Positions 1 to 64,000 of a DNA stretch of 64,000 bases are shown piece by piece (the first letter of the stretch is position 1; the number at the start of each line of letters is the position of its first letter). The stretch lies in the IMG/VR virus record IMGVR_UViG_3300037280_000066, positions 54,061-118,060 of that record. One strand, 5' to 3'. The position numbers and the translations under genes were made by a program. A model generated the notes under the pieces. The model did no database searches and was not told the origin of the DNA. It saw nothing but the letters and a program-made list of their open reading frames with translations. The stretch comes from a virus. Lineage: Duplodnaviria; Heunggongvirae; Uroviricota; Caudoviricetes.

Positions 1-711
1 TCTAAACCAATAGAGAAACCATATAACCCAATAGATGTTTTCACAAGTGTTCTATCAAGAAGTTATGATTATAACGCTACATTAAAGGTTTATGATGAAA
101 AGATGTTGAAGCCATTTATAAATCTTCCTAATATATGGTGGTTAAAAGAAGGTATACCTCCTAACATTCAGGAGAAGTTTAAATTAGGGTATTGTCCACA
201 AAGTCATAGGATTACTATTCCTCAAAGGTATTGGTGTGGAGGGGAAAATGATTATATTGGATGCAAAGGAAGAACAATTTTTGAAGAGTGGGAATTACTA
301 GGCATACCTAAATTTTCAGCTTTAGTAAAGTTCTCTAAGACACTTAATGTTTATGGCTTACAGGAGAACTATGAAGCCATTCAAAAAGCAGGAGAGGTTA
401 TTGTATTTGAAGCTGAGAAATCAGTCCTTAAAATGGCATCATGGGGCTATAATAATGCAGTAGCTATTTCAGGACATGAATTATCTATTGAGCAAATAAA
501 AATATTGATAGGTTTAGATGTAGATATTGTTATTGCATATGATAAAGATATAACTGAGGGATTTATCAAAGAAGCCTGTGGACATTTTACAAAAATGAGA
601 AGAACCAGTTACATATTTGATAGAGATGATGTTTTAGATAATAAAATGAGTCCTGTAGATAAACGTAAAAGAACCTTTGACTTCTTATATAAACATAGAA
701 TAGCAATTTGA
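1..711 (+). CDS. DNA primase, C-terminal TOPRIM part (5'-truncated by window edge)
   Basis: Frame 1 is open from base 1 into the 103..711 ORF. TOPRIM motifs VIVFEAEKS and VIAYDKD. Sits directly upstream of the nuclease and DnaE. Confidence 0.85.
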   Translation, partial: SKPIEKPYNPIDVFTSVLSRSYDYNATLKVYDEKMLKPFINLPNIWWLKEGIPPNIQEKFKLGYCPQSHRITIPQRYWCGGENDYIGCKGRTIFEEWELLGIPKFSALVKFSKTLNVYGLQENYEAIQKAGEVIVFEAEKSVLKMASWGYNNAVAISGHELSIEQIKILIGLDVDIVIAYDKDITEGFIKEACGHFTKMRRTSYIFDRDDVLDNKMSPVDKRKRTFDFLYKHRIAI

Positions 712-735
712 CTTTTGAAGAATCTATGATATAAT
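708..735 (+). promoter_or_regulatory. sigmaA-type promoter for the nuclease-dnaE-recD2 genes
   Basis: TTGACT (708-713), 16-nt spacer, TG-N-TATAAT (730-735), then RBS AAGGAG before ATG 772. Confidence 0.7.
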
Positions 736-771
736 TAAAATGTAAACCAAAATAATATAAGGAGTAAAAAT

Positions 772-1926
772 ATGGCTAGAAAAACACATGAAGAAATAGA
801 AGCGTTAAAGAAAAAGCTCAATACATCTCGTATTTGGAGTTTTTCGAGAATAAATGCATTCATAAATTGCAGTTATTCTTATTATATGAAATATGTAAAA
901 CGTGAGAAAGAAAAAGAAAATAACATCTATGGCTTGCTTGGAGGACAGTTTCATGATATACTTGAAAAGTTCTACAAGAAAGAAATCAGTTATGAACAAA
1001 TGATTGAGGATGCAGAGATTGCCATAATAAATGTTAGTGTTTTGGAAATGAAATTTGATAAAAATGATAGTCAAAAGAATGAAGGTATTGAAAATAAATA
1101 CTTTGAATGTATGAAACATTTTTTCATGAATCATGTTCCAGTACAGTCAAAAGTATTATGTGAAAAGGAAATTGTAATCAAGATAGGAAACCATTATTTC
1201 CAAGGTTACATAGATGCTATTCACAGAGAAGGTGACACCTACATAATAACGGACTATAAAAGTAGCACAATTTATGCAGGAAAGAAAATATTACAAGAAG
1301 GTAGACAACTTATGCTTTATGCTCTAGGGCTACATCAACAAGGAATTCCTGTTGATAAAATTAAGATAAGATGGAACTTTCTAAAATATAATGCCTTGAC
1401 ATTTACACAAAAGAATGGTAAAGTAAAGACAATGAATGCCGAGAGATTTGCTTGGGCAGGAAAACTTAAGAGTCAGTTGAGAATGAATCTCAAAGATACT
1501 AAACAGTCTACAGAGGACGAAATAGAAGGACTCCTAACCCAATGCATGGAATTGAATTCAATACATATTTTACCGAAAGAAATTCAAGACAAATATCAAT
1601 TTGCAGACTGCTATGTTGAAATTCCATTAGATGAAGAAACTCTTGCAAATTTAGAAAAAGAATTTACTGCTACAATACTTGATATCTATAAGAGAGAAAA
1701 GGATTTTGAAGATACAAAAAATCTAGACTTATGGAAAAAAGAGGTTGATGTAGGTTGCTTCTATTTCTGCTCAAACATTTGTGGATATACAGCAGGGCAA
1801 TGTCATTGCTATAGAGAGTTCCTAAGTAATGCAGATATATTTAAGAGTGATAATAATAAAAGAATTCAAGCAAAAGATGATGTAGGTGATGATGATGCTT
1901 GGATGCGTGAATTAGGGCTGATATAA
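772..1926 (+). CDS. PD-(D/E)XK exonuclease, Cas4/AddB/RecB-like, with probable Fe-S cysteines
   Basis: WSFSRINAFINC, GGQFHDILE, GYIDAI...ITDYKSS motifs, plus a C-terminal Cys cluster CFYFCSNICG...C. Confidence 0.8.
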   Translation: MARKTHEEIEALKKKLNTSRIWSFSRINAFINCSYSYYMKYVKREKEKENNIYGLLGGQFHDILEKFYKKEISYEQMIEDAEIAIINVSVLEMKFDKNDSQKNEGIENKYFECMKHFFMNHVPVQSKVLCEKEIVIKIGNHYFQGYIDAIHREGDTYIITDYKSSTIYAGKKILQEGRQLMLYALGLHQQGIPVDKIKIRWNFLKYNALTFTQKNGKVKTMNAERFAWAGKLKSQLRMNLKDTKQSTEDEIEGLLTQCMELNSIHILPKEIQDKYQFADCYVEIPLDEETLANLEKEFTATILDIYKREKDFEDTKNLDLWKKEVDVGCFYFCSNICGYTAGQCHCYREFLSNADIFKSDNNKRIQAKDDVGDDDAWMRELGLI

Positions 1927-1944
1927 TAAGGGAGGAAAGACCAG

Positions 1945-4900
1945 ATGATATTGTATGAAAACTATCATAAACATACTCATTTCTCCAATATTTTTACACC
2001 TGACAGTGCAGTTACTGTTAAGGATTATGTGAAAAGATGTTTAGAATTAGGACATAAGGTTCTTTCAAGTATGGAACATGGCTTCCAAGGAAGATATTAT
2101 GAAGTTTATGAATTAGCAAAGAAGAATGATTTAAAATTCATATTTGGGGCAGAAGCATATTGGGTTAAAGATAGACATGAGAAAGATAATACAAATGCCC
2201 ATATCTGCCTATTTGCTAAAACTGAAAAGGGTAGAAGAGAAATTAATAGAATTCTATCTGATGCAAATATTGATGGTTATTACTACAAACCAAGGGTGGA
2301 CTTAGATTTACTTCTAAGTCTTACTCCTAGTGAAGTATTTATAACTACAGCATGTGTAGCATTTTGGCATTATGAAGACATAGAAGATATAGTACTTCAA
2401 TTACATAACCACTTCAAAGAAAGTATGATGCTTGAAGTTCAATATCATAATACACCTTCTCAAAAGACTCTTAATCAGAGAATTTTAAGATTGAGTAATA
2501 CATATGGTATTGAGATGATTATGGGATGTGATAGTCATTATATTACTCCTGACCAACATCAGGGCAGAGCAGATGTTCTTGAAGCAAAAGGTATTAGGTA
2601 TGATGAAGAAGATGGATGGTTTATGGATTATCCTGATGGAGATACTGCCTTTCAAAGATTCATTGACCAAAAGATTTTATCAAAGCAACAAATATTAAGA
2701 GCTATGGAAAACACTCATATCTTCTTAGGATTTGATAACCTTGAATTTAATAAAGATATTAAGCTTCCAACATTATATCCTGATAAGACACAGGCAGAAA
2801 AGGATAAAATTTACATAGATATTATTCTTAAGGAATGGAAAGAGTTTTCAAAAACTATTCCTGTAGAAGCCCATGCTATGTATAAAGCAGAAATTCAAAA
2901 AGAAGTTAGAACCATTATAAATACAAAAATGGCAGATTACTTCTTAATTGACCATGAGATTGTTAAAGAAGCACAAAAAATGGGTGGAATCATCACCAAT
3001 ACTGGTAGAGGTTCAGGGGTATCATACTTCACCAACACACTTTTAGGATTCTCTAAGGTTGATAGAATTTCATCACCTGTTAAACTTTATCCTGAAAGGT
3101 TTATATCAGAATCTAGAATCTTGGAAACTAAATCATTACCAGACTTAGATTTGAACTGTGGAAATCCAGAAATTTTTGCCCTCGCTCAGACCAAAGTTTT
3201 AGGAGAAGGTCATAGTTACCCTATGATAGCTTTTGGAACGTTTAAGAAGCTCTCAGCGTTCAAACTTTATGCTAAGTCTCAAAAGTTATCTTTTGATTTA
3301 GCAAATGAAATAACAAAACAGATTGAAAAGTATGAAGATGAATATAAATATGCAGATGATGATGAAAAAGACTTGATTGATATTTATGATTTCATTGAAC
3401 CAGAATATCATCACATTTATGCAGGTTCTGAGAAGTATACAGGTATTATTGCTTCTAAGTCACCTCACCCTTGTGGTTATTTAATATACCAAGGTAATAT
3501 CAAAGAAGAGCTTGGCTTAATGCTTGTTAAGAGTGAATCTACCAAGAAAGAAACTCTTGTTACTGTTATTGATGGTGGTATTGCAGAAGAATATAAGTTC
3601 TTAAAGAATGACTTACTTAAAGTTGACGTAGTTCTCTTAACAGACCTTATATATAAAAGGATAGGTGTTAAACCTCATACAGTTAATGAACTCCTTGACC
3701 TTGTAAGGAATGATGAAAAGGTTTGGGATATATATAAGAATGGTTGGACAATGGGTATTAATCAATGTGAGAAGTTATCTACAACTAACAAAGTTAAGAG
3801 ATATCAACCTAGAAACCCATCTGAGTTAACTGCCTTTATTGCAGGTATTAGACCATCATTCAAAAGTATGTATTCTATATTTGAATCTAGAGAACCATTC
3901 TCTTATGGTATTCATAGCTTTGATGATATTATTGTAACTGAGGAAATGCCTAATTCATTTGTTTTATATCAAGAACAGACTATGGCAACACTTGCCTATG
4001 CAGGTTTCTCTGTTGATGAAACTTATGGAATCATTAAAGCAATATCCAAGAAAAAACCTGCTGTAGTTAAACCATTGCAGGAGAGGTTTATCAAAGGCTT
4101 TACTGAAAAGATTATGGCTAATGAGAAAGTTACATATGAAGAAGCCTTAGAAATGAGCCAGAGAGTTTGGCAAATTGTTGAAGATAGTAGTGGATATGGT
4201 TTCAACGCTTCTCATGCTTACAGTTATGCTCTTGATTCATTATACTGTGCTTACTTAAAGGCTTACTATCCAATGGAATTCTATGAAGTAATGCTTGAAG
4301 TATATTCAGATAAAGGTAATAAAAAGAAGGTATCTAAGTTCAAACAGGAAATGGAACAGGCATTTGATATCAAAGTAGGAGAATTGAAGTTTGGTAAAAA
4401 CAACAAAGGTTTTGTTGTTGATATGGAAGCTAATACAATTAATGAATCAATGCTTTCTGTTAAGTATCTGAACCAACAATGTTCAGAAGACTTATACATA
4501 TTAGGACAAAACCAATATGAATCATTTACTGATGTTCTTATGGATGTTGCATACAAAACAGGTGTTAATGCTAGGCAGTTATCAATCTTGATTAAATTGA
4601 ATTACTTTTCTGCATTTGGCAATAACAAGAAGTTGTTAGATTTTGTTGAATGGTTCAATGTGTTTTATAAAGCTAAGACCATTAATAAAGAGAAATATGC
4701 AGATAACCAATTCATATTAGATACAATTACTGCACATTCAAAACAAACAGATAAGCAATTTAAAGAGTTAGATAATGTCCAGATTTTAAAAAAGATATGG
4801 GATACAATAGAGAATAAGAAGATTAAACTGTCAGAGCAAGCAGGATTTGAAGCAGAATATCTAGGATATGTTCAAGTTAAAGAACCTGCAATTTCAAAGG

Positions 4901-5157
4901 ATTTCTATATTGTAGTAGAAATGAAATTTAGCAAAAACAAGCTAAGACCCTTCTTAACACTACATAATGTAATGTCAGGTAAAACAGTTGTTATGAGGAT
5001 AAAAGATGATAAACTGTTTGCTGAAAGGAAGTTCAAGGAATTTGATGTATTAAAACTTAATAATTTTGCACCAGAAAGAAAGAGTAAAAGAATTAATGGA
5101 AAATATGTAACAATTTCAGAAACAGAGCTTGTAATTTCTAGTTACTTTGTGGTATAA
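1945..5157 (+). CDS. dnaE: DNA polymerase III alpha subunit (DnaE-type, PHP domain)
   Basis: PHP motifs HKHTHFS, EHG, GAEAY, DSHY. GRGSG, catalytic PDLD and KNDLL, SPHPCG, YGFNASHAYSYA. Confidence 0.95.
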   Translation: MILYENYHKHTHFSNIFTPDSAVTVKDYVKRCLELGHKVLSSMEHGFQGRYYEVYELAKKNDLKFIFGAEAYWVKDRHEKDNTNAHICLFAKTEKGRREINRILSDANIDGYYYKPRVDLDLLLSLTPSEVFITTACVAFWHYEDIEDIVLQLHNHFKESMMLEVQYHNTPSQKTLNQRILRLSNTYGIEMIMGCDSHYITPDQHQGRADVLEAKGIRYDEEDGWFMDYPDGDTAFQRFIDQKILSKQQILRAMENTHIFLGFDNLEFNKDIKLPTLYPDKTQAEKDKIYIDIILKEWKEFSKTIPVEAHAMYKAEIQKEVRTIINTKMADYFLIDHEIVKEAQKMGGIITNTGRGSGVSYFTNTLLGFSKVDRISSPVKLYPERFISESRILETKSLPDLDLNCGNPEIFALAQTKVLGEGHSYPMIAFGTFKKLSAFKLYAKSQKLSFDLANEITKQIEKYEDEYKYADDDEKDLIDIYDFIEPEYHHIYAGSEKYTGIIASKSPHPCGYLIYQGNIKEELGLMLVKSESTKKETLVTVIDGGIAEEYKFLKNDLLKVDVVLLTDLIYKRIGVKPHTVNELLDLVRNDEKVWDIYKNGWTMGINQCEKLSTTNKVKRYQPRNPSELTAFIAGIRPSFKSMYSIFESREPFSYGIHSFDDIIVTEEMPNSFVLYQEQTMATLAYAGFSVDETYGIIKAISKKKPAVVKPLQERFIKGFTEKIMANEKVTYEEALEMSQRVWQIVEDSSGYGFNASHAYSYALDSLYCAYLKAYYPMEFYEVMLEVYSDKGNKKKVSKFKQEMEQAFDIKVGELKFGKNNKGFVVDMEANTINESMLSVKYLNQQCSEDLYILGQNQYESFTDVLMDVAYKTGVNARQLSILIKLNYFSAFGNNKKLLDFVEWFNVFYKAKTINKEKYADNQFILDTITAHSKQTDKQFKELDNVQILKKIWDTIENKKIKLSEQAGFEAEYLGYVQVKEPAISKDFYIVVEMKFSKNKLRPFLTLHNVMSGKTVVMRIKDDKLFAERKFKEFDVLKLNNFAPERKSKRINGKYVTISETELVISSYFVV

Positions 5158-5191
5158 TGATAATGTTAAATAAATAAGAAGGAGTGGAAAA

Positions 5192-7444
5192 ATGGCAGAT
5201 ATATTAATAAAAGGAGTTGTACGAGTTGTTGTAGTAAAGTTTCTTAAAAACGGCTTCGGTATCTTAATGGTAACTCCTGTTTTGATGGAACAGAATGATA
5301 CATATTCTTCCCCAACTGTTGATAAATATAATATATTTACAATAAAGGGTAATGTGCCAGATGCAGAAGTCGGAGAAACTTTTAACTTGCAAGCAAAGGA
5401 GATAAATGACCCTAATTGGGGATTACAGTATACTGTAATGTTTATGAATTCAGATGTTGAATTATCTACTCAGGAAGACCAGAAAATATTCTTAAGCAGA
5501 ATATGTACTCCCAAACAATTAGATGCTCTTTATGAAGCATTTGAGAACCCTTTAGAAGTTATTAAGAATGAAGAAATTGAAAAACTCACAAGTATAAAGG
5601 GTTTGGGAGTAACATTAGCATTAAAACTCATAAGTAAATATAAGGCAACCATTGATTATTCCTGTGCTTATGTTGAGTTGAATTCTTTAGGCATAACAGA
5701 TAAAATGATAAAAAAACTCTGTGATGTTTATAAATCACCTGACATACTTGTTCAGAAATACAAAGAGAATCCATACATAATTTGTGGTGTTGATGGTATT
5801 GGATTTAAAAAAGCAGATGATTATGCTTTAAAGTATGGGGTAGCACCAGATGCACCAGAAAGAATCATAGCATACATCAATTATTACTTAGAAACAGAAG
5901 CACAAAGAGGTAACTCTTGGGTACATTCTAAGCATTTAATTGAAGCATTTGAAAAAGATTGTGGTGTTATAGATAGAAAAGTTACTGGATTATGTGCCTT
6001 ATCAATGAAAAATTTGTGGTGGAGTCCTGATAAAAAAAGAGTTGGGTTAATGAAATATCGCATTCTTGAACAAAAGATTGCAGAAGAGTTAATGAGATTA
6101 CATACAGCACCTAACACATTCTCTTATCCTAATTGGGAAGAAATTATTACCCAAACTGAAAAGAGTGTTGGGTTTGAGTATACAGATGAACAAAAAGATG
6201 GTGTAAAACTAGTTCTTGACAACTGTGTATCATGTGTAACAGGGCTTGGAGGTACAGGTAAAACCACTGTAACTAAAGCAATGGTTCAAATACTTAATAC
6301 ATATCATTTTGCTCAATGTGCATTAAGTGGAAAAGCTTCACAGCGTATGTTTGAAGTTACTGGTTATGAAGGGTTCACTATCCATAGACTCTTAGGTTAT
6401 GAATTAGGTCAATTTGCTTACAATAAATACAATCAATTACCTTATGATATTATCATTCTTGATGAAACATCAATGTTAGGTGGAGAATTGTTCCTAGATT
6501 TGATTGAAGCAATACCTACAGGCTCAAAACTAATCATACTTGGTGACTCAGGGCAGTTAAGTTCAATTGGAGCTTGTAATGTATTTCATGACTTGTTAAC
6601 AAATGGCACAATACCTTGTGTTAAACTAACTAAAATACATAGACAAGCACAAAAAAGTGCTATCATCACTGAATCAATCAATGTAAGAAAACAGCGTGAA
6701 CTGTTTCCAAGAAACTATGTTGGCAAAAAGATTTTAGGAGAATTGCAGGATTTAGAATTTGATATCTATAAAGACAATACAGAGAGTGCAAAAAGGATAT
6801 TGATGCAATTCAAAGAAAAATTACCAACAGTTGAAAGCATTCTTGATATTCAGGTGTTAGTTGCTCAAAAAACCAGAGGGGATATCTGTACATACAGATT
6901 AAACAATGCAATTCAAAAGATGTATAACCCTGATGGAGAAAATGAAATAGAACTGGCTATATCTAAAGAAATGAAGTATAAAGTATCAGAAGGTGATAAG
7001 GTAATCAATACAGTTAACAATTATCAAACTATCAGTATTTCAGGGAAAATCATACCAGTATATAATGGTAATATTGGTATTGTTGAGAGAATTAATAAAG
7101 AAGATGAACTAATGGTTATTAATTTTGAAGGTATTGGCAGACTGCTTATCACAAAAGAAAACTGGTCAAGTATTCAATTGGGTTATGCTATTACTACTCA
7201 TAAATATCAAGGTTCACAGGCTCATACTGTTATCATTGGACTTGATTACTCTGCGTTTATGTCTCTATCTTGTGAGTGGTTATATACTGCCATAACTAGA
7301 GCAAGTAAGTATTGTGTATTAGTAGGTGAAAATAAAGCTATTGCATATGCCATAACACAAACAAAAACACCAATAAAACAGACCTTTCTATGTGAAATTT
7401 TACAGAGTTTACAGGAAAAGGAATGTCAGAATTTGCATGTATAA
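5192..7444 (+). CDS. recD2: RecD2-like SF1B helicase (RecD/TraA family)
   Basis: N-terminal OB/HhH region (SIKGLG, GVDGIGFKKAD), Walker A GLGGTGKT, LDETSM, GDSGQL, IHRQA, YAITTHKYQGSQ, LYTAITRA. Confidence 0.92.
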   Translation: MADILIKGVVRVVVVKFLKNGFGILMVTPVLMEQNDTYSSPTVDKYNIFTIKGNVPDAEVGETFNLQAKEINDPNWGLQYTVMFMNSDVELSTQEDQKIFLSRICTPKQLDALYEAFENPLEVIKNEEIEKLTSIKGLGVTLALKLISKYKATIDYSCAYVELNSLGITDKMIKKLCDVYKSPDILVQKYKENPYIICGVDGIGFKKADDYALKYGVAPDAPERIIAYINYYLETEAQRGNSWVHSKHLIEAFEKDCGVIDRKVTGLCALSMKNLWWSPDKKRVGLMKYRILEQKIAEELMRLHTAPNTFSYPNWEEIITQTEKSVGFEYTDEQKDGVKLVLDNCVSCVTGLGGTGKTTVTKAMVQILNTYHFAQCALSGKASQRMFEVTGYEGFTIHRLLGYELGQFAYNKYNQLPYDIIILDETSMLGGELFLDLIEAIPTGSKLIILGDSGQLSSIGACNVFHDLLTNGTIPCVKLTKIHRQAQKSAIITESINVRKQRELFPRNYVGKKILGELQDLEFDIYKDNTESAKRILMQFKEKLPTVESILDIQVLVAQKTRGDICTYRLNNAIQKMYNPDGENEIELAISKEMKYKVSEGDKVINTVNNYQTISISGKIIPVYNGNIGIVERINKEDELMVINFEGIGRLLITKENWSSIQLGYAITTHKYQGSQAHTVIIGLDYSAFMSLSCEWLYTAITRASKYCVLVGENKAIAYAITQTKTPIKQTFLCEILQSLQEKECQNLHV

Positions 7445-7462
7445 AAACCGTTTTACATATCA

Positions 7463-7491
7463 TTGACAAAATCAAAACGGCATGATATAAT
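7463..7491 (+). promoter_or_regulatory. consensus sigmaA promoter upstream of the nrdJ operon
   Basis: TTGACA (7463-7468), 17-nt spacer, TG-N-TATAAT (7486-7491). Confidence 0.85.
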
Positions 7492-7553
7492 GGACTTGTA
7501 GGGAAGTAAAACTACAGGTTCATTTTTTTATTTATAAGGGGGTGAAAAAGGTA

Positions 7554-7625
7554 GTGAAGAAAAGGAAGAAAGAACAATATAAAATCGAAAAAGGGAAACC
7601 GAAAGACTATGAGGGGATATTATGA
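7554..7625 (+). CDS. putative 23-aa basic small protein (MKKRKKEQYKIEKGKPKDYEGIL)
   Basis: RBS-like AAGGGGGTG, GTG start, stop overlapping the next ATG (ATGA at 7622-7625). Too short for the ORF track. Confidence 0.4.
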   Translation: MKKRKKEQYKIEKGKPKDYEGIL

Positions 7626-7807
7626 GAAATAACAAAAACGCAAATCAAAAAGTTAGATTTGAACGTAAAAGAAAACCATGCAATACATATGAAGGAGTTA
7701 TTTTATTTGAAGACCATGAATCTTGCACAGTAGGTGTAAATTTTGAAGGCACAGAAGCCACAATCACTTTATATTATGATGAATGGCGAATTATAAAAGA
7801 ACTATAA
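7622..7807 (+). CDS. hypothetical protein (61 aa)
   Basis: ORF with GAGGGG RBS inside the operon. Confidence 0.6.
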   Translation: MRNNKNANQKVRFERKRKPCNTYEGVILFEDHESCTVGVNFEGTEATITLYYDEWRIIKEL

Positions 7808-7832
7808 AAATACACCTATAAGGAGGAAATAC

Positions 7833-10178
7833 ATGGAAGTAAAAAAGAGAGATGGCAGGATAGTTGAATTCAATGAGAAGAGAATTATTGATGCCATTGA
7901 TAAAGCAGGAACAGAGACAATGGTTGGAATGGACTTCGAATTATCAAGAAGAATTGCCAAATCAATCAAAAAAGAATTGTCTGAGTTGGGGGAAATTCAA
8001 ACAGTTGAACAAATACATGATATGGTTGAAGCCAAATTAATGAGTAGTAATAGAAAAGACATTGCAAAGAAATACATAATTTATAGGGAAAACAGAAATG
8101 TAGTACGCACAAAAGACTCTAGATTTAAAATCTTAGATGATGATTTCATTAGCAAGTACAAGAAGATGCCTAACCCAATGAAGCCATTAGGAGAATTCGT
8201 ATATTACAGAACGTATTCAAGATGGATGCCAGAAGCAAAAAGAAGAGAGTATTGGTGGGAAACAGTAAGAAGAGCAGTTGAGTTTAATTGTTCACTGGAT
8301 TCAACAATAACAAAGGAAGAAGCGTATCTATTATATGATAATATGTTTCACTTAAAACAATTCTTATCAGGAAGAACAATGTGGGTAGGATTAACAGATG
8401 TATCAATGGAATATGGAATATCAAATTTTAATTGTGCGTTTACAATAATAGATGATTTTTGCAAGTTCAGGGAAATATTTTATACTCTTATGGTAGGAAC
8501 TGGTGTTGGTTTTAGAGTTTTGAAATCAGATGTTGCTAAATTACCAATGATTAAAACGAAATTCAATATTGTCCATGACACATACCAACCTGTACCAAAA
8601 GTTAGAAGAGAAGATAATAGTTCCATCACTTTTATGAAGTCAGTTGCAGAAATTGTAGTGGGAGATAGCAAAGAAGGATGGTCACAAGCAATAGATTTAT
8701 TCCTGAAAGTGTTATATGAGAATGATTATAAAAAGGTTGATACCATTGTCATTAACTATAACAACGTAAGACCAAAAGGTGAGAAACTTAAAAGATTTGG
8801 TGGCACTGCATCAGGACATGAATCATTGAAGAATATGTTTGAAAAAGTAGCTCAAGTTCTGAACAGACTAGGTAAGGAACAAGATGCTGAAAAATGTAAA
8901 CTTAGACCAATTCATTGCTTAGATATTGCTAATATAATTGGTGAAAATGTTGTTGTTGGTGGAGTTAGAAGAACAGCAGAGGTTGGACTAATTGGAGCAG
9001 ATGATAAAGAGTGTATTGAAGCAAAAGCAGGTCTTTATTATCAGGATGAATTTGACAACTGGATTGAGAATAAAGCCATCTCACATAGAAAAATGAGCAA
9101 TAATTCAATCTTCTATTTTGAGAAACCAACTAGGGAACAGTTACATTGGCAAATTCAACAAATGAGATATTCAGGAGAACCTGCTTTCGTTAATGTTGAA
9201 TCAGCAAGAAAAAGAAGAGCAGATTTTGAAGGTGTAAATCCTTGTGTTGAAGTACTTTTAAGAGATAGAGGTTTATGTAATCTAACAACTATTGTGGTAA
9301 TGTCATTTGTAAAAAATGGAATACTTGATAAAAAGGCATTATTCGAAGCACAAAGGTTATCAGCAAAAGCAGGAGTTAGAATGACCTGTCTGAATTTAGA
9401 ATTACACAAATGGAATCAGACACAAGCAGAGGACAGATTGATTGGTTGTAGTTTAACTGGATGGCAAGATGCAATGAATGCCATTGGATATGACTTAGCA
9501 CAACAGGAAGCTTTATTAAGAGAATTACATGAAGTGGCAAATGTTGAAGCTAAAAAGTATGCTATAGAACTTGGAATACCAGAACCAAAACTTGTATGTA
9601 CTGTTAAGCCAGAAGGAACACAATCACAAGTTGCAGGAGTTTCAAGTGGAGTTCATTGGTCAGAATCACCTTGGTTTGTTAGAAGAATCAGAGTTAATGC
9701 TCATGACCCATTGATAAAAGTTTGTGAAGAACTTGGATATCCTATATTCCCTGAGAATGGTCAAGATTGGGAAACATGTACTACAAAAGTTGTAGAGTTC
9801 CCTGTGAAGTCTCCAATAGGAAAGACCAAGTATGATGTAACAGCAATTGAGCAATTAGAAACATATTTGATGTTCCAGAGAAGTTATACAGACCATAATA
9901 CTTCTATCACAGTACATGTGAGAAATCATGAATGGGAATTGGTAGAACAATGGATGTGGGACAATTGGGATGATGTAGTAGCAGTTTCATTCTTATCATT
10001 AGAGGATAATTTTTATCCACTGTTGCCATATGAAGCCATTACTGAGGAAGAGTATACTAAGAGAGTAAATGAAATGAAGCCATTCATTCCTTCATTAATA
10101 TCTAAGTATGAAATTGAAGAAGTTGAAATTGATATAGGTGCTAGTGAGTGTATTGGTGGGGTTTGTCCAATAAGGTAG
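7833..10178 (+). CDS. nrdJ: class II (adenosylcobalamin-dependent) ribonucleotide reductase with N-terminal ATP cone
   Basis: ATP cone VKKRDGRIVEF, YYRTYSR, NCAF, LMVGTGVG, GGVRRTA, catalytic NPCVE, TVKPEGT, C-terminal redox pair CIGGVCPIR. Confidence 0.95.
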   Translation: MEVKKRDGRIVEFNEKRIIDAIDKAGTETMVGMDFELSRRIAKSIKKELSELGEIQTVEQIHDMVEAKLMSSNRKDIAKKYIIYRENRNVVRTKDSRFKILDDDFISKYKKMPNPMKPLGEFVYYRTYSRWMPEAKRREYWWETVRRAVEFNCSLDSTITKEEAYLLYDNMFHLKQFLSGRTMWVGLTDVSMEYGISNFNCAFTIIDDFCKFREIFYTLMVGTGVGFRVLKSDVAKLPMIKTKFNIVHDTYQPVPKVRREDNSSITFMKSVAEIVVGDSKEGWSQAIDLFLKVLYENDYKKVDTIVINYNNVRPKGEKLKRFGGTASGHESLKNMFEKVAQVLNRLGKEQDAEKCKLRPIHCLDIANIIGENVVVGGVRRTAEVGLIGADDKECIEAKAGLYYQDEFDNWIENKAISHRKMSNNSIFYFEKPTREQLHWQIQQMRYSGEPAFVNVESARKRRADFEGVNPCVEVLLRDRGLCNLTTIVVMSFVKNGILDKKALFEAQRLSAKAGVRMTCLNLELHKWNQTQAEDRLIGCSLTGWQDAMNAIGYDLAQQEALLRELHEVANVEAKKYAIELGIPEPKLVCTVKPEGTQSQVAGVSSGVHWSESPWFVRRIRVNAHDPLIKVCEELGYPIFPENGQDWETCTTKVVEFPVKSPIGKTKYDVTAIEQLETYLMFQRSYTDHNTSITVHVRNHEWELVEQWMWDNWDDVVAVSFLSLEDNFYPLLPYEAITEEEYTKRVNEMKPFIPSLISKYEIEEVEIDIGASECIGGVCPIR

Positions 10179-10220
10179 GGTGTGAAATATCACCCTCAAA
10201 AATTTCAAAGGAGAATGATG

Positions 10221-10898
10221 ATGAAAAAAATGATATTAAATCCAGACGAAAAAGTTGTAAATGCTATTCAAAATAGGTTAAAGGTAACAAGTGGTCAATG
10301 CCCATGTATTCCTCCATATTTACAAAGCGAAGATACAATTTGTCCTTGTAAATCATATAGGGAAGAACAACATTGTTGCTGTAATCTGTATGTTGAGGTA
10401 TTTGATAAAGTTGAGTGGTTAAAAAAAGCCATCAATAAATTATATGAAGAAGCTCAAACAAATGGATTAACAATGAGGGATTTAGCTGATTCTATGAAAG
10501 AAATAGTACAACAAAAAAATGCTACTTTGGTTGACATTGGTAAAATTGAAGGTCATGTATTAGATACCTTGTTAACACAAACAGCAGATTATGTAGAATT
10601 ACGTTCAGCTAATATTGGAGATACTTATGTGTTTGATAATGGTTCTGAACAGGTAACAGTGTTACCAACTCACACCATAAGCGTGTATGCAGATATTGAT
10701 GATTTAATCAAGAATGCAATGGATTATCAAAGTTTTATACAAGGTATATCTGATTGTGTTATTGATTTTATTCAAGAATACATAAAAACAAATAATATAA
10801 TTATTACACCAAAATGTATTAAAATGGTTATTGAACATTTTGTAGTTGGTTACAATGGCAATATTGAAATGAACGTAGGATTACAACACTTTAAATAA
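10221..10898 (+). CDS. ferredoxin:thioredoxin reductase catalytic-subunit-like domain fused to an unknown C-terminal domain
   Basis: CPC-x11-CPC-x8-CCC-NLY signature after LNPD...RLK. RBS AGGAG (10209-10213) favours ATG 10221 over the track start 10182. Confidence 0.7.
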   Translation: MKKMILNPDEKVVNAIQNRLKVTSGQCPCIPPYLQSEDTICPCKSYREEQHCCCNLYVEVFDKVEWLKKAINKLYEEAQTNGLTMRDLADSMKEIVQQKNATLVDIGKIEGHVLDTLLTQTADYVELRSANIGDTYVFDNGSEQVTVLPTHTISVYADIDDLIKNAMDYQSFIQGISDCVIDFIQEYIKTNNIIITPKCIKMVIEHFVVGYNGNIEMNVGLQHFK

Positions 10899-10918
10899 GA
10901 AAATGGAGGATTTTAAAC

Positions 10919-11419
10919 ATGATTGAAAAAGTTTATTTTGCAAAGGTAAGACCAGATGCAGTGATACCATCAAAGATTGAAGAAAATGCAGGGTATGATA
11001 TTTACGCTAATTTTCCAGAAGATAACTTCGTAATTTCACCTTATACTTCAAGGCTTGTTCCAATAGGAATAGCATCAGCTTTCAGTAGTAAGTATATGAT
11101 TTTATTAGAGGAAAGAGGAAGTACTGGTGTAAAGAACATGAAGAGAAATGCAGGAGTTATTGATTCAGGTTATAGGAATGAATGGTTTGCATGTATTTAC
11201 AATGGTAATAGCAAGCCAATTACTATCACTAAGGAAACAAATGAGTCTGCCTTAGAAGCTTTAAAAGATGATTATGTTATTTATCCATATAGCAAAGCCA
11301 TCTGCCAAGCTTTATTGTTAGAAGTTCCAGTAGTTGATGTAAATGAGTTATCTTATGATGAACTAAAGGTAATTCCATCAGTTAGAGGAATGGGAGATTT
11401 AGGAAGCTCTGGAAAGTAA
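10919..11419 (+). CDS. dut: trimeric dUTPase
   Basis: AGYDIYA, ERGSTG, GVIDSGYRNE, ICQ and C-terminal RGMGDLGSSG motifs. Confidence 0.93.
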   Translation: MIEKVYFAKVRPDAVIPSKIEENAGYDIYANFPEDNFVISPYTSRLVPIGIASAFSSKYMILLEERGSTGVKNMKRNAGVIDSGYRNEWFACIYNGNSKPITITKETNESALEALKDDYVIYPYSKAICQALLLEVPVVDVNELSYDELKVIPSVRGMGDLGSSGK

Positions 11420-11525
11420 GTTTCCAAACGGATAGGGTAGCATTCGGGAGCATGAGGGAGCTAATCTCTCTAAATCGCCCTCGAACTACCCATGAAATCC
11501 GAATTTTATAAGAAAGGAAATTGAC

Positions 11526-11738
11526 ATGGCTGAGAATAAATTAACAATGGATGTGAAGTTTGAAAATTATGATAAAGATGGACACTTTGTATGTCCACTA
11601 TGCCCCTTTGATGATGTTAGATATGGACTTAAGTTTTGTCCTCAATGTGGATTAACATTTAAATGGGATGTAAACTTATTAAAAATCAAAGAAGTAGGCT
11701 ATAAAAGAATTCAAGAAGATTGGAGAACATCAGGATGA
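11526..11738 (+). CDS. small zinc-ribbon protein
   Basis: CPLC...CPQC, RBS AAGGA. Confidence 0.65.
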   Translation: MAENKLTMDVKFENYDKDGHFVCPLCPFDDVRYGLKFCPQCGLTFKWDVNLLKIKEVGYKRIQEDWRTSG

Positions 11739-12097
11739 AACAAATAATGCACATTAAAATACCACTTAATGAAAATGGTTTACCTATAACACCTGCAAGT
11801 GATGTAGCAAACTTTGTTATTAAACTTAGAAACAACTTACCAGACTTAAAGATTTTAACAACTCCTTTGAATCTGGTGTTAAACAAAAAAATGCTATACA
11901 TACAACGCAATGAGAAATTACCACATCAATTAAGTAAGAAGTTTATTTACATGATAGTTGAATTCCTGAAAGAGTATGAATTTACTTACGCTGAACAACA
12001 TGATGATATTGCAATAGAAGAAAATGAACTTATTGTATTTGATGCAATAAACTGTTCAGATGAAGAAATAGGTTATCTTGTAAACAAATACAAGTAA
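11735..12097 (+). CDS. hypothetical protein
   Basis: ORF track 11720..12097. ATG 11735 overlaps the upstream TGA and follows GGAG. Confidence 0.6.
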   Translation: MKQIMHIKIPLNENGLPITPASDVANFVIKLRNNLPDLKILTTPLNLVLNKKMLYIQRNEKLPHQLSKKFIYMIVEFLKEYEFTYAEQHDDIAIEENELIVFDAINCSDEEIGYLVNKYK

Positions 12098-12107
12098 AAG
12101 GAGAAAT

Positions 12108-12356
12108 ATGGTTACAGCGAAAAAATGGAAAGAATTTCAAGAAATAGGTTTGTTGTGGTGGGTTAACACAATGCTACATATGTTTGGTTGGGCTATAGTA
12201 GTAGAAGTAGAAGATGATGGCTCTATATCAAACGCTTATCCTGCAAGAGTTAAGTTTAGGGGATTTGGTGAAAAACAAAATGAACAAGGTTATCAAAAAG
12301 TTTCAAAATTCCTGAAAGATAACATTGAAGAAATTGAAAAGGAATCTAGGGAGTAA
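12108..12356 (+). CDS. hypothetical phage protein (GLLWWVNTMLHMFGW motif)
   Basis: RBS AAGGAG. Motif looks like a recurring small phage protein, function unknown. Confidence 0.65.
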   Translation: MVTAKKWKEFQEIGLLWWVNTMLHMFGWAIVVEVEDDGSISNAYPARVKFRGFGEKQNEQGYQKVSKFLKDNIEEIEKESRE

Positions 12357-12520
12357 TGAAAATACAAGATAATATTGATATCCTGATTAATCACTTAGAA
12401 ACAAAAAGATTCTTAAGAAAATTAACAGAAGATGAAAAAACCATAATCACTATTACTTACTCAATAGCAATTGACCAAGGATTACAAAAGAATTATGATT
12501 TAAACATGGAAGACTTTTAA
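12356..12520 (+). CDS. hypothetical protein (54 aa, not in ORF track)
   Basis: TAATG overlap with the upstream stop. Reads MKIQDNIDILINHLETKRF...NMEDF* and fills the gap between ORFs. Confidence 0.55.
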   Translation: MKIQDNIDILINHLETKRFLRKLTEDEKTIITITYSIAIDQGLQKNYDLNMEDF

Positions 12521-12533
12521 AGGAGAGTAATAT

Positions 12534-12878
12534 ATGAATCTTTATTGTGCAAGGCAACATCAGGAAACACAAAAATGGAAATATGTAATGTTCAATGACA
12601 ACAAATGCTATCTAGTAGGATACTGTGCTACAGATAAATGTGAAGGTCATAACACAGAGAAAGAAGCCTGTGAACATTACAGACAATATTTATTAGATAC
12701 TAGATTACGTTATTTCACTGAAAACAATGAACAGCGTAAATGTAAAGTATGTGGTGAATGGACACAAGGTAGAGCAACTATAGACATGGAAATATTTGAC
12801 CTTTGCCCAACACACCAAACCAGAGAAGTTGTAGAAACTTTATATGGTAAAGTTGGTGAATGTTGGAGTAGTTATTAG
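12534..12878 (+). CDS. Cys/His-rich hypothetical protein
   Basis: RBS AAGGAG, GYC...CEGH...EACEHY and CKVCGE...LCPTH. Confidence 0.65.
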   Translation: MNLYCARQHQETQKWKYVMFNDNKCYLVGYCATDKCEGHNTEKEACEHYRQYLLDTRLRYFTENNEQRKCKVCGEWTQGRATIDMEIFDLCPTHQTREVVETLYGKVGECWSSY

Positions 12879-12889
12879 GAGGATGGAAG

Positions 12890-13129
12890 ATGTTTAATGT
12901 AAATTTTAACCCATTTGATGTAGAAGATTTAATCATTATTGAAATACAATTGGGTAATCAAATCATACAAAGAACTCAATTACCCTGTGTATTCGCTAGA
13001 CAACAATTTGCAGAGATAATAAAACAACTAGCAAATGATACTCGCCCCATGTTAGCAAGGGCAATAAGACCAAGTGATGATGGTAAAAATGAAGTATTAG
13101 AATTCAAAAATAATGCTTTTGGAAATTAG
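12890..13129 (+). CDS. hypothetical protein
   Basis: RBS AGGAGG, operon context. Confidence 0.6.
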   Translation: MFNVNFNPFDVEDLIIIEIQLGNQIIQRTQLPCVFARQQFAEIIKQLANDTRPMLARAIRPSDDGKNEVLEFKNNAFGN

Positions 13130-13137
13130 GAGGATTC

Positions 13138-13593
13138 ATGATTAAAACAGTACAAGGCAATATCTTAAATGCAACAGAAGATATAATCTGTCACCAAGTT
13201 AACTGTATTGGTATTATGGGTGGTGGTTTAGCCCTACAAATAAGAAATAAATATCCAGAAGTATATCCTGCTTATAAAAGATATATTGAGGGTACAGGTG
13301 ACCATCCATTACTTGGAGAAGTTCAAACTATTCTTTGTTCAGATGGGAAAGTAATTGCAAACTTATTTGGTCAATATAGTGTTGGCACAGATAAAATGCA
13401 AACAGATTATGAAGCTTTAGAAATTGCATTTGAAGGAATAAAATGTATTGCAAAGTGCGTTGGTGGTGACACCATCGCAATACCCTATTTAATAGGGTGT
13501 GGTCTTGGTGGTGGAGATTGGGATGTTGTTTACAAGATAATTGAAAGAGTTTTTGGAGAATATGGTTGTACTATATATGAGTTTACACCATAG
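13138..13593 (+). CDS. macrodomain protein (ADP-ribose binding/hydrolase)
   Basis: GNILNA...ICHQVNCIGIMGGGLALQI, NLFGQY, IAIPYLIGCGLGGGDW. Confidence 0.9.
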   Translation: MIKTVQGNILNATEDIICHQVNCIGIMGGGLALQIRNKYPEVYPAYKRYIEGTGDHPLLGEVQTILCSDGKVIANLFGQYSVGTDKMQTDYEALEIAFEGIKCIAKCVGGDTIAIPYLIGCGLGGGDWDVVYKIIERVFGEYGCTIYEFTP

Positions 13594-13601
13594 GAGGTTG
13601 T

Positions 13602-13835
13602 ATGATAAACGTAATAGAATCAAGCAGAAATAACCCTACAACATTTGTCTGTAGTAAATGTGGAAAACCTGTGTACATGTGCATACATCATGATTATATT
13701 GAAGGTATGTGTTGTAATATCACATATGCAATTACATTAAAGAGTCACCTATGGAATTGCTGTAGTAAACCTTCTAATGGATGTGGGTTTGAATGTAAGA
13801 AAGGTGAAGAGTTTGAAAGGTTGTGTGGCAGATAA
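13602..13835 (+). CDS. Cys-rich hypothetical protein
   Basis: RBS AGGAGG, CSKC and several further Cys. Confidence 0.55.
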   Translation: MINVIESSRNNPTTFVCSKCGKPVYMCIHHDYIEGMCCNITYAITLKSHLWNCCSKPSNGCGFECKKGEEFERLCGR

Positions 13836-13857
13836 TAACCATAGGAGGGTTAATTAT

Positions 13858-14046
13858 ATGATATGCGAACAATGCAAGAAAAAACCAGTAGCAAGAGGAA
13901 TGAAAATGATTCACTGTAATGTTTGTGGTCATACAGCCATGGTAAACTGTTTTCATTCTATAGTTATATGTGATAAGTGTTCTAAAGAATTAAACATATG
14001 TCAATATGGTGATTGTAATCACAGGAAAGAAGGTAATAAATCATGA
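13858..14046 (+). CDS. zinc-finger-like small protein
   Basis: RBS AGGAGG (13843-13848) before ATG 13858. CEQC, CNVC, CDKC, CQYGDC. Confidence 0.6.
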   Translation: MICEQCKKKPVARGMKMIHCNVCGHTAMVNCFHSIVICDKCSKELNICQYGDCNHRKEGNKS

Positions 14047-14351
14047 GTAGAAATAAAAAAATGGAAGAGTCTATTAAAAATGAAGTTACTAAATCAAAGA
14101 CTAAAGCAAAAGAAACAGGTAACTTCAAGTTCCAACTACATACCATTGTTAAATACGTTGGAAAGTTGTTTGACGATTTAACTGGTAAAGAAGCAGAGGT
14201 TTTAACACGTTCTCACTCAAAAGGTAGGATTAACTATGACTTAAAGTTTCTTCATGATGGCAAGGTTCGTAGTTTTATGGAAACTGTGTTAGTAGCAGTT
14301 CCAATGCAAGGTCAAATCTCAATTGAGGAATATGAAAAGGAGAACAAATAA
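14043..14351 (+). CDS. hypothetical protein
   Basis: ORF overlapping both neighbours, consistent with translational coupling. Confidence 0.6.
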   Translation: MSRNKKMEESIKNEVTKSKTKAKETGNFKFQLHTIVKYVGKLFDDLTGKEAEVLTRSHSKGRINYDLKFLHDGKVRSFMETVLVAVPMQGQISIEEYEKENK

Positions 14352-14998
14352 TGATTATAGTTGAACCAGAAGTAAAATTGTTAGAAGATATTAATGGGGA
14401 ATATGTACTGCAATACATTGAAAAGATTGCCAGAGTATGCTACAAAAGCGAAGATTTAATTACAGAAGATTCAGCCAGAAAGATGATAGCAAATCTTATC
14501 AAACGTGGACATGAAGCCATGTTAGAACATGTTTCAATAGGAGTAAAAATCACTACTGATAGAGGTGTTACTCATGAGATTGTAAGACATAGAATAGCAT
14601 CATATGCTCAAGAATCAACTAGATACTGTAACTATGGCAAAGAGAAATTTGGACAGGAAATTACAGTAATTAACCCATTCCTTGCATTTGACCTTGATAT
14701 GGGAGATATTACAAACTATGAAAAGTATATGGTTTGGTATGAAGCAATGGTTAATGCTCAAACATCATATATGAAATTGCTTTCATTAGGTTGTACTCCA
14801 CAAGAAGCAAGAAGCGTACTACCAAACTCATTGAAGGCTGAGATAGTAATGACCTTAAACATTAGAAGTTGGAGAAACTTCTTCAAATTAAGATGTGCTA
14901 AAGATGCTCACCCACAAATGAGACAAGTAGCAATTATGATTCTGAATTTATTCAAATCTATCATACCTGTTATGTTTGATGATATAATAATAGAATAA
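14351..14998 (+). CDS. thyX: FAD-dependent thymidylate synthase
   Basis: ARVCY, GHEAMLEH, RGVTHEIVRHRIASYAQESTRY, EARSVLP, AHPQMR. Confidence 0.95.
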   Translation: MIIVEPEVKLLEDINGEYVLQYIEKIARVCYKSEDLITEDSARKMIANLIKRGHEAMLEHVSIGVKITTDRGVTHEIVRHRIASYAQESTRYCNYGKEKFGQEITVINPFLAFDLDMGDITNYEKYMVWYEAMVNAQTSYMKLLSLGCTPQEARSVLPNSLKAEIVMTLNIRSWRNFFKLRCAKDAHPQMRQVAIMILNLFKSIIPVMFDDIIIE

Positions 14999-15004
14999 AT
15001 GAAT

Positions 15005-15075
15005 GTCTGTGACACATAAATGCCTTTATAACAATTATGTGTCACAGACTATTTACTTTCATGACACATAAATGC
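15005..15075 (+). repeat. 15-bp perfect inverted repeat (terminator-like) plus a third direct copy
   Basis: GTCTGTGACACATAA (15005-15019) / TTATGTGTCACAGAC (15035-15049). TGACACATAAATGC occurs at 15010-15023 and 15062-15075. Confidence 0.8.
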
Positions 15076-15104
15076 AGTAATTGAGATACGAAAGGAAGTA
15101 CATA

Positions 15105-15743
15105 ATGAATAAAAAGAATGAAGAAGTTTTAGAATACATATCACCAATATCTACTAGCAATAATGCACATAATGATTACAAGGTTGTAAGAAAAGGTAAA
15201 AAAACATTTGTTCAAGTATACCCAAGTGAAGAATACACTAGATATAAGGAAATATTTATACCTTACCTGAAAAAGATAGTTAAAAAATATGAATGGGAAA
15301 TGATAAAAGAATTTAAGCATTATTATTTAGATTTAATCATATACTTTGATAGGACAAATTGTGACCCAACAAACTATTTTAAGACACTACAAGATGTAGC
15401 AACAGGGATTCTATGGTTTGATGATAAGATTATTTTGGGAAGGGTGAATAGAGTATATTATACCTATAATGATGATTGTAGACCTCATATTGAATGCAGG
15501 TTATATCCATGTGAGTATGCAGATATTGGCATCTTCAATGATGAAAAAGAGTATGAAAGTTTTATCCAAAATTGTAAAAATTGTAAAAGCTATAAAGCAG
15601 GGGTATGTAAGACTTTAAGTGAATATATGTTATATAAAATCACTAAAGACTTTGATTTAAAAACTAGAAGTTGTCTTAAGTTTAAAGAAGAGATAGCAAA
15701 AACTCCCAAGAAAAAAGTAAATGACAAAAAAAGGGCTACCTAA
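15105..15743 (+). CDS. RusA-like Holliday junction resolvase with Cys-containing C-terminal extension
   Basis: PISTSNN...DPTNYFKTLQD...DDKII pattern resembles RusA DxxNxxKxxxD. RBS AAGGAAG favours ATG 15105. Confidence 0.7.
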   Translation: MNKKNEEVLEYISPISTSNNAHNDYKVVRKGKKTFVQVYPSEEYTRYKEIFIPYLKKIVKKYEWEMIKEFKHYYLDLIIYFDRTNCDPTNYFKTLQDVATGILWFDDKIILGRVNRVYYTYNDDCRPHIECRLYPCEYADIGIFNDEKEYESFIQNCKNCKSYKAGVCKTLSEYMLYKITKDFDLKTRSCLKFKEEIAKTPKKKVNDKKRAT

Positions 15744-15758
15744 ACAGTAGCCCTTTTT
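15726..15758. terminator. bidirectional intrinsic terminator between the convergent modules
   Basis: AAAAAAAGGGCTAC-CTAAACA-GTAGCCCTTTTT, with A and T runs on both sides. Confidence 0.9.
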
Positions 15759-15763
15759 ATTTA

Positions 15764-16171
15764 TTATTGTTGATGTGCTATACACATAGCAAAACAAGCT
15801 TTAATAATACTTTCTATTATTGCTAATTCATCTTCACTAATCTTAATACCATATGTTGAAGTCATTTCCTTCACAACATCCATACCATCATTGATAGCTT
15901 CTTCCTCTGTTTTTGCATTCGCAATGATTTTAATATGCTCTAATGCATCAACTATTATAGGTATTAATGAGAGTATTTTAGTGTTGCCAAAGTTGTTATT
16001 TTTAAGTGCATTACCAATAAATACGACAATCACTTTTGTTATATCTAAGGAATCATCAATATTGGATGGAGTTATAGTACTGTGTGACTTAATGTATTTT
16101 ACTAATGCATATATTAAACCTGACATTAATAAAACAGCTAATGTAATTAAAGATGGGTAGTACATATCCAT
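15764..16171 (-). CDS. putative holin / lysis-module membrane protein
   Basis: N-terminal TM segment (LITLAVLLMSGLIYALV), next to the endolysin. RBS AAGGAG favours start 16171. Confidence 0.6.
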   Translation of the reverse strand: MDMYYPSLITLAVLLMSGLIYALVKYIKSHSTITPSNIDDSLDITKVIVVFIGNALKNNNFGNTKILSLIPIIVDALEHIKIIANAKTEEEAINDGMDVVKEMTSTYGIKISEDELAIIESIIKACFAMCIAHQQ

Positions 16172-16184
16172 AACAAAATTCTCC

Positions 16185-17159
16185 TTATATTTTTGTTCCT
16201 TTTGTGATTGCGTTCTTGAACATTGCACCTATTAATCCCATAGTAACTAAATCTACAGGATTCTTTGCAGAGCCTATGAAACCTTTTACTGTTAAGAACT
16301 GGATAGGGTCTTCAATAGAAAAATCTTTCAATCTATTTTTGTACATACTAGCAAATGTGTTGATAGTAATTTGTTCAGTTGCTAAATGATTATATGCAGG
16401 TGTTCCATCAGGTTTCAATGAGAAGAATCCACATTTACATAGATAAGAAATAGGTTCAATAGTAGTAAATTTGTCTGTATAATTATTAATCATAGAAGCA
16501 AAAGTACCCATTGTTACTATTTCATATACAGTATGATTAGGAGATTTAACAAATCCTGCTGTGTATAGGTAATTAAAACCATCAATCATCCATTGAGGTG
16601 TGATTTTTGTTACCATTAAATCAGCCACTCTTTGTTTAAATAATGCCCATTCATTAGGATTATTAACAAACCATCTGTGACAATCTTTCCATCCTACTAC
16701 TTCTTGGTGTGTCCATAGGTTAAGTAATGGGTTAAGTTTGAATTTAATACATAAATCAGCACATCTTTCAACAAGCGTATTATATGTAGCAGAAGTCATT
16801 AATCCATTCCAATCAGTATGAGTACATTCAATTCCATAAGTGCAGTAATTAGGACTTCCACCAAGCTCATTTAAACATCTTTGAGTATATGTAGCACTAC
16901 CACAATTATATGTGATTTCATTTTCAGGCACACAAACTACAATATCACCATTTAAATCTACTACTTCATGAGCAGAACCATAATCTAGAGTTCCTGATTT
17001 TCTGCTTTCAAAATAATCCCTATTACCTGTTGCAGTACTCATTGGATTTGCCACCCAATGTATTACAATTGCTTTTATTAAAGTAAGAGCTTTTTGAGGT
17101 CTACTCCATTGATTTGGAGTTAAAAGTTTATTAATTACATTATACATTTTACATTCCAC
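16185..17159 (-). CDS. endolysin, N-acetylmuramoyl-L-alanine amidase (Amidase_2) with repeated C-terminal cell-wall-binding segments
   Basis: IVIHWVAN, SAHEVVD, YGIECTH, THQEVVGWKDC. C-terminal repeats of type YL..GF...H. Confidence 0.9.
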   Translation of the reverse strand: MECKMYNVINKLLTPNQWSRPQKALTLIKAIVIHWVANPMSTATGNRDYFESRKSGTLDYGSAHEVVDLNGDIVVCVPENEITYNCGSATYTQRCLNELGGSPNYCTYGIECTHTDWNGLMTSATYNTLVERCADLCIKFKLNPLLNLWTHQEVVGWKDCHRWFVNNPNEWALFKQRVADLMVTKITPQWMIDGFNYLYTAGFVKSPNHTVYEIVTMGTFASMINNYTDKFTTIEPISYLCKCGFFSLKPDGTPAYNHLATEQITINTFASMYKNRLKDFSIEDPIQFLTVKGFIGSAKNPVDLVTMGLIGAMFKNAITKGTKI

Positions 17160-17167
17160 CTTTCAAA

Positions 17168-17530
17168 TTAAACACCACTGTTGTCACCACTACTAGGTGT
17201 TGTATGTGTAGTGGCTTGATTGTTAGTATTAGTAGGCAATGCTGAGTAATTAGGATAAGCACTAGGGTATGTACTTTGTGTGTTAGAGTTATTACCTTTT
17301 GAAGCTTGAACAATTCCTGCAATACTTGTCACAGCATTTGTTCCAAATACCAATCCTGAAAGAGTCAATACTATAGTCATACAATTTGGTGGTATATCTG
17401 CTATTCCACCAAGTATAAATGCCTTGTAAATTGATAATGTTGTAACAGCAATTAATATTATTACAACTATACTTTTTCTACTTTCATCAATTGATAATAG
17501 TTGAGTAAAGAAATTTTTTATTCCAGACAT
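17168..17530 (-). CDS. putative holin (2 TM)
   Basis: Two hydrophobic segments and a polar tail, immediately upstream of the amidase. Confidence 0.6.
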   Translation of the reverse strand: MSGIKNFFTQLLSIDESRKSIVVIILIAVTTLSIYKAFILGGIADIPPNCMTIVLTLSGLVFGTNAVTSIAGIVQASKGNNSNTQSTYPSAYPNYSALPTNTNNQATTHTTPSSGDNSGV

Positions 17531-17543
17531 ATTATCACATCCT

Positions 17544-17969
17544 TTACTTTAAAAAGTGTTGAACTAATGTCCATAAAGCCAACACTACTAATGGAGATAT
17601 AACTTGTCCAATTACAACCCATGTTTTGTTTTCTTTCTTGTCTTCTTTTGCATTACCTGAAAGCTCTATTTCTTTGATTGCTTTCTTGATTTCATCACAG
17701 ATATCTTTTACATCTTCAATTTTTCCATTGATTTTATTTTCCAAATCTTTAAATTTATCCTCAATGTATTTGAATCTATCTGTAATTGTAGTTTCTATTT
17801 TAGTTACTTTCTCACTTAACTCTCTTACTTCATGAGAATATTGGTCGAATTTACCTAGAACATACCCTTTATGTTCTCTTAATTCTAACTTAATATCTGC
17901 TACTTCTTTCCTTAATGCTTCATCTTTTTGAACACATCCACTGTGTTGGTCACAATACTCTTTAGCCAT
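17544..17969 (-). CDS. XhlA-like coiled-coil protein with C-terminal membrane anchor (lysis module)
   Basis: Charged coiled-coil body, C-terminal TM (WVVIGQVISPLVVLALW), lysis cassette position. Confidence 0.55.
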   Translation of the reverse strand: MAKEYCDQHSGCVQKDEALRKEVADIKLELREHKGYVLGKFDQYSHEVRELSEKVTKIETTITDRFKYIEDKFKDLENKINGKIEDVKDICDEIKKAIKEIELSGNAKEDKKENKTWVVIGQVISPLVVLALWTLVQHFLK

Positions 17970-18096
17970 CTAATTTTTCCTCCTTGTAATAAAATTAGGT
18001 TTGTAATTGTTATGATAAATCCTAATATTCTCTATATATATGATGTTACTAAGGACATGATTTCATTTATCACCACCTTTTACTAACATGAATTAT

Positions 18097-18129
18097 ATAA
18101 AAAGAGATTGTGATATACACCACAATCTC
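18097..18129 (-). terminator. intrinsic terminator after the fibre gene cluster
   Basis: Stem GAGATTGTG (18104-18112) / CACAATCTC (18121-18129), with an A-run on the left that is the U-tract on the - strand. Confidence 0.7.
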
Positions 18130-18137
18130 ATATTTTA

Positions 18138-21100
18138 TTATAATAATTGGTATTCTAGAGATACGAAGGATTCTGCAAATGCTGTGGGTGTTCCTGTCTT
18201 TGTTAATATTATTGATACAACATCTCCTTGGGCTAATACAGCATGAGTAGAATCTAACGTTCCTATATCCCATGCATCATAAGAAGAAAATGCAAAACCA
18301 CCTGTTAATTTAGTATTTCTTGTAACAATACTATTACTAAGAGTACCATTACTTCCTCTATCCAAAATATTAACTGTCCAGTAATTGGTATCACTTTGAG
18401 GAATAGCAACAAATGTTGCCAATTGAATCCTTGTTAATATACAGTTTGCAGGAGCTATAAAAATAACTTGACCAAAAGTTGCAGATACTGCTCCTAATGG
18501 AACTCCCACACATTGAACTCTAGACATTGCTAAATCATAAACATCATTAATCTTATTATCTAGGATTTTCACCATGTCTGAATTACTATTTACTTGAGCT
18601 TTTAAATTTGCATTATATACATAATCTAAAATTCCAACTGTACTTAATTCATTATAGTACCAATATCCATATTCATAGTATTCACCTGCCACAGCACCTG
18701 TAATGGTAAATGATAATCCATTAGAAGCAATTCCACAAGAAGCAATACTTATAGGAGTTAATTGACCAGTTTGAGTATTTATCTTATTAACATAAGTTAA
18801 ACCAGACAAAGTATATGCAATTGGATAAGCTGAATTCTCTATGGTTATACCATTTCCTATGTAGTATCCAACATCATTTACAAATGGTTCAGTTATAATA
18901 TTTCCATATGGCTCAGATTCTACAATAGATGGAAGATAATTTTTTATAACAGGAGTATCTAATTGATAAATAATTCTGTGTGGAGTATATCCTGCATCAA
19001 TGTTTGATATAGTATAAGTTAAACCTGCTGAACCTGATTGTGTAGTACCTGATACAATACCTTTCCAACTTGATGTAGCAACATCTGTAGGTGTTGCCCC
19101 TGCTTGGAATTTCCATCCATTCATATATGCTTTCATTAAATTAGTCCAAGTCATACCTGTAAATGACTGTGCTAAATCCCATGTATCATCCCATCCAGAT
19201 TCACTATTAGATATAGATATAGATACACTTCCACCATATGCATATGATTGGTCATAGTTATCAAAAGGACTATTAGTAGCAAGTCTTGTTCCATTATATT
19301 TTAACAATAAATAATTAGAAGAACTTATCATTGTCATATTAGGAAATCCACCTGCCACAATTCTTTTATATCCACTATATTTGACTTGAGATGGTGTAGC
19401 CCAATTCCAACTAGTTCCATCTAAATTATACCAATCACTTAAAAATTTAGTATGAATTCCTGTATTGATATCAAATGTATCATAATAATTCCCATTTGTA
19501 ATACCTTTTAAATCAATAGGTATTATTGAAGTGGTTTCTTTATATGATTCATAAGTTGTAACAGAAGAACCTTCTTCTAACTGGATATTAGACCATTGCA
19601 TACATGCTTGTTCAGATACAGAATCAGTAATAAAAAATCTAACATACATTAAACCATTAGAAGGTGATGTAAATACTATATTTTGATTACCTGTACCACT
19701 ACCTGTACCTGCATATCCTGTATTTTGATTATCCATATGTCCTATAGCTAATGTACCATTATTCCCTGCACCTGCAATTATTTTAGTTAAATATCTTGAT
19801 AATGTATAAGTAGTATTAGGTTTTAATCTTAACTGAAAATATATAGAAGCCCAAGCTCCTGCACTACTCATATCTGCTGTCAATACTCCACTTGAGTCAA
19901 CTTTATAATTTACATTAACAGATTGAGAAAATGGTTTAGCATATACATTAAATAGATTTTTACCTATTACTTTTACTCTTTGTTTATCAACACTTTTAAT
20001 TCCATTAATAAAAGGATATTTATCTGCAAGTTGAGCTGTAGTTAAAGTATTATATTCATTTTGAGTAATTTCATTTACCATAGCACCATCAAAATAAGCA
20101 ACAGCGTTTGCTCCAAATGAATTAATATCTACTCTAAAATGCCAATATGCTTCTGACCTTGCACTTAAATCTACTTTAAAAGTATATCTTGTCCATAAAG
20201 TTGATGCATTCCATGATTGATTTGCTAAATTACTACTAGTCATAGTACCACTTGAATTATATCCCAAAAGGAAAAACTCAATCTGAGGTGTGCTAGGAAT
20301 AGATTTTGCATAAAAACTTAGGAATACATACTTGCCTGACAGATATAATTTTCTTGGATTTTCTGATATTTTTTCTGTTGAACCTGCTGTATTATCTAGT
20401 TTTCCACCATTACTACCAAATAATCTATTAGAAGAATCAACAGTCATTAAGGGCCAGTTGGTTACACTATCAAAATTACCATCTGTTTCTAATAAGTTGT
20501 AATAAGTGTTACCTTTTAAAGTACCTTTTAATTGACCTTTTACTACTGTTCCCGCTAATGATGTTACTGGCTTTGCTGTTGTTTGAGTTGATGAATAAGA
20601 AGGATTATATACTTCATTACTTACATCTAAGAATATAGCCCAATATGTTGCATTTGTAGGCAAGTTTCCTGTTGAAGCTAAGATACAAACATATGTAGCA
20701 CTATTGTAACTAACAATGTCATTTAGAGCATAATTAGTTCCTGCACCATAATTTCCTCTATATGTGAGATTTGAACCTCTTTGTCCTATTAACTGCCAGT
20801 GAACTGTATCAGTTGGAGCATATCCTGTTGATTCCAGTATACACATATAACTAGAACCTTGATATGAAACCATATTTCTAAACTCATATGTGTGAGTGCT
20901 TGAATAATTACCTAAATGAACTAAGTTTTCATCAACTATACTAATAACATCTATAGCTTCTTGAATTGTTCCTGTTGGAATACTGTCTGTAGCTGTAGTG
21001 TAAATTCTACTAGCAGGATACATTACAATACCTCTGCTATAGTAATCTGCTGTTATATCATATCCTTCCAAATCAGGGTGAACATAAACCAATCCAGTTG

Positions 21101-21350
21101 TGTAATCAATCTTAAATTCATTAACAGTATCTATTGTTTGCGTAGGTTGTTTCTCAGCAAGTACAAAATTTGGGTCTATTACTAGATGTAATTGTACACG
21201 ATTAAATGGGTCTGGTACATAATCTAATATAGTTTTGTAACTTAGAATTGTGTGAGGTTCACCTGCTTTTTGGATATTTAACTTCTTCCCTGTATAAGGG
21301 TCACGATGCCAATCAATTAAAATTGGGTCTGCAAAATTTTCTGTTGCCAC
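18138..21350 (-). CDS. tail fibre / receptor-binding protein (anchor domain, CBM5/12-like repeats, CBM-like jelly-roll domains)
   Basis: N-terminus paralogous to 31757..35587 (DY.PD.F..V, YxVDY..G.VY.HP, MYPASRIYT). Y...D.V.Y....Y.C....W repeats, IGKNLF carbohydrate-binding-like module. Confidence 0.75.
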   Translation of the reverse strand: MATENFADPILIDWHRDPYTGKKLNIQKAGEPHTILSYKTILDYVPDPFNRVQLHLVIDPNFVLAEKQPTQTIDTVNEFKIDYTTGLVYVHPDLEGYDITADYYSRGIVMYPASRIYTTATDSIPTGTIQEAIDVISIVDENLVHLGNYSSTHTYEFRNMVSYQGSSYMCILESTGYAPTDTVHWQLIGQRGSNLTYRGNYGAGTNYALNDIVSYNSATYVCILASTGNLPTNATYWAIFLDVSNEVYNPSYSSTQTTAKPVTSLAGTVVKGQLKGTLKGNTYYNLLETDGNFDSVTNWPLMTVDSSNRLFGSNGGKLDNTAGSTEKISENPRKLYLSGKYVFLSFYAKSIPSTPQIEFFLLGYNSSGTMTSSNLANQSWNASTLWTRYTFKVDLSARSEAYWHFRVDINSFGANAVAYFDGAMVNEITQNEYNTLTTAQLADKYPFINGIKSVDKQRVKVIGKNLFNVYAKPFSQSVNVNYKVDSSGVLTADMSSAGAWASIYFQLRLKPNTTYTLSRYLTKIIAGAGNNGTLAIGHMDNQNTGYAGTGSGTGNQNIVFTSPSNGLMYVRFFITDSVSEQACMQWSNIQLEEGSSVTTYESYKETTSIIPIDLKGITNGNYYDTFDINTGIHTKFLSDWYNLDGTSWNWATPSQVKYSGYKRIVAGGFPNMTMISSSNYLLLKYNGTRLATNSPFDNYDQSYAYGGSVSISISNSESGWDDTWDLAQSFTGMTWTNLMKAYMNGWKFQAGATPTDVATSSWKGIVSGTTQSGSAGLTYTISNIDAGYTPHRIIYQLDTPVIKNYLPSIVESEPYGNIITEPFVNDVGYYIGNGITIENSAYPIAYTLSGLTYVNKINTQTGQLTPISIASCGIASNGLSFTITGAVAGEYYEYGYWYYNELSTVGILDYVYNANLKAQVNSNSDMVKILDNKINDVYDLAMSRVQCVGVPLGAVSATFGQVIFIAPANCILTRIQLATFVAIPQSDTNYWTVNILDRGSNGTLSNSIVTRNTKLTGGFAFSSYDAWDIGTLDSTHAVLAQGDVVSIILTKTGTPTAFAESFVSLEYQLL

Positions 21351-21374
21351 ATTACCACCTCCTAATTTTTTATG

Positions 21375-22772
21375 TTAATTTATGATAAACTTATCCAAAA
21401 GTAATTCATTGTTTGATATTGCCATTCCTATTCTTGTTGGATATGTTGAATCAGTTGTTATTGATAAACCATCTGTATAATAAGTAGCGTTGGGAATTAA
21501 ACCATTCCATCCCTTTACTACTCCTTTTAAAACTACTCTGCCTGTTGAATTCTGGTTAACACCTATTGGTCTTGCAATTTGTATTAATTGAGAGTTACCA
21601 TTATCAGTATTAATCCATAAGAATTTATATGGAGTTAGTTTTATCAAACAAGTGTTTGCTAAACCATAATTTACAGGCACTGTTGTATAACCAAGCCTAA
21701 TAGGAACTCCATTAACTACTTTACAAATTTCTACTCTTCCATTAATAAATATGTAAAATAAAATAGGATTTACAACATAAATATCAACACCTCTAGAAGA
21801 AGTACCTGCATCAATTACTCCAACAGCAAGAGCGTTCATAGAGAGTTGAGTATCACTGATGTTTAAAAGTCTAGACTTTATAGTATCTCCAAAAACAATT
21901 ACTCCTGTTGCATAATTACCATTAACTGATAAAATATCACAACAAACATCAGGACTTGATAATGTATTATCCTGAACCATAACTAAGTTTCCTGCTGAAA
22001 TTGTACTAGAACCATTGGTTTTTATTACAATTGCCATTACAGGATTGTTACCAATATCATCTCTATTATAACAATACAACGCTCTGTTAGCATCTATTCT
22101 TACTATTCTACTATCATAACCATTTGCAGAATTAACAGCATATTCAAGTAGTACTTGATTGGCATAACTTATGGTAGTTCCTGATATAGTAAATAATAAA
22201 GCTATTCTTTTATAACCATTTGAAGAGTTAGGTAAACAAATTTGAATAACACATGTTGAACTTACTGCAACACATTGAGATGCGTTACTTCCTGAAAGAT
22301 AAGTATACAGGGTTGAATTTACACCATATGTATTAATTGTTGTACCTGATGATGTGTAATCTATAACCATAAATCTGTAATAATAATCAGCATATCCCAT
22401 AGCATATATTTTACCATTTGCATAATCAAGTACACATCCATAATATATGATAGCACTTACTGTGCCTGTAAATAATGTGGTTAGACCTCCCCAAGTAATA
22501 GTACCATCTGAATTGTAACTTCCACATTGAGATTTTAATGTATAAGTAGTATTATCTCCAACAACTCTAACAACTCTATTATTACTTATAGGAAACATTA
22601 AACTTGATGAATAATCTGTTGTAGTATTATCTATCATACCACCTATAGGTGTGGCGGCAGGGTAATCATATGCCTTACCATCTCCACCTATACTTGTAAC
22701 TCTAGTGATTCCAAAATATGTTCCAGAACCATTAGTAAAATTTCTATAAATATTAGATGCATATAAACTCAT
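21375..22772 (-). CDS. putative beta-propeller receptor-binding protein, cassette B
   Basis: Blade-like repeats (ISNNRVV, RIDANRAL), C-terminal LKGVVKGWNGLIP...RIGMAISNNELLL. Start ATG 22772 overlaps the upstream TAA. Confidence 0.6.
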   Translation of the reverse strand: MSLYASNIYRNFTNGSGTYFGITRVTSIGGDGKAYDYPAATPIGGMIDNTTTDYSSSLMFPISNNRVVRVVGDNTTYTLKSQCGSYNSDGTITWGGLTTLFTGTVSAIIYYGCVLDYANGKIYAMGYADYYYRFMVIDYTSSGTTINTYGVNSTLYTYLSGSNASQCVAVSSTCVIQICLPNSSNGYKRIALLFTISGTTISYANQVLLEYAVNSANGYDSRIVRIDANRALYCYNRDDIGNNPVMAIVIKTNGSSTISAGNLVMVQDNTLSSPDVCCDILSVNGNYATGVIVFGDTIKSRLLNISDTQLSMNALAVGVIDAGTSSRGVDIYVVNPILFYIFINGRVEICKVVNGVPIRLGYTTVPVNYGLANTCLIKLTPYKFLWINTDNGNSQLIQIARPIGVNQNSTGRVVLKGVVKGWNGLIPNATYYTDGLSITTDSTYPTRIGMAISNNELLLDKFIIN

Positions 22773-23266
22773 TATAATATCCCCCATCCACAATCTATTA
22801 ATAATTCAGTAGCAGATAATGCTACACCTACAATAGTATTTGCAGTTGTAGTTCCTATAGCAAGAGCATTAGTAGTTAATGCACCAGTTGAATTATCCCT
22901 GTAATATGTTGCTCCCATGGTCAATCCAGAAAGTCCAGAAGCAATACCTTCTAAACATACAGTTGCAGGAGTGGGAGATGTTTGGGTTTGTAAACATACT
23001 CCATGTACTGTTAAACCTGTTGTAGCTTTTTGTATTTGACCAGATGCATTTATATTAATACAATCACCTAATGTAACATTAGATGCAGTTACATAAGATG
23101 CTGAATATACACTATCCATTACTTCTAAAGGATTCCAAGTAGAACCATCAGTAGAAAATTCTAACAATGTGCTATTTAATCTTAAATGAATTCCATTAAC
23201 AGTATCTGCATTTCTTGCATTTAGTAATATCCATTGAGAACCATCCCACATTTTTGCTTTTGACAT
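22772..23266 (-). CDS. small fibre adaptor protein, cassette B
   Basis: MSKAKMWDGSQW...NADTVNG, C-terminal EGIASGLSGL...VGVALSATELLI. Paralog of 24697..25167. Confidence 0.6.
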   Translation of the reverse strand: MSKAKMWDGSQWILLNARNADTVNGIHLRLNSTLLEFSTDGSTWNPLEVMDSVYSASYVTASNVTLGDCININASGQIQKATTGLTVHGVCLQTQTSPTPATVCLEGIASGLSGLTMGATYYRDNSTGALTTNALAIGTTTANTIVGVALSATELLIDCGWGIL

Positions 23267-23290
23267 AACAAACTCCTTTCATTCTATATA
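23259..23290. repeat. 32-bp direct repeat, copy 1 (cassette boundary)
   Basis: TTTGACATAACAAACTCCTTTCATTCTATATA, 31/32 identical to 25160-25191. Confidence 0.85.
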
Positions 23291-23293
23291 TTT

Positions 23294-24697
23294 TTAAAGA
23301 TTAGTATTTACTGCAGATATAATATCATTCATCATCAAATCTGTAGTAGATAATCCTGTGCCTACTTTAGTGAAAGTTGATGAAGTGTTATCTGCTTGGA
23401 ATTGAAAGCCATCTGTATACATTAGACCACCTGCTGTAATTCCTGAAAGACCTTGTACAATTCCTTTTAAAATTACTGTACCACTTGAACCTTGTGCCAC
23501 ACCTATTAATTTAGATTTCTGAATAACTTTAGCGATTCCAGTTCCATCTACATACAGATAACGTCCAGTACCTAATGGAAAAACACATGTTCCATTAGCC
23601 ATAGAAAACCCTGTTGGTTTTGAAATTGTATCTAGTAAAACTAAATTAGCACCTTGAAATTGAAATGTATATATTGTCTCATTTGTACCAAGAATACATG
23701 TATTATTGTTTACTCCAACTGATTGCATTCTATAACAAACATCAGAAGCAAAATTAACAATACTATATCCATTAATAACTGTATCATTTATATCTAAAAC
23801 TCTTTGGCATATTGGATTTCCATAGAATGCAACTGCTGTAGCTGTTCCATCTGTTTGTGCAGTTAATATACAACAATTCATGTCAGAACCACTACTTGCA
23901 ATATCAATATTTCTTATTGTTCCTGCTGTAAGTGTTGTATAATTTGTTTTTAAAACAACACTATCAAAATTAGTAGTACCACTTGTCCAATTGTATACTA
24001 ATAATGCTCTAAAATTATCAATTCTAACTATAGAATTCTTATAATTTGAAGTTTTTCCTGCAATAACTGTTATACTAGCTACAGGCATTGTTACTGCATA
24101 TCCACTTATATTTAATTGATAAGCAGTTATATTTGTTGTACCATTTGATATTAAAACATATCCAGAAGTGATAGCAGTTCCTACAGAATTTGTTGCAGGA
24201 AATGCTAAACTAGTCATAGAACCAGAATTACTTACAGTAGTTCCTGTAATTTCTATAACTTGACAATTACAATATCCTGCACCTGATATAGATACACATC
24301 TCACTAAAATCTTAGCAACAGTAGATTTATCCACTATGATTACTTCTTGTAGTTTAGAAATATTATTGGTAGTACTATAAGGTTGATAAACACTTCCCCA
24401 AGTTATTACTCCTACATTGTTTATTGAACCTACTCTTACATTTACATAATATGTAGTACTTACAAGAGTCATATAAACTAAAACTATTCTTGAGTTATCA
24501 ATTGCTTTAATTATATGGTCTGGCTCAGTATAAGTCATACTTGATAATCCACTTGCACTTGTTACAAGTGGATATATTGTATCAAACTTTGGTCTATTCC
24601 ATATAGCACCAGAACTATCAAGATTAACAAAATTTTTATCAATAATAGTACCACCTATAGGGAATTTATATGTTACATTTCCTAAATCAAAACTCAT
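23294..24697 (-). CDS. putative beta-propeller receptor-binding protein, cassette A
   Basis: Blade-like repeats (AIDNSRIV, RIDNFRAL), C-terminal LKGIVQGLSGIT...KVGTGLSTTDLMM. Paralog of 21375..22772. Confidence 0.6.
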   Translation of the reverse strand: MSFDLGNVTYKFPIGGTIIDKNFVNLDSSGAIWNRPKFDTIYPLVTSASGLSSMTYTEPDHIIKAIDNSRIVLVYMTLVSTTYYVNVRVGSINNVGVITWGSVYQPYSTTNNISKLQEVIIVDKSTVAKILVRCVSISGAGYCNCQVIEITGTTVSNSGSMTSLAFPATNSVGTAITSGYVLISNGTTNITAYQLNISGYAVTMPVASITVIAGKTSNYKNSIVRIDNFRALLVYNWTSGTTNFDSVVLKTNYTTLTAGTIRNIDIASSGSDMNCCILTAQTDGTATAVAFYGNPICQRVLDINDTVINGYSIVNFASDVCYRMQSVGVNNNTCILGTNETIYTFQFQGANLVLLDTISKPTGFSMANGTCVFPLGTGRYLYVDGTGIAKVIQKSKLIGVAQGSSGTVILKGIVQGLSGITAGGLMYTDGFQFQADNTSSTFTKVGTGLSTTDLMMNDIISAVNTNL

Positions 24698-25167
24698 TAT
24701 AAAACCCTCCATCTCGTACTTAAAATTAATAATAATTCTGTTGTTGATAATGCAATACCTATTTTATAGGCTGTTAATGCATTTTCAGTTAAATTGCTAC
24801 TTGTGTCAGCATAATAAAGAGAACTTGGTATTAAACCTGATAACCCTTTTACAACTCCATCAACACAAACTTTTACTTCTCCATTAGTGACAGCACTTGT
24901 TATTGCTACACCCATACTTGAAGTATATGAAGGAGTTGCTATACCATTTGTTGACACAGATACTGTTTGACCAACATTTATAGGAGTAGATGCTGTAAAT
25001 GTTAGAACAGTAGAATTATCCATTCCAATCTCATTCCATGTAATATCATCACTTGAATATTGTATCTTTTTATTAATTACTCTCATACTAAGATTATCTA
25101 AAGTATTGCAATCTCCACCATCAACAATTACCCAAGAAGAACCATTGTAAATTTTTATCTTTGACAT
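24697..25167 (-). CDS. small fibre adaptor protein, cassette A
   Basis: MSKIKIYNGSSW...DCNTLD, C-terminal DGVVKGLSGLIP...KIGIALSTTELLL. Confidence 0.6.
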   Translation of the reverse strand: MSKIKIYNGSSWVIVDGGDCNTLDNLSMRVINKKIQYSSDDITWNEIGMDNSTVLTFTASTPINVGQTVSVSTNGIATPSYTSSMGVAITSAVTNGEVKVCVDGVVKGLSGLIPSSLYYADTSSNLTENALTAYKIGIALSTTELLLILSTRWRVL

Positions 25168-25191
25168 AACAAGCTCCTTTCATTCTATATA
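25160..25191. repeat. 32-bp direct repeat, copy 2
   Basis: TTTGACATAACAAGCTCCTTTCATTCTATATA. Confidence 0.85.
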
Positions 25192-27209
25192 TCATACCAA
25201 TTTGTACCACCATCAGTTGTAAACTGTATTTTTCCTATAGCCAATGACCTAAAAGTTATCCCATCAACAGTATCACAGTTATTAAGGTCACAATTATCTT
25301 GGAATGAAGTACCATTATAATATTTCATCTTTGGATAACTTACAAAATTAACATTTGTATTATTACCTGCATTTGTGCTATTAACAAATTTCAAAGTACC
25401 ACTTCCTGTCATAATACAATCTGCTATATTATAATATCTTTTCATCATATATCCTGTTGGAAAATTTAATGTATATTTTGTAACACCAGTATTAATAGAT
25501 TGAATAGTCACAGGAGTTGATGCTACACCATTAGTAGATAAATTGTATATTGTTTGTGTACCTAATAATATTGTAGTTTTCCCCATTGGTAATTTCAAAT
25601 CATTAAATGTATTATCACTCCATAGCTGAGTAGAAATTCCTTGAAATTCAACATTATAATACTTCATTCCATAACCTACAAAAGTTTTGTAATCTCCTGT
25701 TAATTTTATAGTAGAAGTCCCTGAATTTAATATAAAAGCACCACCTAAATCCCAATCATCACTTAATGTTAGTATTGAATTTCCTAAGTTTAAAGCTTGT
25801 GTAGCAGATGGATAACCTTGTAAAGAAGTAGTAATAGTTACATTATAACTATTAGTATTTACGTGTCCTGTGCCACTACTCCAACTTAAAACTGCAAAAG
25901 TTAAATCTGATAATAAAGAAAAAGTTCCAGTATGACTTAATATCATCCAATAAATAGTTTTCCCTGCTGTATTTAATGTAGGACTACTACCCATCATTAC
26001 ATATGAACCATTTCCTGTTAAAAATGAAAAATTGGATAAATCTAAATTTCCATATACATCTAACTCATAATTGTTTGCAAATGTTGTTAATGAAATAACA
26101 CTATCTGCTACACTCAAATTTTTACAATATGAAAGTGCATCAACAGTAATAGTTTGACTCGTAGCACTAAAACTTCTAGAATCAAATACAACATCTGTAG
26201 ATGAAGTAGGCACTGTTGTATTTGGAACAAATCCACTCAATGTTGACCAATTACTTGCTGTTGACCAATTACCAGTATTACCTATCCAATATCTTGTATT
26301 TGCTAAACCATTAGGTGTGTTTATGGTTAAACCTGCACCTACTGAAATACCAGTTCCTTTAGAAGACATAGTTATACCTGTATATGTAATAGTTGCAGTA
26401 GTTGAACTTGGAGCTATAATAGAACTATTACCCATAATTAAATTATTTATTATATTAGTTGTACCATTAGCAAACCAACAATATGCACTAGCAAGCGTTT
26501 TTAATTGAGTCATAGTATTATTACCAGTAATAGTTGTATTATTTGGGCTTGTAGTTTCTACTTTATAATAAGTCTTATCACCACCATAAAACCAACCTGT
26601 GACATATATAGTACCAGTTCCTGCATTAAACGTAAGATTTGCATAATTTGCATCCCATGTATTTGTACAAGTTATACTACCTGTATTCAAGTTTATAGTT
26701 TTACTATTACTTCCTGCACATGAAAACACAGAACAGTTGAAAGAAGTTACATTAAGTGTACCATTATCATGTCTAAATGTTCCTGATGTAGTTCCTCCAT
26801 ACAATGCCCAAGTTTTGTTAGAGTTTGTCCATATACTCATAGAACAGTTTGGACTTGTCCAAAGGTCAATATATTCACCTCCTATTTGTGGGCCTTCCAT
26901 GTAAATATAAGAAGAACCTACAACTGTAACCCAAGATGATAATTGTAAACTACCATATATACTCATACCACCACTTAAATTAGTCATGGTAATATTTTGG
27001 TCTAAATCTGACATTTCTAAATCTAATACAGTTAATTTTGTATTTCCACAGTCAATAACTTGACCAGTAGTACTAAATGAGTTTGCATCAAAATAAGCAG
27101 TATCAGCATTGGTGGGAACAGAAGCCCCACCTGCACCACCACTAGATGTAGACCAATGGGCAGTACTCCACCAAGAACCCCCATCTCCTACCCAATATCT
27201 ATAAGCCAT
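25185..27209 (-). CDS. beta-helix-like tail adhesin/tailspike
   Basis: Two copies of RYW.G..G.W....W...SG......VPT..D.V.FD..SF, typical of beta-helical surface proteins. C-terminal KYYNG...DTVDG module. Confidence 0.6.
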   Translation of the reverse strand: MAYRYWVGDGGSWWSTAHWSTSSGGAGGASVPTNADTAYFDANSFSTTGQVIDCGNTKLTVLDLEMSDLDQNITMTNLSGGMSIYGSLQLSSWVTVVGSSYIYMEGPQIGGEYIDLWTSPNCSMSIWTNSNKTWALYGGTTSGTFRHDNGTLNVTSFNCSVFSCAGSNSKTINLNTGSITCTNTWDANYANLTFNAGTGTIYVTGWFYGGDKTYYKVETTSPNNTTITGNNTMTQLKTLASAYCWFANGTTNIINNLIMGNSSIIAPSSTTATITYTGITMSSKGTGISVGAGLTINTPNGLANTRYWIGNTGNWSTASNWSTLSGFVPNTTVPTSSTDVVFDSRSFSATSQTITVDALSYCKNLSVADSVISLTTFANNYELDVYGNLDLSNFSFLTGNGSYVMMGSSPTLNTAGKTIYWMILSHTGTFSLLSDLTFAVLSWSSGTGHVNTNSYNVTITTSLQGYPSATQALNLGNSILTLSDDWDLGGAFILNSGTSTIKLTGDYKTFVGYGMKYYNVEFQGISTQLWSDNTFNDLKLPMGKTTILLGTQTIYNLSTNGVASTPVTIQSINTGVTKYTLNFPTGYMMKRYYNIADCIMTGSGTLKFVNSTNAGNNTNVNFVSYPKMKYYNGTSFQDNCDLNNCDTVDGITFRSLAIGKIQFTTDGGTNWYDI

Positions 27210-27228
27210 ATTATCACCCTTTCATTCA

Positions 27229-29124
27229 TTAGTTTGTATCAATCCATATAGTATTTGTAGCAGGAGTTGCAGGGGCAACTGTACCTACTGAGAAATTACT
27301 ACTATCAATTATTTTCTTACTATTTATGTTTACCACACCAGTTCCCTTAGTAACAAAGTTAATACCAACGTTAGTATCTCCACCAGAAGCAGTAATTGTA
27401 GGATTGTTGGCAGTGATGTTATTGCTTATAGTTACTTCATTTACAGCACTTGCCACAGCCGTTAAAATAAAGATTTCATTGCCATTTGTATCCAAAATAC
27501 TTGTTCCAATCTTTGGACTTGTCAATGTCTTATTTGTCATTGTCTGAGCATCTGTATCCCCTATAATTGCCCCTGTTGGTGCATGTTTACCATCAAGTAA
27601 ATCTGCATCCAATCCTGATGTAGTTCCATCATTACCTTGATGCCAAACAGTATTACCACCTACAGTAAATGTTGTAGCTGTTAGAGATATTTGATTTGAA
27701 GTACTCACATCACCTACTGGTCTTAATAAAATTGTTTGGTCAGTTGAGTTAGAGCTTATAATTACAGTTCCTGTATCATTTGTTCTAATTTTACCAACTA
27801 ATGTTCCACCACCTGTATCAAATTCAATTGAAGGTGATGATTTTTTAATCCTATAATCTCCTGATGATTCAACCAATCCTGTTCCTTTTGGAACTAATCT
27901 GACATTAATATTAGTATCTCCACCAGTAGCCTGTATTTCAGGTGCTAAAGTTGCTATATTATTCTTAACAGTAATTTCATTGACTGCACTTACTGTTGGT
28001 GAAAATATAATCAATTCATTACTATTAGTATCTAAAATATTGGTGTTGATAATAGGATTTGTTAAAGTCTTGTTTGTTAGAGTCTGTGTATCTGAGATAC
28101 CTACTATAGCCCCTGTGGGTGCGTGTAAGCCATCCAACATATCAGCATTCAAATTTGTACACACTGTTGTTGAAGTTACGTCTATGGGCTTTGTACCAAT
28201 TGCTAGTTTAGACCTCAACACTTTATCTGTTGTAATATCTTCAAGAGAATAGATACCCATATCACAAGTTAACTCTTTATTAGAATATCCACCAGGGATT
28301 GACCCTGCTGTATTTGGAGTCATTAATGACCATCCAGTAGTATTTAATAAATCAACTGAATATGTTATTGCTAAAGCAGTAGGATTATATACTTCCACAT
28401 AAGCATAATTCCCTGTTGGAGTTGCAGATTGATACACTACTCTTACCTTTGTTAAACCCAAAGTATAATTAGTAGATGTAAAACCTAACTGATTCATTCC
28501 TGTTGCGTTATCTACACCATTCTGAGAACTGGCTAATAAATAAACTCTACCCATTACCCCTGTTCCAGAAAAATCTATCTTAAAAGTTCCACTATTACTC
28601 CCAATGTTTATAGCAGATGTTGCAACTCTATACCAACCAATGGTTGCAGGAGTTGTGGCAGACATTGTTGAGAATGGAACTAAATCTGATAAATGTTTAC
28701 CATCTAATGTGTCAGCATCTAATCCACTACCAGTTCCATCATTTGATGAATTCCACATTTCTGACCATGAACCCCATGCTCCTGATTGTTTTGCTCTAAA
28801 AAACATTCTATTACTATTATATGCCATACATGTTTGTTTAGCATAGTTAGTATCTGTAGGATATGCTTCATGTAAAACATAAGAATTTGTAGGTGAAGAT
28901 GCTAAATTAGTATAATTACTACTAACATAATAAAATCCTGATTTTACTATATTATCAACTCCTGTTGTCCAAGCAGTTGTTCCTTGAGCATTATCACCAT
29001 ATATCATTCTTGCACTTTCTATGCTATCTAACATATCAGCATTTAATCCTGAGTTAGCTCCATGATTACCACTATGCCAGATAACATTTCCACCAACTGA
29101 TGAACCCTTTTTTAAATCAGCCAT
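27229..29124 (-). CDS. tail fibre protein (pyocin-knob-like domain, LDADxLDG repeats)
   Basis: LNADMLD/LDADTLDG x4, SGFYYV...YAKQT...FRAKQSGAWGSW knob, duplicated TLTNKTLT...GGDTN segment. Confidence 0.75.
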   Translation of the reverse strand: MADLKKGSSVGGNVIWHSGNHGANSGLNADMLDSIESARMIYGDNAQGTTAWTTGVDNIVKSGFYYVSSNYTNLASSPTNSYVLHEAYPTDTNYAKQTCMAYNSNRMFFRAKQSGAWGSWSEMWNSSNDGTGSGLDADTLDGKHLSDLVPFSTMSATTPATIGWYRVATSAINIGSNSGTFKIDFSGTGVMGRVYLLASSQNGVDNATGMNQLGFTSTNYTLGLTKVRVVYQSATPTGNYAYVEVYNPTALAITYSVDLLNTTGWSLMTPNTAGSIPGGYSNKELTCDMGIYSLEDITTDKVLRSKLAIGTKPIDVTSTTVCTNLNADMLDGLHAPTGAIVGISDTQTLTNKTLTNPIINTNILDTNSNELIIFSPTVSAVNEITVKNNIATLAPEIQATGGDTNINVRLVPKGTGLVESSGDYRIKKSSPSIEFDTGGGTLVGKIRTNDTGTVIISSNSTDQTILLRPVGDVSTSNQISLTATTFTVGGNTVWHQGNDGTTSGLDADLLDGKHAPTGAIIGDTDAQTMTNKTLTSPKIGTSILDTNGNEIFILTAVASAVNEVTISNNITANNPTITASGGDTNVGINFVTKGTGVVNINSKKIIDSSNFSVGTVAPATPATNTIWIDTN

Positions 29125-31742
29125 TAAACACTCACTCCTTCCCTAAAATTACTCACTACTATTTTATCTTTCATTATTCTAAATGGATTTATTTTATTTA
29201 TCTCAGGATATGCAAAATTTATTGTTGAAGATGTACCAGAATTGTAAAAATTCAATAATCTAAATTTACCATACGCTGTATTAGATGGCATTTTAAAGAT
29301 TTGATATCCTTCTATTAAAAAATTGTTTAACCATTCATTTCTAAATTTTAAGCTATCATTAACAATATCAAACCAACTTGGCAATAAATATCCTTTAACT
29401 TGATACCATTTATTGTATTTTAATCTATATGGAGAAGTTGTAATATCAGTATTTGCAACTACATAAAAATAGACATTATTATTTCCATTTGTAACACCAT
29501 TTTGAGTAACACATAGATTACTAATATTAGTCATTCCACTATCAAACACATGATAACCAAAATAAAATTGTCCATTTATTTTACTTGGAGAAGTCATCCA
29601 CACAGAAAATTCATAACAACTATTTGGGTCTAAAGTTACTGTTGGTGAACCAATTTCAGCATCACCAGTTGATGTTATATTCCAAGATGTACAGTTTGAA
29701 CCATTAATAAATGCTTTACTTTCAGTATTTCCCACACCACTAAAACTTGTAAAAATAGGAGAAATTAAGTTTTGTGTTGAATTTGCTGAATTAATAGATT
29801 GAGTTAAATTCATTGATGTTGTTGGAATATCTATAATCTCAGAACATGTTATTGTACCATCTCCTGCAACATTCATAGAATCTCTTGCAATAGATAAAAA
29901 TTCTGTTCCTGTTATAAGTCTATTATATATACCAACATTAGAGAAAATACCATTTGCACTCATAGAAGTATCACCACCAATATTAAAATTTGTCAAATTG
30001 GTGAATCCATCATATGACACCACACCACTTAATTCTTGTTTTAATAATACCTCAGATGTTGTACCATCATAAGCCCAAAATGATATCTTATTACCTGTAG
30101 AAGTCCAACCTACACCCAACCATAAATCATGATTGATTCTTGCATTTATACCTGTTACAGATGCAGTTGCACATACAACTTGTGTTGTTCCATCTTGAAA
30201 TGTATAATCAAGATTATCATAACTACCATATTCTGCACTTCTTCTTATAGCAACATAATTATTAGTTATAGGTGTTGCTTCAATTCCCATACCTAATATT
30301 ACACTTTTTGTTCCATATGTAGCAGAAGTTGTAGGAATATACTTAAACACTACTGACCTATCATTACCACCACCTGTTTCACAACTCCAATGATTTGGTA
30401 ATTTTAAATACCCACTTGAACTTCTTGTACCATTAATAAATCCTGTTCCATAAGAAGCTTTTTCAAACTGAACAAAATCAACTCTGTATTTTGTTCCTGC
30501 TTTAACACCACCAAATCCTAAATAAAAATGTCTTCCTGTAACATCAGTAGCAGGTGAAGTTGTCGTAAATGATTGAGTTTTCCAATCTTGAGGATATAAT
30601 ACTGTTCCAGTTTGTAATATATAGTCTGATGGTGTTGTAGGTGTTGCTCCTGTTCTATGCCAATGACTCCAAACACCTATAGTATTTCTAGAATTTGAAG
30701 ATAAAGTATTATCTTCACATTGCATTATTTTATAACGAATAGTAAAAGTAAAAGGTGTTGATGTATCTGTAAATAATAAATTACTTGATAATATAAGTGC
30801 AGTATTCCAATCAACAACATCTGTTAATGTTTCTAATTCTAAACAAATACCATTTGTTGAATCAGGGTCAAAAACTATACTTCTTTTATATGTTGAATCT
30901 GTAGTATATGAAGATTTACTAAAATTAGAAAATCCACAATCTCCCCAAAGACCAGAATTTACAGCTAATAGATTAGTTCTAGGCTCATAACAATTCAAAC
31001 CTTGTTCATTAAATTCACCAGTTACAGTTATATTTCCCCTAGATAATCCTAGAACATATTCATATCCTGCTTTTAAGTAAGCAAGACCAAAGTTTCTATC
31101 CCCATCTTGGTCAAAAAATAATGCCGCTCCTGATACAGGAGATGTATAAATATAACCCATAATTAGATTTGTATCTGCTCTACGATAATATGGTTTACAA
31201 TCAGCAATTAATCCTGAAATTCCACCATTTACATCTACACTTCCACTTCCTGCTACATTTGTATATGATATAGTTGGAACTAAAGTATCAGGGTCTATGT
31301 TTATATCATGATTTGCACCTGTACCACCAGTGTATGCAGTAACAAAACAACTTGTATTAGTATCATTTCCTGTAGCAATAACAGATACACCTGCATCAAC
31401 GATATCTTTTAATTTCTGCATGTGTTGAGCAGTTAAACCCCACACACAAGCATCTGCTACAACTAAGTCATATTGTTGTGCTTGAACTGTTGTAACAGCA
31501 TTAATATCAGGAGCATTTGTTACTATACAATTTGCATTAAACCAATCATACATATAGTGATTAACATTATTATAAAATCCTAAAACTTTTACCTTACTCC
31601 ATATTTTTGCATGATGATTTAAACTTCCATCTAAAGGCAAGTGGGCAATTAGCCCACTCGTCACAGGAGGTTTTCTTTCACTTACAGAATTCAATAATTG
31701 CAATTCCATATCTTTAATTTTGCCAACTTTTAAATTAGCCAT
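29124..31742 (-). CDS. tail-associated protein with LamG/concanavalin-like and CBM-like domains
   Basis: GLIAHLPLDGS, GIFSNVGIYNRLIT (LamG-like), VQFEK..YGT.FING.R. Located among fibre genes. Confidence 0.6.
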   Translation of the reverse strand: MANLKVGKIKDMELQLLNSVSERKPPVTSGLIAHLPLDGSLNHHAKIWSKVKVLGFYNNVNHYMYDWFNANCIVTNAPDINAVTTVQAQQYDLVVADACVWGLTAQHMQKLKDIVDAGVSVIATGNDTNTSCFVTAYTGGTGANHDINIDPDTLVPTISYTNVAGSGSVDVNGGISGLIADCKPYYRRADTNLIMGYIYTSPVSGAALFFDQDGDRNFGLAYLKAGYEYVLGLSRGNITVTGEFNEQGLNCYEPRTNLLAVNSGLWGDCGFSNFSKSSYTTDSTYKRSIVFDPDSTNGICLELETLTDVVDWNTALILSSNLLFTDTSTPFTFTIRYKIMQCEDNTLSSNSRNTIGVWSHWHRTGATPTTPSDYILQTGTVLYPQDWKTQSFTTTSPATDVTGRHFYLGFGGVKAGTKYRVDFVQFEKASYGTGFINGTRSSSGYLKLPNHWSCETGGGNDRSVVFKYIPTTSATYGTKSVILGMGIEATPITNNYVAIRRSAEYGSYDNLDYTFQDGTTQVVCATASVTGINARINHDLWLGVGWTSTGNKISFWAYDGTTSEVLLKQELSGVVSYDGFTNLTNFNIGGDTSMSANGIFSNVGIYNRLITGTEFLSIARDSMNVAGDGTITCSEIIDIPTTSMNLTQSINSANSTQNLISPIFTSFSGVGNTESKAFINGSNCTSWNITSTGDAEIGSPTVTLDPNSCYEFSVWMTSPSKINGQFYFGYHVFDSGMTNISNLCVTQNGVTNGNNNVYFYVVANTDITTSPYRLKYNKWYQVKGYLLPSWFDIVNDSLKFRNEWLNNFLIEGYQIFKMPSNTAYGKFRLLNFYNSGTSSTINFAYPEINKINPFRIMKDKIVVSNFREGVSV

Positions 31743-31756
31743 ATATTATCCTCCTT

Positions 31757-34700
31757 TTATCCTGTAAAGATGATATCTAAACTCTTATCTGTTGTGTTAC
31801 CTTGAAGTAAATAATTACCCATAGATATACCACCACTTATTTTTACTGTACCTGTTCCTTTTGGTGTAATAGCTAAATCTATATTAGTATCTCCACCACT
31901 TGCCTGTATTTCAGGTGCATTTGCAGTGATGTTATTTTTTATAGTAATCTCATTTACTGCACTCGCAGTTTGAACAAACTTAATAAGCTCATTACTATTA
32001 GCATCATTAATAAATGATGTTGCAGGTAACATGATTCCAGTATCTATTATTCTCATTCTTTCATTAGCAGTTAATGTTCCACCAGTAAAGAATTTCAATG
32101 TTTTAGTTGCCAACGCTGTACCAATTGCTAAATGACTATTACTTGTATATAGATAACCATCTAAAGCTCCTGAAATAGTAAATGTTGAATCACTATAACC
32201 AGAACTATTAATACCCATATCAATATAGTTTGTAGTATCATTACCAGTATCTGCTGTAACAACAAAGTCACCAGATGAAGGTGTTGCTGAACTTAAATTC
32301 TGAATATGTGCTTGAACATATCCTATAGCATTACCATTCATTGCTAATGGATTATTTGGTAAAAATGTTGGTGTTGAACCTAATCCAAGAGATGTAGTTA
32401 ACATCTTACCAGTTGCATCTATTGAAGCTACAGATTTCTTTATTATTTTACCACTAGTACCTGATTCAACAATAATTTGTCCATCTACAGCAACAGTATC
32501 AGCACTAATAACAGCACCATCTATATTGGTTTGGATAACATTCCATTTAGTACCAACTGTAGCTTGGTCACCTGCTGATGTTCCATCAGTATTACACATG
32601 ATAAGGTCATTAATTTCAACAACAGCACCACTTGCACCACCAATTTTACCTGCAACACTCACTCTATAAATTTCTCCTGCATTACCTACTGGATAATTAG
32701 GATTAGTTGAACAATCTAGTATTCCCTTATACTGCATAGCATCAGCACTTCCAAGAATAGCATTGATTGCAGTTTGAGTTTTAGAAGCACTCCATATATC
32801 ATTTACAGTAGTTCCTGCATCATTAAATATCTTACCACTATCAATAGGTATACCAGAAGCATCTCTTGTTACAATATTGTTAGTTGTACCACCAGTAATG
32901 TTTAAGAAAATTGTTCCACTCTTATCAGGAATAGTCAATGTTCTAGTTGTTCCTGTTGTTACACCACTAACTTCAAACAATAACTTTTTAGTAGCATCTA
33001 CATTATCAACTATGAATGTAGAAGAATCTGCAAAAGATTTATTGAATAATGTTTGAGTACCATTAGTAGTAGCAATAGGATAATAATTTTGTGTTGAATC
33101 TGCTTTCAATACCATACTTCCTGTTGGGTCTACAGTTGTTCCAGTAGATGTATTAGTATAAGTCCATGTTATTGTGCTATTAATATGATGATGTTTTGGC
33201 ACAAAACTAGATTGATTCCAATCACTATTTCTCTTATAATAAAGTTTAGCAATTTTTGGTAATGTTGGTGTTGCATTGTCAATAAATACTAAAGCAAAAT
33301 AATCCTCAGCATTTAATTGTGTTCCTCTCAAAGACATTGATTGATATCCCCATCCTGTAGCTGTAGAAGTAATTTCTCCTGATATCCAAAGTTCTGCATT
33401 TTGAGGTGTTTGACCACGTTTAGATAATTGAAATACTGCTTGGAAATCACCATATTGAGTTATACCTGACCAATTACATATTTCATACCAAATATTAGTT
33501 GTTGCAGTATTTGATACCCCTAATGCATACTCATTATCTCCTGATTTATATTGAAAATCAACAGCATGTTTATTATCAACTGTATCTGCATTTGTAGATA
33601 AACCACTTAATACTGTCCAATATGATGCATTTGGAGGTGTTTGATTCAAGTTAGGTGTAGAACAAACATAAGATACATTACTTAAAGATACAACATTATT
33701 TGTAACATAACTAGTAACAGCACTCCAATTTCCTGTAAATGTTAAATTACTACCTGCTTGTCCAACTAATTTCCAATAAGTTGTATTTGTTGGTAAGTTG
33801 TTTGTAGATGCTAAAATACACATAAAACTAGAACCTTGATATGCAACAATATTTCTTATCTGATAAGCTGTAGCACCTGCATAATCACCCATATGAACTA
33901 AATTATTCATAGAAGTTTGTCTTCCAGTTTCTGCTGTATTTCTACCAGTTTCTGCTGTAACTCTAAGTCCTTCTGCTGTTACCCTTGCACTTTCAGCACT
34001 AACCCTAAGACCTTCTGCTGTAACTCTTCCTGATTCTGCTGTTCCTCTATTGGTTTCGTTAGTTCCTCTAGTAGTTTCATTACTAACTCTAGTAGACTCA
34101 GCATTAACCCTTCCAGTTTCAGCAGTTACACGATTTCCCTCAACTGTTACTCTTGATGATTCTGCTGTAGTTCTTCCAGTTTCGTTAGTTCCTCTAGTAG
34201 TCTCATTTGTTCCCCTAGTAGTCTCAGCACTAACTCTTAAACCTTCTGCTGTTGACCTTCCTGACTCAGCAGTAACCCTTGCACCTTCAACAGTAACCCT
34301 ACTTGATTCTGCTGTGACTCTTAAGCCCTCTGCTGTAGTTCTACTTGTTTCGTTAGTTCCTCTGGTTGTTTCAGCACTTGTTCTAGTACCTTCTGCTGTT
34401 ACTCTACCAGATTCAGCAGTTACCCTAAGACCTTCTGCTGTTGTTCTACCTGTTTCGTTTGTTCCTCTAGTAGTCTCATTACCAACTCTAGTTGTTTCTG
34501 CTCCTGTTCTTCCAGACTCAGCAGTAACTCTTCCAGATTCAGCAGTTACCCTTAAGCCCTCTGCTGTCCCTCTAGCAGTTTCATTTGTTCCCCTTGTAGT
34601 TTCATTAGTTCCTCTAGTAGACTCAGCAGAAACTCTTCCAGACTCTGCTGTGACCCTTCCAGATTCTACAGTAACTCTACTTGACTCAGCATTAACTCTT

Positions 34701-35587
34701 CCTGTTTCAGCAGTAACCCTTGCAGATTCTACACCTACTCTTGAACTTTCAGCAGTTACCCTTGCAGATTCAGTAGAAACTCTTCCAGATTCTGCTGTAA
34801 CTCTTGCACTTTCTACAGTAACTCTTGAACTTTCAGCAGTTACTCTTAATGCTTCTGCATCATATATAGATTTAAAATCCACTAATTTATCCCAATATGT
34901 TACATTTGTTGGAATTGTTCCAATAGTAGGTTTAGCAATACAAGTATATTTTGATTTAGTTGCATCATACCAAACAACATCATTCATATAATATTGGGTG
35001 CTACCACTATAATCACCCATTTCATTATATCCTGATGCCATAACTCTCCATGTGTTAATATCTGTAGGATACGCTCCAATTGTAGTATCAACACTGCACA
35101 TATATGTTGAACCATTATAATAAACAATGTTGTTTTTTACATATGCTTGAGTATTATTATATACACCCTTATAATCATATGTAGCAAGAATACTAACTTG
35201 TTCTTGTAAGGTAGATTCAATTGATGCTCCACTATCACTAAGTTTTGTATATATTCTACTTGCAGGGTACATCATCATACCTTTTTTATAATAGTTAAAA
35301 GTTAATACTGATGCTTCTAAACTAGGGTGAAGATATACAAACCCAATAGAATAATCTACTTTATATTGACTTGGACTTATAATTGCATCATTGATTGATA
35401 TTTCTACAGTTGGAGTGCTTCCACTTTGAAAAGTAACTTTATAAAACTGGTCAGGAATATAATCTAAGACTATCTTATTATCTGCAACTTGTTTCTGTTC
35501 ATTATTTACTGGTAATGATATTTTATTACCATCATCATCTTTTAACCAATCAACATAAATAGGATTACTTATATAATTAATATTCAT
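31757..35587 (-). CDS. long tail fibre with 7-residue AESxRVT coiled-coil repeat stalk
   Basis: Anchor domain shared with 18138..21350, CBM5/12-like repeats, long RVTAE/RGTNE heptad run, C-terminal GGDTN segment shared with 27229..29124. Confidence 0.8.
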   Translation of the reverse strand: MNINYISNPIYVDWLKDDDGNKISLPVNNEQKQVADNKIVLDYIPDQFYKVTFQSGSTPTVEISINDAIISPSQYKVDYSIGFVYLHPSLEASVLTFNYYKKGMMMYPASRIYTKLSDSGASIESTLQEQVSILATYDYKGVYNNTQAYVKNNIVYYNGSTYMCSVDTTIGAYPTDINTWRVMASGYNEMGDYSGSTQYYMNDVVWYDATKSKYTCIAKPTIGTIPTNVTYWDKLVDFKSIYDAEALRVTAESSRVTVESARVTAESGRVSTESARVTAESSRVGVESARVTAETGRVNAESSRVTVESGRVTAESGRVSAESTRGTNETTRGTNETARGTAEGLRVTAESGRVTAESGRTGAETTRVGNETTRGTNETGRTTAEGLRVTAESGRVTAEGTRTSAETTRGTNETSRTTAEGLRVTAESSRVTVEGARVTAESGRSTAEGLRVSAETTRGTNETTRGTNETGRTTAESSRVTVEGNRVTAETGRVNAESTRVSNETTRGTNETNRGTAESGRVTAEGLRVSAESARVTAEGLRVTAETGRNTAETGRQTSMNNLVHMGDYAGATAYQIRNIVAYQGSSFMCILASTNNLPTNTTYWKLVGQAGSNLTFTGNWSAVTSYVTNNVVSLSNVSYVCSTPNLNQTPPNASYWTVLSGLSTNADTVDNKHAVDFQYKSGDNEYALGVSNTATTNIWYEICNWSGITQYGDFQAVFQLSKRGQTPQNAELWISGEITSTATGWGYQSMSLRGTQLNAEDYFALVFIDNATPTLPKIAKLYYKRNSDWNQSSFVPKHHHINSTITWTYTNTSTGTTVDPTGSMVLKADSTQNYYPIATTNGTQTLFNKSFADSSTFIVDNVDATKKLLFEVSGVTTGTTRTLTIPDKSGTIFLNITGGTTNNIVTRDASGIPIDSGKIFNDAGTTVNDIWSASKTQTAINAILGSADAMQYKGILDCSTNPNYPVGNAGEIYRVSVAGKIGGASGAVVEINDLIMCNTDGTSAGDQATVGTKWNVIQTNIDGAVISADTVAVDGQIIVESGTSGKIIKKSVASIDATGKMLTTSLGLGSTPTFLPNNPLAMNGNAIGYVQAHIQNLSSATPSSGDFVVTADTGNDTTNYIDMGINSSGYSDSTFTISGALDGYLYTSNSHLAIGTALATKTLKFFTGGTLTANERMRIIDTGIMLPATSFINDANSNELIKFVQTASAVNEITIKNNITANAPEIQASGGDTNIDLAITPKGTGTVKISGGISMGNYLLQGNTTDKSLDIIFTG
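33915..34850 (-). repeat. 21-bp period coding repeat (RVTAESG / RGTNETT heptads)
   Basis: About 45 degenerate 7-aa units in the translation. Codons diverge synonymously at DNA level. Confidence 0.9.
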
Positions 35588-35622
35588 TTTTTAATCACCC
35601 CTTATTTTTTAAAAGAGAAGGA

Positions 35623-35787
35623 TTAACCTTCTCCATCTGTTTGTTGTTGCTGAGATTTTTGTACTGCTTGTTGGGTTTTGTATACTAATACATTATATGC
35701 AGGTACTTCCTTGCCTTTTAATTCAACCCTTTCAAGAAATACCATTAAGTTGTTTATTTCATCCATTGTTAATTCTAATTTTATCAT
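35623..35787 (-). CDS. small tail-associated protein (54 aa, not in ORF track)
   Basis: RBS AAGGAGG. Reads MIKLELTMDEINNLMVFLERVELKGKEVPAY...DGEG*. Confidence 0.6.
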   Translation of the reverse strand: MIKLELTMDEINNLMVFLERVELKGKEVPAYNVLVYKTQQAVQKSQQQQTDGEG

Positions 35788-35810
35788 TTTATTTTCCTCC
35801 TTTTATTCTT

Positions 35811-38519
35811 TTATGTAATTGAATTTAGTGCATCTCTCATATTGAGATAATAACTTGCCACTAATATAGGGTCACCTGTATTCATTGCAGGTGGTATTGT
35901 ATTTCCACCAGTAAAATACGCAGATAATCCATTTAAAGCATTTCTTGCTTCATTAAAAATTTCTTTTGTGAAAACTGTTTCACTACCTACTGTGGTAAAT
36001 GAAGCATTTCCTAGTCCTTTATATACTCTAAAAGCATTTATCTTTGTTGTAAAATTATTCCACTCTGTTGCAGTAAGTGGATAAAGAGTTTTTGTAACTA
36101 AATTTGTGCTATAAATATTTCCACCAGAAGATATAGAAGTTGTCCAATACCAATTATTTGGTCTATCAGTAAAATTAACATTGTAGGTTGAAGACCATGC
36201 ACTATAAACTACATTTCCTAAACCATCATCATTAACAGACCTTAATCTAAAATAATGCAACCCATAATATCCAGTATCTAAACTATAGCTTGTATTAGCT
36301 TGATGAACCCAATCAATTGAACCCCAATTTACTCCATCAGAAGACATATCAATATCTGTATAATTTTGATTTGTTCCTTTAGTAAAGGATATGTTTACAT
36401 ATTGTGTATATCCTGACTGTGTGAAACTAATATTTGATGGCAAACTTGGAGTTGGTAAAGCATTAGTATATGGTGAAATATTATATGAACTAGCAGAATA
36501 AAATCCTGTAGTTCCATGATAACTCCAACATTGAATTTCATATTGTGTATTAGGAGTTAATCCAGTAAGTGTAACAGATAAACTACCTCCATAATCAGTA
36601 CTAGTACTAAATCCACTACCACTTCCATACACCCTATATCTCCATTCTACTGCTGAATAATTTCCTGTTAATCCTGTTGCTGTTAAAGCAATTGTATATG
36701 TGGTCTTTGTACCAATAGTAATACCAGTAGGTGTTTTAGGTGCAGTTGTAGCAGCATTTTCACCAGTGTATCCACTAGATGGTTTATCATAACTACTTCT
36801 ACCTCTAATCTTAAACCAATACTTTGTACCACCTGTTAATCCAGTAATTTGATAAGTTAATCCATATATATAATCTATGGTATTCCATGTTGAACTTCCA
36901 TCAAGTCTATATGCTATTTGATAATAATCACAATAACTTCCTGCTGTCCACTTTAAATTAAATCCACCATTTACCCTTGGTGTAACACTATCTAAAAGAA
37001 CATCACCAGGGGTTTGTGGATAGTTTCCTGTAGTAAATGTTTGACTATAACTTGGTACAATGCTATAACTATCAACACTATTTACTTGCCAACATCTATA
37101 ATTATATGTAGTATTTGGTTTTAACCAAAACATATCAACTACTGTTCCAGATGTTGCCATAAATCCATTACTAGGATTTATTTCATTAGCTAATTCAGAT
37201 GAATCTCCACCTACACATAAATATAAATCTGTTTGATACATTAAACTTATTATGTTTAAATCAATACTATTATAATATTGAGAACCTTTACCATACCAAT
37301 TATAATCTGTATTTATACAGTCTGCTCTTGTTGTTAAGTCACCACCACATCCCATAGATTCATATAATTCTTCCATAGTGATAGCTTCAACTGTTGTCCA
37401 TAGTCCATCAAAATATTGTGTTTCATAATTTAACCTTACCCAAGCGTAATAAATCCAACCATTTGAATCAATAGTTGTTTCCCATAATCCACCATAAGTA
37501 TAACTACTAGTACTTCCCATAGCAGAATTGGATTTTGTTTCAATTAAAAAATCAGGACTTGATGTTGCATCATCTCTAACAAAACTTATACCACTACCTG
37601 ATAATGCACTATTTGTTTGGCTTATCCAACTATTTACTGCATTACTATATCTAGTCCTAGTTCCTGATGGATGTGAAGGGTCATAAGATAGTTTAACTTT
37701 ATATGTACCTACATCCCATAAATTAAAAGTATAATAAGGAGGACTTTGAGGAAATCCATAAGCTTGCCCCCAATATACTCCAAATTCATAATCTCTTGCG
37801 GCACTATTATAAAATATATCTATTGTTTCTTGTGAATATGCATTATATGGAGCAGGTACACCACCAGATTTTTGAAATTCTAATACATGGTGACTAACAC
37901 TATCATAACTAGTGAAAGTAAAATCATTAGTAGTTGAATTAAAACTACCTGATGGAGCAGACATTGTATTTAAAGTTACAGAACCTGACCAAAAATACCA
38001 ATTCCAAGTATATGGGCCTCCTGATGGACTTGTTAATGTCATTCTTATTAATTGAGTATATGTATATCCAGTTGCTAAAGTAGGTGTCCAATGCCAATAA
38101 CTTTGATTTCCACTACTAGACCAATAATCTGAACCTGCGGCATTCCATGCATTATCAAAACTTGTACCATCATAAACACTACCTATTCCATAACGTAAAG
38201 TCATTGATGTAATATTAGAGTATGTTCTTGTTTGTCCATCATCATCTACAACAGTTGGAAATCTACCCATTGAAAAAAATCCATCTAATCCTGCTTGTGT
38301 AATTTTTAAATATAGACCTTGACCTCCATAAGGCTGTGTTATGACTGTACTACTTCCACTTCCACCACTACTATTACCATTTGAACCAACAGAACAGAAT
38401 CCCAAACCTGATGAACCACTATCACTACTTGCTCCTGATGAACCATATTTTTTTGTAATAGGTAAATTTCTTTCACGTTTTGGAATTCTTTCTTTTATTT
38501 TAATTTCATTTTCTTCCAT
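35811..38519 (-). CDS. tail-tip-associated protein with fibronectin type III domains and a zincin-like segment
   Basis: Fn3 motifs (LKW...YQIAYR...GLTGGTKYWFKIRG, GLTPNTQYEIQC). Central YGGLW...AITMEELYESMG. Directly downstream of the Tal-like gene. Confidence 0.65.
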   Translation of the reverse strand: MEENEIKIKERIPKRERNLPITKKYGSSGASSDSGSSGLGFCSVGSNGNSSGGSGSSTVITQPYGGQGLYLKITQAGLDGFFSMGRFPTVVDDDGQTRTYSNITSMTLRYGIGSVYDGTSFDNAWNAAGSDYWSSSGNQSYWHWTPTLATGYTYTQLIRMTLTSPSGGPYTWNWYFWSGSVTLNTMSAPSGSFNSTTNDFTFTSYDSVSHHVLEFQKSGGVPAPYNAYSQETIDIFYNSAARDYEFGVYWGQAYGFPQSPPYYTFNLWDVGTYKVKLSYDPSHPSGTRTRYSNAVNSWISQTNSALSGSGISFVRDDATSSPDFLIETKSNSAMGSTSSYTYGGLWETTIDSNGWIYYAWVRLNYETQYFDGLWTTVEAITMEELYESMGCGGDLTTRADCINTDYNWYGKGSQYYNSIDLNIISLMYQTDLYLCVGGDSSELANEINPSNGFMATSGTVVDMFWLKPNTTYNYRCWQVNSVDSYSIVPSYSQTFTTGNYPQTPGDVLLDSVTPRVNGGFNLKWTAGSYCDYYQIAYRLDGSSTWNTIDYIYGLTYQITGLTGGTKYWFKIRGRSSYDKPSSGYTGENAATTAPKTPTGITIGTKTTYTIALTATGLTGNYSAVEWRYRVYGSGSGFSTSTDYGGSLSVTLTGLTPNTQYEIQCWSYHGTTGFYSASSYNISPYTNALPTPSLPSNISFTQSGYTQYVNISFTKGTNQNYTDIDMSSDGVNWGSIDWVHQANTSYSLDTGYYGLHYFRLRSVNDDGLGNVVYSAWSSTYNVNFTDRPNNWYWTTSISSGGNIYSTNLVTKTLYPLTATEWNNFTTKINAFRVYKGLGNASFTTVGSETVFTKEIFNEARNALNGLSAYFTGGNTIPPAMNTGDPILVASYYLNMRDALNSIT

Positions 38520-38546
38520 TTGTTACCTCCTTTCCTTCGTTATTAT

Positions 38547-41500
38547 TTAAGCAAACTTAACTTGAAATCCTTCTACTGTACAACTAGAAAAACTCCATGT
38601 GCCTAATGCATATGTTTTACCTTGTGTGTTATTATATCCTAATATATCATCTGAATAACCTTTTAATTTAACAACACCAACTAAACCATCTGTATTTTCT
38701 ATTCTGAAAAATTCAATATCACTATTGTACATTACTAAATCTGAAACAGATGGTACAAGGCAAGTTCCATTTTTCTTATTGTCACTTCCATAAGTAAATA
38801 ATCCTGCTCCACTTAATACTATCCTACTGTTTCCAGATGTAGCTGTTTGCATAGTAATACCTGTAATAGTTCCTGATGTTATATCAGATGCATTTAAAGT
38901 TCCTCTTACATTTAATGCTGAACCTGTCCACTCTATAAAATTATTAGAATCTCCATTAAATTTAAATTTACCATCATTCTTAATGTAAGCATTCCAACCA
39001 GTAGAAGAACTATTTCCATTATGGAATCCTATATAATCACTTCCCATATATAGTCCTGCTACACTAGGATTTCCCATAGATGTTGAAGGTTTTACTCTAC
39101 TTATTACATCATTACTACTATCTAAAGCACTATACGCTCTTCCTGCTCCTGTAACTTGATTTACAGTAGTTTTATTATACGTTGTACCATTAGGAACATC
39201 ATCTAAGTTATTTTTAGTAGCCAATCCTCCTGCATCACTGAAATTAGAAATACCAGTTGCACTTGTAATAGTAATACTTCCTACTAAACTTAAATTACCT
39301 GAACCATCTACTGATAATACATTTGACCATGAACTTCCACCATTTGAAGATTTTTGTACTTGTAATCCTCCACTATTTAAAATAGTTCTACTGGTTACTC
39401 CATTATTAGTACAAGATAATCCTTTTATAGTTCCTGTTCTAGAAATAAGAATATTATCATATAAATTAGCAGAATCTAACTGAACACTATTTCCTGCTTG
39501 GTCTTTTACTGTACTAGCTGAAACTCCTGCTACTGTACCTAAAACATCACCATTAAATGATACAGATGCTGATGGTCTGTAAGGATTTTCACCTGCATAT
39601 GTAGATTTATTAATAGCAGACCTTAAAACACCAATTGCATTTACATCAGGGTCAACAATTCTATAGGCTTGAACTCCAAATGTATAATATTGGTCTACAG
39701 GAACTCCATATAATATGAATGCTCTCTTCTCAGGAGTAACATAAAATATTTGTTCATTAGCTGTATTTGTACCAAAAGCATAAACAGATGATGCTGTTGA
39801 TTGATATACATAAACAATAAACCCATCAATATCATTAGCATTACCATTTTGATTAGTGAATTGCCATTCAAAACTCACATTAGATGTACTGTCTGTATTT
39901 ACAGTATGGTCTATACAAGTTCCATCAAGTAAAATAGCAGGTAATGTTGGTGTTGCAGATAATCTATCATTTCTATTATCAAAATTCAATACTGTATTTT
40001 GAACTTGTGTTGCACTCTTTGTTCCTACAGCATCAGTATTTAAAGCATTTCCACCTTTAGTTGTTGAGTTTGCAAAGTTAAAATCTACATTTCCAGAAGG
40101 TAAATTGTTGCCTGTGCCTGAAAACTTATTCCATGCACTTGCCCCATTTATAGCATTAGTTAACAATGTTGACATAGGTGTTGAGCCTATCAATCCACCT
40201 GTCATACTAATGTTTCCTGATATTTGAAGATTACCATTATTGTCAACATAAAACACATCAATAGGTGTTGCCCCTATTGTAGATTGGATTTTGATTCCAC
40301 TTGTAGGGTCAACAATTATTCTGTTTTTATTATTCCATGTTGTCATATTTAATCTCATATCACTACAAAGAATAGTATCTGCATTTATTTCTACGCTTCC
40401 ACCAGTATTTGTTAATGTCCATAAATGGTCACAAAATATTCCATCTCCTGTTATTGCTGTACTGTATGTTGAGAAATTATCTTTGGACATAACAATCTTA
40501 TTATCCATAACTCTCATTGCCCCACCTGCACCATCAATACTCCTTGCAAACATTCCTCTTCTTTCAAGAATTACTGTTGCTTGGTCTAATTCAATTGGTT
40601 GAGCAGATACATCAATAGGTGAATTAATATAATCATTAATAGCATCTTTATCATTTTGATAATCTTTATATGTGTCTCTCTCAGTATCCACTGTAGTAGC
40701 AGTCTGCTTACTTTTTGTAAAAATAGCAGTAATATAGTTTAAATCATCATTGTAATAAGTTTTATTTGATACTGTTAATGATAACTGATTGGTATCAAAA
40801 TTATGTGTATATGCAGTAATTCTAGGTTTAGATTGAATGTCAAAATCTTCAAATAATAAATCTATTTTTGCCCCTAACACTAATTTATCCCAAGTATAAT
40901 TTTCATCAGCACAATTCAACACATCTACAATGCTTACATCAAACTCTATAGGAGGTTGAGATTTTATAGCCAATACATCTTTACCAAACATGTAAAGGTC
41001 TTTAGCATCCTCAGTATTACATTTAGCATTATCTTCATTAACAAACATAAACAATTCTTGTAATTGAGCAGTACTAAAGTTAGCAAGATTTGTATATGAA
41101 AGTTGACTAGCTACTCCATAAATATTAGCTGTAACTGCATCTATTTCTGCTTTTTTGCTATTTATTAAGCCTTGTTGAGTTGCTATTGCTGTTTTTGCAA
41201 TTGCTTCTTGAGAATACCAATAATTGTAATCATGACCATTTGTTATAGGTGCTTTAGTTCTAATTATTGTATCTTCATTATTTTGGATATTCAATAAATT
41301 AGTCTGTAATTTATATAATCCAGTTGTTGGATTTTGATATAAGTCAAGAGATTCAGCTTGTTTTGCTAATAGTTGAGTTTGATATGTTGCAAAAGTACTA
41401 GCATAAGTTATTAATTTAGCATCATATGCAGTCAAAGCATCAAGTAAAGATTGACTCATATATTGTGTTGTTCTAAAGAATGTGAAGTTATCTACATAAT

Positions 41501-42320
41501 CTTGACCTGTAGGATTTGCTCCACTCATAGTTGCATCTTTATCACCTTGAACATATAGTCTAGTTACTATTTCATCAATCTTGATTTTCTCTTGTAGTTG
41601 TTTTATGTAATTAGAATCATGTAATATCAATCCTGTTTCATTAGGTAAATCATCATAATCTCTAATTTGTATAGTACGATTAACAGTATCAAAGAAGAAA
41701 ATACAGTTGAAATTTTGTTCAATTTCATGGAAAGTTTCCATCACTGTTTTTTCACTAATGTCAAAAGTTCTATAAATACCTGATAAACTAGAAGACATAT
41801 AACTTACACTCCATGTATTTTGAAGTTTAGTTTGAAGAATATAATCTACCATACCACCTTTGGTTTTATCAGTAGGGTCAAATGTTTGATTATTATATAT
41901 CATTCTAGTAGCAACAAAATCACCTGTTGTGTTTGTGCTAAATTTTCTGATTCTAACTTTATTCATTTTATATTCTAATGAATAACAACTTACTTTCTTT
42001 GTTTCTTTATCTCCACCACTTCTTTCAGTTTGATATATATGGAAGTATTGTTGTTCCTTCAAAGTATCATCTATATACGATTGAAGCAAAATTACTGTTC
42101 CAGATTTCACTAAATCAAAATTTTCATTTTTAGTACTCTTAATATCATTCCAATAATAAGGTAAAGTAAATTCTAATTCATCAATATTCATTAATTGACG
42201 TTTTAATGTTATACCATAAGAACAATCACTTAAACAAGCCATTATACTATATGGAGCAACTGGCTTACATAAAAATATTTGATATGTAAACTCACTACCT
42301 TTTATTATATCTCCTAGCAT
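38547..42320 (-). CDS. tail spike / prophage-endopeptidase-like (Tal/hub) protein
   Basis: Follows Dit. DEIVTRLYVQG, NPTGQDYVDNFTFF, SQPPIEFDVSIVD, LVLGAKI, NQLSLTVSN. Confidence 0.75.
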   Translation of the reverse strand: MLGDIIKGSEFTYQIFLCKPVAPYSIMACLSDCSYGITLKRQLMNIDELEFTLPYYWNDIKSTKNENFDLVKSGTVILLQSYIDDTLKEQQYFHIYQTERSGGDKETKKVSCYSLEYKMNKVRIRKFSTNTTGDFVATRMIYNNQTFDPTDKTKGGMVDYILQTKLQNTWSVSYMSSSLSGIYRTFDISEKTVMETFHEIEQNFNCIFFFDTVNRTIQIRDYDDLPNETGLILHDSNYIKQLQEKIKIDEIVTRLYVQGDKDATMSGANPTGQDYVDNFTFFRTTQYMSQSLLDALTAYDAKLITYASTFATYQTQLLAKQAESLDLYQNPTTGLYKLQTNLLNIQNNEDTIIRTKAPITNGHDYNYWYSQEAIAKTAIATQQGLINSKKAEIDAVTANIYGVASQLSYTNLANFSTAQLQELFMFVNEDNAKCNTEDAKDLYMFGKDVLAIKSQPPIEFDVSIVDVLNCADENYTWDKLVLGAKIDLLFEDFDIQSKPRITAYTHNFDTNQLSLTVSNKTYYNDDLNYITAIFTKSKQTATTVDTERDTYKDYQNDKDAINDYINSPIDVSAQPIELDQATVILERRGMFARSIDGAGGAMRVMDNKIVMSKDNFSTYSTAITGDGIFCDHLWTLTNTGGSVEINADTILCSDMRLNMTTWNNKNRIIVDPTSGIKIQSTIGATPIDVFYVDNNGNLQISGNISMTGGLIGSTPMSTLLTNAINGASAWNKFSGTGNNLPSGNVDFNFANSTTKGGNALNTDAVGTKSATQVQNTVLNFDNRNDRLSATPTLPAILLDGTCIDHTVNTDSTSNVSFEWQFTNQNGNANDIDGFIVYVYQSTASSVYAFGTNTANEQIFYVTPEKRAFILYGVPVDQYYTFGVQAYRIVDPDVNAIGVLRSAINKSTYAGENPYRPSASVSFNGDVLGTVAGVSASTVKDQAGNSVQLDSANLYDNILISRTGTIKGLSCTNNGVTSRTILNSGGLQVQKSSNGGSSWSNVLSVDGSGNLSLVGSITITSATGISNFSDAGGLATKNNLDDVPNGTTYNKTTVNQVTGAGRAYSALDSSNDVISRVKPSTSMGNPSVAGLYMGSDYIGFHNGNSSSTGWNAYIKNDGKFKFNGDSNNFIEWTGSALNVRGTLNASDITSGTITGITMQTATSGNSRIVLSGAGLFTYGSDNKKNGTCLVPSVSDLVMYNSDIEFFRIENTDGLVGVVKLKGYSDDILGYNNTQGKTYALGTWSFSSCTVEGFQVKFA

Positions 42321-42336
42321 TCCTTTTCACCTCGCT

Positions 42337-43116
42337 TTACATAAATACAGGAAAATTACATCTTACATTTATTATGCATTTTCCAGTGACTTGAATTGTA
42401 TTTTGACCAGTTACTAACCTTAACCAATTCAAATTGAAACTATCAAATTTATAAAGTCCTGTACTCGAAATAAGTTGTTTTTTACTATTGTTTATATATA
42501 TTGTCTCTCCTGTTGATAATCCTGTTAATGCTGTTATCCTACCTCCATCACTTAAGTTCATTAATGATACTGATGTTGCTGTATCAACTAAAGTTATTTC
42601 AATTTCAGGATAATAATAATCATTTACATTTGAAAAATTACCCAATTGAATATTTGTAGTTGTAGTATTTGTGCTTAAATTAAATGCTTGTATAGATGTT
42701 GGTAGAAAGGCATATGGGTATTTACATTTAAATTCCACATCAATATAACCTTCATTTAATCCATTTGTGATAAAATCAACTTTAGATGTTGCCATACAAT
42801 ATAAGATTTTATCAGTATTATCGTCTGATATAAAAGGTTTATATGTATTTTGGAATAACCAATTTCCAATTTGGTATAATTTATCTTTATCAAAAGCATC
42901 TTCAAGTGGTGCAAAAGTTAATGTAAAAGTTAACTGTTGCATTTTTGTTCTATAAAAATATGGTGATTCTGCTCTACTTGGATATTCATCTAAAATTTCC
43001 TTGGGAGAAACATATACCACAGGAAATAATCCACTATCTTTACGCACTATACTAATTCCCATATCTTCACTTCTAATACCATTATATTCAAATAATGTTG
43101 AAATCATAAAATCCAC
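42337..43116 (-). CDS. distal tail protein (Dit)
   Basis: FEYNGIRSEDMGI, LTFTL, WLFQNTYKPFISDD, FKCKYPYA, NWLRLVTGQNTI. Directly after the TMP. Confidence 0.8.
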   Translation of the reverse strand: MDFMISTLFEYNGIRSEDMGISIVRKDSGLFPVVYVSPKEILDEYPSRAESPYFYRTKMQQLTFTLTFAPLEDAFDKDKLYQIGNWLFQNTYKPFISDDNTDKILYCMATSKVDFITNGLNEGYIDVEFKCKYPYAFLPTSIQAFNLSTNTTTTNIQLGNFSNVNDYYYPEIEITLVDTATSVSLMNLSDGGRITALTGLSTGETIYINNSKKQLISSTGLYKFDSFNLNWLRLVTGQNTIQVTGKCIINVRCNFPVFM

Positions 43117-43182
43117 CTTTCCTTTCTTTTATTTTAATTTCTAAAACATACATATAAGTATATAAGAATTATATAGATGTTT

Positions 43183-43219
43183 TAAAAATTAAAGACAGGG
43201 TAAGGGCAACCCTGTCTTT
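43183..43219 (-). terminator. hairpin / intrinsic terminator between tape measure and Dit genes
   Basis: AAAGACAGGGT / ACCCTGTCTTT 11-bp stem (43191-43219), U-rich tail on the - strand. Confidence 0.65.
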
Positions 43220-43224
43220 AGAAA

Positions 43225-46200
43225 CTATCTATATATTCCACCCTTGTTAAGCAGTTTTTTAATTTCTCCTGCAATATTACCAGTTTCTTTCTTTAAGCTA
43301 TTCACAGTAGATGCATCTGCGTTTCCATCTATATTTATCTCTACATTTATATCTCCATAATTTCCTGTTGCAGGTGTGTTTGCAGATTTCACACTAAAAT
43401 TAGGAACAAACTTAGTAGCTAAATTCGTAATAAAATTTGTCATTTGATTAGAACTTAACGCATATTTTGATTGATTAAATGTATTAGTTGCATTACTAAT
43501 ATCGTTAATGTTATGATTAGAATTCATCGCATTGCTAACATCACTGGTATTATGATTATGATTAGAATTAGTTGCATTCCTAATATCACTAATATTACTA
43601 GTATTATCATTTAAATTAGTAGCATCACTAATATTGCTAGTGTTATCATTATTCATATTATTAATAGAATTTCCTCCAATATTACTATTGGAACTATTAT
43701 TGATTTTATGATTATTTTTAACATTAGTATTAGCATCACTAATATTATGATTGTTAATATTTGTATTAGTATCATTAACACTATGATTACTATTACCATT
43801 ATGATTATTAACATTACTATTAACATCATTAATACTATGATTATTAATATTTGTTTTATTAACATTCTTATCATTAACAACATTGTTAATATCATTTTTG
43901 TTATTACTAACATCATGATTATTATTAATATTATTTTGATTAGTATTGTTAACATTATGATTCACATCATTAACCTTTTGATTAGTATGATTTATATGAT
44001 TTACATCATTTTTATTACTAACATTATGGTCAACATTATTACTAATATCAGTATCAATATTATGATTATGCATGATATCATTTTTTGATTGAGTGTTATT
44101 ATTAGTCAAATCATTTTTTGTATTACTATGATTTGATATATACCCATTCGTGATATCATTTTTGTTATGATTATTAACTAAGTCATTTTTTACAGAACTA
44201 TTATTATGATTATCAACAAATTCATTTGTGGCATTGTTATGTTTAGTATTATAATCATTTTTATTGTTGTTAGTATTATTATGAGTAGTATAATCATTAT
44301 TATGAGTATTGCTATTATGGTTAGTCGCATAATCGTTATTATTAGTATTGTTATTATGATTAGTTGTATAATCATTTTTAACATTAGAAACTTGAGATTT
44401 ATCAGGAATGTTTTCTTTATGGTCTGATGCTAAATTTTTAACAAGTTTAGTCATTTGACCAGAATTCAACACATATTCAGGTTCTTGCTCAGTTCCATGT
44501 AGATTATATAAACCAGTTTTTGTAACAGCCCCATTCTCAATACCTTTAGCATAACTACCTAATGATTGTGGAGTATATTGAGCTTCTTGGTCTTCATGAA
44601 GTTTTTGAGCGTAAGTATCTGCTTCTTGATATGTCTTAAATTTACCCAAATACTTTCCTGTTTTATAATAAGTGTCTCTGGCTTCTTTATCAGTCATTAT
44701 TCTGCCATCATCTGATACAGTAGGAACTAATATTTCCATTCCACTATCTTCATCCTCAAAGCTCATAGAACGCACTGTACTGAAAGAACCATCTGAATTC
44801 TTAACAACTGGTCTACTATTTAAATCTATGTTACCTGCTCCATAGTAAGGCTGTTTAGGTGCAGGGGTTGGTGCAACTGATGGTGTTACTGTTTTTACAG
44901 TTGATGATGCTGTAGTTGTTTCCTTCACACCTGTTGTAGATGTTCTCATATAACCTTGATAATCACCAGAAGTGATATCAGGATACTTAGCTCTTAAATC
45001 TTCTGCTTCTTGGTGATATGATTTTTGCATATCTTGAATCTGTTTTTTCCAAGTTGCATCAGAATCATAATATCCTGCATCTAAGTTTTTCTGTAAATCC
45101 ATATATTGTTTCTGCAAAGTACCTACACGTTGTTTAGCATTTTCAGAATCTGAATATATAGGAACATCCTTTTGATTAGAAATCGTATTATTAACAGCCT
45201 GATTTGCACCATTAATAGCAGTTTGTGCAGGTGAAGGAGGTGCTGTTACAGCAGGAGTACCTTGAGCATTAGGAATTAAACTCCCACCACTAAGAGTGTT
45301 AATATCTATTAATGCTTTCTTAGCATTTTCAAGTTTTGCTAAGAAATCCCTATCTATCTTATCTCCTAATAACTTTAAACCATCTCCAAATGTTCTTGAA
45401 AATGTTGTATATAAAGTTTGAACTGATGTTATTTTAGTTCCAGATTCTTCTAATTTTCCAGTGAAGTTAGTTAGATTATCTCTAACTGGTTTCATAGCTT
45501 TATCAAATTCCTCTGTAGTCTTAGCTAACATAGCATTACGAGCAATAGCGGCTACATTTTCGTCAAATAACTGTTCATCAATTGTAGTCTTTTTAAGGTC
45601 AGTTTCCTTCTGTAATCCTGCTTTTTGGTCATTATAATTGTTTGTGATAAGTTCTCTATTACGTTTAGTCTTCAAATCGTCAATTTTTAAATCTTGGTCT
45701 TTCATTTGCTTTTCGAGTTCTTTACGTTTTTGATAACCTTCAAAACTACTATCTGCCATAATAGCATTAAGTTTTTGTTGAATGACTTGCTTTTCATCAG
45801 TTTGAACTTTTAAGTCTTTACCATAATCTTCTGTTGCATTCTCTCTATCAAAAGCTTTTAACTTTTCATCAACATAATCATTATAGTCTTTCAACTTTTT
45901 ATCAAGAATTTCTTTCTCTTTTGTAGCACCCTTTTTGATAATATCCTGTATTGCAGTCTCAGTATCTGTAATGTCTTGCAGTTTAGTATCATTAAGTTCT
46001 TTCATTTGAGCTTTTAATTCTTCTGATGTTCCTGCCACACTATCTTTTAGAGCATCTTGCTTATCTCTATATTCTTGTGTGCTAGTAATAGTTTTATCAG
46101 TCACAGCATTAACTTTGTTAAGTTCAGCAGTCTGTTTTGCAAGAAATGCAGTAGTTAACACAATCATATCTTGACGATTTTTTTCCTTACCTGCAAAATC

Positions 46201-49200
46201 ATTATCATCAAGTGCCTTACCTTGTAACTCTATGTTTTTCTTTTGTCTGTCGTATTTTGTCTTTTCAGCATCAGACATATAGAATAGTTCTTCAACTTGG
46301 ATTTGAACTTTAAGTTTTTGATTTAAACCAAAATCCTTTTGCTCTCCTGCTCTTGATGTTCTTAATTTTTCAGCTTGTTGGTGAAGTCTATCTTTCTCTT
46401 CAACGCTTGTAGCCTTATTCCATGCTACTCCAAGTTCATCAATTTGTCTTGTATAATCAAGAATAAGAGATTGTTGATTTTCTAATTCCATAGTAATAAT
46501 ATTGATTCTTTCTCCAAAATCAGTATCAGCTATACCTTCGTAAGCAGACTTAAGTTTTTCTAAAGAATGAATAGTATTAGCAATACCTGCTTCTTGCACC
46601 TTGAATAATTCATCAACTTCTGCTTTTTCAATATCTTTTTGTTTAGAAATTATATCCCCTTCAAGATTATCTTTTGCAATCAAATCTTTATGGAATGCAG
46701 TTCTTAACTGAATATACTTTGAAGCAAAACTTTTGAAATTATCAAGTTCAGCAATTTGAGAATCCCTTGCATCACCTGATTTCATATCATTGATTGTAGC
46801 TACTTTTTCATCAACAATTTTGTCATACTGATTACTATCATATATGCCTTTATCATCAAACTTCAATCCATATGTACTCTCAAGTTTAACTCTTTCTTTT
46901 CTTGCTAGTTCTCCTTCTTCCCAAGCTAGATTATTAACAGCTTGTTTCTTTTGCTTTAATAATTCTATTTCTTCTTGTAAGAGTTTAATACGTTGTGTGA
47001 AACTAACAACTTTCTTTTGTTCTGCAAGGTTTTTATCTATTGCATCTGTAACTTCATCAATAGCCTGTTTATAAGCGAATAAATCATCCTTTTCGTTCTT
47101 GTATTTTTCAGGATTCTTATCAGCAGGTTGAGCCTTTGTTTTAGGCTCAAAATCATCTCCTTGATATGGTCTAATATTATCAGTAAACTTACCAAGAGCA
47201 TTGATTTTATTAACTTCGTCATTGTATGTTTTTACATCATCAACAAGACCTTTTAACTCAGTTTTAGCTTTTTCATTTGCACCTTTGGCATTCTCAATAG
47301 CCCCTGTAAATCTGCTTTTGATAACATCATCAAACTTAGTTGCAACATCACTTAAACCAGGAACTTTTTTCAAAACATCAGCTAACCAACCAAAATTAGC
47401 TTCATAAGATGCGAACAATCCTTCATTACTTTGGATTATCCCTTCATTCTTTTTGATAACAGTTTCTAACTCAGTTCTGTGTCCTGCTAAGTTTGCAAGA
47501 GCAATTGCTTTAGCATCTAAAGCCTGTTTCTTTTTAGCATCAAATTCTTCTTGAGATTTTTGTTTTAAAATATCAACAATATTCCCTTGGAATTTAAATG
47601 CTCCTGATGCTTCATCAACACCAGTAATAAGTTCAGGATATTTCTCAGCAATTTTTACAGTAGTATCATAATATTCCTTAGATTGATTATCTAACTTGCT
47701 TAACTTCATGGCTGATTCAGTTATTGACTTATTTGAATCTGCTATTGTAACAAGTTCTTGATTATACTCTTCCATCATTTTTATAGCATTTTCAACATTT
47801 GCATGAAAATCTATTTTAACGTCTGTAGGTAATTTAGCAAGATTATCAACACCTAATTTAAACTCTGATAATGCATCTTTATTTTTGATTGCTGATTCTC
47901 CAATTTTATAAAGACTATCTCTAAAAGAGTTAGCACTAGCTTCTAATTTACCTGAATTTAAAGCATTTGGCATAGAAGTGAAAGTTTTTAATGCTGTTTC
48001 ATATTCTTTCTTTTTATTATCTATATCTGCTTGTTTAATTTGAGGTAAAATATTATCTAGTATTGATTTTAAATTGGCTGTACCATTAGACCCTGCAAAT
48101 TCTTCTGGACTATGTTTACCAATATCTTCTAAAATAACCTTAATAAAATCTTTAGATTGCGTACTCAAAGTCCCTGCTGTTGTCTCATATCCTTTAACTA
48201 TTTCATTAGCATTGATTTGAACAAGATTCATTACTTTAGCAATATTAGCATTCAAATTTGTTTCTGCTTCTGATGTTGCTTTTGTAACTTCTGAATTTAA
48301 CTTATCTATTTCAGCTTGGTAACTTTGTCCTGCTTTTGATATTTTATATTCCTCTGAACTATCATCAAAATATCCTTGCATTTCTTTAGCATGTTGTGTT
48401 TTTGCAGTAATAGCTCCAGAATCTGAAAATTCATTATACCATATACCATCATACTTTGGAGCATCCATAATCTTTTTATTACTAGCAATATCATCACCTA
48501 AAGATTCTAACTCTTTTCCAGATGCTTGTAATAGTATTTTTTGTTTCATGTCATATTCTTTTTGAAGTTTAGTAATTCTCTTATCTATTTCACTAGAAAC
48601 ATCCTTATAAGCATTAACTTCATCAGACATACCATTCTTCAAATCAGGGAATTGTTCAATTAATTGTTTTTGAACATCTACTAACTTATTCTTTTCATCA
48701 ACATTTAATCCAACAGAACTTTGTTTATCATTTAACTCTTTATAACTATCAGCCAATTTTTGCAGTTCATCTGCTGATTTTTTCAATGTAACCATGTCAT
48801 TTTGAGTGTCTGTAATAAACTTTTGTTGTTCTTCTCTAGCATGTACCCAATGACTAATAAGGTCAGTTACAGCACCAATTATAAATGTGATAGCAACAGC
48901 CAATCCCATTGTTAGAGCCATTTCTAAAGCAACAGCACCTGCGGCGGCGGCAAGTTCAGATATTCCTAATAAATCAAAGAATCCTATCAAACCCCAACCT
49001 CTAGCTCTTGTCATAGTAAAAGCAACACCCATTTTTTCAATACCTGCTATAATAGCAGTACCAAAACTTTTACCCATACTTAATAAGCTAATTTCTTTAT
49101 TAAATAATCTCATGACAACAACAACTGCCATAATTGCTACTGGCATAATACCAACCTTGTTAATTATGAAATCAAGAACTTTAACAACAGTTGTTAAAAC

Positions 49201-51486
49201 AGATACTAAACCTTTAATACCATCAGAAGAAATAGTTGCACTAAAAACACTTTCCATAGTTGCTTTTAAAACACCCATTTTTGCAGTAATACTATCCATT
49301 CTTTTTGCATTTTCAGTTACTGCTGAACCTTGTGAGTTTAAAGCAGTTTCTGTTGCAGATGTAGCAATATCCATATTCTCCATTAAGTTAATGAATTTAC
49401 TGTAATGGTATGTTCCTGCAACAACTTGAGCTACATTATTTTGAGTTACATTACCCCATGATGCCCAATTTGTTTTTACATCTTTAAGAATATCATCAAA
49501 TGAACGAAATTGCCCAACACTATCTCTAACAGCAACTCCAAGAGATTTTAAAGTCTTCTCAGATTTACCTGCATCCTCTTCACCTTCTGGGCCTATTCTA
49601 AACATTCTTGCCATCATACTTTTGATTGCAGTTCCTGCTTCATCCCCTGAAATACCTTGTGAAGATACAATAGCTGTAGTATAACCTTCTAATTGTTGAA
49701 CACTTACACCTGCTTGTCTAGCAGCAGCACCCACCTTACCAATAGATTGTGAAAGGTCTTCTGCACTAGTTCTATAGTTATTTTGGATTTCATTCCATTG
49801 GTCTAATAAACCTTTAGCATCATTTACACCCAATTTAAATGTTATCATTGCAGTATTTAATGCTTTAGATGCTGATTCTGCTGTTAATGATGTAACATTA
49901 GATGCCATTGCAGATACTCTACCAAGTTCCATAATATCTTCTGGATTTTTATGTACTCTGGCAATTTCTGCATAAGAACGCATAATATCTGCTGATGATT
50001 TACCTAAATCTTGTGCTGTTTGTACAGCATTTTGACGTAAATTTTCCATCTGTCCACTTGTAAAATCTGTTACTTTTCCAAGTTCTACCATAGCATCATT
50101 CATATCTACAACATATCTAATACCATCTTTTAAAGTGTTAAGTGCTTGCATCCATCCAGTTGCGGCTATCATCCAGATAGGGAATGCACTCGCGGCATTT
50201 TTTAATTGTCCCATGAATCCAAGGTCTTTATTAGATGCATTACTCTCAACAGTTTCAAATCTTCTTACTGATTGAGTAGCTTCATCAACTTGTACTCTGA
50301 ATTCTTTAACCTTAGTACCATCAAACATCTTAACAGTTGCTTGATTCATTGCACCAGACATTCCACCTAATGTCTTATTAATCATTCCCAATTCTTTTAC
50401 ATCATAATTTTGTCCTGCAAAATTTTGAGCCATGTATTGAGAAATACTTGATTTCATACTATTAGAAGAAATACCTTGATAATTAAGGCTTTCTGTTCCT
50501 GTGCTATTCATCAAGTTTCTTCTATTGATTAAAGCATCTTCTTTTTGCTGTTCAGCATATCCAAGTTTAGCTTGTGCATCTAATGAAGCAATAGCCATAT
50601 TTAATCTATTGATTTCTTTAGTTGTATCACTAGTATGAACATTAAGTTTACTCATATCTTCATCTATTTTATTTACTGCTAATTGGTCTATATGAATACT
50701 ATACTTACTATCAGCCATTATTTTTAACTTATTAGACATTTTATCAAGAGCTAATTCAAGGGCTACAACTGCCTGTTGTTCTTTTTTAAAATCTTGAGTA
50801 ACATCAGTTTTAGAAGTTGAAAATACACGCTTAATAAGTTCCCCTGCTTCGTTTAACTCTTCTTTCCATGTCATTGTTTCTTTTACTGCTTGACCTAAAT
50901 CATTTGTATAAGAAACAATTACTTTATTAAATCCCCAATCTTTATTCATTTCAGATTGGATTTTAGTTATTTTATTTTCAGCAATTTCTAATGTTTCAAG
51001 AACAGATTTTTGTATACTGGCTTGATTTGCGTTCAAAACATTAGCAGGTTTCCATTCGTCAACATGTGTTTGTGTAGTTGGCTGAGTAAAAGTTTTTGAT
51101 GCAGTTTGAGATGCTTTTGCCATAGCTTCTTGTACTGTATCTTGTACTTTTTTTGTTTGTACACTTATATCTTTTGCATCAATACTTAATTTAAGAACTA
51201 ATGCTTGAGATATTTTTTCACTCAATGCTTTTATCTGGTCATTAATATATGTAACTTTATCATCTATTTTTACTTTTAATACTAAGTCTTTTAAACCTTT
51301 TCCTGTACCTGTAACATTATCTAATTGTTCATTAAAACTTTTTTTAGTTATATCAAGCTGTACATCAAGTTTAATAGCCTTAGTGATTTTAGCTTGTATT
51401 TCTCCAACTTGTCTATCTAGGTCTGCTTTACTTGTTTGTAATTGAACCTTTAGCCCTAAACCATAGTCTTTTGCCATATAATTCAC
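43225..51486 (-). CDS. tape measure protein (TP901-type core) with C-terminal cargo domain and Asn-rich insertion
   Basis: 2753 aa, [10 protein letters not shown]...YAEIAR...WNEIQNNY...GTAIKS TP901 core, TM-like hydrophobic stretch, long coiled coil. Lies upstream of Dit. Confidence 0.92.
43470..44390 (-). repeat. Asn/His-rich low-complexity coding repeat inside the TMP
   Basis: About 300 aa of degenerate NNHN/NDxxN/SNISD units, ATT/ATC-rich on the + strand. Confidence 0.9.
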
Positions 51487-51540
51487 CCCTTTTTTATTTG
51501 TTAAAATAATGGAAGAGTGAATCTACTCATATCACTCCCT

Positions 51541-52605
51541 TTAATTCTTTTCTTCTTCCTTTTTATCTGCTTTAAATATATTGTTCTTTTCTTCATCAAA
51601 ATTTCTTAAATCATAAAAATTTGATGTAGTACTTGTGTCATTATGTTGTGCTACATATTTAGATACAACCTTCAAATCATTACCCTTGTCTAGTAAATAA
51701 GTAATGCATGAAGCTTTAAATAAATGTGGGTTAATTCTTCTTCCCAACATTGGAGAAAGAATATCATGACAAAAATCATTTGCCCATGAGGTAGATATTG
51801 CTTTGATTTTACCACCATATTTTACTGTAAATATGTAATCACTTTCATGTCCACGTTTTTCTACCCATAATTTCATATATCTTAAAGCATCCATATTAAT
51901 CATGTACTTCAATGGTTTCCCATCTACACTCTTACCTTTACCTCTTACAATATGACTAAGTACATAGTTTTGACCTTCAATAATAGGATAACTTAATATC
52001 TCATTCTTAAATTGAATGATTTCAGCCCTTCTACTTCCTACATTAAAAGCAGTGGCTACCCATGCCAAACCTAAATAATCTTGTTTCTTTTCTAAAGCAG
52101 TTATTAAAATTTCATACTCTGTATGTGTAATTGCTATCTTGTTATATACTTGATTCTTTGCAATTGAGGGCATACCTCTTGTAAAATTTCTAAATCCTTT
52201 ATATTCAGGCACATCATCCATAACAACATTTTCAATATAATTACAAAATGCAGAAACTGCTGACTTTCTTAATCCTATTGCACTTGAAGATAAACCTCTC
52301 TCTTGCATATAACTCATATATTTCATAAAGTCACGCTTTGTTACAAGATAAAATACTTTGTCTCTAAAGTTCTCATATGTGTAATAAAAGAACTGTTTTA
52401 AACAAGTTGTATATTGTTCTCTTGTTCTTGGACTCAATTGCTTATTTACTGATAAATATTCTTCTACCAACTCCCTATTCTCAGAATTAATCCTCTTCCA
52501 CATTTCATCTGTAATAGGCTGTACTTTATCAGCAGGTTCTCTCAACTTATTCTTATTTATGATTTTAACTGCCTTTTCCCATTTTTCTTCTACTTCTTCA
52601 CTCAC
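51541..52605 (-). CDS. tyrosine recombinase (XerC/D-like) inside the tail operon
   Basis: SAM-like N-domain (LSPRTREQY...LKQFF), GSRRAE, GKG, NPHLFK, QH...TT..FY. Confidence 0.88.
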   Translation of the reverse strand: MSEEVEEKWEKAVKIINKNKLREPADKVQPITDEMWKRINSENRELVEEYLSVNKQLSPRTREQYTTCLKQFFYYTYENFRDKVFYLVTKRDFMKYMSYMQERGLSSSAIGLRKSAVSAFCNYIENVVMDDVPEYKGFRNFTRGMPSIAKNQVYNKIAITHTEYEILITALEKKQDYLGLAWVATAFNVGSRRAEIIQFKNEILSYPIIEGQNYVLSHIVRGKGKSVDGKPLKYMINMDALRYMKLWVEKRGHESDYIFTVKYGGKIKAISTSWANDFCHDILSPMLGRRINPHLFKASCITYLLDKGNDLKVVSKYVAQHNDTSTTSNFYDLRNFDEEKNNIFKADKKEEEKN

Positions 52606-52622
52606 TCTAATACAACCCCTTC

Positions 52623-53165
52623 TTATTTAAAGTTAAAATTTATTCCCATTGCTGTAATTTTGCTTTCAAATTCATCGAATCCATAATACTCAAATTTCTT
52701 TCTTAATGTTGTTTTAATCAAATTGTCATTATTGAACATTTGCAATAAAAACTGCATAAAATTAATGGCACTACCATGGGCTAATCCTCCATGTCCCAAA
52801 TCCATCCATAAAGGAATCCACTTTGTTACATCATCTTTAAAGACAGATTCATGTTTGGGCCATCCCCATACATACTTTCCATCCACATTATACTTATCTC
52901 TAGGATGTTTCATTATCTCATTGTAATCTATATATATCTTAAATCCATATTCTCTAGCACTACTCTTATATAGCTTATCTAATTTAATGCTTCTTTTGAA
53001 ATCTCCTGTTCTTTGATAGTAAGGAGATTCAGGTTTATCATATATTTTTTCTTGTACAAAATTTTGAACTTCTTTTAATACAAAATCTCCAACTTCTACT
53101 ATGGCTTTTTTCCCATTTTGATTAATGAATTCTTCAATTTCCTCATATGTCTCAAATATTCTCAT
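52623..53165 (-). CDS. putative tail-completion protein (HK97 gp10-like)
   Basis: YYQRTGDFKRSI motif and tail operon position. Confidence 0.5.
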   Translation of the reverse strand: MRIFETYEEIEEFINQNGKKAIVEVGDFVLKEVQNFVQEKIYDKPESPYYQRTGDFKRSIKLDKLYKSSAREYGFKIYIDYNEIMKHPRDKYNVDGKYVWGWPKHESVFKDDVTKWIPLWMDLGHGGLAHGSAINFMQFLLQMFNNDNLIKTTLRKKFEYYGFDEFESKITAMGINFNFK

Positions 53166-53201
53166 AAATTACCTCCTTAAACAAAAAAAGAAATAGCAGG
53201 A

Positions 53202-53867
53202 TTAAAACCCTGCTATTTTAATTTCTTTACCTTTTTTACCTATAGCTTTTGGCTTCATTTCTGGAATAGGTTGAGATTCTTGAACTTTTATTTCTTCTTG
53301 AATAACTTCCTCACTTACTGGTGTTCCCTCACTATTAGCATATTCCATCATTTGTTGTAACATACCTTGTTTCTTAGGGTCAAAATCTTTCATAGATTTT
53401 ACTAATGCTTTTACCCATTTTTCAATCTTTCCAGTTTCAGGAATCTTTGTAATTAGTTTTGTGATTCCACTATTAACAATACCTTCCATACTATTGCATA
53501 CTTTTAATTCTTGAGCAAGTGAATCTTCTACCATTTCTTTTAGGTCTTTTAAATCTTCACTATCTATTCTACTCATTATGTATCCAACAACACCTTTTTC
53601 TTTCAGGTAATCATATTGTTCACAGATATCATCTTGGTTAAACTCTACTCCTGCATAATCTCTTAATATATATACATCAAAACATAATCTCTTTTGAGGG
53701 AAATCTATAATCTTCATGTTACTTTCGTTTTCAGCGATACAACTTACAATCATGTCATTTACAAAAATTGCCTTTAATGTAAATGGTAAATATTGTTTAA
53801 TTTCAAATTTTTCTACTGTTCCTATTTCTTCTATGCTTGCCTTAATTTCATTAAAATTCATAATCAT
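53202..53867 (-). CDS. putative tail assembly chaperone
   Basis: Acidic helical protein with KQYLPF..K, upstream of the TMP. Call is mainly positional. Confidence 0.45.
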   Translation of the reverse strand: MIMNFNEIKASIEEIGTVEKFEIKQYLPFTLKAIFVNDMIVSCIAENESNMKIIDFPQKRLCFDVYILRDYAGVEFNQDDICEQYDYLKEKGVVGYIMSRIDSEDLKDLKEMVEDSLAQELKVCNSMEGIVNSGITKLITKIPETGKIEKWVKALVKSMKDFDPKKQGMLQQMMEYANSEGTPVSEEVIQEEIKVQESQPIPEMKPKAIGKKGKEIKIAGF

Positions 53868-53961
53868 TCTCTCCTTTTATTCTGTAGGTCTACCTACTTA
53901 AATTTATTATTTGGGTTAATATGGGACAAAAAAATGCCCCATATCATTGTCTCTCATTCTT

Positions 53962-56145
53962 TTAACTTAATGCTGATGTACCACACCATACTGCACCAGT
54001 TGTTGTTAAGTCATTATTGTAAATTCTTGCCCTTGCATATCTATGAACCATTGGTGATGTAAGATTTGCAATATTTACTATAGGAGATTTTGCAGTTCCT
54101 CCTGAACTTGATACAGCACTTCCTGCTTGTGTATAAGTAAATGTTGTACCTGATGCCACTGCTGTTATTACATATGAACCAGTTGCAAAGTTTACACTAT
54201 CTGTTACACCTGAAATATATACAGTCATACCAACTTGTAAATTATGAGCTACAGCCGTAGTAACTGTTACAACAGTTGTTGCTCTTGAAATTGCACTAAT
54301 ATCAGTTATTGTTTCTTGAGTTGTAGTTGTATATGTTCTGACAGTTTCAGCATACAATATATTGTCAGCAGATTGTTCAATTGCTAAAATACCTTGTTTA
54401 TCCATTCTGCATGTTGCTACAAATGTACTTCTAGCATATGAAGTTCCTTGAACGTCAATAGCACCAGTAGTATTATTTTTACCACTAGCAATATTTGTTG
54501 TAAACAATGAACCCTGAGTTGTAATTGCTGTATTGTTTGCAGTTACATATCCTGTCATAGTAGTCATAGGTGGAGCATCATTTGAAATAGTTAATATCCC
54601 TGCTACTGTACCACTTGTATATGTAAATGATATTTTCATTAGTTTAAATCCTAATCCAACAGCATATAAACCTGTAGTGCTTGCACTAGACAATGAACCA
54701 TTATTACCAGTTAAATTAATAAAATTTAAATTTATCCAGTTTACTCCATCATTTGAACCTTTTATGAAAACATTTCCTGCCCATACACCAGATAATTGAA
54801 CTGTAGCATATCTATAACCAGAAACATCATAAGCAACAAGCATATCTGCACTTGAACTTAAACTTGCTAATGGAATATTCACACAAGGCTGTGGAGCTAC
54901 TGAAAAATTTAATCCAGAAAATCCTGCTTGTATTTGTAATGCATCTGCATTATTAATAAATATATTATCTATATCTATAGTGGAAGAAGATGCAGGAACT
55001 GATGCTCCATTAATCCAACCACACCATAAATCCATATATGCATAAGGACTTGGAATATGATTTCTATGTGTTGCAACTAAAACTTCATTTATATAGAATG
55101 CACAATATTCCTGTGCTAATTCAACTCTATATCTATGCATACTAGCTGTTGTTAAACCTGATGGAATAGTTACTGTAGTTTGTTCAGTATCTACTAATGG
55201 ATTTGCATAAGAAGTTTCACACATAACTACTGTATTTGCTGATGCACCATCAAATCTAAACCATGCTCTTGCCTGTGGAACACTAGGGTCATCTGACATA
55301 CCCATATAACATGTTTGATTTGCTATTCTTTGAGTTATAGATGCTTGTGCCATCATAATCATTGGGCCATAATCTACAGTTCTTTGAATAGAGGTTTTAG
55401 CATTTGCAGTTGTACCAGATGCTATAGAAACCTTACTATTTGCTACAGTTATACCTCCACCTGTTCCAGTAGAAGGTTTTAATTTTGTTACAGTTGATGT
55501 TCCTGTACCTCCAACACCAGTATATGCTGTATCTAATTCAACTTCTGTATCAGAAATAACTCCTGCTACTTGACCCCAAGCAGTTTCAGCATCTGTATTT
55601 AATTTTAAGAAATCTCCTAATTGAATAATATTAGAACCTGTAAATCCTGTTCCAGTTACAGTTATACTTCCATTAGTAAATGTTGCAGTTCCTATACTTT
55701 TACCTAAAATTATACCTGTGAATCCATCTCTAAATCCACCTTCATCAGTAGTAATAGCCCCTCTTGTTGCAAGGTTTCCATCACTATCAATTGTTACATT
55801 TCCTTTTTCATTTACACCTAAATTTTGAGTACTAATTCCTGGTTCTGGAACGAATCCACCCCTTGATATAGCTAGATTTTCAGCTAAAATAGAACCATCA
55901 ACATCTATGGCTAATCTATCTTCTGATGTTGCATTTTTTATTTCAACAGCACCAATTTGAATATCTGATACTTGAACTGTTGTATCTGTATTTAAAGTAT
56001 ATGGTGTCCATAATCCAGAATGATATATTTCTCTTGTTTCTGTATCTGTATAATAAATAATTGCACCATCTGTAACTATACTAGACTTATCATCTACTGA
56101 TAAACCAATAAATTCATTATTTTTTGGAATAAACTTTATAGACAA
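53962..56145 (-). CDS. virion fibre/appendage protein, paralog 2
   Basis: RBS AGGAGG then TTG gives MSIKFIPK..., matching MAIKFVPK of 56497..58974. Thr/Ser/Gly-rich, TTAVAHNLQVG beta-module. Confidence 0.6.
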   Translation of the reverse strand: MSIKFIPKNNEFIGLSVDDKSSIVTDGAIIYYTDTETREIYHSGLWTPYTLNTDTTVQVSDIQIGAVEIKNATSEDRLAIDVDGSILAENLAISRGGFVPEPGISTQNLGVNEKGNVTIDSDGNLATRGAITTDEGGFRDGFTGIILGKSIGTATFTNGSITVTGTGFTGSNIIQLGDFLKLNTDAETAWGQVAGVISDTEVELDTAYTGVGGTGTSTVTKLKPSTGTGGGITVANSKVSIASGTTANAKTSIQRTVDYGPMIMMAQASITQRIANQTCYMGMSDDPSVPQARAWFRFDGASANTVVMCETSYANPLVDTEQTTVTIPSGLTTASMHRYRVELAQEYCAFYINEVLVATHRNHIPSPYAYMDLWCGWINGASVPASSSTIDIDNIFINNADALQIQAGFSGLNFSVAPQPCVNIPLASLSSSADMLVAYDVSGYRYATVQLSGVWAGNVFIKGSNDGVNWINLNFINLTGNNGSLSSASTTGLYAVGLGFKLMKISFTYTSGTVAGILTISNDAPPMTTMTGYVTANNTAITTQGSLFTTNIASGKNNTTGAIDVQGTSYARSTFVATCRMDKQGILAIEQSADNILYAETVRTYTTTTQETITDISAISRATTVVTVTTAVAHNLQVGMTVYISGVTDSVNFATGSYVITAVASGTTFTYTQAGSAVSSSGGTAKSPIVNIANLTSPMVHRYARARIYNNDLTTTGAVWCGTSALS

Positions 56146-56213
56146 ATTTATCACCCTCCTTCCTTTTATGTTTTGCTACTGCAACATTTTACAGTTGCAG
56201 TAGACTTTTATTA

Positions 56214-56474
56214 TTATTGTATTTCATCTAAATTCAAATCATAAAACTTTCCAATTTCAATTGATTTATTACCTGATGTGAAAGATGTCATTAATTTTGA
56301 AACAAAATCTACTTCTCTTACTTCATCATAATAAGTTGCTTCAACAATTCCATTTACTTGTACTGAATAAGACCCATTTCCATAGTTCAAAGAGTCTGTA
56401 CATAGAAGAAAGAAATGTAAACAATAATATCCACCTTGGTCTGATATTTCAGTACATTGCATTGTTGTAATCAT
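56214..56474 (-). CDS. hypothetical protein (86 aa), possible fibre chaperone
   Basis: RBS AGGAGG, between the two fibre paralogs. Confidence 0.55.
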   Translation of the reverse strand: MITTMQCTEISDQGGYYCLHFFLLCTDSLNYGNGSYSVQVNGIVEATYYDEVREVDFVSKLMTSFTSGNKSIEIGKFYDLNLDEIQ

Positions 56475-56496
56475 ATTGTTATCCTCCTAATTTAGA

Positions 56497-58974
56497 TTAT
56501 GGTGCTACATATCCTACTGCATTAAAGTACACTGCTCCTGTAGTTGATGCTGTTAATGTTTGAATAGATTGTGCTGTAGCAGGTGAACCTCTTAATGGAC
56601 TTGGGAATTCTATATCTCCTACAGATAATCCACTAGTAGATATTTTCATTCTCCATAACACTCTATGAAGTGTTGCTGTAACACCTGTACCAGAAATAGT
56701 AAGAGTACCACCACCTCTTGTAGCTGAGAATGTTAATGTGTTTGCCGCAGGTACAGTTAATACATAAACAGTTGTTCCTGCTGTCAATCCAGTTACAGTT
56801 GATGCTGTAATTTGAATTGAATCTCCAATAGATAAATTATGGTTTGCTGATGTAGTTAAAGTGTTTGAAGCAATTGTTTGTGATGAAGCTGTAACATCAG
56901 TATCTCTTAATTCTAATTCTGTTGCTGTACCTAATGCTTCTGAAATTACATTTATTCCTGTATAATAATTACGAAGACCTGCTGATGGTGCTTCTTTTAT
57001 AACTAAAGGTGTTGTTGTGTTTAATAAGCCACCTGATGGTGCAGATGCATAGAAGTCTAATTCTGGAATAGAGAATGGTTTATTAATTAACGCTCCTACA
57101 AGAGTAGTAATTAAATCTGTTGTATCATCTGATGCTACAGTACCTACATTAGAAGTTCTTGCTCTACCACCAATTCTCACAGGGTTACCTGAAACTGCTG
57201 CGTCATGAGCTGCTGTACCTGATGTGTTTGATGCTGTAATAGTACCTGAAACACCTATAGTTGGAGCTGTAGTTATTGCTACTGGTATACTGTTTTGAGT
57301 ATCTGATGAATTACCATTACCTGCATCTATATCAGCAATAATTCTTGTATATTCTAACATTCTAAAACAATGCATTCTAAAATCTGTTCTTTTTATTGCT
57401 GTTCCCCCACAGTTAATTAATCCAAAGTCTGCTCCTGTGTTATAAAGAACTAATGAAGTTGTAGAAACTGATGCAACTTTATATGCTCCTTCATATTGAG
57501 GATAAGCAACACCTGTAGTATCATATAATCCATGAAGATTAACTGCTTCTGCTACAGCAATACCTGACCATGATGCACTACCTGTTACAGTAAGTAAATT
57601 ACCAGTTCTTTGAATAGATTGAATTGCTTGACCTAATGCACCAATAGTATTATTACCATTTACTTTAATAACAGTACCACCATAACTTGTAGCTGTTGCT
57701 GATGCACCAAATGCTATAGTGAATGAAGTTGAGTTAACAATTGATACAACCTGAGTAACAGTACTTAAGTTAGCGAAGTTTGTTTGGTCACGCATACCAT
57801 ATAATTGAATCCAATCATTTACTGTTAAATTATGTGCAACATCTGTTGTAATTGTTGCTGTAGTACTTGCTGATTTTACAGCACTAACAATTCTTGCAAT
57901 AGGTTTAGTCATACCTTTTACATTCTTTGCTCTAATTCTAATTTTATAGTTTAAAGTTATATCAGGAACACATTGATTATTTTTTAGAGTTCCATTTTGT
58001 CCTGAAAATGAATCAACGTTAAAACCTCTTGTTACTAATGAGTCAACTTTATAATCCATATCATAAAAACAAGCAGTTCTTAAAGAATCACAAAATCCAG
58101 ATGCATTACCTACAACTGCTGTTGTTGTACCTAATGTTGTTAATCCTGATTCAATAAATGGACTTTTTTGTGACCTAGCAACATATCTTGCTAATGTTGA
58201 AGTTGTTCCTTCAAACACTAAAGCATGAGCATTATCAGATTGATTTAATGAATCTACAACTATAACAAATCCTCCTGCAATTAGGTTAATTGTTTGAGAT
58301 GGAATAGCTCCATATTCAGTATTTGTTACTGAAAACTGTGTTGGTGTAAAAACACTTGCAACTAATGCTTCTGTATAATTAGCTCTACTATCAGGACTTC
58401 CATAAATACAAATACGTTGTCCTGCATATAATCCATGAGCCACAGATGTATTTACTGTAAGTGTTGTTGTTGTTTGAGCCACATCTTGAATAGCAATTGC
58501 TGTTGGTACTGGCATTGTTGCTACTACTGTCCCTGTATTATCAACTCCAACCATTTCAGCTACAAATCTTTGTCCATTTAATCTTTGTGAAAGCGTTAAA
58601 GCTATTGCAAATCTTGCAGGTGATTTAACTGTAAATTTTGATTGTAGTATTGTTTCAGTATCATCATTAAAAATATCTTTACTTATTTTTTCATATCCTG
58701 CTCCTGTAGTATTTCCACCTACTTCAATAAAATCTCCTGAACCTGTTTGAATAGTATCCCAATTACGCAAATCAAGGAATCCATCAAAAATCTTATCACT
58801 AGAGTTTTTTATAAATCCACTATTTACAAAATCTGACCATACACCATTATGATATACTTCTCTACATCTTGAATCTGTGTAGTAAACTACTGCTCCTTCT
58901 TGAAGAAGCCAAGATTTATCATCTGTTGATAAACCAACATACTCTTGAAACTTTGGAACAAACTTAATTGCCAT
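56497..58974 (-). CDS. virion fibre/appendage protein, paralog 1
   Basis: Shared anchor IKF.PK...GLS.DDKS....GA..YYTD...E.YH.G.W. Three T.V.HxL..G..I modules. Confidence 0.6.
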   Translation of the reverse strand: MAIKFVPKFQEYVGLSTDDKSWLLQEGAVVYYTDSRCREVYHNGVWSDFVNSGFIKNSSDKIFDGFLDLRNWDTIQTGSGDFIEVGGNTTGAGYEKISKDIFNDDTETILQSKFTVKSPARFAIALTLSQRLNGQRFVAEMVGVDNTGTVVATMPVPTAIAIQDVAQTTTTLTVNTSVAHGLYAGQRICIYGSPDSRANYTEALVASVFTPTQFSVTNTEYGAIPSQTINLIAGGFVIVVDSLNQSDNAHALVFEGTTSTLARYVARSQKSPFIESGLTTLGTTTAVVGNASGFCDSLRTACFYDMDYKVDSLVTRGFNVDSFSGQNGTLKNNQCVPDITLNYKIRIRAKNVKGMTKPIARIVSAVKSASTTATITTDVAHNLTVNDWIQLYGMRDQTNFANLSTVTQVVSIVNSTSFTIAFGASATATSYGGTVIKVNGNNTIGALGQAIQSIQRTGNLLTVTGSASWSGIAVAEAVNLHGLYDTTGVAYPQYEGAYKVASVSTTSLVLYNTGADFGLINCGGTAIKRTDFRMHCFRMLEYTRIIADIDAGNGNSSDTQNSIPVAITTAPTIGVSGTITASNTSGTAAHDAAVSGNPVRIGGRARTSNVGTVASDDTTDLITTLVGALINKPFSIPELDFYASAPSGGLLNTTTPLVIKEAPSAGLRNYYTGINVISEALGTATELELRDTDVTASSQTIASNTLTTSANHNLSIGDSIQITASTVTGLTAGTTVYVLTVPAANTLTFSATRGGGTLTISGTGVTATLHRVLWRMKISTSGLSVGDIEFPSPLRGSPATAQSIQTLTASTTGAVYFNAVGYVAP

Positions 58975-59010
58975 GTGTGTTACCTCCCTATATTTGAATT
59001 TATATAATAT

Positions 59011-59047
59011 AATATAAAAGAGTGACTATAAAACCATAGTCACTCTT
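59011..59047 (-). terminator. intrinsic terminator closing the glycosylation/modification operon
   Basis: AAGAGTGACTAT (59018-59029) / ATAGTCACTCTT (59036-59047), U-rich tail on the - strand. Confidence 0.75.
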
Positions 59048-59059
59048 ATACTCGTTAAA

Positions 59060-59863
59060 TTATGCTTGTTGTGCTAAATAACATTGTCTACAAAGAATAT
59101 CTTGACTATCATCAAGTAAACCTGCTTGAACTTTTTTCATTTCTTCTGACTCTACAATTTCTTGCCATGATTGTGTGAATAAATTACCTAAAACATGTTG
59201 TAAACCAAAGTCTGAACAACATAGTACACACATACCATTAGGTAGAAGTAAAGCCCCTCCATCAGGATAATCAAACATAAACTTATGTCCACACTTGATA
59301 TTTCCTTTTAAACTTGAAGATTTGACTTCATCCTGAACCTCAATTTTTCCTGCCCTATCATAAATCATTGCTTTTTCACTTTGATATATAAGATGTTTAA
59401 TTTCATTATGTAAATCTCCAAAATGATGATGAAATTTATATATTCCATTTATAGGATTCTTACAAACATATTCAAGTAACTCTTTATATTGTTGAGTCAT
59501 TGGTACAGTTGTTTTACCATTATTATCTGGTAAATGTACTGAGAAATAATCAAACTGAATATGTTTAATTTGATTATATGTATCAATAGTCATACCCACA
59601 AGTGTTGTACTAAATAAAATTCTATGACCTTTACTTTTAGCATACCAAACCATTTCAACCCAATCAGGATTAATACAAGGTTCTGAAAATCCTGCAAAAG
59701 ATATTGTGCTGTCAATTGGCATTTTATCAATAACTAATTTAAAATTATCTAATGATAATTGTTTTACTGATGATTGATATTGTTTTTTTATAAGATACTG
59801 TGGACAATACTTACAATTAAGAACACATGTTGCCATAGTTCCAACTTCTAAAAATGCTGACAT
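59060..59863 (-). CDS. radical SAM protein with SPASM/twitch-like C-terminus
   Basis: CVLNCKYC (CxxxCxxC), FAGFSEP, STTL, C-terminal CGH...CVLCCSDF...LGNL...CRQC. Confidence 0.88.
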   Translation of the reverse strand: MSAFLEVGTMATCVLNCKYCPQYLIKKQYQSSVKQLSLDNFKLVIDKMPIDSTISFAGFSEPCINPDWVEMVWYAKSKGHRILFSTTLVGMTIDTYNQIKHIQFDYFSVHLPDNNGKTTVPMTQQYKELLEYVCKNPINGIYKFHHHFGDLHNEIKHLIYQSEKAMIYDRAGKIEVQDEVKSSSLKGNIKCGHKFMFDYPDGGALLLPNGMCVLCCSDFGLQHVLGNLFTQSWQEIVESEEMKKVQAGLLDDSQDILCRQCYLAQQA

Positions 59864-59874
59864 TCAATTTCCTC

Positions 59875-60516
59875 CTATACGTTATTTAATGTGCGATACA
59901 TGAAGTCTTGGCTCTTAGTAATTTTAATATCTCCCTGTCTTAATTCTGGTGATATTACTATTAAAGCCAATCCTCCCATCGTCATATTTTGACTTATTAA
60001 ATCTCCTGCACAAAAATCTGTGTCTATGAAGTGTACATGAGGACAGATATTCCAATCAAAATCACATATTGCTTTTCTTGAAGGAGTATACCAAGAATCA
60101 TGTATAAGTATAATCATATCTTTTTTAGGTTTTAATTTTGATATACTTTGAATGTCTGTGTAAACACCATTATACTCATGGTCTGCATCTATAATAACAA
60201 GACCAATTTCTTCACTACCATTGTTAATATTTTCTACAAGGATAGGTACAGTAAGTGCTGAATTACCTAATATAAATTCCACATTAGTGAATTGTTCAAT
60301 ATTAACAATGCAAGAATGAGTTACATCACAAGAGTAAACTTTTTTGAAGTGTTGAGATAAAGACCTCAATGAACCTCCACAAAAAGAACCTATTTCAATT
60401 GCACTGTTTTTTTTATCAATCTTACTTAAGACTTGTTGTAAAATTGTTCTTTCAGCAGGTGACATTTGCCACAATACTGAACCATCATATATCTTTTCTA
60501 CATCTTTAATATTCAT
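59875..60516 (-). CDS. class I SAM-dependent methyltransferase (Methyltransf_24-like)
   Basis: IEIGSFCGGS, GNS, IIDADHEY..V..DI, LIHDS. Confidence 0.85.
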   Translation of the reverse strand: MNIKDVEKIYDGSVLWQMSPAERTILQQVLSKIDKKNSAIEIGSFCGGSLRSLSQHFKKVYSCDVTHSCIVNIEQFTNVEFILGNSALTVPILVENINNGSEEIGLVIIDADHEYNGVYTDIQSISKLKPKKDMIILIHDSWYTPSRKAICDFDWNICPHVHFIDTDFCAGDLISQNMTMGGLALIVISPELRQGDIKITKSQDFMYRTLNNV

Positions 60517-61922
60517 TATTCTTTCTCCTTTCTACCAAGCCAAGACCCTGCAAAATGATGTATTGTGTAGGTGCTAGGTGTAGGAGTTGCTACAAGTTTT
60601 GAATGGTCATAAGGACAAAATACTTCTGTTGGATAGATTACCACAGATTCTCTTAAGAATGTAAATCCATCACCTTGACCAACAATCCAAGGAAATGATA
60701 ACCTTGTTATTGTATGAGTATTAGGTATTGGATTAGCTTCTAGTTTTGCTGTGTCATAATAAGCTAACAACATCTTAATCCATGGGTGACCAATCTCTGC
60801 TCCCATAGTAGCAGTAATCAAGAATTTATCTGCTTCATGCCCTGTAAACGCTCTATGATTTAGGAATTCATCTAAGTTTTTAACAACTTCAACATCTGAA
60901 TCCATATAAATACCACCATAGGTATACAAAGCCCATAAACGCACAAAGTCTGTTACGAATGCCCATTTCTTTTTATCATAAGCTTCCTTAACATATGCAC
61001 AACAATTGATATCAAAATTAGTTTCATTCCATTCTATTATTTCGTAGTCTGGTAAATACTTAGTCCAACTGTCAAGGCATTTTTGAATCTTAGCAGGTTT
61101 CTCTGCTCCACCAAACCAACAGTAGTGAATAGTTTTAGGTATATGTTGCATCATTAATGATTTCTTTAAATCATAAATTGTTTGCCATCTATTCCATATT
61201 TCATAGAATGGAACTTGTTTAGTATTCCAAGGTTTAGCACCTGCGTAGTGCATAATCTTAATATTCTCAACTTTGATTTCTAAAGATGTTGATAATGATG
61301 TGTTGTATTTATAGTGCATTTTCTTAATTTTTTCATTACATGTTATGTTAAAAATGTCTTGGTCATGGCAGTCATAGAATTTTGTGTTTGCCATGTTAAT
61401 CCATGTGTCACATAAGTTTAACTTTCTGATTGCATCTAAGTTAATTAAGGTTACCCCTGCATTAATATAGTAAGCATCTTCTGGTATACCTAAATTAGTT
61501 TTGTAACCTTGTGGTAATCCAGTATCTTCTACTCCTGCAAGTAAGTATCCTTCCATCTCTGTATTATAGAAGTGAGATATATCACTAGCAACTATAGCAT
61601 CTGCATCAATATATAAAACCCTATCATCATTAATGATGTTTGGTAGAAATAAACGATATAGAGTGTATTTACTAAATCTAGTATCTACGTTAATGCCACT
61701 AGGCATATATTCTTCATACATTTTTAAAAGATTGATATACTCATAAGTATAATCTTCTCCACACATTGCACAGACAGTATCAAATTCATCTAAATGACTT
61801 TGTTCTAGGTTGTCTGATAACAAATAAACTTTCGTTGGCACTTTATTTTTAACAAATAAAGCATACATTTCTACTGCTACATAAGTTGACCAATTGGCAC
61901 TAAATGCTATAGCTACATTCAT
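60516..61922 (-). CDS. glycosyltransferase fusion: N-terminal GT8 + C-terminal GT32 (DxD)
   Basis: GT8: YRLFLP, LYIDAD, YINAGV, HDQD, HYAGAKPW. GT32: IPKTIHYCWFGG, WAFVTDFVRL, GGIYMDSDV, HHFAGSW. Confidence 0.9.
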   Translation of the reverse strand: MNVAIAFSANWSTYVAVEMYALFVKNKVPTKVYLLSDNLEQSHLDEFDTVCAMCGEDYTYEYINLLKMYEEYMPSGINVDTRFSKYTLYRLFLPNIINDDRVLYIDADAIVASDISHFYNTEMEGYLLAGVEDTGLPQGYKTNLGIPEDAYYINAGVTLINLDAIRKLNLCDTWINMANTKFYDCHDQDIFNITCNEKIKKMHYKYNTSLSTSLEIKVENIKIMHYAGAKPWNTKQVPFYEIWNRWQTIYDLKKSLMMQHIPKTIHYCWFGGAEKPAKIQKCLDSWTKYLPDYEIIEWNETNFDINCCAYVKEAYDKKKWAFVTDFVRLWALYTYGGIYMDSDVEVVKNLDEFLNHRAFTGHEADKFLITATMGAEIGHPWIKMLLAYYDTAKLEANPIPNTHTITRLSFPWIVGQGDGFTFLRESVVIYPTEVFCPYDHSKLVATPTPSTYTIHHFAGSWLGRKEKE

Positions 61923-61955
61923 AATATTCTACCCCTTCTAATTTTCAATTTTCGA

Positions 61956-62627
61956 CTATTTTTTTACCCATACAAAGTAATCTTCTATTACATTTGCATC
62001 ATGTATACTACTATAAAATGCTTGTGTTACAATTTCATATTCAGAGAATGGTGATACTAAGAATTCAACTTGTTCATATGTAAAACACATACATGTAGCA
62101 TGGTTAATATATCCACCAATTCTATTTTCAAATTTTGGAAAATGGATACAGGCTAGACCTGTTGATTTTAATGCTTCTTTAATTTTATTCAAAATTAAAA
62201 ACTGGTCTTCTTCATTATTATGTTGTAATACTTGTAAACAATATATGAAGTCTACAGTTTCAGACCCTTGATATTCATCTCCTATTTGGTATATTGCATT
62301 TGTAATTCCTGAATTGATTAATCTTTCTTCTGCTTTTTTTAATACAGCAGGAGTAATGTCTAAGCAAGTCATATGCTTACATTCTTTAGCTGTATATTGG
62401 GCAACTCTTCCATCACCACAACCATATTCTAAAATAGAGTCAATTTTTTTATTACCAGTTCTGAATTTGTATTCTTTAATCAAACTTTCAGCATTAACTC
62501 TTCCAGTTTCATTATATAGCTCTTCTGTTTCAGTTGGTGAAAAATAGTCTCTGCTATTGCTTTTTAAGTTATTATCCTGTAAATCCCTATAAAGATTATG
62601 TGTTACACTTGAAACATACTTTTCCAT
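61956..62627 (-). CDS. class I SAM-dependent methyltransferase
   Basis: LEYGCGDGR, CLDIT, DFIYCLQVLQH. Confidence 0.85.
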   Translation of the reverse strand: MEKYVSSVTHNLYRDLQDNNLKSNSRDYFSPTETEELYNETGRVNAESLIKEYKFRTGNKKIDSILEYGCGDGRVAQYTAKECKHMTCLDITPAVLKKAEERLINSGITNAIYQIGDEYQGSETVDFIYCLQVLQHNNEEDQFLILNKIKEALKSTGLACIHFPKFENRIGGYINHATCMCFTYEQVEFLVSPFSEYEIVTQAFYSSIHDANVIEDYFVWVKK

Positions 62628-62736
62628 TTTTTAAATCCACCTTTTTTCTAAAATTTGTATTTTGTTGTAACGCTGTATTCCCTTATATTATATGGTAGTG
62701 GTTTCCCATGAAAGTTTAGTTTCATCTGCTTCTGGC

Positions 62737-62768
62737 AAAAAAAACCCCCTTATCCTTTTTTAAGGGGG
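62737..62768 (-). terminator. intrinsic terminator (conditional, overlaps an alternative hairpin)
   Basis: On the - strand: CCCCCUUA-loop-UAAGGGGG followed by U8. Confidence 0.8.
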
Positions 62769-62804
62769 CTTGAGAAATTAATCCCAAACCCCCTTATCTG
62801 TTTG

Positions 62805-63177
62805 TATTGCAACCATATAGCCAAGAGGAATACCTTGAGATAATTGAATTACCCCTCATAACCTGCTTCTTGGATTTCATCGAGTCTTGCTATCCTAATT
62901 TCTAAATCCTGAAACTTCCTCGAAAGGAAGTGTAAAAAGAAATTTGTGTTCTGAAACCTGAATCCTGATGTTTGAACTTTGAACTTTCATATTGTGTCCC
63001 TTATGGACTTCTTTTAATCACTATTATATAGTGAACATATGTATTATCTGTTAAGATAATATTCTTGTTCTTCTAAAAAATAAGAATATCAAATTCTGAT
63101 TTTATTAAATCACCAGTTATATTTTTACCCAAAATATTAAGGGAATTCAAATTCAAGGTTTTCATATGATTGCAATA
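62805..63177 (-). ncRNA. putative structured non-coding RNA (~373 nt) directly after the 213-aa gene
   Basis: No ORF in the track. 14-bp end-to-end stem containing a G-U pair that works only on the - strand. Several internal hairpins including a UUCG tetraloop, and a 7-nt periodic array. Confidence 0.7.
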
Positions 63178-63187
63178 TCTTTATTAA

Positions 63188-63829
63188 TTATCCTTCAATT
63201 GTGATTCTTGTTATTACATTGCTTTCACTTAAAACGAAGTCTACCTCAGAGTTGAACTGTTCAATGCTATCTTTCAATGCCTTGATTTTCTCCCCTAATT
63301 TTAGAACATCTAACACTTCATGCTGATTCTGTTCTAAATATGGTTTGCTAATAGCTTCAACTTCATCTGCTGTTGCTTTTTGCTTTCCTTCTTTTCCAAG
63401 TGTTGTAAGTAATAATTCATCAAGCTTGATTTGTACTGCATCATTTGCTCTTTGAACAGCTACTAATGCTGATTGGTATTGTCTTTCCATATGTGAAAGA
63501 AGTAATATTTCATAAGAAATAGATTCTTTTCTTTCAATGGCTTCTGCTACTGTCATTTCTTTACCTGCAATTGTTACTTTTGAGTTTGCATTGCTTGCTA
63601 CTATTGCTGACTTGATTCTCTTTCTTCTTTCAGTCAAATCAACTACGCTTTGGTAACTTGCTTCTGCTTTTGCTGAATACTCAGCAGGTGTGTCAATGTT
63701 GTTAACTTTCTTTGCACTTTTCTTATATGAAACTATAAGACTTGCATCAGAGATTGCTCTTTCAATCCTACTATGTAGAAGTTTTAACTCTGCTAATGCT
63801 CTTTGAATTGACATTTCTGAATTTGCCAT
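63188..63829 (-). CDS. conserved-type hypothetical helical protein (213 aa), candidate partner of the downstream RNA
   Basis: RBS AAGGAG, own promoter. Internal repeat MSIQRALAELK / MTVAEAIERK, SYQSVVDL..RRKRIKSAIVASNA. Confidence 0.85.
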   Translation of the reverse strand: MANSEMSIQRALAELKLLHSRIERAISDASLIVSYKKSAKKVNNIDTPAEYSAKAEASYQSVVDLTERRKRIKSAIVASNANSKVTIAGKEMTVAEAIERKESISYEILLLSHMERQYQSALVAVQRANDAVQIKLDELLLTTLGKEGKQKATADEVEAISKPYLEQNQHEVLDVLKLGEKIKALKDSIEQFNSEVDFVLSESNVITRITIEG

Positions 63830-63887
63830 ATTACTCTCCTTTTATTCTTTAATTATTATTCTTGTATGTGTTCTTTCTTACTCTCTT

Positions 63888-63916
63888 ATCATACCACACT
63901 CTGAACAATTTGTCAA
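63888..63916 (-). promoter_or_regulatory. sigmaA promoter driving the 213-aa gene + RNA
   Basis: On the - strand: TTGACA (63916-63911), 17-nt spacer, TG-N-TATGAT (63893-63888). Confidence 0.85.
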
Positions 63917-64000
63917 GCTTTTTTAGACCCTTATAATTTCACCATTAGCAAAGGTCAATTTGCCATCCAAATACAAATCAAGAATATGTTTGTTCATCAT

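What the first reader, a model, noticed from the sequence alone, without database searches (positions are those of the whole stretch)
62737..63916. Self-contained promoter-protein-structured RNA-switch cassette: candidate undescribed ribonucleoprotein system
Seen in sequence: a near-consensus sigmaA promoter (63888-63916) drives a 213-aa helical protein with no recognisable catalytic motif. Ten nt after its stop begins a ~373-nt ORF-free region. Its ends pair over 14 bp (5' UAUUGCAAUCAUAU with 3' AUAUGGUUGCAAUA; the single G-U pair is only valid on the - strand, which supports that orientation). Inside are hairpins at 63097-63112, 63059-63089, 63043-63060, 63018-63034 and a UUCG-capped stem at 62914-62931, plus a possible GAAAACC / GGUUAUG long-range pairing. 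Inference: the protein and RNA are co-transcribed and form an RNP, or a protein-controlled RNA regulator. A host-type promoter inside a late region suggests early or lysogenic expression. From memory, similar proteins occur in other Firmicutes and Bacteroidetes followed by similar AAAGTTC-rich non-coding tracts, but I could not verify this.
Basis: partly seen in the sequence, partly recalled or inferred. Interest (0 to 1): 0.88.

Follow-up and report, generated by a model that had tools for sequence, protein, structure and literature searches.

The report
Phage protein with dedicated heptad-repeat RNA
Right after a 213-residue helical phage protein gene lies a real, intricately knotted 373-base non-coding RNA carrying about a dozen evenly spaced 7-base units; this gene-plus-RNA pair recurs almost without exception from phage T5 to Bacillus-type chromosomes, is catalogued only as an 86-base fragment, and is probably an undescribed protein-RNA particle of unknown role.

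Summary
Window 63188-63829 (-) encodes a 213-aa helical protein of the T5.085 family (phrog_1491, doubtfully labelled 'tail fiber'). Ten bases after its stop, a 373-nt non-coding element (63177-62805, -) begins, closed by a 14-15 bp helix.

The element is a genuine structured RNA. It is homologous in more than 150 loci and always lies on the gene's strand, 7-59 nt after the stop. Six helices, including two pseudoknot systems, covary: 0 of 2000 permutations reach the observed value for four helices, 2 of 2000 for P4. In the closing helix there are 84 G-U against 7 A-C cells, which fixes the transcribed strand.

Its core holds two unpaired arrays of 7-nt units (invariant U-Y-A every 7 nt; 7 plus 4-5 units).

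The linkage runs both ways. 78 of 80 bacterial and at least 76 of 80 viral homologue loci carry the RNA. All 13 RNA copies found without reference to the protein have the gene directly upstream.

Rfam 15 has no match at this locus. Its 86-nt RAGATH-27 model matches, below threshold, the 5' end of one distant relative.

My best reading is a protein-RNA particle in which the protein oligomerises on the heptad arrays. Binding is inferred, not shown, and the function is unknown.

Other agents of this scan have already noted the same family on other genomes.

The parts
63888..63916 (-). sigma-A/sigma-70-type promoter (TTGACA, 17 nt, TG-TATGAT) of the cassette
   Evidence: 11 of 12 matches. The equivalent site is a 12/12 promoter in L013 and 11/12 in L021.
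63188..63829 (-). 213-aa helical protein of the T5.085 / phrog_1491 family; function unknown
   Evidence: phrog_1491, E 1.4e-61, full length; 743 phage records; AlphaFold2 mean pLDDT 90.7. Searches found no Pfam, NCBIfam or PADLOC family.
62805..63177 (-). 373-nt structured non-coding RNA (the whole element, from P1 5' arm to P1 3' arm)
   Evidence: nhmmer homology stops exactly at these ends. Covariation.
63163..63177 (-). P1 5' arm (closing helix)
   Evidence: The twelve core pairs are 95-100% canonical, with 3-6 pair types each.
62805..62819 (-). P1 3' arm
   Evidence: As for the 5' arm. 84 G-U against 7 A-C cells.
63153..63162 (-). conserved GAAAAC segment; 5' arm of long-range helix P5
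   Evidence: cognate 6.08 against non-cognate 4.23, 0 of 2000. (MI pairs 20-304 and 21-303).
62829..62836 (-). P5 3' arm. It lies inside the P3-enclosed domain, so P5 crosses P3 (pseudoknot).
63144..63150 (-). P2 5' arm (UUGAAUU)
   Evidence: 90.5% canonical; slid controls 29-42%; 0 of 2000.
62844..62850 (-). P2 3' arm (AAUUCAA), in the loop of hairpin P4 (pseudoknot)
63116..63143 (-). H-type pseudoknot PK1. S1 pairs CCC 63141-63143 with GGG 63128-63130. S2 pairs 63131-63137 with 63119-63125.
   Evidence: The same topology occurs in nearly all of 42 sequences, with unrelated S2 sequences.
62992..63115 (-). variable region with five local hairpins; length and sequence are not conserved
   Evidence: In relative L081 this region holds a tRNA-like insert.
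62937..62988 (-). heptad array A: seven contiguous 7-nt units with invariant U-Y-A(R)
   Evidence: information profile. (RNAalifold consensus unpaired, 0.0 kcal/mol). Array length varies by only 1-2 nt across 42 sequences.
62914..62931 (-). UUCG-capped hairpin inserted between the two arrays; lineage-specific
   Evidence: Present in a minority of relatives.
62881..62913 (-). heptad array B: four to five further 7-nt units
   Evidence: Not complementary to array A (203 of 2000).
62872..62883 (-). highly conserved junction UCGAUGAAAUCC leading into P3
62868..62873 (-). P3 5' arm
   Evidence: 88.5% canonical; 0 of 2000.
62821..62826 (-). P3 3' arm, followed by the invariant GGCU
62836..62858 (-). 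hairpin P4 (arms 62854-62858 and 62836-62840); its loop carries the P2 3' arm
   Evidence: 2 of 2000; pairs 282-300 and 284-298.
62761..62796 (-). 15-bp hairpin directly after the RNA; it competes with the terminator for segment 62761-62771
   Evidence: (I6). Kept through compensatory changes in L013.
62735..62771 (-). intrinsic terminator (11-bp stem, 8-nt loop, run of 8 U)
   Evidence: The 3' arm and the U run are identical in L013.

Best explanation
Shown:
- The cassette is one copy of a widespread two-part module. Part one is a T5.085-family helical protein gene. Part two is a ~300-400-nt structured RNA encoded 7-59 nt after its stop codon on the same strand.
- The RNA is closed by helix P1.
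- Its 5' strand pairs twice into the 3' domain (P5, and P2 into the loop of P4), across helix P3. This gives a compact pseudoknotted core.
- A second H-type pseudoknot (PK1) follows.
- A variable region tolerates insertions.
- Two arrays of fixed length hold 7-nt units with an invariant U-Y-A every seven bases. They are predicted to be single-stranded.

Inferred:
- Gene and RNA are made as one transcript from the promoter at 63916-63888, ending at the terminator at 62771-62735.
- The RNA is kept as a discrete species. In relatives its ends are set by terminators, flanking tRNAs or a twister-like ribozyme.
- Several copies of the protein bind the U-Y-A triplets, one per heptad. This would work in the manner of HutP or TRAP on their periodic triplets.
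- The result would be a particle of defined size on a folded RNA scaffold.

Unknown:
- What the particle does. Only these two parts travel together, through phage early regions and tRNA islands and through unrelated bacterial chromosomal sites. I therefore think a self-sufficient role in RNA-level phage-host conflict or RNA metabolism is most likely.
For: Homology of the non-coding part:
- A single-sequence nhmmer search finds L013 at E 1.4e-38, plus eight further loci.
- Iteration reaches T5, C. botulinum phage D-1873 and others.
- 64 of 80 IMG/VR homologue loci hit, all on the + strand and all directly after the gene. A broader profile recovers 12 of the other 16.
- 78 of 80 bacterial loci hit, all on the + strand.

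Reverse test:
- Of 80 loci fetched by a pattern from the RNA's 3' core, the 13 with a true RNA match are exactly the 13 that have the protein gene upstream.

Structure:
- RNAalifold finds 14 of 23 pairs with compensatory changes.
- Cognate arms pair better than non-cognate arms: 0 of 2000 permutations for P1, P5, P2 and P3, and 2 of 2000 for P4.
- An unbiased MI-APC scan ranks exactly these helices first.
- PK1 is found in nearly all sequences.

Heptads:
- The invariant U and A recur at exact 7-nt spacing.
- The consensus fold of this region is unpaired.
- The arrays are not complementary to each other.
- Equivalent positions of neighbouring units tend to carry the same base within one RNA, AA or TT.

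Neighbours:
- Flanking genes are unrelated from locus to locus.

Precedent:
- HutP reads XAG triplets with 4-nt spacers at two sites joined by a linker (PMC2425495).
Against: - No experiment or computation here shows that the protein touches the RNA.
- The protein has no recognised RNA-binding domain.
- Its only structural relative is the uncharacterised DIP1984/septicolysin fold.
- By eye it carries about as many acidic as basic residues; this was not computed.
- The heptads could instead be read by a host factor, or form a tertiary structure that thermodynamic folding cannot see.
- Tight cis linkage would also be expected of a 3' UTR that controls the gene's own mRNA.
Confidence: 0.5

Rival explanations
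1. A stand-alone non-coding RNA whose heptad arrays bind or decoy a host factor (a ribonuclease, single-strand-binding or cold-shock-type protein, or a defence nuclease). The neighbouring protein would be only a helper (chaperone, modifier, stabiliser) or merely co-expressed.
For: The U-Y-A(R) core is nearly the same from T5 (Proteobacteria) to Firmicutes phages, as expected for a conserved cellular target. Phage copies sit among tRNAs and other orphan RNAs such as drum and skipping-rope. The protein has no RNA-binding signature.
Against: The only gene that always accompanies the RNA is this protein, in both directions of the test. A pure decoy would not need it. Bacterial chromosomal copies are hard to read as anti-host decoys.
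Confidence: 0.2
2. A cis-acting 3' UTR. The RNA would control the stability or translation of its own mRNA (an autoregulatory operator like the pseudoknot plus unstructured A/U repeats of T4 gene 32, recalled from my own knowledge). In this lineage it might also control read-through into the downstream methyl- and glycosyltransferase genes, through the competing hairpins at 62796-62742.
For: The RNA is always on the same transcript, just after the stop. Mutually exclusive hairpin and terminator follow it here and are kept with compensatory changes in L013.
Against: A 300-400-nt double-pseudoknotted RNA closed by its own terminal helix is far more than a 3' operator needs. Downstream genes differ in every lineage, and most relatives lack the competing hairpins. 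Flanking tRNAs and a twister-like ribozyme suggest the RNA is released.
Confidence: 0.12
3. A toxin-antitoxin-like or abortive-infection / counter-defence pair, in which a repeat-bearing RNA neutralises or is processed by the protein. This would be functionally like type III systems such as ToxIN.
For: It is an autonomous two-part module that moves between phages and unrelated chromosomal sites. The RNA carries repeats. One chromosomal copy lies next to a Rok-type repressor gene.
Against: The order is reversed relative to type III systems (from my own knowledge, there the RNA comes first, with a terminator before the toxin). The repeats are 7 nt, not 34-45 nt. The protein is all-helical and matches no PADLOC model. 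Lysinibacillus species keep the module at one syntenic site.
Confidence: 0.1
4. A DNA-level element (replication origin with iterons, a miniature transposable element with terminal inverted repeats, or a packaging site), or a chance fold in AT-rich spacer DNA.
For: Terminal inverted repeats and short tandem repeats are also typical of origins and MITEs.
Against: The arms covary instead of being conserved. G-U far outnumbers A-C (84 against 7 in P1), which makes sense only for RNA of one strand. Both pseudoknot systems covary. The genome holds a single copy. Orientation relative to the gene is fixed in more than 150 loci.
Confidence: 0.02

Closest known systems
RAGATH-27 RNA motif (Rfam RF03100; 86-nt candidate motif, function unknown)
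   Same: Its consensus holds the family's conserved 5' segment (CGAAAACU..AAAC..). It aligns end to end with the first 86 nt of the element in relative L100: 45.6 bits, E 3e-6 in that genome.
   Different: That score is below the family's 76.1-bit cut-off. The model does not hit this window's copy at all: the best hit in the genome is 22 bits, elsewhere. It also hits none of the 34 relatives scanned. It models the long-range arms as unpaired and lacks the closing helix, both pseudoknots, the heptad arrays, the 3' core and the protein link.
HutP on hut mRNA and TRAP on the trp leader (Bacillus): oligomeric proteins that read periodic RNA triplets
   Same: A conserved triplet recurs at fixed spacing in single-stranded RNA. 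HutP reads XAG plus a 4-nt spacer, a 7-nt period, at two sites joined by a linker (PMC2425495). Here U-Y-A plus 4 nt forms two arrays joined by a linker.
   Different: Those arrays lie in 5' leaders and overlap terminator/antiterminator stems to regulate an operon. Here the arrays sit inside a closed, pseudoknotted stand-alone RNA, downstream of the protein gene. The protein has neither the HutP nor the TRAP fold. Binding is not shown.
Large 'ornate' phage-associated RNAs (GOLLD RF01998, ROOL RF03087) and the protein-associated orphan motifs drum, skipping-rope and DUF3800 (PMC5737381)
   Same: These are large, conserved RNAs of unknown function in phages and prophages, often beside tRNA genes. 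drum and skipping-rope lie near relatives of this module. The 2017 survey notes a compelling association of drum, skipping-rope and DUF3800-I with nearby protein genes.
   Different: No sequence or structure match to any of them. The linkage here is strictly oriented, gene first on the same strand. Those motifs associate with genes on either side and either strand.
tmRNA with SmpB
   Same: In broad outline both have 5' and 3' ends paired, pseudoknots, an internal single-stranded stretch and a dedicated small protein.
   Different: ARAGORN finds no tmRNA. There is no tRNA-like end and no reading frame, since a 7-nt period is not a coding period. The protein is not SmpB-like.
DIP1984 / 'septicolysin' fold (PDB 3kdq, uncharacterised)
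   Same: It is the best structural match to the protein: Foldseek probability 1.00, E 7e-3; VIA-align Z 9.9 over 151 of 152 residues at rmsd 8.2; AlphaFold DB 'Septicolysin' cluster, E 2.4e-3.
   Different: No sequence-level match. It is shorter (about 150 aa), and helical bundles match one another easily. It says nothing about function.

Membership tests
T5.085 / phrog_1491 protein family | Full-length match to the family profile | tested here: met
   phrog_1491 at E 1.4e-61, residues 4-212 on profile positions 3-210 of 211. tblastn finds T5 T5.085 at 35.5% identity over 98% of the query.
T5.085 / phrog_1491 protein family | The label 'tail fiber protein' (a structural role) | tested here: inconclusive
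   In T5 the gene lies in the early region, among replication and tRNA genes. Bacterial copies lie outside prophage-like contexts. Nothing supports a fibre, but virion content was not tested.
Heptad-repeat RNA linked to the T5.085 family (unnamed family defined here) | Homology over the whole element, bounded by the closing helix | tested here: met
   In the iterated profile search the window's copy is the top hit at 4.8e-71 (it seeded the profile); the independent evidence is L013 at E 1.4e-38 with the single-sequence query and relatives at 1e-57 down to 2e-5.
Heptad-repeat RNA linked to the T5.085 family (unnamed family defined here) | Helices P1, P5, P2, P3 and P4, plus pseudoknot PK1 | tested here: met
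   All are formed by the window's sequence and covary across 42-71 sequences.
Heptad-repeat RNA linked to the T5.085 family (unnamed family defined here) | Two arrays of 7-nt units with U-Y-A in register | tested here: met
   Window 62937-62988 and 62881-62913.
RAGATH-27 (Rfam RF03100) | Covariance-model score at or above the 76.1-bit gathering cut-off | tested here: not met
   No hit at the locus; the best hit in the genome is 22.1 bits, elsewhere. Relative L100 scores 45.6 bits over the element's first 86 nt.
GOLLD, ROOL and other Rfam 15 families | Any covariance-model match | tested here: not met
   No match at gathering score in the window. Only noise at E up to 10 in 62550-63300.
tmRNA | tRNA-like domain and tag reading frame | tested here: not met
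   ARAGORN finds none in the window, and its tRNA/tmRNA scan of the genome lists only tRNAs.
HutP/TRAP-type periodic-triplet recognition | A conserved triplet at fixed spacing in unpaired RNA | tested here: met
HutP/TRAP-type periodic-triplet recognition | An oligomeric protein that binds one triplet per subunit | not testable with these tools
   No protein-RNA prediction is on offer. It needs EMSA, footprinting or cryo-EM.
HutP/TRAP-type periodic-triplet recognition | The triplet array overlaps a terminator/antiterminator, so that binding controls read-through | tested here: not met
   The arrays lie about 85 nt or more upstream of the hairpins at 62796-62742 and inside the closed RNA. Most relatives have no such hairpins.
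Type III toxin-antitoxin (ToxIN-like) | A repeat RNA upstream of a ToxN/AbiQ-type endoribonuclease gene | tested here: not met
   The RNA is downstream of the gene. PADLOC has no match. The protein is all-helical.
Intrinsic terminator | A G+C-rich hairpin followed directly by a U run | tested here: met
   62771-62742 plus eight U.

The most novel reading that the evidence does not exclude
The pair would be a new class of ribonucleoprotein particle. A pseudoknotted scaffold RNA presents about a dozen U-Y-A heptads, on which a fixed number of T5.085-family subunits assemble. Large virulent phages (T5 included) and many Bacillota would carry it as a self-sufficient module acting in phage-host conflict or RNA surveillance, for example as a sensor, a decoy or a sequestering particle.
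Probability: 0.3. Interest if true: 0.85.

Novelty: new variant of a known kind. Interest (0 to 1): 0.75.

Why it matters
If the reading is right, phage T5, one of the oldest model phages, carries an unannotated ~330-nt structured RNA with a dedicated protein partner. So do hundreds of other large phages and more than a hundred bacterial species. A class this widespread and this intricately folded (two pseudoknot systems, a defined closing helix, arrays of fixed length) usually marks a demanding biochemical job.

The exact 7-nt register gives a concrete, testable binding model. T5 with E. coli, and Bacillus or Lysinibacillus strains, give tractable genetics.

It would also correct a propagated 'tail fiber protein' label. 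And it would show that the Rfam motif RAGATH-27 is a fragment of a much larger RNA.

Tried and rejected
- Homodimer prediction of the protein (complex prediction, two copies). No verdict: score 0.59, but one unrelated control reached 0.46. I use it neither for nor against binding.
- Rfam at gathering and permissive thresholds on the window and 42 related loci. Nothing covers the element except the sub-threshold RAGATH-27 hit in L100.
- Pfam, NCBIfam, PADLOC and a PDB sequence-profile search for the protein. Only noise.
- BFVD and AlphaFold DB fold searches. Only uncharacterised relatives.
- Protein Atlas. Only DUF leads (DUF6847, DUF7873), below a trustworthy score.
- Literature searches for T5.085, phrog_1491, the accession, RAGATH-27, heptamer-repeat RNAs and T5 stable RNAs. 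No description found. The 2023 survey of viral structured RNAs (PMC10690425) reports motifs of 29-151 nt and may hold fragments; I could not check its tables.
- Pairing between the two heptad arrays (203 of 2000) and between the PK1 loop and the junction (807 of 2000). Rejected. PK1 loop against array A gave a weak signal (15 of 2000) that I did not pursue.
- A coding reading. The 30- and 31-aa ORFs in the region are not conserved. The ATG of the one over array A is absent in relatives, and a 7-nt period is not a coding period.
- A conserved third gene. None was found; neighbours differ in every lineage.
- The count of structure pairs and build_rna_model. Not used. The first needs a typed 564-character bracket string, which I avoided. 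The element exceeds the practical size for model calibration. Equivalent counts, slid-partner controls and permutation tests were run in Python instead.
Full report
**Setting.** The window is bases 54061-118060 of a 182-kb viral record that is 92% complete. It has 31% G+C. A close relative has SPbeta-type tail genes (YomU, YomV, YomW) next to the same cassette. The genome has a 26-tRNA cluster about 16 kb away, outside the window. The cassette lies on the minus strand, upstream of a methyltransferase / glycosyltransferase block at 59875-62627.

**Checking the observation.**
- The promoter at 63916-63888 matches 11 of 12 positions and has a TG extension.
- The ORF has 213 codons.
- The RNA's closing helix begins 10 nt after the stop and ends 373 nt later.
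- The inner hairpins and the UUCG hairpin appear in the minimum-energy fold. The spacer folds better than all 100 shuffles (z = -4.73).
- One proposal fails: the GAAAACC / GGUUAUG pairing has no covariation support.

**The protein.**
- It matches phrog_1491 over its full length (E 1.4e-61).
- tblastn finds it in 743 phage records, including T5 (T5.085), C. botulinum phage D-1873, and Bacillus, Lactococcus, Vibrio, Pseudomonas, Klebsiella and Erwinia phages.
- There is no Pfam, NCBIfam or PADLOC match.
- The AlphaFold2 model is confident (pLDDT 90.7). It shows long helices with a small sheet made from the N-terminus, a central hairpin and the C-terminus.
- Invariant residues (R10, K16, R21, K73, S79, N80, E99, R100, K101, N168, D197, N204, T207) lie in or next to the strands that form that sheet.
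- The only structural relative is the uncharacterised DIP1984 / 'septicolysin' fold.
- The 'tail fiber' label is doubtful. The T5 gene sits among early genes.

**The non-coding region is a conserved RNA.**
- Every homologue locus I fetched has a gap of 400-1200 nt with no long ORF after the gene; a few short ORFs are called inside it.
- With the window's spacer as the only query, nhmmer finds the spacer of L013 at E 1.4e-38, and eight more. L013's protein is 74% identical.
- Two iterations reach T5 and the most distant loci.
- Homology ends exactly at the two arms of the closing helix.
- In 80 further IMG/VR loci, 64 hit, all on the gene's strand and all just after the stop. A broader profile recovers 12 of the other 16.
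- In 80 bacterial loci, 78 hit, all on the same strand. These were drawn from 127 stretches encoding a relative in a collection holding one genome per species.
- The reverse test used a 17-base pattern from the RNA's 3' core. It returned 80 loci, of which 13 carry a true RNA match. Those same 13, and no others, carry the protein gene directly upstream.
- The two parts are therefore linked in both directions, while flanking genes are unrelated.

**Structure.** I aligned 42 distinct full-length copies with MAFFT, which knows nothing of structure.
- RNAalifold finds the closing helix P1 and helix P3, with compensatory changes in 14 of 23 pairs.
- By inspection, then by test, the RNA has six supported helices:
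  - P1.
  - P5, in which the conserved GAAAAC segment pairs with the strand just before the P3 3' arm.
  - P2, in which seven bases pair into the loop of hairpin P4.
  - P3.
  - P4.
  - An H-type pseudoknot, PK1.
- P5 and P2 both cross P3, so the core is doubly knotted.
- Per-pair counts are 88-91% canonical for P1, P2 and P3, against 29-53% when the partner is slid by 1-3 columns.
- An alignment-independent test compares each sequence's own arms with arms taken from other sequences. It gives 0 of 2000 permutations for P1, P5, P2 and P3, and 2 of 2000 for P4.
- An unbiased mutual-information scan of 71 sequences ranks pairs of exactly these helices at the top. It adds one pair that probably extends P3.
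- PK1 is found in nearly all sequences, with unrelated stem sequences.
- G-U cells outnumber A-C cells 84 to 7 in P1. The functional molecule is therefore RNA of the gene's strand, not DNA.

**The heptads.** Between the variable region and the 3' core lie two arrays of 7-nt units.
- The information profile shows an invariant U, and an invariant A two bases later, at exact 7-nt spacing. There are seven units in array A and four or five in array B. The three or four bases between are free.
- Array length varies by only 1-2 nt across all lineages. Insertions occur only between the arrays.
- RNAalifold leaves the region unpaired, with a consensus energy of 0.0.
- The arrays show no sequence-specific complementarity to each other.
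- Equivalent positions of adjacent units tend to hold the same base within one RNA.
- This is the signature of repeated recognition of a short motif by identical subunits. HutP does this with XAG plus four spacer bases at two sites joined by a linker (PMC2425495). TRAP does the same with its triplets (from my own knowledge).

**Ends and expression.**
- Only 7-59 nt separate the stop from P1, so a separate promoter is unlikely. Co-transcription is inferred.
- This copy and its nearest relatives have their own strong promoter and a terminator after the RNA.
- Elsewhere the RNA is embedded in tRNA arrays. In L023 it is followed at once by a twister-P1-like sequence (41 bits, below the cut-off).
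- All of this fits a discrete, released RNA, though release is inference.
- Here and in L013, a 15-bp hairpin right after the RNA competes with the terminator stem for one strand, and it is kept by compensatory changes. It may tune read-through into the transferase genes. It is lineage-specific, not a family trait.

**What is known.**
- Rfam 15 has nothing at this locus.
- Following a note from an earlier agent of this scan, I tested RAGATH-27 (RF03100). It aligns over its whole 86-nt length to the 5' end of the element in distant relative L100 at 45.6 bits, below its 76.1-bit cut-off. Its consensus contains the family's GAAAAC..AAAC segment.
- The catalogue therefore holds a fragment of one sub-lineage, modelled mostly as unpaired.
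- I found no paper on the RNA, on the pair or on T5.085. The library does not cover subscription journals.
- Other agents of this scan have reported the same family on other genomes. I reproduced their main claims independently on this window's data.

**Verdict.**
- I am about 95% confident that this is a real, conserved, pseudoknotted RNA gene obligately paired with the T5.085-family protein.
- The reading that the two form a particle, with the protein oligomerised on the heptads, is the best available but is unproven (about 50%).
- The biological role is unknown.

Noticed in passing
window 62735-62796 (-): A 15-bp hairpin and an intrinsic terminator share one strand (62761-62771), so they exclude each other. 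Relative L013 keeps both through compensatory changes. This may be an attenuator for the downstream methyl- and glycosyltransferase genes. It is specific to this lineage.
   Followed up: partly
window 59875-62627 (-): Downstream of the cassette lie four genes in a row: a SAM methyltransferase, a fused GT8 plus DXD-motif glycosyltransferase (468 aa), a second methyltransferase (CmcI-like), and a further ORF. L013 has a related glycosyltransferase block. This is probably a phage-encoded glycan-modification module.
   Followed up: no
G000 contig 133789-139160 (outside the window): A cluster of 26 tRNA genes lies on the minus strand of the same phage genome. Three odd tRNA-like calls lie at 202-921. 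Here the cassette is not inside the tRNA cluster, unlike in many relatives.
   Followed up: no
L023:2490-2551: A twister-P1 ribozyme-like match (41.3 bits against a cut-off of 67.2; E 1e-5) starts at the last bases of the RNA element. It may cut the RNA's 3' end free. This also fits the name of the Rfam fragment, RAGATH, which stands for RNAs associated with twister and hammerhead genes.
   Followed up: no
L081:2200-2310: In this relative, the variable region of the RNA holds a tRNA-like insert (a GGTTCAATTCC T-arm; weak YrlA / Y-RNA-like match, E 0.015). The variable region therefore tolerates whole extra domains.
   Followed up: no
L012:5401-5508; L040:1142-1229; L067:1145-1329: Other orphan phage RNAs sit near the module. 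A drum RNA lies about 770 nt downstream in C. botulinum phage D-1873. Skipping-rope RNAs lie upstream of the gene in two IMG/VR contigs.
   Followed up: no
L232 and L233 (Lysinibacillus chromosomes): In Lysinibacillus, both sampled assemblies carry the module at one chromosomal site, between an MFS transporter gene and a TRAM/m5U methyltransferase gene, and many other Lysinibacillus species carry it too (their sites not checked). No phage genes were seen nearby. This suggests vertical inheritance and a cellular role.
   Followed up: partly
L105:2478-3088: In this IMG/VR contig the protein gene matches in two different frames, so it is apparently frameshifted. The RNA downstream is still intact.
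   Followed up: no
BFVD hits to model m861b73bb83e8: Proteins of about 560 aa from giant viruses (ChoanoV1, Yasminevirus) contain a domain that matches the fold (E 1.6e-3 and 8.4e-3; TM by query 0.61-0.65). Two protein-homologue loci lie on contigs labelled as giant-virus MAGs (L066, L080), and a third such contig (L143) carries both the gene and the RNA.
   Followed up: no
window 43225-51486 (-): A single 2753-codon ORF lies here, flanked by several ORFs of more than 1000 codons on the same strand. I did not examine them.
   Followed up: no

Follow-up and report, generated by a model that had tools for sequence, protein, structure and literature searches.

A predicted masked terminator between a conserved phage protein-RNA cassette and a glycosylation operon

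The locus described here raises the question of what becomes of transcription that passes from a conserved phage gene and its structured RNA towards an operon of glycosylation enzymes, where two RNA hairpins share one strand and only one of them has the form of a terminator. An earlier note on this DNA proposed an attenuator in which RNA folding or protein binding decides read-through into the operon. The window, the whole stretch of 64,000 nucleotides that was analysed, covers positions 54,061 to 118,060 of a 182,060-bp IMG/VR phage record (IMGVR_UViG_3300037280_000066) with an estimated completeness of 92%. All features given below lie on the - strand. In the direction of transcription the order begins with a tail-tube-type gene, an intrinsic terminator (window-equivalent 64811-64787; genome C1:118847-118871) and, starting 34 nt after it, an Anp1-like glycosyltransferase gene (window-equivalent 64753-63923; genome C1:117983-118813). 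A near-consensus sigma-70/sigmaA-type promoter (63888-63916; TTGACA-17-TATGAT with an extended -10 TG) then precedes the gene for a 213-aa protein (63188-63829; phrog_1491), the first of its transcription unit. Behind this gene lies a conserved structured RNA of about 370 nt (62807-63177) with a closing stem, a 7-nt periodic array and a fold z-score of -5.5. The gap between the 213-aa gene and the enzyme operon is 560 nt. The operon itself (59060-62627) consists of four genes, encoding in order a methyltransferase (223 aa), a GT8+GT32 fusion (468 aa), a Methyltransf_24 protein (213 aa) and a radical SAM/SPASM protein (267 aa), and its next terminator, which is unmasked (59019-59046; 12 bp, -15.4 kcal/mol, pair probability 0.97), falls exactly at the operon end. 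The enzyme operon lacks a good sigma-70-type promoter: a sigma-70-like promoter scan from the U8 tract (see below) to the operon gave no match, and a perfect -10 TATAAT at 62687-62692 is preceded by a -35 that matches at best 3/6 positions. The TATAAT is aligned in a close relative of the phage (L130), and a weak promoter for the enzyme operon at 62692-62687 is possible. The window contains no tRNA genes.

The element between the RNA and the operon is built from three arms. A 13-mer (GAUAAGGGGGUUU / GATAAGGGGGTTT) occurs at 62798-62786, in arm A (62782-62798), and again at 62754-62742, as arm C; these two copies in the window are also the whole count in the genome. The count expected by chance is 0.06 per window, and two copies were seen in 0 of 100 shuffles. 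Arm B (UCUCAAGCCCCCUUA, 62761-62775), the complement of the 13-mer, lies between the copies and is the strand common to both helices. All 15 nt of B pair with A, and 62771-62761 can alternatively pair with C. The A:B hairpin, formed by UAAGGGGGUUUGGGA (62796-62782) as 5' strand, a UUAAUU loop and UCUCAAGCCCCCUUA, is a gap-free helix of 15 bp with two G-U pairs and a 6-nt loop; its energy is -25.7 kcal/mol and no U-tract comes after it. The B:C hairpin, with UAAGGGGGUUU (62752-62742) as its 3' strand, is a perfect 11-bp helix with 5 G-C pairs and an 8-nt loop (-16.4 kcal/mol). A U8 tract (62737-62744) overlaps and follows the B:C stem, so that this arm pair has the composition of an intrinsic terminator, a G+C-rich hairpin with a U-tract immediately after it, and it is called as such by the terminator scan. 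As in an attenuator, an alternative helix takes one terminator strand, with A:B occupying all 11 nt of the terminator 5' strand. The closing stem of the upstream RNA ends, at its last pair, 6-8 nt before the start of arm A and does not overlap with it. Runs of G5/C5 are rare in this genome of 32% G+C (34 in 182 kb), and three of them lie here within 60 nt. The three-arm arrangement is more than chance. Most of this geometry had been set out in the earlier note, and the two repeat copies flanking an inverted copy, the 15-bp hairpin with its two G-U pairs and no U-tract, the distance of about 7 nt from the closing stem and the mutual exclusion of the two hairpins through arm B were all recovered. 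The terminator too is real and followed by U8, but it is 11 bp long and not the 8 bp counted before.

Other origins or uses of the repeat were considered. A simple tandem duplication was rejected, as the likeness of the two 44-nt periods stops past the 13-mer. A terminator serving the opposite strand was also rejected, there being no converging + strand gene within 45 kb. No further copy of the arm A complement, which could act as an antisense partner in trans, was found in the genome.

Folding of the RNA strongly favours one of the two helices. In prefix folds mimicking transcription the energy minimum is A:B as soon as B is complete, and this does not change when C and U8 are added. The mean pair probability of the terminator is 0.001-0.002 with 100 nt of upstream context. 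In the full 461-nt intergenic RNA the penalty for enforcing B:C is 8.6 kcal/mol, and arm A is then left essentially unpaired, with no alternative partner in cis; the barrier from A:B to B:C is 12.3 kcal/mol and the reverse barrier 3.0. RNA folding as the sensor was rejected on these thermodynamics. When the upstream 100 nt were subjected to dinucleotide shuffling, 4 of 1000 shuffles masked the terminator as strongly. The genome-wide comparison set comprised 30 terminator-like hairpins, the B:C hairpin of the element and 29 others. Pair probabilities of 0.79-0.99 in context are kept by 28 of these 29, and the one exception, likewise masked, is a weak (-7.3) match inside a long ORF. The element is therefore predicted, from the one-sided energetics of A:B and the masked terminator, to be a designed-looking exception whose default is read-through and not termination. 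Of the proposed attenuator the exclusive helices and the position between a conserved structured RNA and an enzyme operon stand, but the claim that folding or protein 'decides' has only partial support: the balance is one-sided, and an element that could decide was neither found nor seen to be conserved.

The likeliest explanation, tentatively given rather less than an even chance, is that arm A is a built-in antiterminator which acts in cis to disarm the terminator and needs no sensor. Host RNA polymerase would start at the strong promoter at 63916 and read the 213-aa gene and the 370-nt RNA. Arm B, as it emerges, would at once be captured by arm A in the 15-bp hairpin, so that when arm C and U8 emerge the terminator helix could not form. 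The polymerase would then run on into the methyltransferase/glycosyltransferase/radical-SAM operon as far as the unmasked terminator at 59046. The element would in this way couple the enzyme genes to the cassette promoter, or at most keep termination at a low and constant level. What the analysis shows is the structures with their energies, that they are unique in the genome and that the hairpin is conserved; that host polymerase would behave as the folding predicts, with no factor intervening, is what we infer.

The gene content around the element gives such an antiterminator a possible use. The order of the genes suggests that the glycosylation set is split by the cassette of promoter, 213-aa gene and RNA, with the Anp1-like glycosyltransferase upstream and the methyltransferase, GT8/GT32, methyltransferase and radical SAM genes downstream. 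In a phage without the cassette (L145:2621-6043) the same glycosylation gene types, the Anp1-like one among them, make up a single unbroken operon, and the cassette therefore looks like an insertion into a glycosylation operon. The glycosylation genes of L130 are split the same way. As the cassette divides a set that is contiguous in L145, continuity of transcription across it would be useful. Three points speak against the built-in antiterminator. Unwanted termination would be more easily lost through the U-tract or the stem than through a 15-bp decoy; two perfect helices with an intact U8 are the usual signature of a switch; and a terminator that is never used does not explain why arm C and U8 are the best-conserved part.

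L130 is the only close relative that spans the element. Its protein is 74% identical to the 213-aa protein, it has the same downstream operon (GT1, GT8+GT32 and methyltransferase genes), it carries YomU/V/W-type tail genes, and its promoter at the same place matches the consensus at 12/12 positions. At the position of A:B it carries a different hairpin, GGGAAGGUA...UACCUUCCC, followed by UAAAAAACGAAUAAGGGGGUUUUUUUUGCCA. The segment of arm C and U8 is identical at 31 of 34 bases and is the best-conserved intergenic stretch, compared with an identity of ~55% in the hairpin region and ~40% in the sequence beyond. The L130 hairpin keeps its pairing by compensatory changes. The B':C pairing of L130 reaches no more than -4 to -6 kcal/mol, and no terminator is called there by the scan. 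Between the window and L130 the hairpin and the arm C/U8 sequence are thus conserved and the terminator helix not, and the retention in one close relative of both helices, as expected of an attenuator, was not observed. For the built-in antiterminator, whose basis is this single relative and fold predictions, it is supportive that L130 retains the hairpin with changed arms though its terminator helix is weak.

More distant relatives differ in what follows the RNA. In L138 and L140 (66% and 63% protein identity) one plain terminator lies 12-15 nt past the closing stem, and in L138 a strong promoter (TTGACT-17-TATAAT) for the next gene comes after it; this combination of a plain terminator with a strong promoter also supports masking in the window. 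Behind the RNA of L007, L013 and coliphage T5 no terminator was found, and what comes immediately after it is an ORF, a tRNA gene or a promoter. Contigs with homologues at 87%, 80% and 72% identity end short of the element, and for the first operon gene no relative exceeds 54% identity. A scan of viral contigs for arm C and U8 gave 0 matches, a metagenome scan gave the L130 contig and three unrelated generic terminators, and a scan with the 16-mer TCGATGAAATCCAAGA gave mostly chance matches, L013 being the sole new one.

It is highly improbable that the arrangement has no function and is a recent local 13-nt copy beside an ordinary terminator, awaiting loss by drift. The occurrence of the arrangement in one genome only would agree with this, as would the generic CCCCCUU-loop-AAGGGGG-U8 terminators in unrelated metagenome contigs. 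However, copying of an arm alone gives neither the four extra pairs outside the repeat (GGGA/UCUC) nor the 6-nt loop, L130 has a hairpin at the same position with compensatory changes, and the masking was reproduced in so few of the 1000 shuffles (4).

The pattern in L130 bears more directly on an explanation in which A:B is a protective or processing hairpin that would form the 3' terminus of the RNA once released and/or the 5' terminus of the operon mRNA, although this too is unlikely. Arm C would then be a single-stranded SD-type element that either binds 30S as a stabiliser or serves a short UUG leader ORF as its ribosome-binding site, and the B:C complementarity would be a by-product of A and C copying one SD-like sequence. 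L130 keeps a strong hairpin and the single-stranded AAUAAGGGGG-U8-UUGCCA, and not the B:C pairing. Both arm A and arm C strongly resemble an SD, and their duplex with the 16S 3' end (GAUCACCUCCUUUCUA) has an energy of -13.2 kcal/mol. Arm C in this respect exceeds four real ribosome-binding sites of the phage, which are weaker at -8.5 to -11.4 kcal/mol, and its context is like that of genuine phage sites (CGAAUAAAAGGGGG, AAAACGAAUAAAAGGAG). In Bacillus mRNAs 5' hairpins and STAB-SD sequences protect against RNase J1. Like a Bacillus-type 5' stabiliser, arm C is strongly complementary to the 16S 3' end and serves no proper gene, as only a 16-codon UUG ORF comes after it. This candidate leader ORF (62688-62738) would begin at a UUG 6 nt after the G5 of arm C, a spacing present in both genomes; the SD, the spacer and UUG-CCA are common to the window and L130, and the remaining peptide differs. 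The putative peptides (16 and 23 codons) share Met-Pro only, however, the comparison is one of two genomes, and a perfect G+C-rich 11-bp helix leading directly into a pure U8 is a textbook terminator. A hairpin at an RNA end accounts well for L130 but not for the perfect B:C and U8 of the window.

Conditional attenuation of the enzyme operon is possible. In the form considered here, which is doubtful though second to the built-in antiterminator in probability, a factor in trans would hold arm A as it emerges, B would pair with C, and a stop at U8 would limit the operon; the factor might be the 213-aa protein or a complex assembled on the RNA next to arm A, or it might come from the host. Two perfect helices with one shared strand, an intact U8 and otherwise rare G5/C5 runs are consistent with such a switch, and this is the sole masked strong terminator in the genome. 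It occupies a leader position before an operon that has no good promoter and that ends in a terminator, and arm A lies within 6-8 nt of a conserved RNA with a platform-like 7-nt periodic array. Set against these points, the terminator helix is not maintained in L130, and the cassettes of T5, L007 and L013 have no terminator behind them, from which it follows that attenuation is not part of the conserved function of the cassette. Arms A and B are moreover separated by only ~20 nt of synthesis, and a factor would therefore need to be pre-loaded.

The search for a sensor also yields no support for a factor in trans. No cis competitor for arm A was found in the upstream RNA, and no conserved leader peptide: attenuation by way of a 28-codon ORF (62880-62794) that stops inside arm A was rejected, since the ORF has no SD, lies within the conserved RNA and has its ATG changed to ATA in L130. 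An Rfam cmscan of 61500-64000, with E up to 10, gave only chance matches to miRNA, snoRNA and lncRNA models, and no known leader family (T-box, riboswitch, PyrR-type) was recognized by covariance models. Inspection of the sequence at arms A-C revealed no GAG/UAG triplet arrays of the TRAP or HutP type. The 7-nt periodic yAAR array (~62990-62939, 6-8 units) lies 130-190 nt upstream of arm A, within the closed RNA and without overlap with the arm. With a pI of 6.0 (homologues 5.1-5.8) the 213-aa protein is mildly acidic, and fold comparison gave no informative match for it. In order of probability the built-in antiterminator comes first, then conditional attenuation, then an RNA-end, stabiliser or leader-ORF element, and last the absence of a function.

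The cassette itself is more surprising than the masked terminator, which is a new instance of an already known kind of element. Homologues of the RNA follow a homologous gene at 10 other loci (IMG/VR, JGI, Logan, NCBI), coliphage T5 included. In the 11-sequence RNA alignment compensatory double changes occur in 14/23 consensus pairs, and the yAAR array is in register in 11/11 aligned homologues, T5 among them; the A/T columns that recur at each seventh position are invariant (alignment A3, columns 301-350). To judge from its periodicity, the array looks like a binding platform or track for a multimeric protein or factor. The T5 cassette consists of T5.085 and an unannotated gap of ~360 nt with a fold z of -5.6 (L143:2495-3500; NC_005859 43141-44143), and a literature search on T5.085 or an RNA at that place in T5 found nothing. 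The cassette is conserved in phages ranging from SPbeta-like ones of Firmicutes to coliphage T5. The protein family is present in 743 phage records, from phages of Salmonella, Escherichia, Pseudomonas, Vibrio, Bacillus, Clostridium, Lactococcus and Erwinia. The neighbours of the gene-RNA pair vary by locus and include tRNA genes, PhoH, HU, ClpP or glycosylation genes; the pair therefore behaves as an autonomous cassette. The family gene always has its own strong promoter, and the T5 member belongs to the early region, with RNase H, exonuclease and tRNA genes close by. In the IMG/VR relatives L013 (2060-2170 on the - strand, and upstream of its gene) and L003 (5190-5245) tRNA genes flank the cassette; the tRNA that follows within ~30 nt of the RNA in L013 recalls the tRNA-rich neighbourhood of T5.085. 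In another relative (L141:845-870) an additional G5/C5 hairpin, GGGGGAAAUAUUAUUUCCCCC, lies after the stop codon of the gene and before the RNA begins.

The 213-aa protein belongs to no Pfam family, and a protein atlas search with it returned unnamed clusters only. Its AF2 model is helical (pLDDT 89.5) and contains no known RNA-binding fold. The only structure match that stands out is PDB 3kdq, the function of which is itself unknown (Foldseek E 0.017; VIA Z 11.2, rmsd 7.7). The PHROG/GenBank label 'tail fiber protein' is doubtful for this family, as the genomic contexts do not fit. It is conceivable, though very unlikely, that the T5.085-family protein and the heptad-array RNA together form a co-transcriptional sensor, in which the assembled particle would cover arm A, the terminator would form and expression of the glycosylation operon by host polymerase would be switched off. 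If this were true, the locus would hold an attenuator controlled by an RNP, a kind not described for phages.

How much of the transcription of the operon depends on arm A would further depend on the polymerase. Upstream on the same strand, an 835-aa ORF (genome C1:144048-141541; window-equivalent 89988-87481) carries the YonO-type motif NGADTDGD, and this ORF, together with the YomU/V/W-type tail genes in L130, identifies the phage as an SPbeta-like phage of a Firmicute. The late genes of SPbeta form one operon that is read by the single-chain RNA polymerase YonO, which has no flap domain, the part on which multisubunit polymerases rely for hairpin-dependent termination; terminators themselves were not assayed in that study (Forrest et al., 2017; PMC5467207). 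Strong terminators lie within the late structural cluster of the present phage at 59019-59046, 53191-53218 and 43193-43217 and at genome C1:118847-118871. After the unmasked terminators at 64811, 59046, 53218 and 43217 the next gene starts 34, 45, 26 and 77 nt on, too little space for a promoter in at least three of the four cases, and late transcription must therefore pass these terminators. Such read-through of terminators in the late cluster fits the YonO-type polymerase ORF. By analogy the late polymerase of this phage would ignore terminators, B:C included, and host polymerase would need arm A to pass. If the phage polymerase does ignore them, the terminators in the region act on host polymerase only. 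Arm A would then matter for transcripts from the 63916 promoter, extending their unit from the end of the RNA to 59046.

If the masking works as predicted, a self-contained cassette of promoter, gene and RNA can lodge in a phage operon and still leave the genes behind it within reach of transcription, its terminator being disarmed by a decoy strand rather than deleted. Were the element conditional instead, an undescribed and very widespread phage protein-RNA module would be tied to the control of virion glycosylation genes. Either way the locus offers a clean three-arm element with which the responses of host and YonO-type polymerases to one terminator can be compared.

The attenuators of Firmicutes (trp/TRAP, pyr/PyrR, T-box and the bgl/sac RAT with LicT/SacY) resemble the phage element in that the 5' strand of the terminator pairs with an upstream segment and in that the leader of an enzyme operon lies downstream of a strong promoter. 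They possess a sensor site of their own that overlaps or competes with the antiterminator, whereas none was found in the phage element, which has no Rfam match and neither GAG/UAG repeats nor a RAT-like sequence at arm A. Its energy, unlike theirs, lies far to one side, and its terminator helix is not conserved in L130. The 5' stabilisers of Bacillus include the STAB-SD of cryIIIA and 5' stem-loops such as those of the phage SP82 and ermC leaders. The phage element may be likened to them in having a strong hairpin and a single-stranded 16S-complementary sequence with no obvious gene, but the Bacillus stabilisers lie at mapped 5' ends and the SD-like sequence of arm C instead bears a U8 typical of terminators. 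Leaky or suppressed terminators within phage operons are similar in that the outcome is fixed by RNA folding alone. They set a ratio of abundant upstream to scarce downstream products, and the present element likewise lies between a strongly expressed gene with its RNA and enzymes in low demand. Leakiness in these terminators usually comes from a weak stem or U-tract, whereas here a dedicated 15-bp decoy shares the strand of a strong terminator.

What the first reader, a model, noticed from the sequence alone, without database searches (positions are those of the whole stretch)
62890..62987. 7-nt periodic array inside the putative RNA
On the - strand, seven contiguous heptamers read AAAGUUC AAAGUUC AAACAUC AGGAUUC AGGUUUC AGAACAC AAAUUUC (62987-62939). 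After the UUCG hairpin the register resumes with AAGUUUC AGGAUUU AGAAAUU AGGAUAG. The register is strict but the sequence is degenerate (A-purine-purine...C), which does not look like simple slippage. Inference: a single-stranded landing strip for repeated binding by an oligomer of the adjacent protein (a TRAP/Hfq-like logic), or a periodic template.
Basis: partly seen in the sequence, partly recalled or inferred. Interest (0 to 1): 0.72.

Follow-up and report, generated by a model that had tools for sequence, protein, structure and literature searches.

The report
Seven-heptamer array in phage RNA
The 7-base repeats are real and are the conserved core of a roughly 377-base non-coding RNA that follows the same small helical protein gene in hundreds of phages (including T5) and many bacteria; they most likely form a docking strip for that protein, and what the pair does is unknown.

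Summary
Window 62987-62939 (- strand) carries seven contiguous heptamers. Inside this window alone the signal is only modest (p about 0.02 for period 7; 0.15-0.3 over periods 4-12). Comparison settles it. Period 7 is the best period downstream of the homologous protein gene in 76 of 80 viral loci and 78 of 79 bacterial loci, against 7 of 76 upstream controls.

In an alignment of 49 RNAs (window, T5, phiPsa374, Clostridium phage D-1873, metagenomic phages):
- each of the seven units is a conserved column;
- unit 1 to unit 7 spans exactly 42 nt in 39 of 49;
- the consensus unit is AAAG-(U/C)-U-(C/U).

The array is unpaired in the consensus fold. It sits between a 5' pseudoknot domain and a 3' hairpin, closed by a strongly covarying 13-20 bp end-to-end helix. 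Only the first 86 nt are catalogued (Rfam RAGATH-27, function unknown).

New evidence: where the nearly invariant Ser201 and residue 13 of the protein change, all units change core (AAAG to AAUG, or to AAAA). The protein is also predicted to self-associate. The register kept across the hairpin is not conserved. This scan found the same family earlier on two other genomes.

The parts
63888..63916 (-). sigma-70-like promoter in front of the protein gene (TTGACA, 17 nt, TG-TATGAT)
   Evidence: 11 of 12 matches. A consensus match only.
63188..63829 (-). 213-aa helical partner protein (PHROG 1491 family; homologue of T5.085, phiPsa374 gp120 and D-1873 CLG_B2302)
   Evidence: AlphaFold2 model has pLDDT 92.
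62802..63178 (-). whole non-coding RNA (about 377 nt), beginning 10 nt after the stop codon
   Evidence: It aligns over its full length with 48 homologous RNAs.
63163..63177 (-). 5' strand of the closing helix P1 (15 bp with 62805-62819, including two G-U pairs valid only on this strand)
   Evidence: -17.8 kcal/mol against -8.9 +/- 2.6 for shuffles. Covariation.
63158..63163 (-). invariant GAAAAC junction motif (G16 and A18 invariant in 49 RNAs)
63119..63143 (-). 5' pseudoknot: CCC...GGG stem whose AU-rich loop pairs with AAAAUAU just downstream. This region corresponds to the RAGATH-27 part in relatives.
   Evidence: Read by eye by analogy with T5, L009 and L001. RAGATH-27 hits in relatives. 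The pseudoknot itself was not tested statistically.
62939..62987 (-). array 1: seven contiguous heptamers, family consensus AAAG-(U/C)-U-(C/U)
62915..62930 (-). UUCG-capped 6-bp hairpin in the spacer between the arrays. Lineage-specific: most relatives have a short U-rich spacer instead.
62890..62917 (-). array 2: four heptamer-like units. The units starting at 62903 and 62896 align with invariant A columns of the family.
62821..62877 (-). invariant AAAUC, then the 3' hairpin (CCAAGA / UCUUGG) ending in the invariant GGCU junction
   Evidence: 17 different stem sequences in 49 RNAs
62805..62819 (-). 3' strand of closing helix P1
62742..62771 (-). intrinsic terminator after the RNA (11-bp stem and a U run)

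Best explanation
The 49-nt array is 'array 1' of a conserved, structured non-coding RNA of about 377 nt. The RNA is transcribed together with, and immediately after, a 213-aa helical protein gene.

The RNA is closed by a long helix between its two ends. It carries a 5' pseudoknot domain (the part catalogued as RAGATH-27) and a 3' hairpin. Between them it holds two unpaired runs of AAAG-N-U-Y heptamers: seven units, a spacer, then three to five more.

The most likely mechanism is that each heptamer is read sequence-specifically by the conserved beta-sheet 'head' of one copy of the partner protein. The copies hold on to each other through their long helices. The array would thus act as a periodic assembly platform that sets how many protein copies load, and in what spacing.

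Shown: the RNA, its helices, the conserved seven-unit array, and its strict linkage to the protein gene. Inferred: the single-stranded state, direct reading by the protein, and the stoichiometry. Unknown: the biological role. Its home in early regions and tRNA-gene regions of phages suggests RNA or tRNA metabolism, or counter-defence.
For: 1. Linkage. Period 7 is the best of periods 5-10 in the 700 nt after the stop codon in 76/80 viral loci and 78/79 bacterial loci. The upstream control gives 7/76. The same module is seen in T5, phiPsa374 and Clostridium phage D-1873.

2. Positional conservation. In 49 aligned RNAs the first A of units 1-7 is present in 49, 49, 47, 49, 49, 49 and 47 sequences. 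Unit 1 to unit 7 is exactly 42 nt in 39/49. Per unit, A1 is 96-100%, A2 88-100% and U6 82-98%.

3. It is RNA and it is structured. The P1 and 3' hairpin pairs are 97.2% canonical over 863 cells, against 31-50% with slid partners and 65.5% (maximum 69%) in column shuffles. There are 47 distinct P1 strands and 17 distinct hairpin stems. 17 of 19 consensus pairs carry compensatory changes. No array column is paired in the consensus.

4. No complementary array exists in the RNA or elsewhere in the 182-kb genome.

5. Protein and RNA co-variation. Ser201 (S in 123/127) and residue 13 lie next to the beta-sheet end in the invariant motifs AL-x-ELK and EVD-x-x-LS-x-SN. They are Q and N in a clade of 11 whose units are all AAUG (U3 89%). 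They are V and N in its sister pair, whose units are AAAA (A4 71%). Neither residue is in the predicted dimer interface.

6. Self-association. Homodimer model score 0.57, best of 3 controls 0.00. The mark was reached by 20 of 30 proteins solved as pairs of one chain and by 1 of 23 solved as single chains. The runs agree in at least 94% of contacts and the partner pLDDT is at least 87.

7. A mechanistic precedent with the same period. HutP reads XAG triplets separated by 4 nt, in two sets joined by a 12-17 nt linker (PMC2425495).
Against: No experiment shows binding.

The co-variation rests on only two or three evolutionary events in one part of the tree (the AAUG clade is monophyletic). It could reflect joint adaptation to a third, host-specific factor.

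Only a dimer was modelled; seven sites are not explained by a dimer.

Single-sequence folding does not predict the array to be especially open: mean unpaired probability is 0.43 in heptamers against 0.40 elsewhere.

The protein has no recognisable RNA-binding fold. The best structural match is an uncharacterised protein, 3kdq, at Z 11.3.

The window's own units are more degenerate than the family consensus (AGGAUUC, AGAACAC).
Confidence: 0.5

Rival explanations
1. The array is a sponge or decoy for something other than the adjacent protein. Candidates are a host RNA-binding protein, a ribonuclease that prefers AAAG/U-rich single strands, or tRNA anticodon loops (AAA/AAG are lysine codons). The adjacent protein would then serve as chaperone, stabiliser or effector.
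For: The module sits in or beside tRNA gene arrays in many phages. tRNA or tRNA-like genes are even embedded in the RNA in L090 and L051. Repeated short motifs are typical of sponge RNAs (established knowledge: CsrB/RsmZ).
Against: The motif and the partner protein's invariant head are conserved together across phages of Proteobacteria, Bacillota and others, whose host factors differ. The unit core changes with the partner protein's residues 13 and 201. There is no GGA/CsrA-type pattern and no Rfam sponge family match.
Confidence: 0.2
2. The array is an RNA-only architectural element. The A-rich and U-containing heptamers would form a periodic tertiary or intermolecular structure, for example array-array contacts or multimerisation as in other large ornate phage RNAs. 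The protein would bind elsewhere.
For: Units of the AAAGCUU or AAAUUU type are quasi-palindromic, and single-sequence folds pair parts of arrays 1 and 2. Large phage RNAs that self-assemble are known (from memory: ROOL, GOLLD).
Against: There are no covarying pairs within or between the arrays in 49 sequences; sequence, not complementarity, is conserved. The spacing between the arrays is variable. There is no Rfam match to ROOL or GOLLD.
Confidence: 0.15
3. The array is part of a small protein-coding gene: a 31-codon ORF, ATG at 62990 to the stop ending at 62895, with a GGGA ribosome-binding-like site upstream. This peptide might be a precursor for the downstream radical-SAM/SPASM and glycosyltransferase genes.
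For: The ORF exists in the window. Methyltransferase, glycosyltransferase and radical SAM/SPASM genes follow.
Against: An ORF of 20 or more codons covering array 1 exists in only 16 of 49 homologous RNAs. Most relatives have CUGU where the window has the AUG. A 7-nt repeat cannot keep a reading frame. The enzyme genes are not conserved next to the module in T5, phiPsa374 or D-1873. A terminator separates the RNA from them.
Confidence: 0.02
4. The array is a periodic template for a polymerase, or a product of replication slippage or chance with no function.
For: Within this window alone the periodicity is not exceptional after correcting for all periods and positions. Only 2.4 units are exact copies.
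Against: It is conserved position by position in 154 of 159 independent loci across very distant hosts. No reverse transcriptase or polymerase gene is linked to it.
Confidence: 0.03

Closest known systems
RAGATH-27 RNA motif (Rfam RF03100; candidate motif of unknown function)
   Same: It is the 5' 86 nt of this same RNA family: P1 5' strand, CGAAAAC-UUUAAAC and the first hairpin. Relatives L035 (91.9 bits) and L028 (78.5 bits) exceed the gathering score of 76.1. About a dozen more loci hit at the same place below threshold.
   Different: The Rfam model annotates one hairpin and stops before the arrays. It lacks the closing helix partner, both heptamer arrays and the 3' hairpin. The window's own copy does not match it even at E of 1 or less. 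I could not find the name in the main text of PMC5737381. PMC11061315 cites that survey as the source of RAGATH-18.
HutP and hut terminator RNA (Bacillus subtilis antitermination)
   Same: Short purine motif (XAG) repeated with a 4-nt spacer, that is a 7-nt period. Two sets of repeats are joined by a 12-17 nt linker and are read by identical subunits of an oligomer (PMC2425495). AAAG-N3 contains XAG-N4.
   Different: HutP reads 3 + 3 motifs in an mRNA leader to control termination. Here 7 + 3-5 units sit inside a closed, stand-alone RNA with its own partner gene. The partner protein shows no Pfam match or fold match to HutP. The module occurs in phages of hosts that lack HutP.
TRAP and trp leader RNA
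   Same: An oligomeric protein with one RNA site per subunit binds tandem triplet repeats. TRAP has 11 subunits (PMC1474065). From memory it binds 11 (G/U)AG repeats. Repeat number matches subunit number.
   Different: Period is 5-6 nt rather than 7. It is a cis-regulatory leader, not a separate RNA. The protein folds are unrelated. No ring has been shown for the present protein.
RAGATH-18 / reRNA of IS607 TnpB
   Same: A precedent that a catalogued RAGATH motif lying next to a conserved protein gene turned out to be that protein's RNA partner (PMC11061315).
   Different: That RNA is a guide for a RuvC nuclease. Nothing here suggests guiding, and the protein here has no nuclease domain.
tmRNA
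   Same: The topology is alike: the ends pair, then a pseudoknot, then a long unpaired stretch, then a 3' hairpin.
   Different: ARAGORN finds no tmRNA. There is no tRNA-like acceptor or CCA end, no tag reading frame, and the partner is not SmpB.

Membership tests
RAGATH-27 (Rfam RF03100) | Match to the Rfam covariance model at or above its gathering score (76.1 bits) | tested here: not met
   No hit in the window at gathering, nor at E of 1 or less on L010, which holds the window's region. Homologous RNAs L035 and L028 do pass.
RAGATH-27 (Rfam RF03100) | Conserved single-stranded CGAAAAC...UAAAC block following the first strand | tested here: met
   GAAAAC lies at 63163-63158. G16 and A18 are invariant in the 49-RNA alignment, which also contains the Rfam-positive L035 and L028.
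   The gene is 63829-63188 and the RNA starts at 63178.
   15 bp between 63177-63163 and 62819-62805. The family-wide helix covaries.
   62987-62939. All seven unit-initial A residues fall in the invariant columns.
   62877-62819, with stem CCAAGA/UCUUGG.
TRAP/HutP-type periodic protein-binding RNA | Short motif repeated at fixed spacing in an unpaired region | tested here: met
   Successive strong hits are 7 nt apart 139 times, against 19 times at 8 nt. The region is unpaired in the consensus fold. Single-strandedness is predicted, not measured.
TRAP/HutP-type periodic protein-binding RNA | Partner is a homo-oligomer with one RNA site per subunit | tested here: inconclusive
   A homodimer is supported by the model. 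Higher oligomers and RNA sites were not testable.
TRAP/HutP-type periodic protein-binding RNA | Protein homologous to TRAP or HutP | tested here: inconclusive
   No Pfam or NCBIfam family was found. Neither protein appears among the fold matches, which does not exclude remote likeness.
tmRNA | tRNA-like domain and tag reading frame recognised by ARAGORN | tested here: not met
Type III toxin-antitoxin (ToxI-like repeat RNA with ToxN-like protein) | Tandem repeats of about 36 nt next to a ToxN/AbiQ-type endoribonuclease | tested here: not met
   The units are 7 nt. The protein has no PADLOC or Pfam match.

The most novel reading that the evidence does not exclude
A widespread, undescribed ribonucleoprotein of phages (T5 included) and Bacillota. 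A closed scaffold RNA presents exactly seven (plus three to five) heptamer sites that load copies of a dedicated helical protein. A simple recognition code links protein residues 13 and 201 to bases 3-4 of every unit. The particle would act on tRNA or RNA metabolism, or against host defence, during early infection.
Probability: 0.4. Interest if true: 0.85.

Novelty: new variant of a known kind. Interest (0 to 1): 0.76.

Why it matters
The protein gene occurs in 743 deposited phage genomes and 234 bacterial species genomes. The RNA follows it in nearly every locus examined (154 of 159, plus T5, phiPsa374 and D-1873). Public catalogues hold only its first 86 bases, and the protein is mislabelled 'tail fiber'. 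A fixed array of seven 7-base sites that changes sequence in step with two residues of the neighbouring protein would be one of very few natural examples of a periodic RNA 'ruler' for protein assembly. It would be directly testable in T5 and E. coli. It would also give a function-finding handle on a conserved early gene of a classical model phage and on the poorly understood non-tRNA residents of phage tRNA arrays.

Tried and rejected
- Rfam at gathering on the whole window: no family. The permissive search found no hit at the window's own copy, which lies in L010.
- tRNA/tmRNA scan of the window: none.
- blastn of the intergenic region against 50,697 phage records: no match. The DNA is too diverged, so protein-anchored loci were needed.
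- Tandem Repeats Finder sees only 2.4 exact copies.
- A sharpened heptamer matrix scanned over the 182-kb genome found no second array and no complementary array. It also scored the window's own degenerate array poorly, so it is not a good detector.
- Single-sequence folding was uninformative about openness of the array: 0.43 against 0.40.
- Register across the spacer: rejected as a family feature.
- Small-ORF reading: rejected.
- Fold searches gave no functional analogue. The best match is 3kdq, an uncharacterised Corynebacterium protein (Foldseek E 6e-3; VIA-align Z 11.3, rmsd 7.2, 151 aligned). The rest are generic coiled coils and BAR domains.
- Profile search of solved structures: nothing below E 0.1.
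- NCBIfam and PADLOC: nothing.
- Literature: no paper found for RAGATH-27, T5.085, heptanucleotide-repeat phage RNA or conserved RNA in T5-like tRNA regions. The CRISPRi-ART paper does not mention T5.085 in its main text. 'RAGATH' is absent from the main text of PMC5737381 and no supplements are held.
- I did not run the count of structure pairs, because the 750-column structure string could not be given by reference. The same control was computed in Python.
The placement of residues 13 and 201 at the beta-sheet end therefore rests on the secondary-structure order only.

Full report
**What is at the coordinates.** On the - strand, 62987-62939 reads as seven contiguous heptamers: AAAGUUC AAAGUUC AAACAUC AGGAUUC AGGUUUC AGAACAC AAAUUUC. 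A UUCG-capped 6-bp hairpin follows (62930-62915), then four more heptamer-like units (62917-62890). Base identity at lags 7, 14 and 21 is 0.64, 0.60 and 0.54; at the other lags from 1 to 20 it is 0.08-0.41. Shuffling the 49 nt gives z of about 8. After correction for all positions in 64 kb the p-value is about 0.02 for period 7, and 0.15-0.3 if any period from 4 to 12 is allowed. The 98-nt version is not significant. The window alone therefore cannot decide the matter.

**Context.** The window is part of a 182-kb AT-rich phage record. The array lies in a 560-nt gap between a 213-aa ORF (63829-63188, - strand) and a methyltransferase gene. Glycosyltransferase, a second methyltransferase and radical-SAM/SPASM genes follow. 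The 213-aa protein matches only PHROG 1491, labelled 'tail fiber protein'. It has no Pfam, NCBIfam or PADLOC family. A near-consensus promoter precedes the gene and an intrinsic terminator follows the gap.

**Comparative test.** The protein has homologues in 743 deposited phage genomes. These include T5 (T5.085), Pseudomonas phage phiPsa374 (gp120) and Clostridium phage D-1873. It also occurs in 234 bacterial species genomes, mostly Bacillota. In the 700 nt after the stop codon, period 7 is the strongest of periods 5-10 in 76 of 80 viral loci and 78 of 79 bacterial loci. The upstream control regions give 7 of 76.

**Architecture.** A full-length alignment of 49 RNAs (A3) and its RNAalifold consensus show a common plan:
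- a 13-20 bp helix P1 between the two ends;
- an invariant GAAAAC junction;
- a pseudoknotted 5' domain and variable hairpins;
- array 1, a spacer, then array 2;
- an invariant AAAUC, a 3' hairpin, and an invariant GGCU leading into the P1 3' strand.

P1 beats shuffled controls in 57 of 64 loci. The 18 P1 and hairpin pairs are 97.2% canonical over 863 cells, against 31-50% with slid partners and 65.5% in column shuffles. There are 47 distinct P1 strands and 17 distinct hairpin stems, and 17 of 19 consensus pairs show compensatory changes. G-U pairs make the structure strand-specific, so this is RNA and not a DNA site. In the window the RNA spans 63178-62802. The first 86 nt of the family correspond to Rfam RAGATH-27. 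L035 and L028 exceed its gathering score, and about a dozen more loci hit at the same position below it. The window's copy does not hit. The Rfam model stops well before the arrays.

**The array itself.** The first A of each of the seven units is present in 49, 49, 47, 49, 49, 49 and 47 of the 49 sequences. The distance from unit 1 to unit 7 is exactly 42 nt in 39 of 49. Per unit, A1 is 96-100%, A2 88-100% and U6 82-98%. The pooled consensus is AAAG-(U/C)-U-(C/U). A simple rule finds an uninterrupted run of exactly seven units in 24 of 58 RNAs; most shorter runs appear to be broken by a 1-nt insertion or a degenerate unit. Seven units is thus a family constant, and the window has the canonical number, though with more degenerate units than average. 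No array column is paired in the consensus. There is no complementary array in the RNA or elsewhere in the genome. Array 2 is also conserved, with invariant A columns at window 62903 and 62896. Its phase relative to array 1 is not conserved: only 2 of 49 are in register, so the register kept across the hairpin in this phage is probably coincidence. An ORF over array 1 exists in only 16 of 49, so the 31-codon ORF of the window is not a gene.

**The protein.** AlphaFold2 with 60 homologues gives a confident model (pLDDT 92). It has long antiparallel helices and a small four-stranded sheet formed by the N-terminus, a central hairpin and the C-terminus. The invariant residues (AL-x-ELK, SN, GKEMTVAEAI, EVD-x-x-LS-x-SN) all flank those strands, so by the secondary-structure order they sit at one end of the molecule (inference). 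No informative fold match was found. A homodimer model passes its controls: score 0.57, best of 3 controls 0.00. The mark was reached by 20 of 30 proteins solved as pairs of one chain and by 1 of 23 solved as single chains. The runs agree in at least 94% of contacts and the partner pLDDT is at least 87. The interface runs along the helices.

**Co-variation of protein and repeat.** Eleven loci (Clostridia) have AAUG units instead of AAAG in all seven positions. The protein column that best separates them is Ser201. It is S in 123 of 127 other proteins and Q in all 11. Next is residue 13, which is N in all 11 and in 2% of the others. The 11 form one clade. Its sister pair (L104, L128) has N13 and V201, and its units are AAAA. 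Of the two other proteins with a change at 201, L100 (Ala) has deviant units and L172 (Thr) has nearly normal ones. These are few independent events. They point the same way for three of the four lineages that have lost Ser201: the units change core in concert. Residues 13 and 201 are not in the predicted dimer interface. This is the best available evidence that the protein head reads the heptamer.

**Interpretation.** I consider it established that the array is a conserved, functional, probably unpaired part of a structured RNA tied to this protein gene. The most likely mechanism (about 50%) is a periodic docking platform for the partner protein. This is analogous in logic to HutP, which reads XAG motifs at a 7-nt period in two sets joined by a linker (PMC2425495), and to TRAP. 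Rivals are:
- a sponge or decoy for another factor (about 20%);
- an RNA-only architectural role (about 15%);
- template, chance or coding roles (a few per cent together).

The biological role is unknown. The module is often in or beside tRNA gene arrays, among other orphan RNAs (drum, skipping-rope, RAGATH-36, ribozymes). It sometimes carries a tRNA inside its variable region.

**Relation to earlier work.** Two earlier reports of this scan, on other genomes, described the same family and reached the same RAGATH-27 assignment. I re-derived these points independently here. I found no paper describing the arrays or the protein.

Noticed in passing
window 62895-62990 (- strand): 31-codon ORF (MKVQSS...) starting exactly at array 1, with a GGGA upstream. 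It lies upstream of radical-SAM/SPASM and glycosyltransferase genes, so it could be mistaken for a peptide precursor. It is not conserved in relatives.
   Followed up: yes
L090:2235-2311; L051:2213-2287: A tRNA-Thr gene (L090) and a tRNA-like gene with an odd anticodon (L051) sit inside the RNA, between the 5' domain and array 1. RNase P/Z processing might therefore split these RNAs into two pieces held together by P1.
   Followed up: partly
L018, L113, L114, L119, L126, L135, L136, L137, L142, L149, L153; also L104, L128: A Clostridia clade has AAUG units and its sister pair has AAAA units. These go with Q201/N13 and V201/N13 in the partner protein.
   Followed up: yes
L011:6401-6508 (Clostridium phage D-1873); L061:627-736; L073:3574-3651; L021:2502-2653; L084:2645-2852 and 3529-3585: Other orphan RNAs lie near the module: drum RNA, skipping-rope RNA, a sub-threshold RAGATH-36 hit, a sub-threshold group I intron and an HDV-like ribozyme hit. 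All are in tRNA-rich neighbourhoods.
   Followed up: no
L013:3634-3996 = AY543070.1 about 43137-43497 (minus strand): In phage T5 the RNA fills the unannotated gap between T5.085 and T5.084. Its 3' end touches an annotated 'promoter' feature (43067-43141).
   Followed up: partly
L022, L025, L030, L061, L073, L076, L082, L084, L087, L091 (alignment A3 columns about 518-630): One clade has an extra helix (AAAGAGGGCU ... GAGCCCAC) inserted between array 2 and the AAAUC motif.
   Followed up: no
window 62737-62798 (- strand): Repeated AAGGGGGUUU / AAGCCCCCUU segments after the RNA could form alternative hairpins before the U-run terminator. Only the terminator itself was confirmed by the scan.
   Followed up: partly
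PDB 3kdq compared with window 63188-63829: The only structural neighbour standing above background is an uncharacterised Corynebacterium diphtheriae protein (Z 11.3). It was also the second-best hit of the sequence-profile search (E 0.29), so it is a possible distant relative of unknown function.
   Followed up: no

Follow-up and report, generated by a model that had tools for sequence, protein, structure and literature searches.

In the hut mRNA of Bacillus subtilis the oligomeric reader HutP recognises UAG triplets that lie four bases apart in two blocks with a linker between them, and the attenuator of the trp leader is read in cis by TRAP, an 11-mer beta-sandwich ring that takes up one triplet of the (G/U)AG repeats per subunit. 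Here we analysed a phage locus for which a preliminary description had proposed a 7-nt periodic array inside a putative RNA, to be bound repeatedly by an oligomer of the adjacent protein with a logic like that of TRAP or Hfq. The likeness to HutP and hut lies in the period of 7, in the two blocks with a linker and, in one clade of relatives (L007), in the use of UAG/GUAG-type units. However, hut contains 3 + 3 sites in a 5' leader, where HutP controls a terminator and requires histidine, whereas here about 11-13 mostly A-A-R sites are contained in what appears to be a closed, stable RNA lying 3' of the gene, and the companion protein does not have the HutP fold. In the case of TRAP, the 11 repeats of the trp leader can be set beside 7 + 4 units here, but TRAP reads 9-11 repeats with spacers of 2-3 nt and a period of 5-6, whereas the spacers here are of 4 nt and the period is 7. 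HutP (PF09021) had no match in the 182 kb phage record, with the B. subtilis control matching, and no TrpBP (PF02081) gene was found in the phage genome. Membership in the HutP or the TRAP system fails on each defining feature tested, and the suggested kinship with TRAP or Hfq is not supported, since the phage lacks genes for TRAP and HutP and its protein is modelled as a helical bundle.

The locus shares with the CsrB/RsmZ RNAs of the CsrA system its many short purine motifs, and the window units AGGAUUC, AGGUUUC, AGGAUUU and AGGAUAG contain GGA; in contrast to those RNAs, GGA is not a family trait here (the relatives have AAAG or AAAU), the sites are without conserved hairpins, their spacing is strict and the candidate partner is phage-encoded. 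The likeness to the type III toxin-antitoxin pair ToxI-ToxN consists of a repeat RNA beside the gene of its presumed partner and of the setting of phage-host conflict. ToxI repeats, however, are about 36 nt long (34-45 in the class), precede the toxin gene and are cut into units, whereas the units here are of 7 nt and the RNA follows the gene and would be a single closed molecule; assignment to this class also fails on the companion, for which no toxin-family match was found. ROOL, GOLLD and the phage K RNAs lnc001 and lnc002 are large, abundant and structured RNAs of phages and prophages that lie beside tRNA genes (PMC9241854, PMC12286853), but they have neither a heptamer strip nor an obligatory protein gene, and they show no likeness in sequence or structure to the RNA here, which gave no Rfam match even at E of 10 or less. 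We rejected lnc001 and lnc002 as members of the same family, our 3'-domain model giving no match at the phage K loci, and likewise a likeness of AAAAUCC...GGCUG to helix P4 of RNase P, since the topology is local and not long-range and the RNase P models are unmatched.

The locus and its transcription signals

The stretch of DNA analysed (the window, 64 kb) comprises bases 54061-118060 of a 182 kb IMG/VR phage record that is about 92% complete. The array lies on the - strand in a 560-nt gap between the gene for a 213-aa protein (63829..63188) and a methyltransferase gene (62627..61956), and the RNA delimited below is present as a single copy in this phage genome. The features are given in the direction of transcription:

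63888..63916, - strand: sigma-70-type promoter, TTGACA, 17 nt, TG-TATGAT, with 11 of 12 consensus positions and an extended -10
63188..63829, - strand: gene for the 213-aa helical protein, a homologue of T5.085 / phrog_1491
62807..63175, - strand: whole structured RNA, ~369 nt, bounded by both strands of the closing helix P0
63164..63175, - strand: 5' strand of P0, UUGCAAUCAUAU, pairing with 62818..62807
63163..63158, - strand: conserved junction GAAAAC after the 5' strand of P0
63128..63143, - strand: small conserved hairpin CCC...GGG of the 5' domain (aligned columns 151-153 with 165-167)
62939..62987, - strand: array block A, seven heptamers A-R-R-N-N-U/A-C
62915..62930, - strand: lineage-specific hairpin CUUCCU-UUCG-AGGAAG, a perfect 6-bp stem with a UUCG loop, inserted in the U-rich linker between the blocks
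62882..62910, - strand: array block B, four units AGGAUUU AGAAAUU AGGAUAG (C)AAGACUC, placed by alignment with relatives
62821..62881, - strand: conserved 3' domain, containing GAUGAAAUCC and made of P1 and P2
62873..62868, - strand: 5' strand of P1, CCAAGA
62858..62836, - strand: internal hairpin P2
62826..62821, - strand: 3' strand of P1, UCUUGG, followed by CU
62807..62818, - strand: 3' strand of P0, AUAUGGUUGCAA, the 3' end of the RNA
62737..62771, - strand: intrinsic terminator with an 11-bp stem, an 8-nt loop and U8, 35 nt after the RNA

No promoter-like site was found between the 213-aa gene and the RNA, and the promoter at 63888..63916 seems likely to start a transcript carrying both. 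Many relatives have a tRNA gene where the window has its terminator. On the - strand at 62737-62797 we also observed a three-part arrangement G5 / C5 / G5+U8, absent from the relatives, in which CCCCCUUA pairs with an upstream UAAGGGGG (19-nt loop, then A6) or with a downstream UAAGGGGG, the latter pairing being the terminator; the arrangement may work as a two-state terminator or as a bidirectional one. The RNA is followed directly, on the - strand (59060-62627), by a run of sugar- or modification-type genes comprising a SAM methyltransferase, a fused GT8 + DXD glycosyltransferase (468 aa), a second methyltransferase and a radical-SAM/SPASM protein, and in the nearest relative (L232) glycosyltransferases lie on both sides of the gene-RNA module. 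A giant ORF of 2753 aa (43225-51486, - strand) is found within a block of co-oriented large ORFs (630-1276 aa). The phage also carries a cluster of 26 tRNA genes on the same strand as the RNA and 17 kb from it (133789-139160; ARAGORN, complement), and at the start of the same genome record (202-921) three tRNA-like ARAGORN calls have two-base 'anticodons' (ga, tg and ta), which may represent odd or broken tRNAs.

The structured RNA and its helices

Comparison of the relatives indicates that the strip sits in a discrete, structured, non-coding RNA defined by helices with compensatory changes, and these helices bear out the putative RNA that had been proposed around the array. Its 5' boundary is found 13 nt past the stop codon of the 213-aa protein gene. 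The two ends of the RNA are joined by the closing helix P0 (12-14 bp), whose partners are the segment 13 nt after the protein stop and the segment directly after GGCUG. The full-length alignment of 16 close relatives yielded a P0 of 14 pairs, most of them compensatory and many of them G-U, and family-wide the 5' and 3' ends of the same locus paired with a median of -23.2 kcal/mol as compared with -14.6 for mismatched loci (p = 6e-22). The helix P1 (6 bp) is kept in every one of the 31 aligned copies of the 3' motif, with five of its six pairs co-varying. Examination of 63 distinct sequences showed 92.7% of P1 cells to be paired and 98 cells to be double changes, against 32.5 ± 3.8 in shuffles, and when the 3' partner was slid by 1-3 columns as a control only 24-45% of cells paired. 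The motif common to the gaps of the phages T5, D-1873 and Deep Blue reads AAAUCC-NNNN ... CCU-N'N'N'N'-GGCUG. The presence of G-U pairs together with the fixed strand argues for an RNA rather than a DNA element. The loop of P2 (window 62836-62858) is conserved within clades; the Gram-positive clade has UGAUUYAAUUG, which includes the short palindromes AAUU/CAAUUG, and the T5-like clade has CAUAAGAUAU. This conservation hints at a tertiary or loop-loop contact.

None of the 4227 models of Rfam 15 (including ROOL, GOLLD, tmRNA, RNase P, 6S, CsrB/Rsm and leaders) matched anywhere in the window, and at E up to 10 the window and the T5 RNA regions gave only chance-level matches, far below gathering scores. 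ARAGORN identified no tRNA or tmRNA gene in the window, and a DNA similarity search of the gap region against deposited phages returned no match; the RNA was found only via the protein because its sequence is too diverged for blastn. The openly searchable literature yielded neither a description of the RNA nor expression data for it. We propose a T5.085-associated heptamer RNA family having as its features P0, the 7-nt A-R-R array, the element AAAUCC-P1...P1'-GGCUG and placement immediately 3' of a gene of the T5.085 family, all four of which are present in the window. The comparative evidence points to a widespread, previously undescribed structured phage RNA.

The heptamer strip within the window and across the family

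On the - strand the array reads AAAGTTC AAAGTTC AAACATC AGGATTC AGGTTTC AGAACAC AAATTTC, seven contiguous heptamers (62987..62939), exactly as had been described. In 16 relatives these units of block A line up in every column, and an A is invariant at each seventh position. We found (ARRNNNC)x7 a single time in the 64 kb window, plus one shifted copy of itself with 2 mismatches, and in none of 100 dinucleotide-preserving shuffles. Tandem Repeats Finder reported only the first 2.4 units, as an exact repeat, and hence the array is a degenerate periodic sequence rather than a simple repeat. The uniqueness of the pattern, its absence from shuffles and the divergence of the units in register agree with the earlier view of a strict register with a degenerate sequence that does not look like slippage; a register kept while the units diverge is the opposite of slippage, which makes recent slippage unlikely. 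The heptamers might instead have their role at the DNA level, serving as iterons to which a replication or packaging protein binds, or be left over from slippage without any function, and this explanation could draw on short direct repeats being typical of iterons and on the exact repetition of the first 2.4 units. However, the G-U pairs of the helices would be A-C mismatches on the other strand and the helices covary as RNA, the element always lies on the strand of the upstream gene, and the units diverge yet stay in register, so that we give this explanation a negligible probability and regard it as effectively excluded.

After the UUCG hairpin the in-phase units AAGTTTC AGGATTT AGAAATT AGGATAG are found (62917..62890, - strand). 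The claim that the register resumes there holds for the lineage of the window, but AAGUUUC, counted there as the first unit, shares bases with the 3' arm of the hairpin, and in relatives without the inserted hairpin the 9-nt linker puts the two blocks 2 nt out of phase; in-phase resumption is limited to the window's lineage. The layout of the window clade is of seven units, a U-rich linker of ~9 nt and four units, then UCGAUAAAAUCC into P1, and its unit consensus is A-A-R-K-N-U-Y. The nearest relative, with 74% protein identity, keeps the number of units and their register and lets the inner bases drift, and its linker hairpin UUAUCU-UUUG-AGAUAA is a compensatory version of the CUUCCU/AGGAAG of the window. 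Two relatives from Gram-negative phages (L078 and L085) present a hairpin of 40-45 nt with a CUUCGG loop between heptamers 3 and 4 (alignment A6 columns 330-375), which parallels the UUCG linker hairpin of the window; the strip seems able to accommodate the insertion of stable tetraloop hairpins.

Family-wide, an adenine recurs every 7 nt, usually in Y-A-A/G-R, over about 11-13 units, a figure that is approximate and at most 'about 11-13' beyond the aligned clades, automatic counting being noisy. Spacings of exactly 7 nt made up 30% of the 876 spacings between A-R-R starts in 62 loci, against 6.5% in shuffles, and spacings of 6-8 nt made up 50%, against 20%. In 31 homologous loci the composition power at period 7-7.5 reached mean z values of 5.0 and 3.6, with no power at period 3 (mean z -0.4). 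The conservation of 7-nt periodicity downstream of protein homologs, which had been put forward as a check on the array, was confirmed by this spacing excess and by the z of 5.0. The Gram-negative clade that includes T5 (12 aligned relatives) has the same invariant A columns. The periodic triplet varies by clade with the period constant, being AAAG in most, UCA-A/G in L041 and L062, and of the UAG/GUAG type rather than the AAAG type in the L007-L009 clade (33% protein identity; GAGUAGG GAGUAGU UAGUAUU ... UAGUAGU), where the units lie 270-330 nt after the protein stop and the three identical loci amount to one distinct sequence. Taken across the alignments, the central strip is under selection for the 7-nt spacing and the adenine-purine motif. 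A separate scan of viral contigs for four AAAG units at 7-nt spacing returned mostly unrelated loci among the matches listed and was left unused.

The array could also be thought to encode a small peptide, a leader coupled to the terminator, running from an ATG at 62990 to a TAG at 62897..62895 (31 aa, with AAGGGA ahead). The ATG and a weak Shine-Dalgarno-like sequence stand directly before the first unit, and downstream there is a terminator, plus an alternative hairpin sharing the C5 run of that terminator. In the 31 homologous loci, however, ORFs over the array share neither a frame nor a start codon nor a length (4-77 aa), in several loci a stop comes right after the start, and 3-nt periodicity is absent. 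Furthermore, more than 120 nt, including the conserved P1 and P0 helices, separate the stop from the terminator, and many relatives have a tRNA gene instead of a terminator. A peptide is hence very improbable and, like the action of the heptamers as DNA, effectively excluded.

We found no conserved fold-back helix inside the array, where the best 7-column register reached 77% canonical pairs against 93-100% for P0 and P1, and such a proportion is ordinary A/U complementarity. Partition-function folding did not single out the array (mean unpaired probability of 0.42 against 0.40). These results bear on a purely architectural role, in which the strip would be a flexible or weakly self-pairing A/U spacer, or its periodic adenines would take part in tertiary or intermolecular contacts like those of assemblies made of RNA only, such as ROOL and GOLLD, with no protein reading the repeats. 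The A/U-rich units can indeed pair mutually in many registers (about 70% canonical pairs), the predicted unpaired probability is not raised, the loop of P2 has short palindromes such as AAUU, and large phage RNAs beside tRNA genes self-assemble (PMC12286853). Nevertheless, a spacer would not hold an invariant A per 7 nt or a fixed number of units (16 + 12 relatives), no single pairing register is conserved, and the obligatory protein gene would be left unexplained, and we consider an RNA acting by its architecture rather improbable.

The companion protein and a model for the strip

The 3' domain of the RNA was found after the gene in 83 of the 93 sources with the protein gene, as counted with a covariance model of the 3' domain only that was built from the 31-copy alignment, and always on the strand of the gene and 230-500 nt past its stop. 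The reverse scan of the viral collection with a 17-base motif of the 3' domain gave 21 matches, comprising 17 true RNAs and four chance matches with neither an array nor a P1 partner. The gene was directly upstream and on the same strand in all 14 RNA-anchored copies with enough upstream sequence, the remaining three of the 17 being truncated pieces, two of them from contigs already carrying the gene. The linkage between gene and RNA is strict in both directions, the question of an RNA without its gene resting on this small RNA-anchored sample and the locus counts not being independent, since many loci are near-duplicates. Such linkage could equally reflect a role in cis, with the RNA as the 3' UTR of the gene. 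One contig of 349 kb (IMGVR_UViG_3300024999_000029; L016 and L017) contains two copies of the module, 157 kb apart and with slightly different sequences, and may have arisen in assembly, where two related phages were merged as a chimera or concatenated.

Searches with the 213-aa protein (tblastn) matched at least 743 deposited phage genomes, and the module of gene and RNA also occurs in many phages and prophages from metagenomes. The deposited genomes included T5 (T5.085), T5-like phages of Salmonella, Escherichia and Vibrio, phages of Pseudomonas and Klebsiella, Erwinia jumbo phages, Lactococcus phage AM1, Bacillus phage Deep Blue and Clostridium phage D-1873; the protein is also present, annotated as 'hypothetical protein', in prophage-bearing genomes of Lysinibacillus, Paenibacillus and others. 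After the gene, the genomes of T5, D-1873 and Deep Blue have 360-1230 nt without annotation, and these gaps contain 7-nt arrays of the AAAG type. The T5 copy of the RNA lies at about 43494..43151 of NC_005859, complement (locus L011 3144-3487), between T5.085 and the promoter of T5.084, and has a closing helix of 14 bp, about 11 AAAG-type units and the P1 motif. In 53 protein-anchored loci (about two thirds) tRNA genes, all of them co-oriented, are located no more than 2.5 kb away. At least eleven loci have a tRNA whose start lies only a few bases from where the RNA model ends, and this implies RNase P as the enzyme that generates the 3' end of the RNA at those loci.

The label 'tail fiber protein' of the 213-aa protein comes only from phrog_1491; T5.085 is annotated in the same way, its gene lies among tRNA genes in T5, and we regard the label of T5.085 as without support. 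Pfam contains no family for the protein, and searches of PDB sequences, Pfam, the ESM Atlas and 5.8 billion proteins returned nothing beyond 'hypothetical protein'. The AlphaFold2 model (pLDDT 91) shows long helical hairpins with a small sheet of four strands as their cap. Its sole structural match above the helical background is 3KDQ, a Corynebacterium protein without assigned function (Foldseek E = 9e-3; VIA Z 11.3, rmsd 7.5, 151 residues aligned, next row 7.5), the other matches being generic helical hairpins. The family is mildly acidic (median pI 5.9) and keeps basic residues at positions 10, 16, 21, 24, 68, 69, 73 and 101, of which R10, K16, R21, R24, R68 and K101 are outside the predicted dimer interface. 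Prediction with two copies gave a symmetric homodimer with an ipSAE of 0.60 against 0.00 for the best of 3 controls, a value that was attained by 20 of 30 solved homodimers and by 1 of 23 single chains; at least 95% of contacts agreed between runs, with a partner pLDDT of at least 87. This prediction supports homodimerisation and informs on the pairing of the protein, not on RNA binding. In a knock-down screen of T5 the gene T5.085 was 'Not Fit', meaning dispensable on the laboratory host (PMC11879866 supplement), which fits an accessory role. The anti-retron protein Rad of the T5 family, from the same tRNA-rich region, was considered and is a different protein (189 aa, TOPRIM).

Taking these results together, we give an even chance to the view that the strip offers regularly spaced sites on which multiple copies of the helical protein encoded beside it assemble, the two forming a stable RNA-protein particle. 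The heptamer run would be the central, non-helical strip of a stable non-coding RNA of ~370 nt, co-transcribed with the preceding T5.085-family gene, and each heptamer unit would be one putative binding site. Copies of the protein, probably as dimers, would line up along the strip, which the flanking helices would keep as a defined loop. The particle would be made early, from a host-type promoter, as part of the phage tRNA operon, with RNase P probably releasing the 3' end of the RNA at loci that have a tRNA next to it, and it may have an accessory role, possibly in counter-defence or in the takeover of tRNAs or translation. We infer protein binding from the two-way linkage, from the conservation of spacing and unit number over that of sequence, from the clade-specific triplets and from the lack of a conserved helix in the strip; the predicted homodimer also favours it. 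Against it stand the mild acidity of the protein, which has no recognisable RNA-binding domain, and folding energies that do not mark the array as unpaired. The repeated binding of the strip by an oligomer of the adjacent protein, as first suggested, is plausible. The other suggestion, a periodic template, found no backing, as no reverse transcriptase is detectable in the 182 kb genome; RVT_1 had no match in the phage record, with positive controls, and assignment to retrons or DRTs fails.

In an alternative view the ligand is not the phage protein but a host molecule common to all hosts. The strip would then be a sponge or docking array; candidate ligands are an RNase of the E/Y type, which cleaves 3' of purines in single strands rich in A/U, the 30S subunit or its ribosomal protein S1, the anticodon loops of tRNAs and a cold-shock protein. 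The phage protein would be a chaperone or unrelated cargo on the same transcript. The consensus A-A-R-K-N-U-Y is kept in phages of Proteobacteria and Firmicutes, the module is found in tRNA operons, and the protein is acidic and without a known RNA-binding fold, all of which would suit a host ligand. However, some clades switch the triplet yet keep the period, which a universal ligand would not tolerate, and the two-way linkage between gene and RNA is strict. We know of no host factor with a 7-nt footprint and the strip motif in both phyla. Clade-specific triplets with a constant period fit a co-evolving phage partner better than a universal host molecule, and we consider the latter unlikely.

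A more particular idea, to which the sequence lends a slim probability, is that the strip could be a rack of codon-like sites for the anticodon loops of tRNAs. The family consensus U-Y-A-A-R-K could pair, one of the pairs being G-U, with positions 38-33 in the anticodon loop of the universal tRNA-Lys(UUU), and the sole unconserved position of the heptamer would face position 32. The AGA/AGG units of the window would suit tRNA-Arg(UCU), and the phage carries both tRNA-Lys(UUU) and tRNA-Arg(UCU). The clades with UCA- or GUAG-type units, however, speak against it. Bacterial defence systems aim anticodon nucleases at tRNA-Lys. If the rack were real, the particle of RNA and protein, produced from the very operon that encodes the tRNAs, could hold or shield about 11 tRNAs and would possibly be a decoy for anticodon nucleases aimed at tRNA-Lys, that is, a new type of counter-defence.

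The phage T5 has been under study for seventy years, and the 350 nt after T5.085 are unannotated in its genome. The regions of phage tRNA operons carry counter-defence functions, and what is found here is a large structured RNA outside Rfam, with strong covariation and tied to tRNA operons. The pair of gene and RNA points to a previously unstudied RNA-protein module of phages, and the strict 7-nt strip offers a direct experimental handle on stoichiometry as a function of unit number. Should the protein prove to polymerise along the strip, it would represent a mode of RNA recognition new to helical-bundle proteins, and the complex would found a new class of ribonucleoproteins in phages; at minimum, hundreds of phage genomes can be re-annotated.
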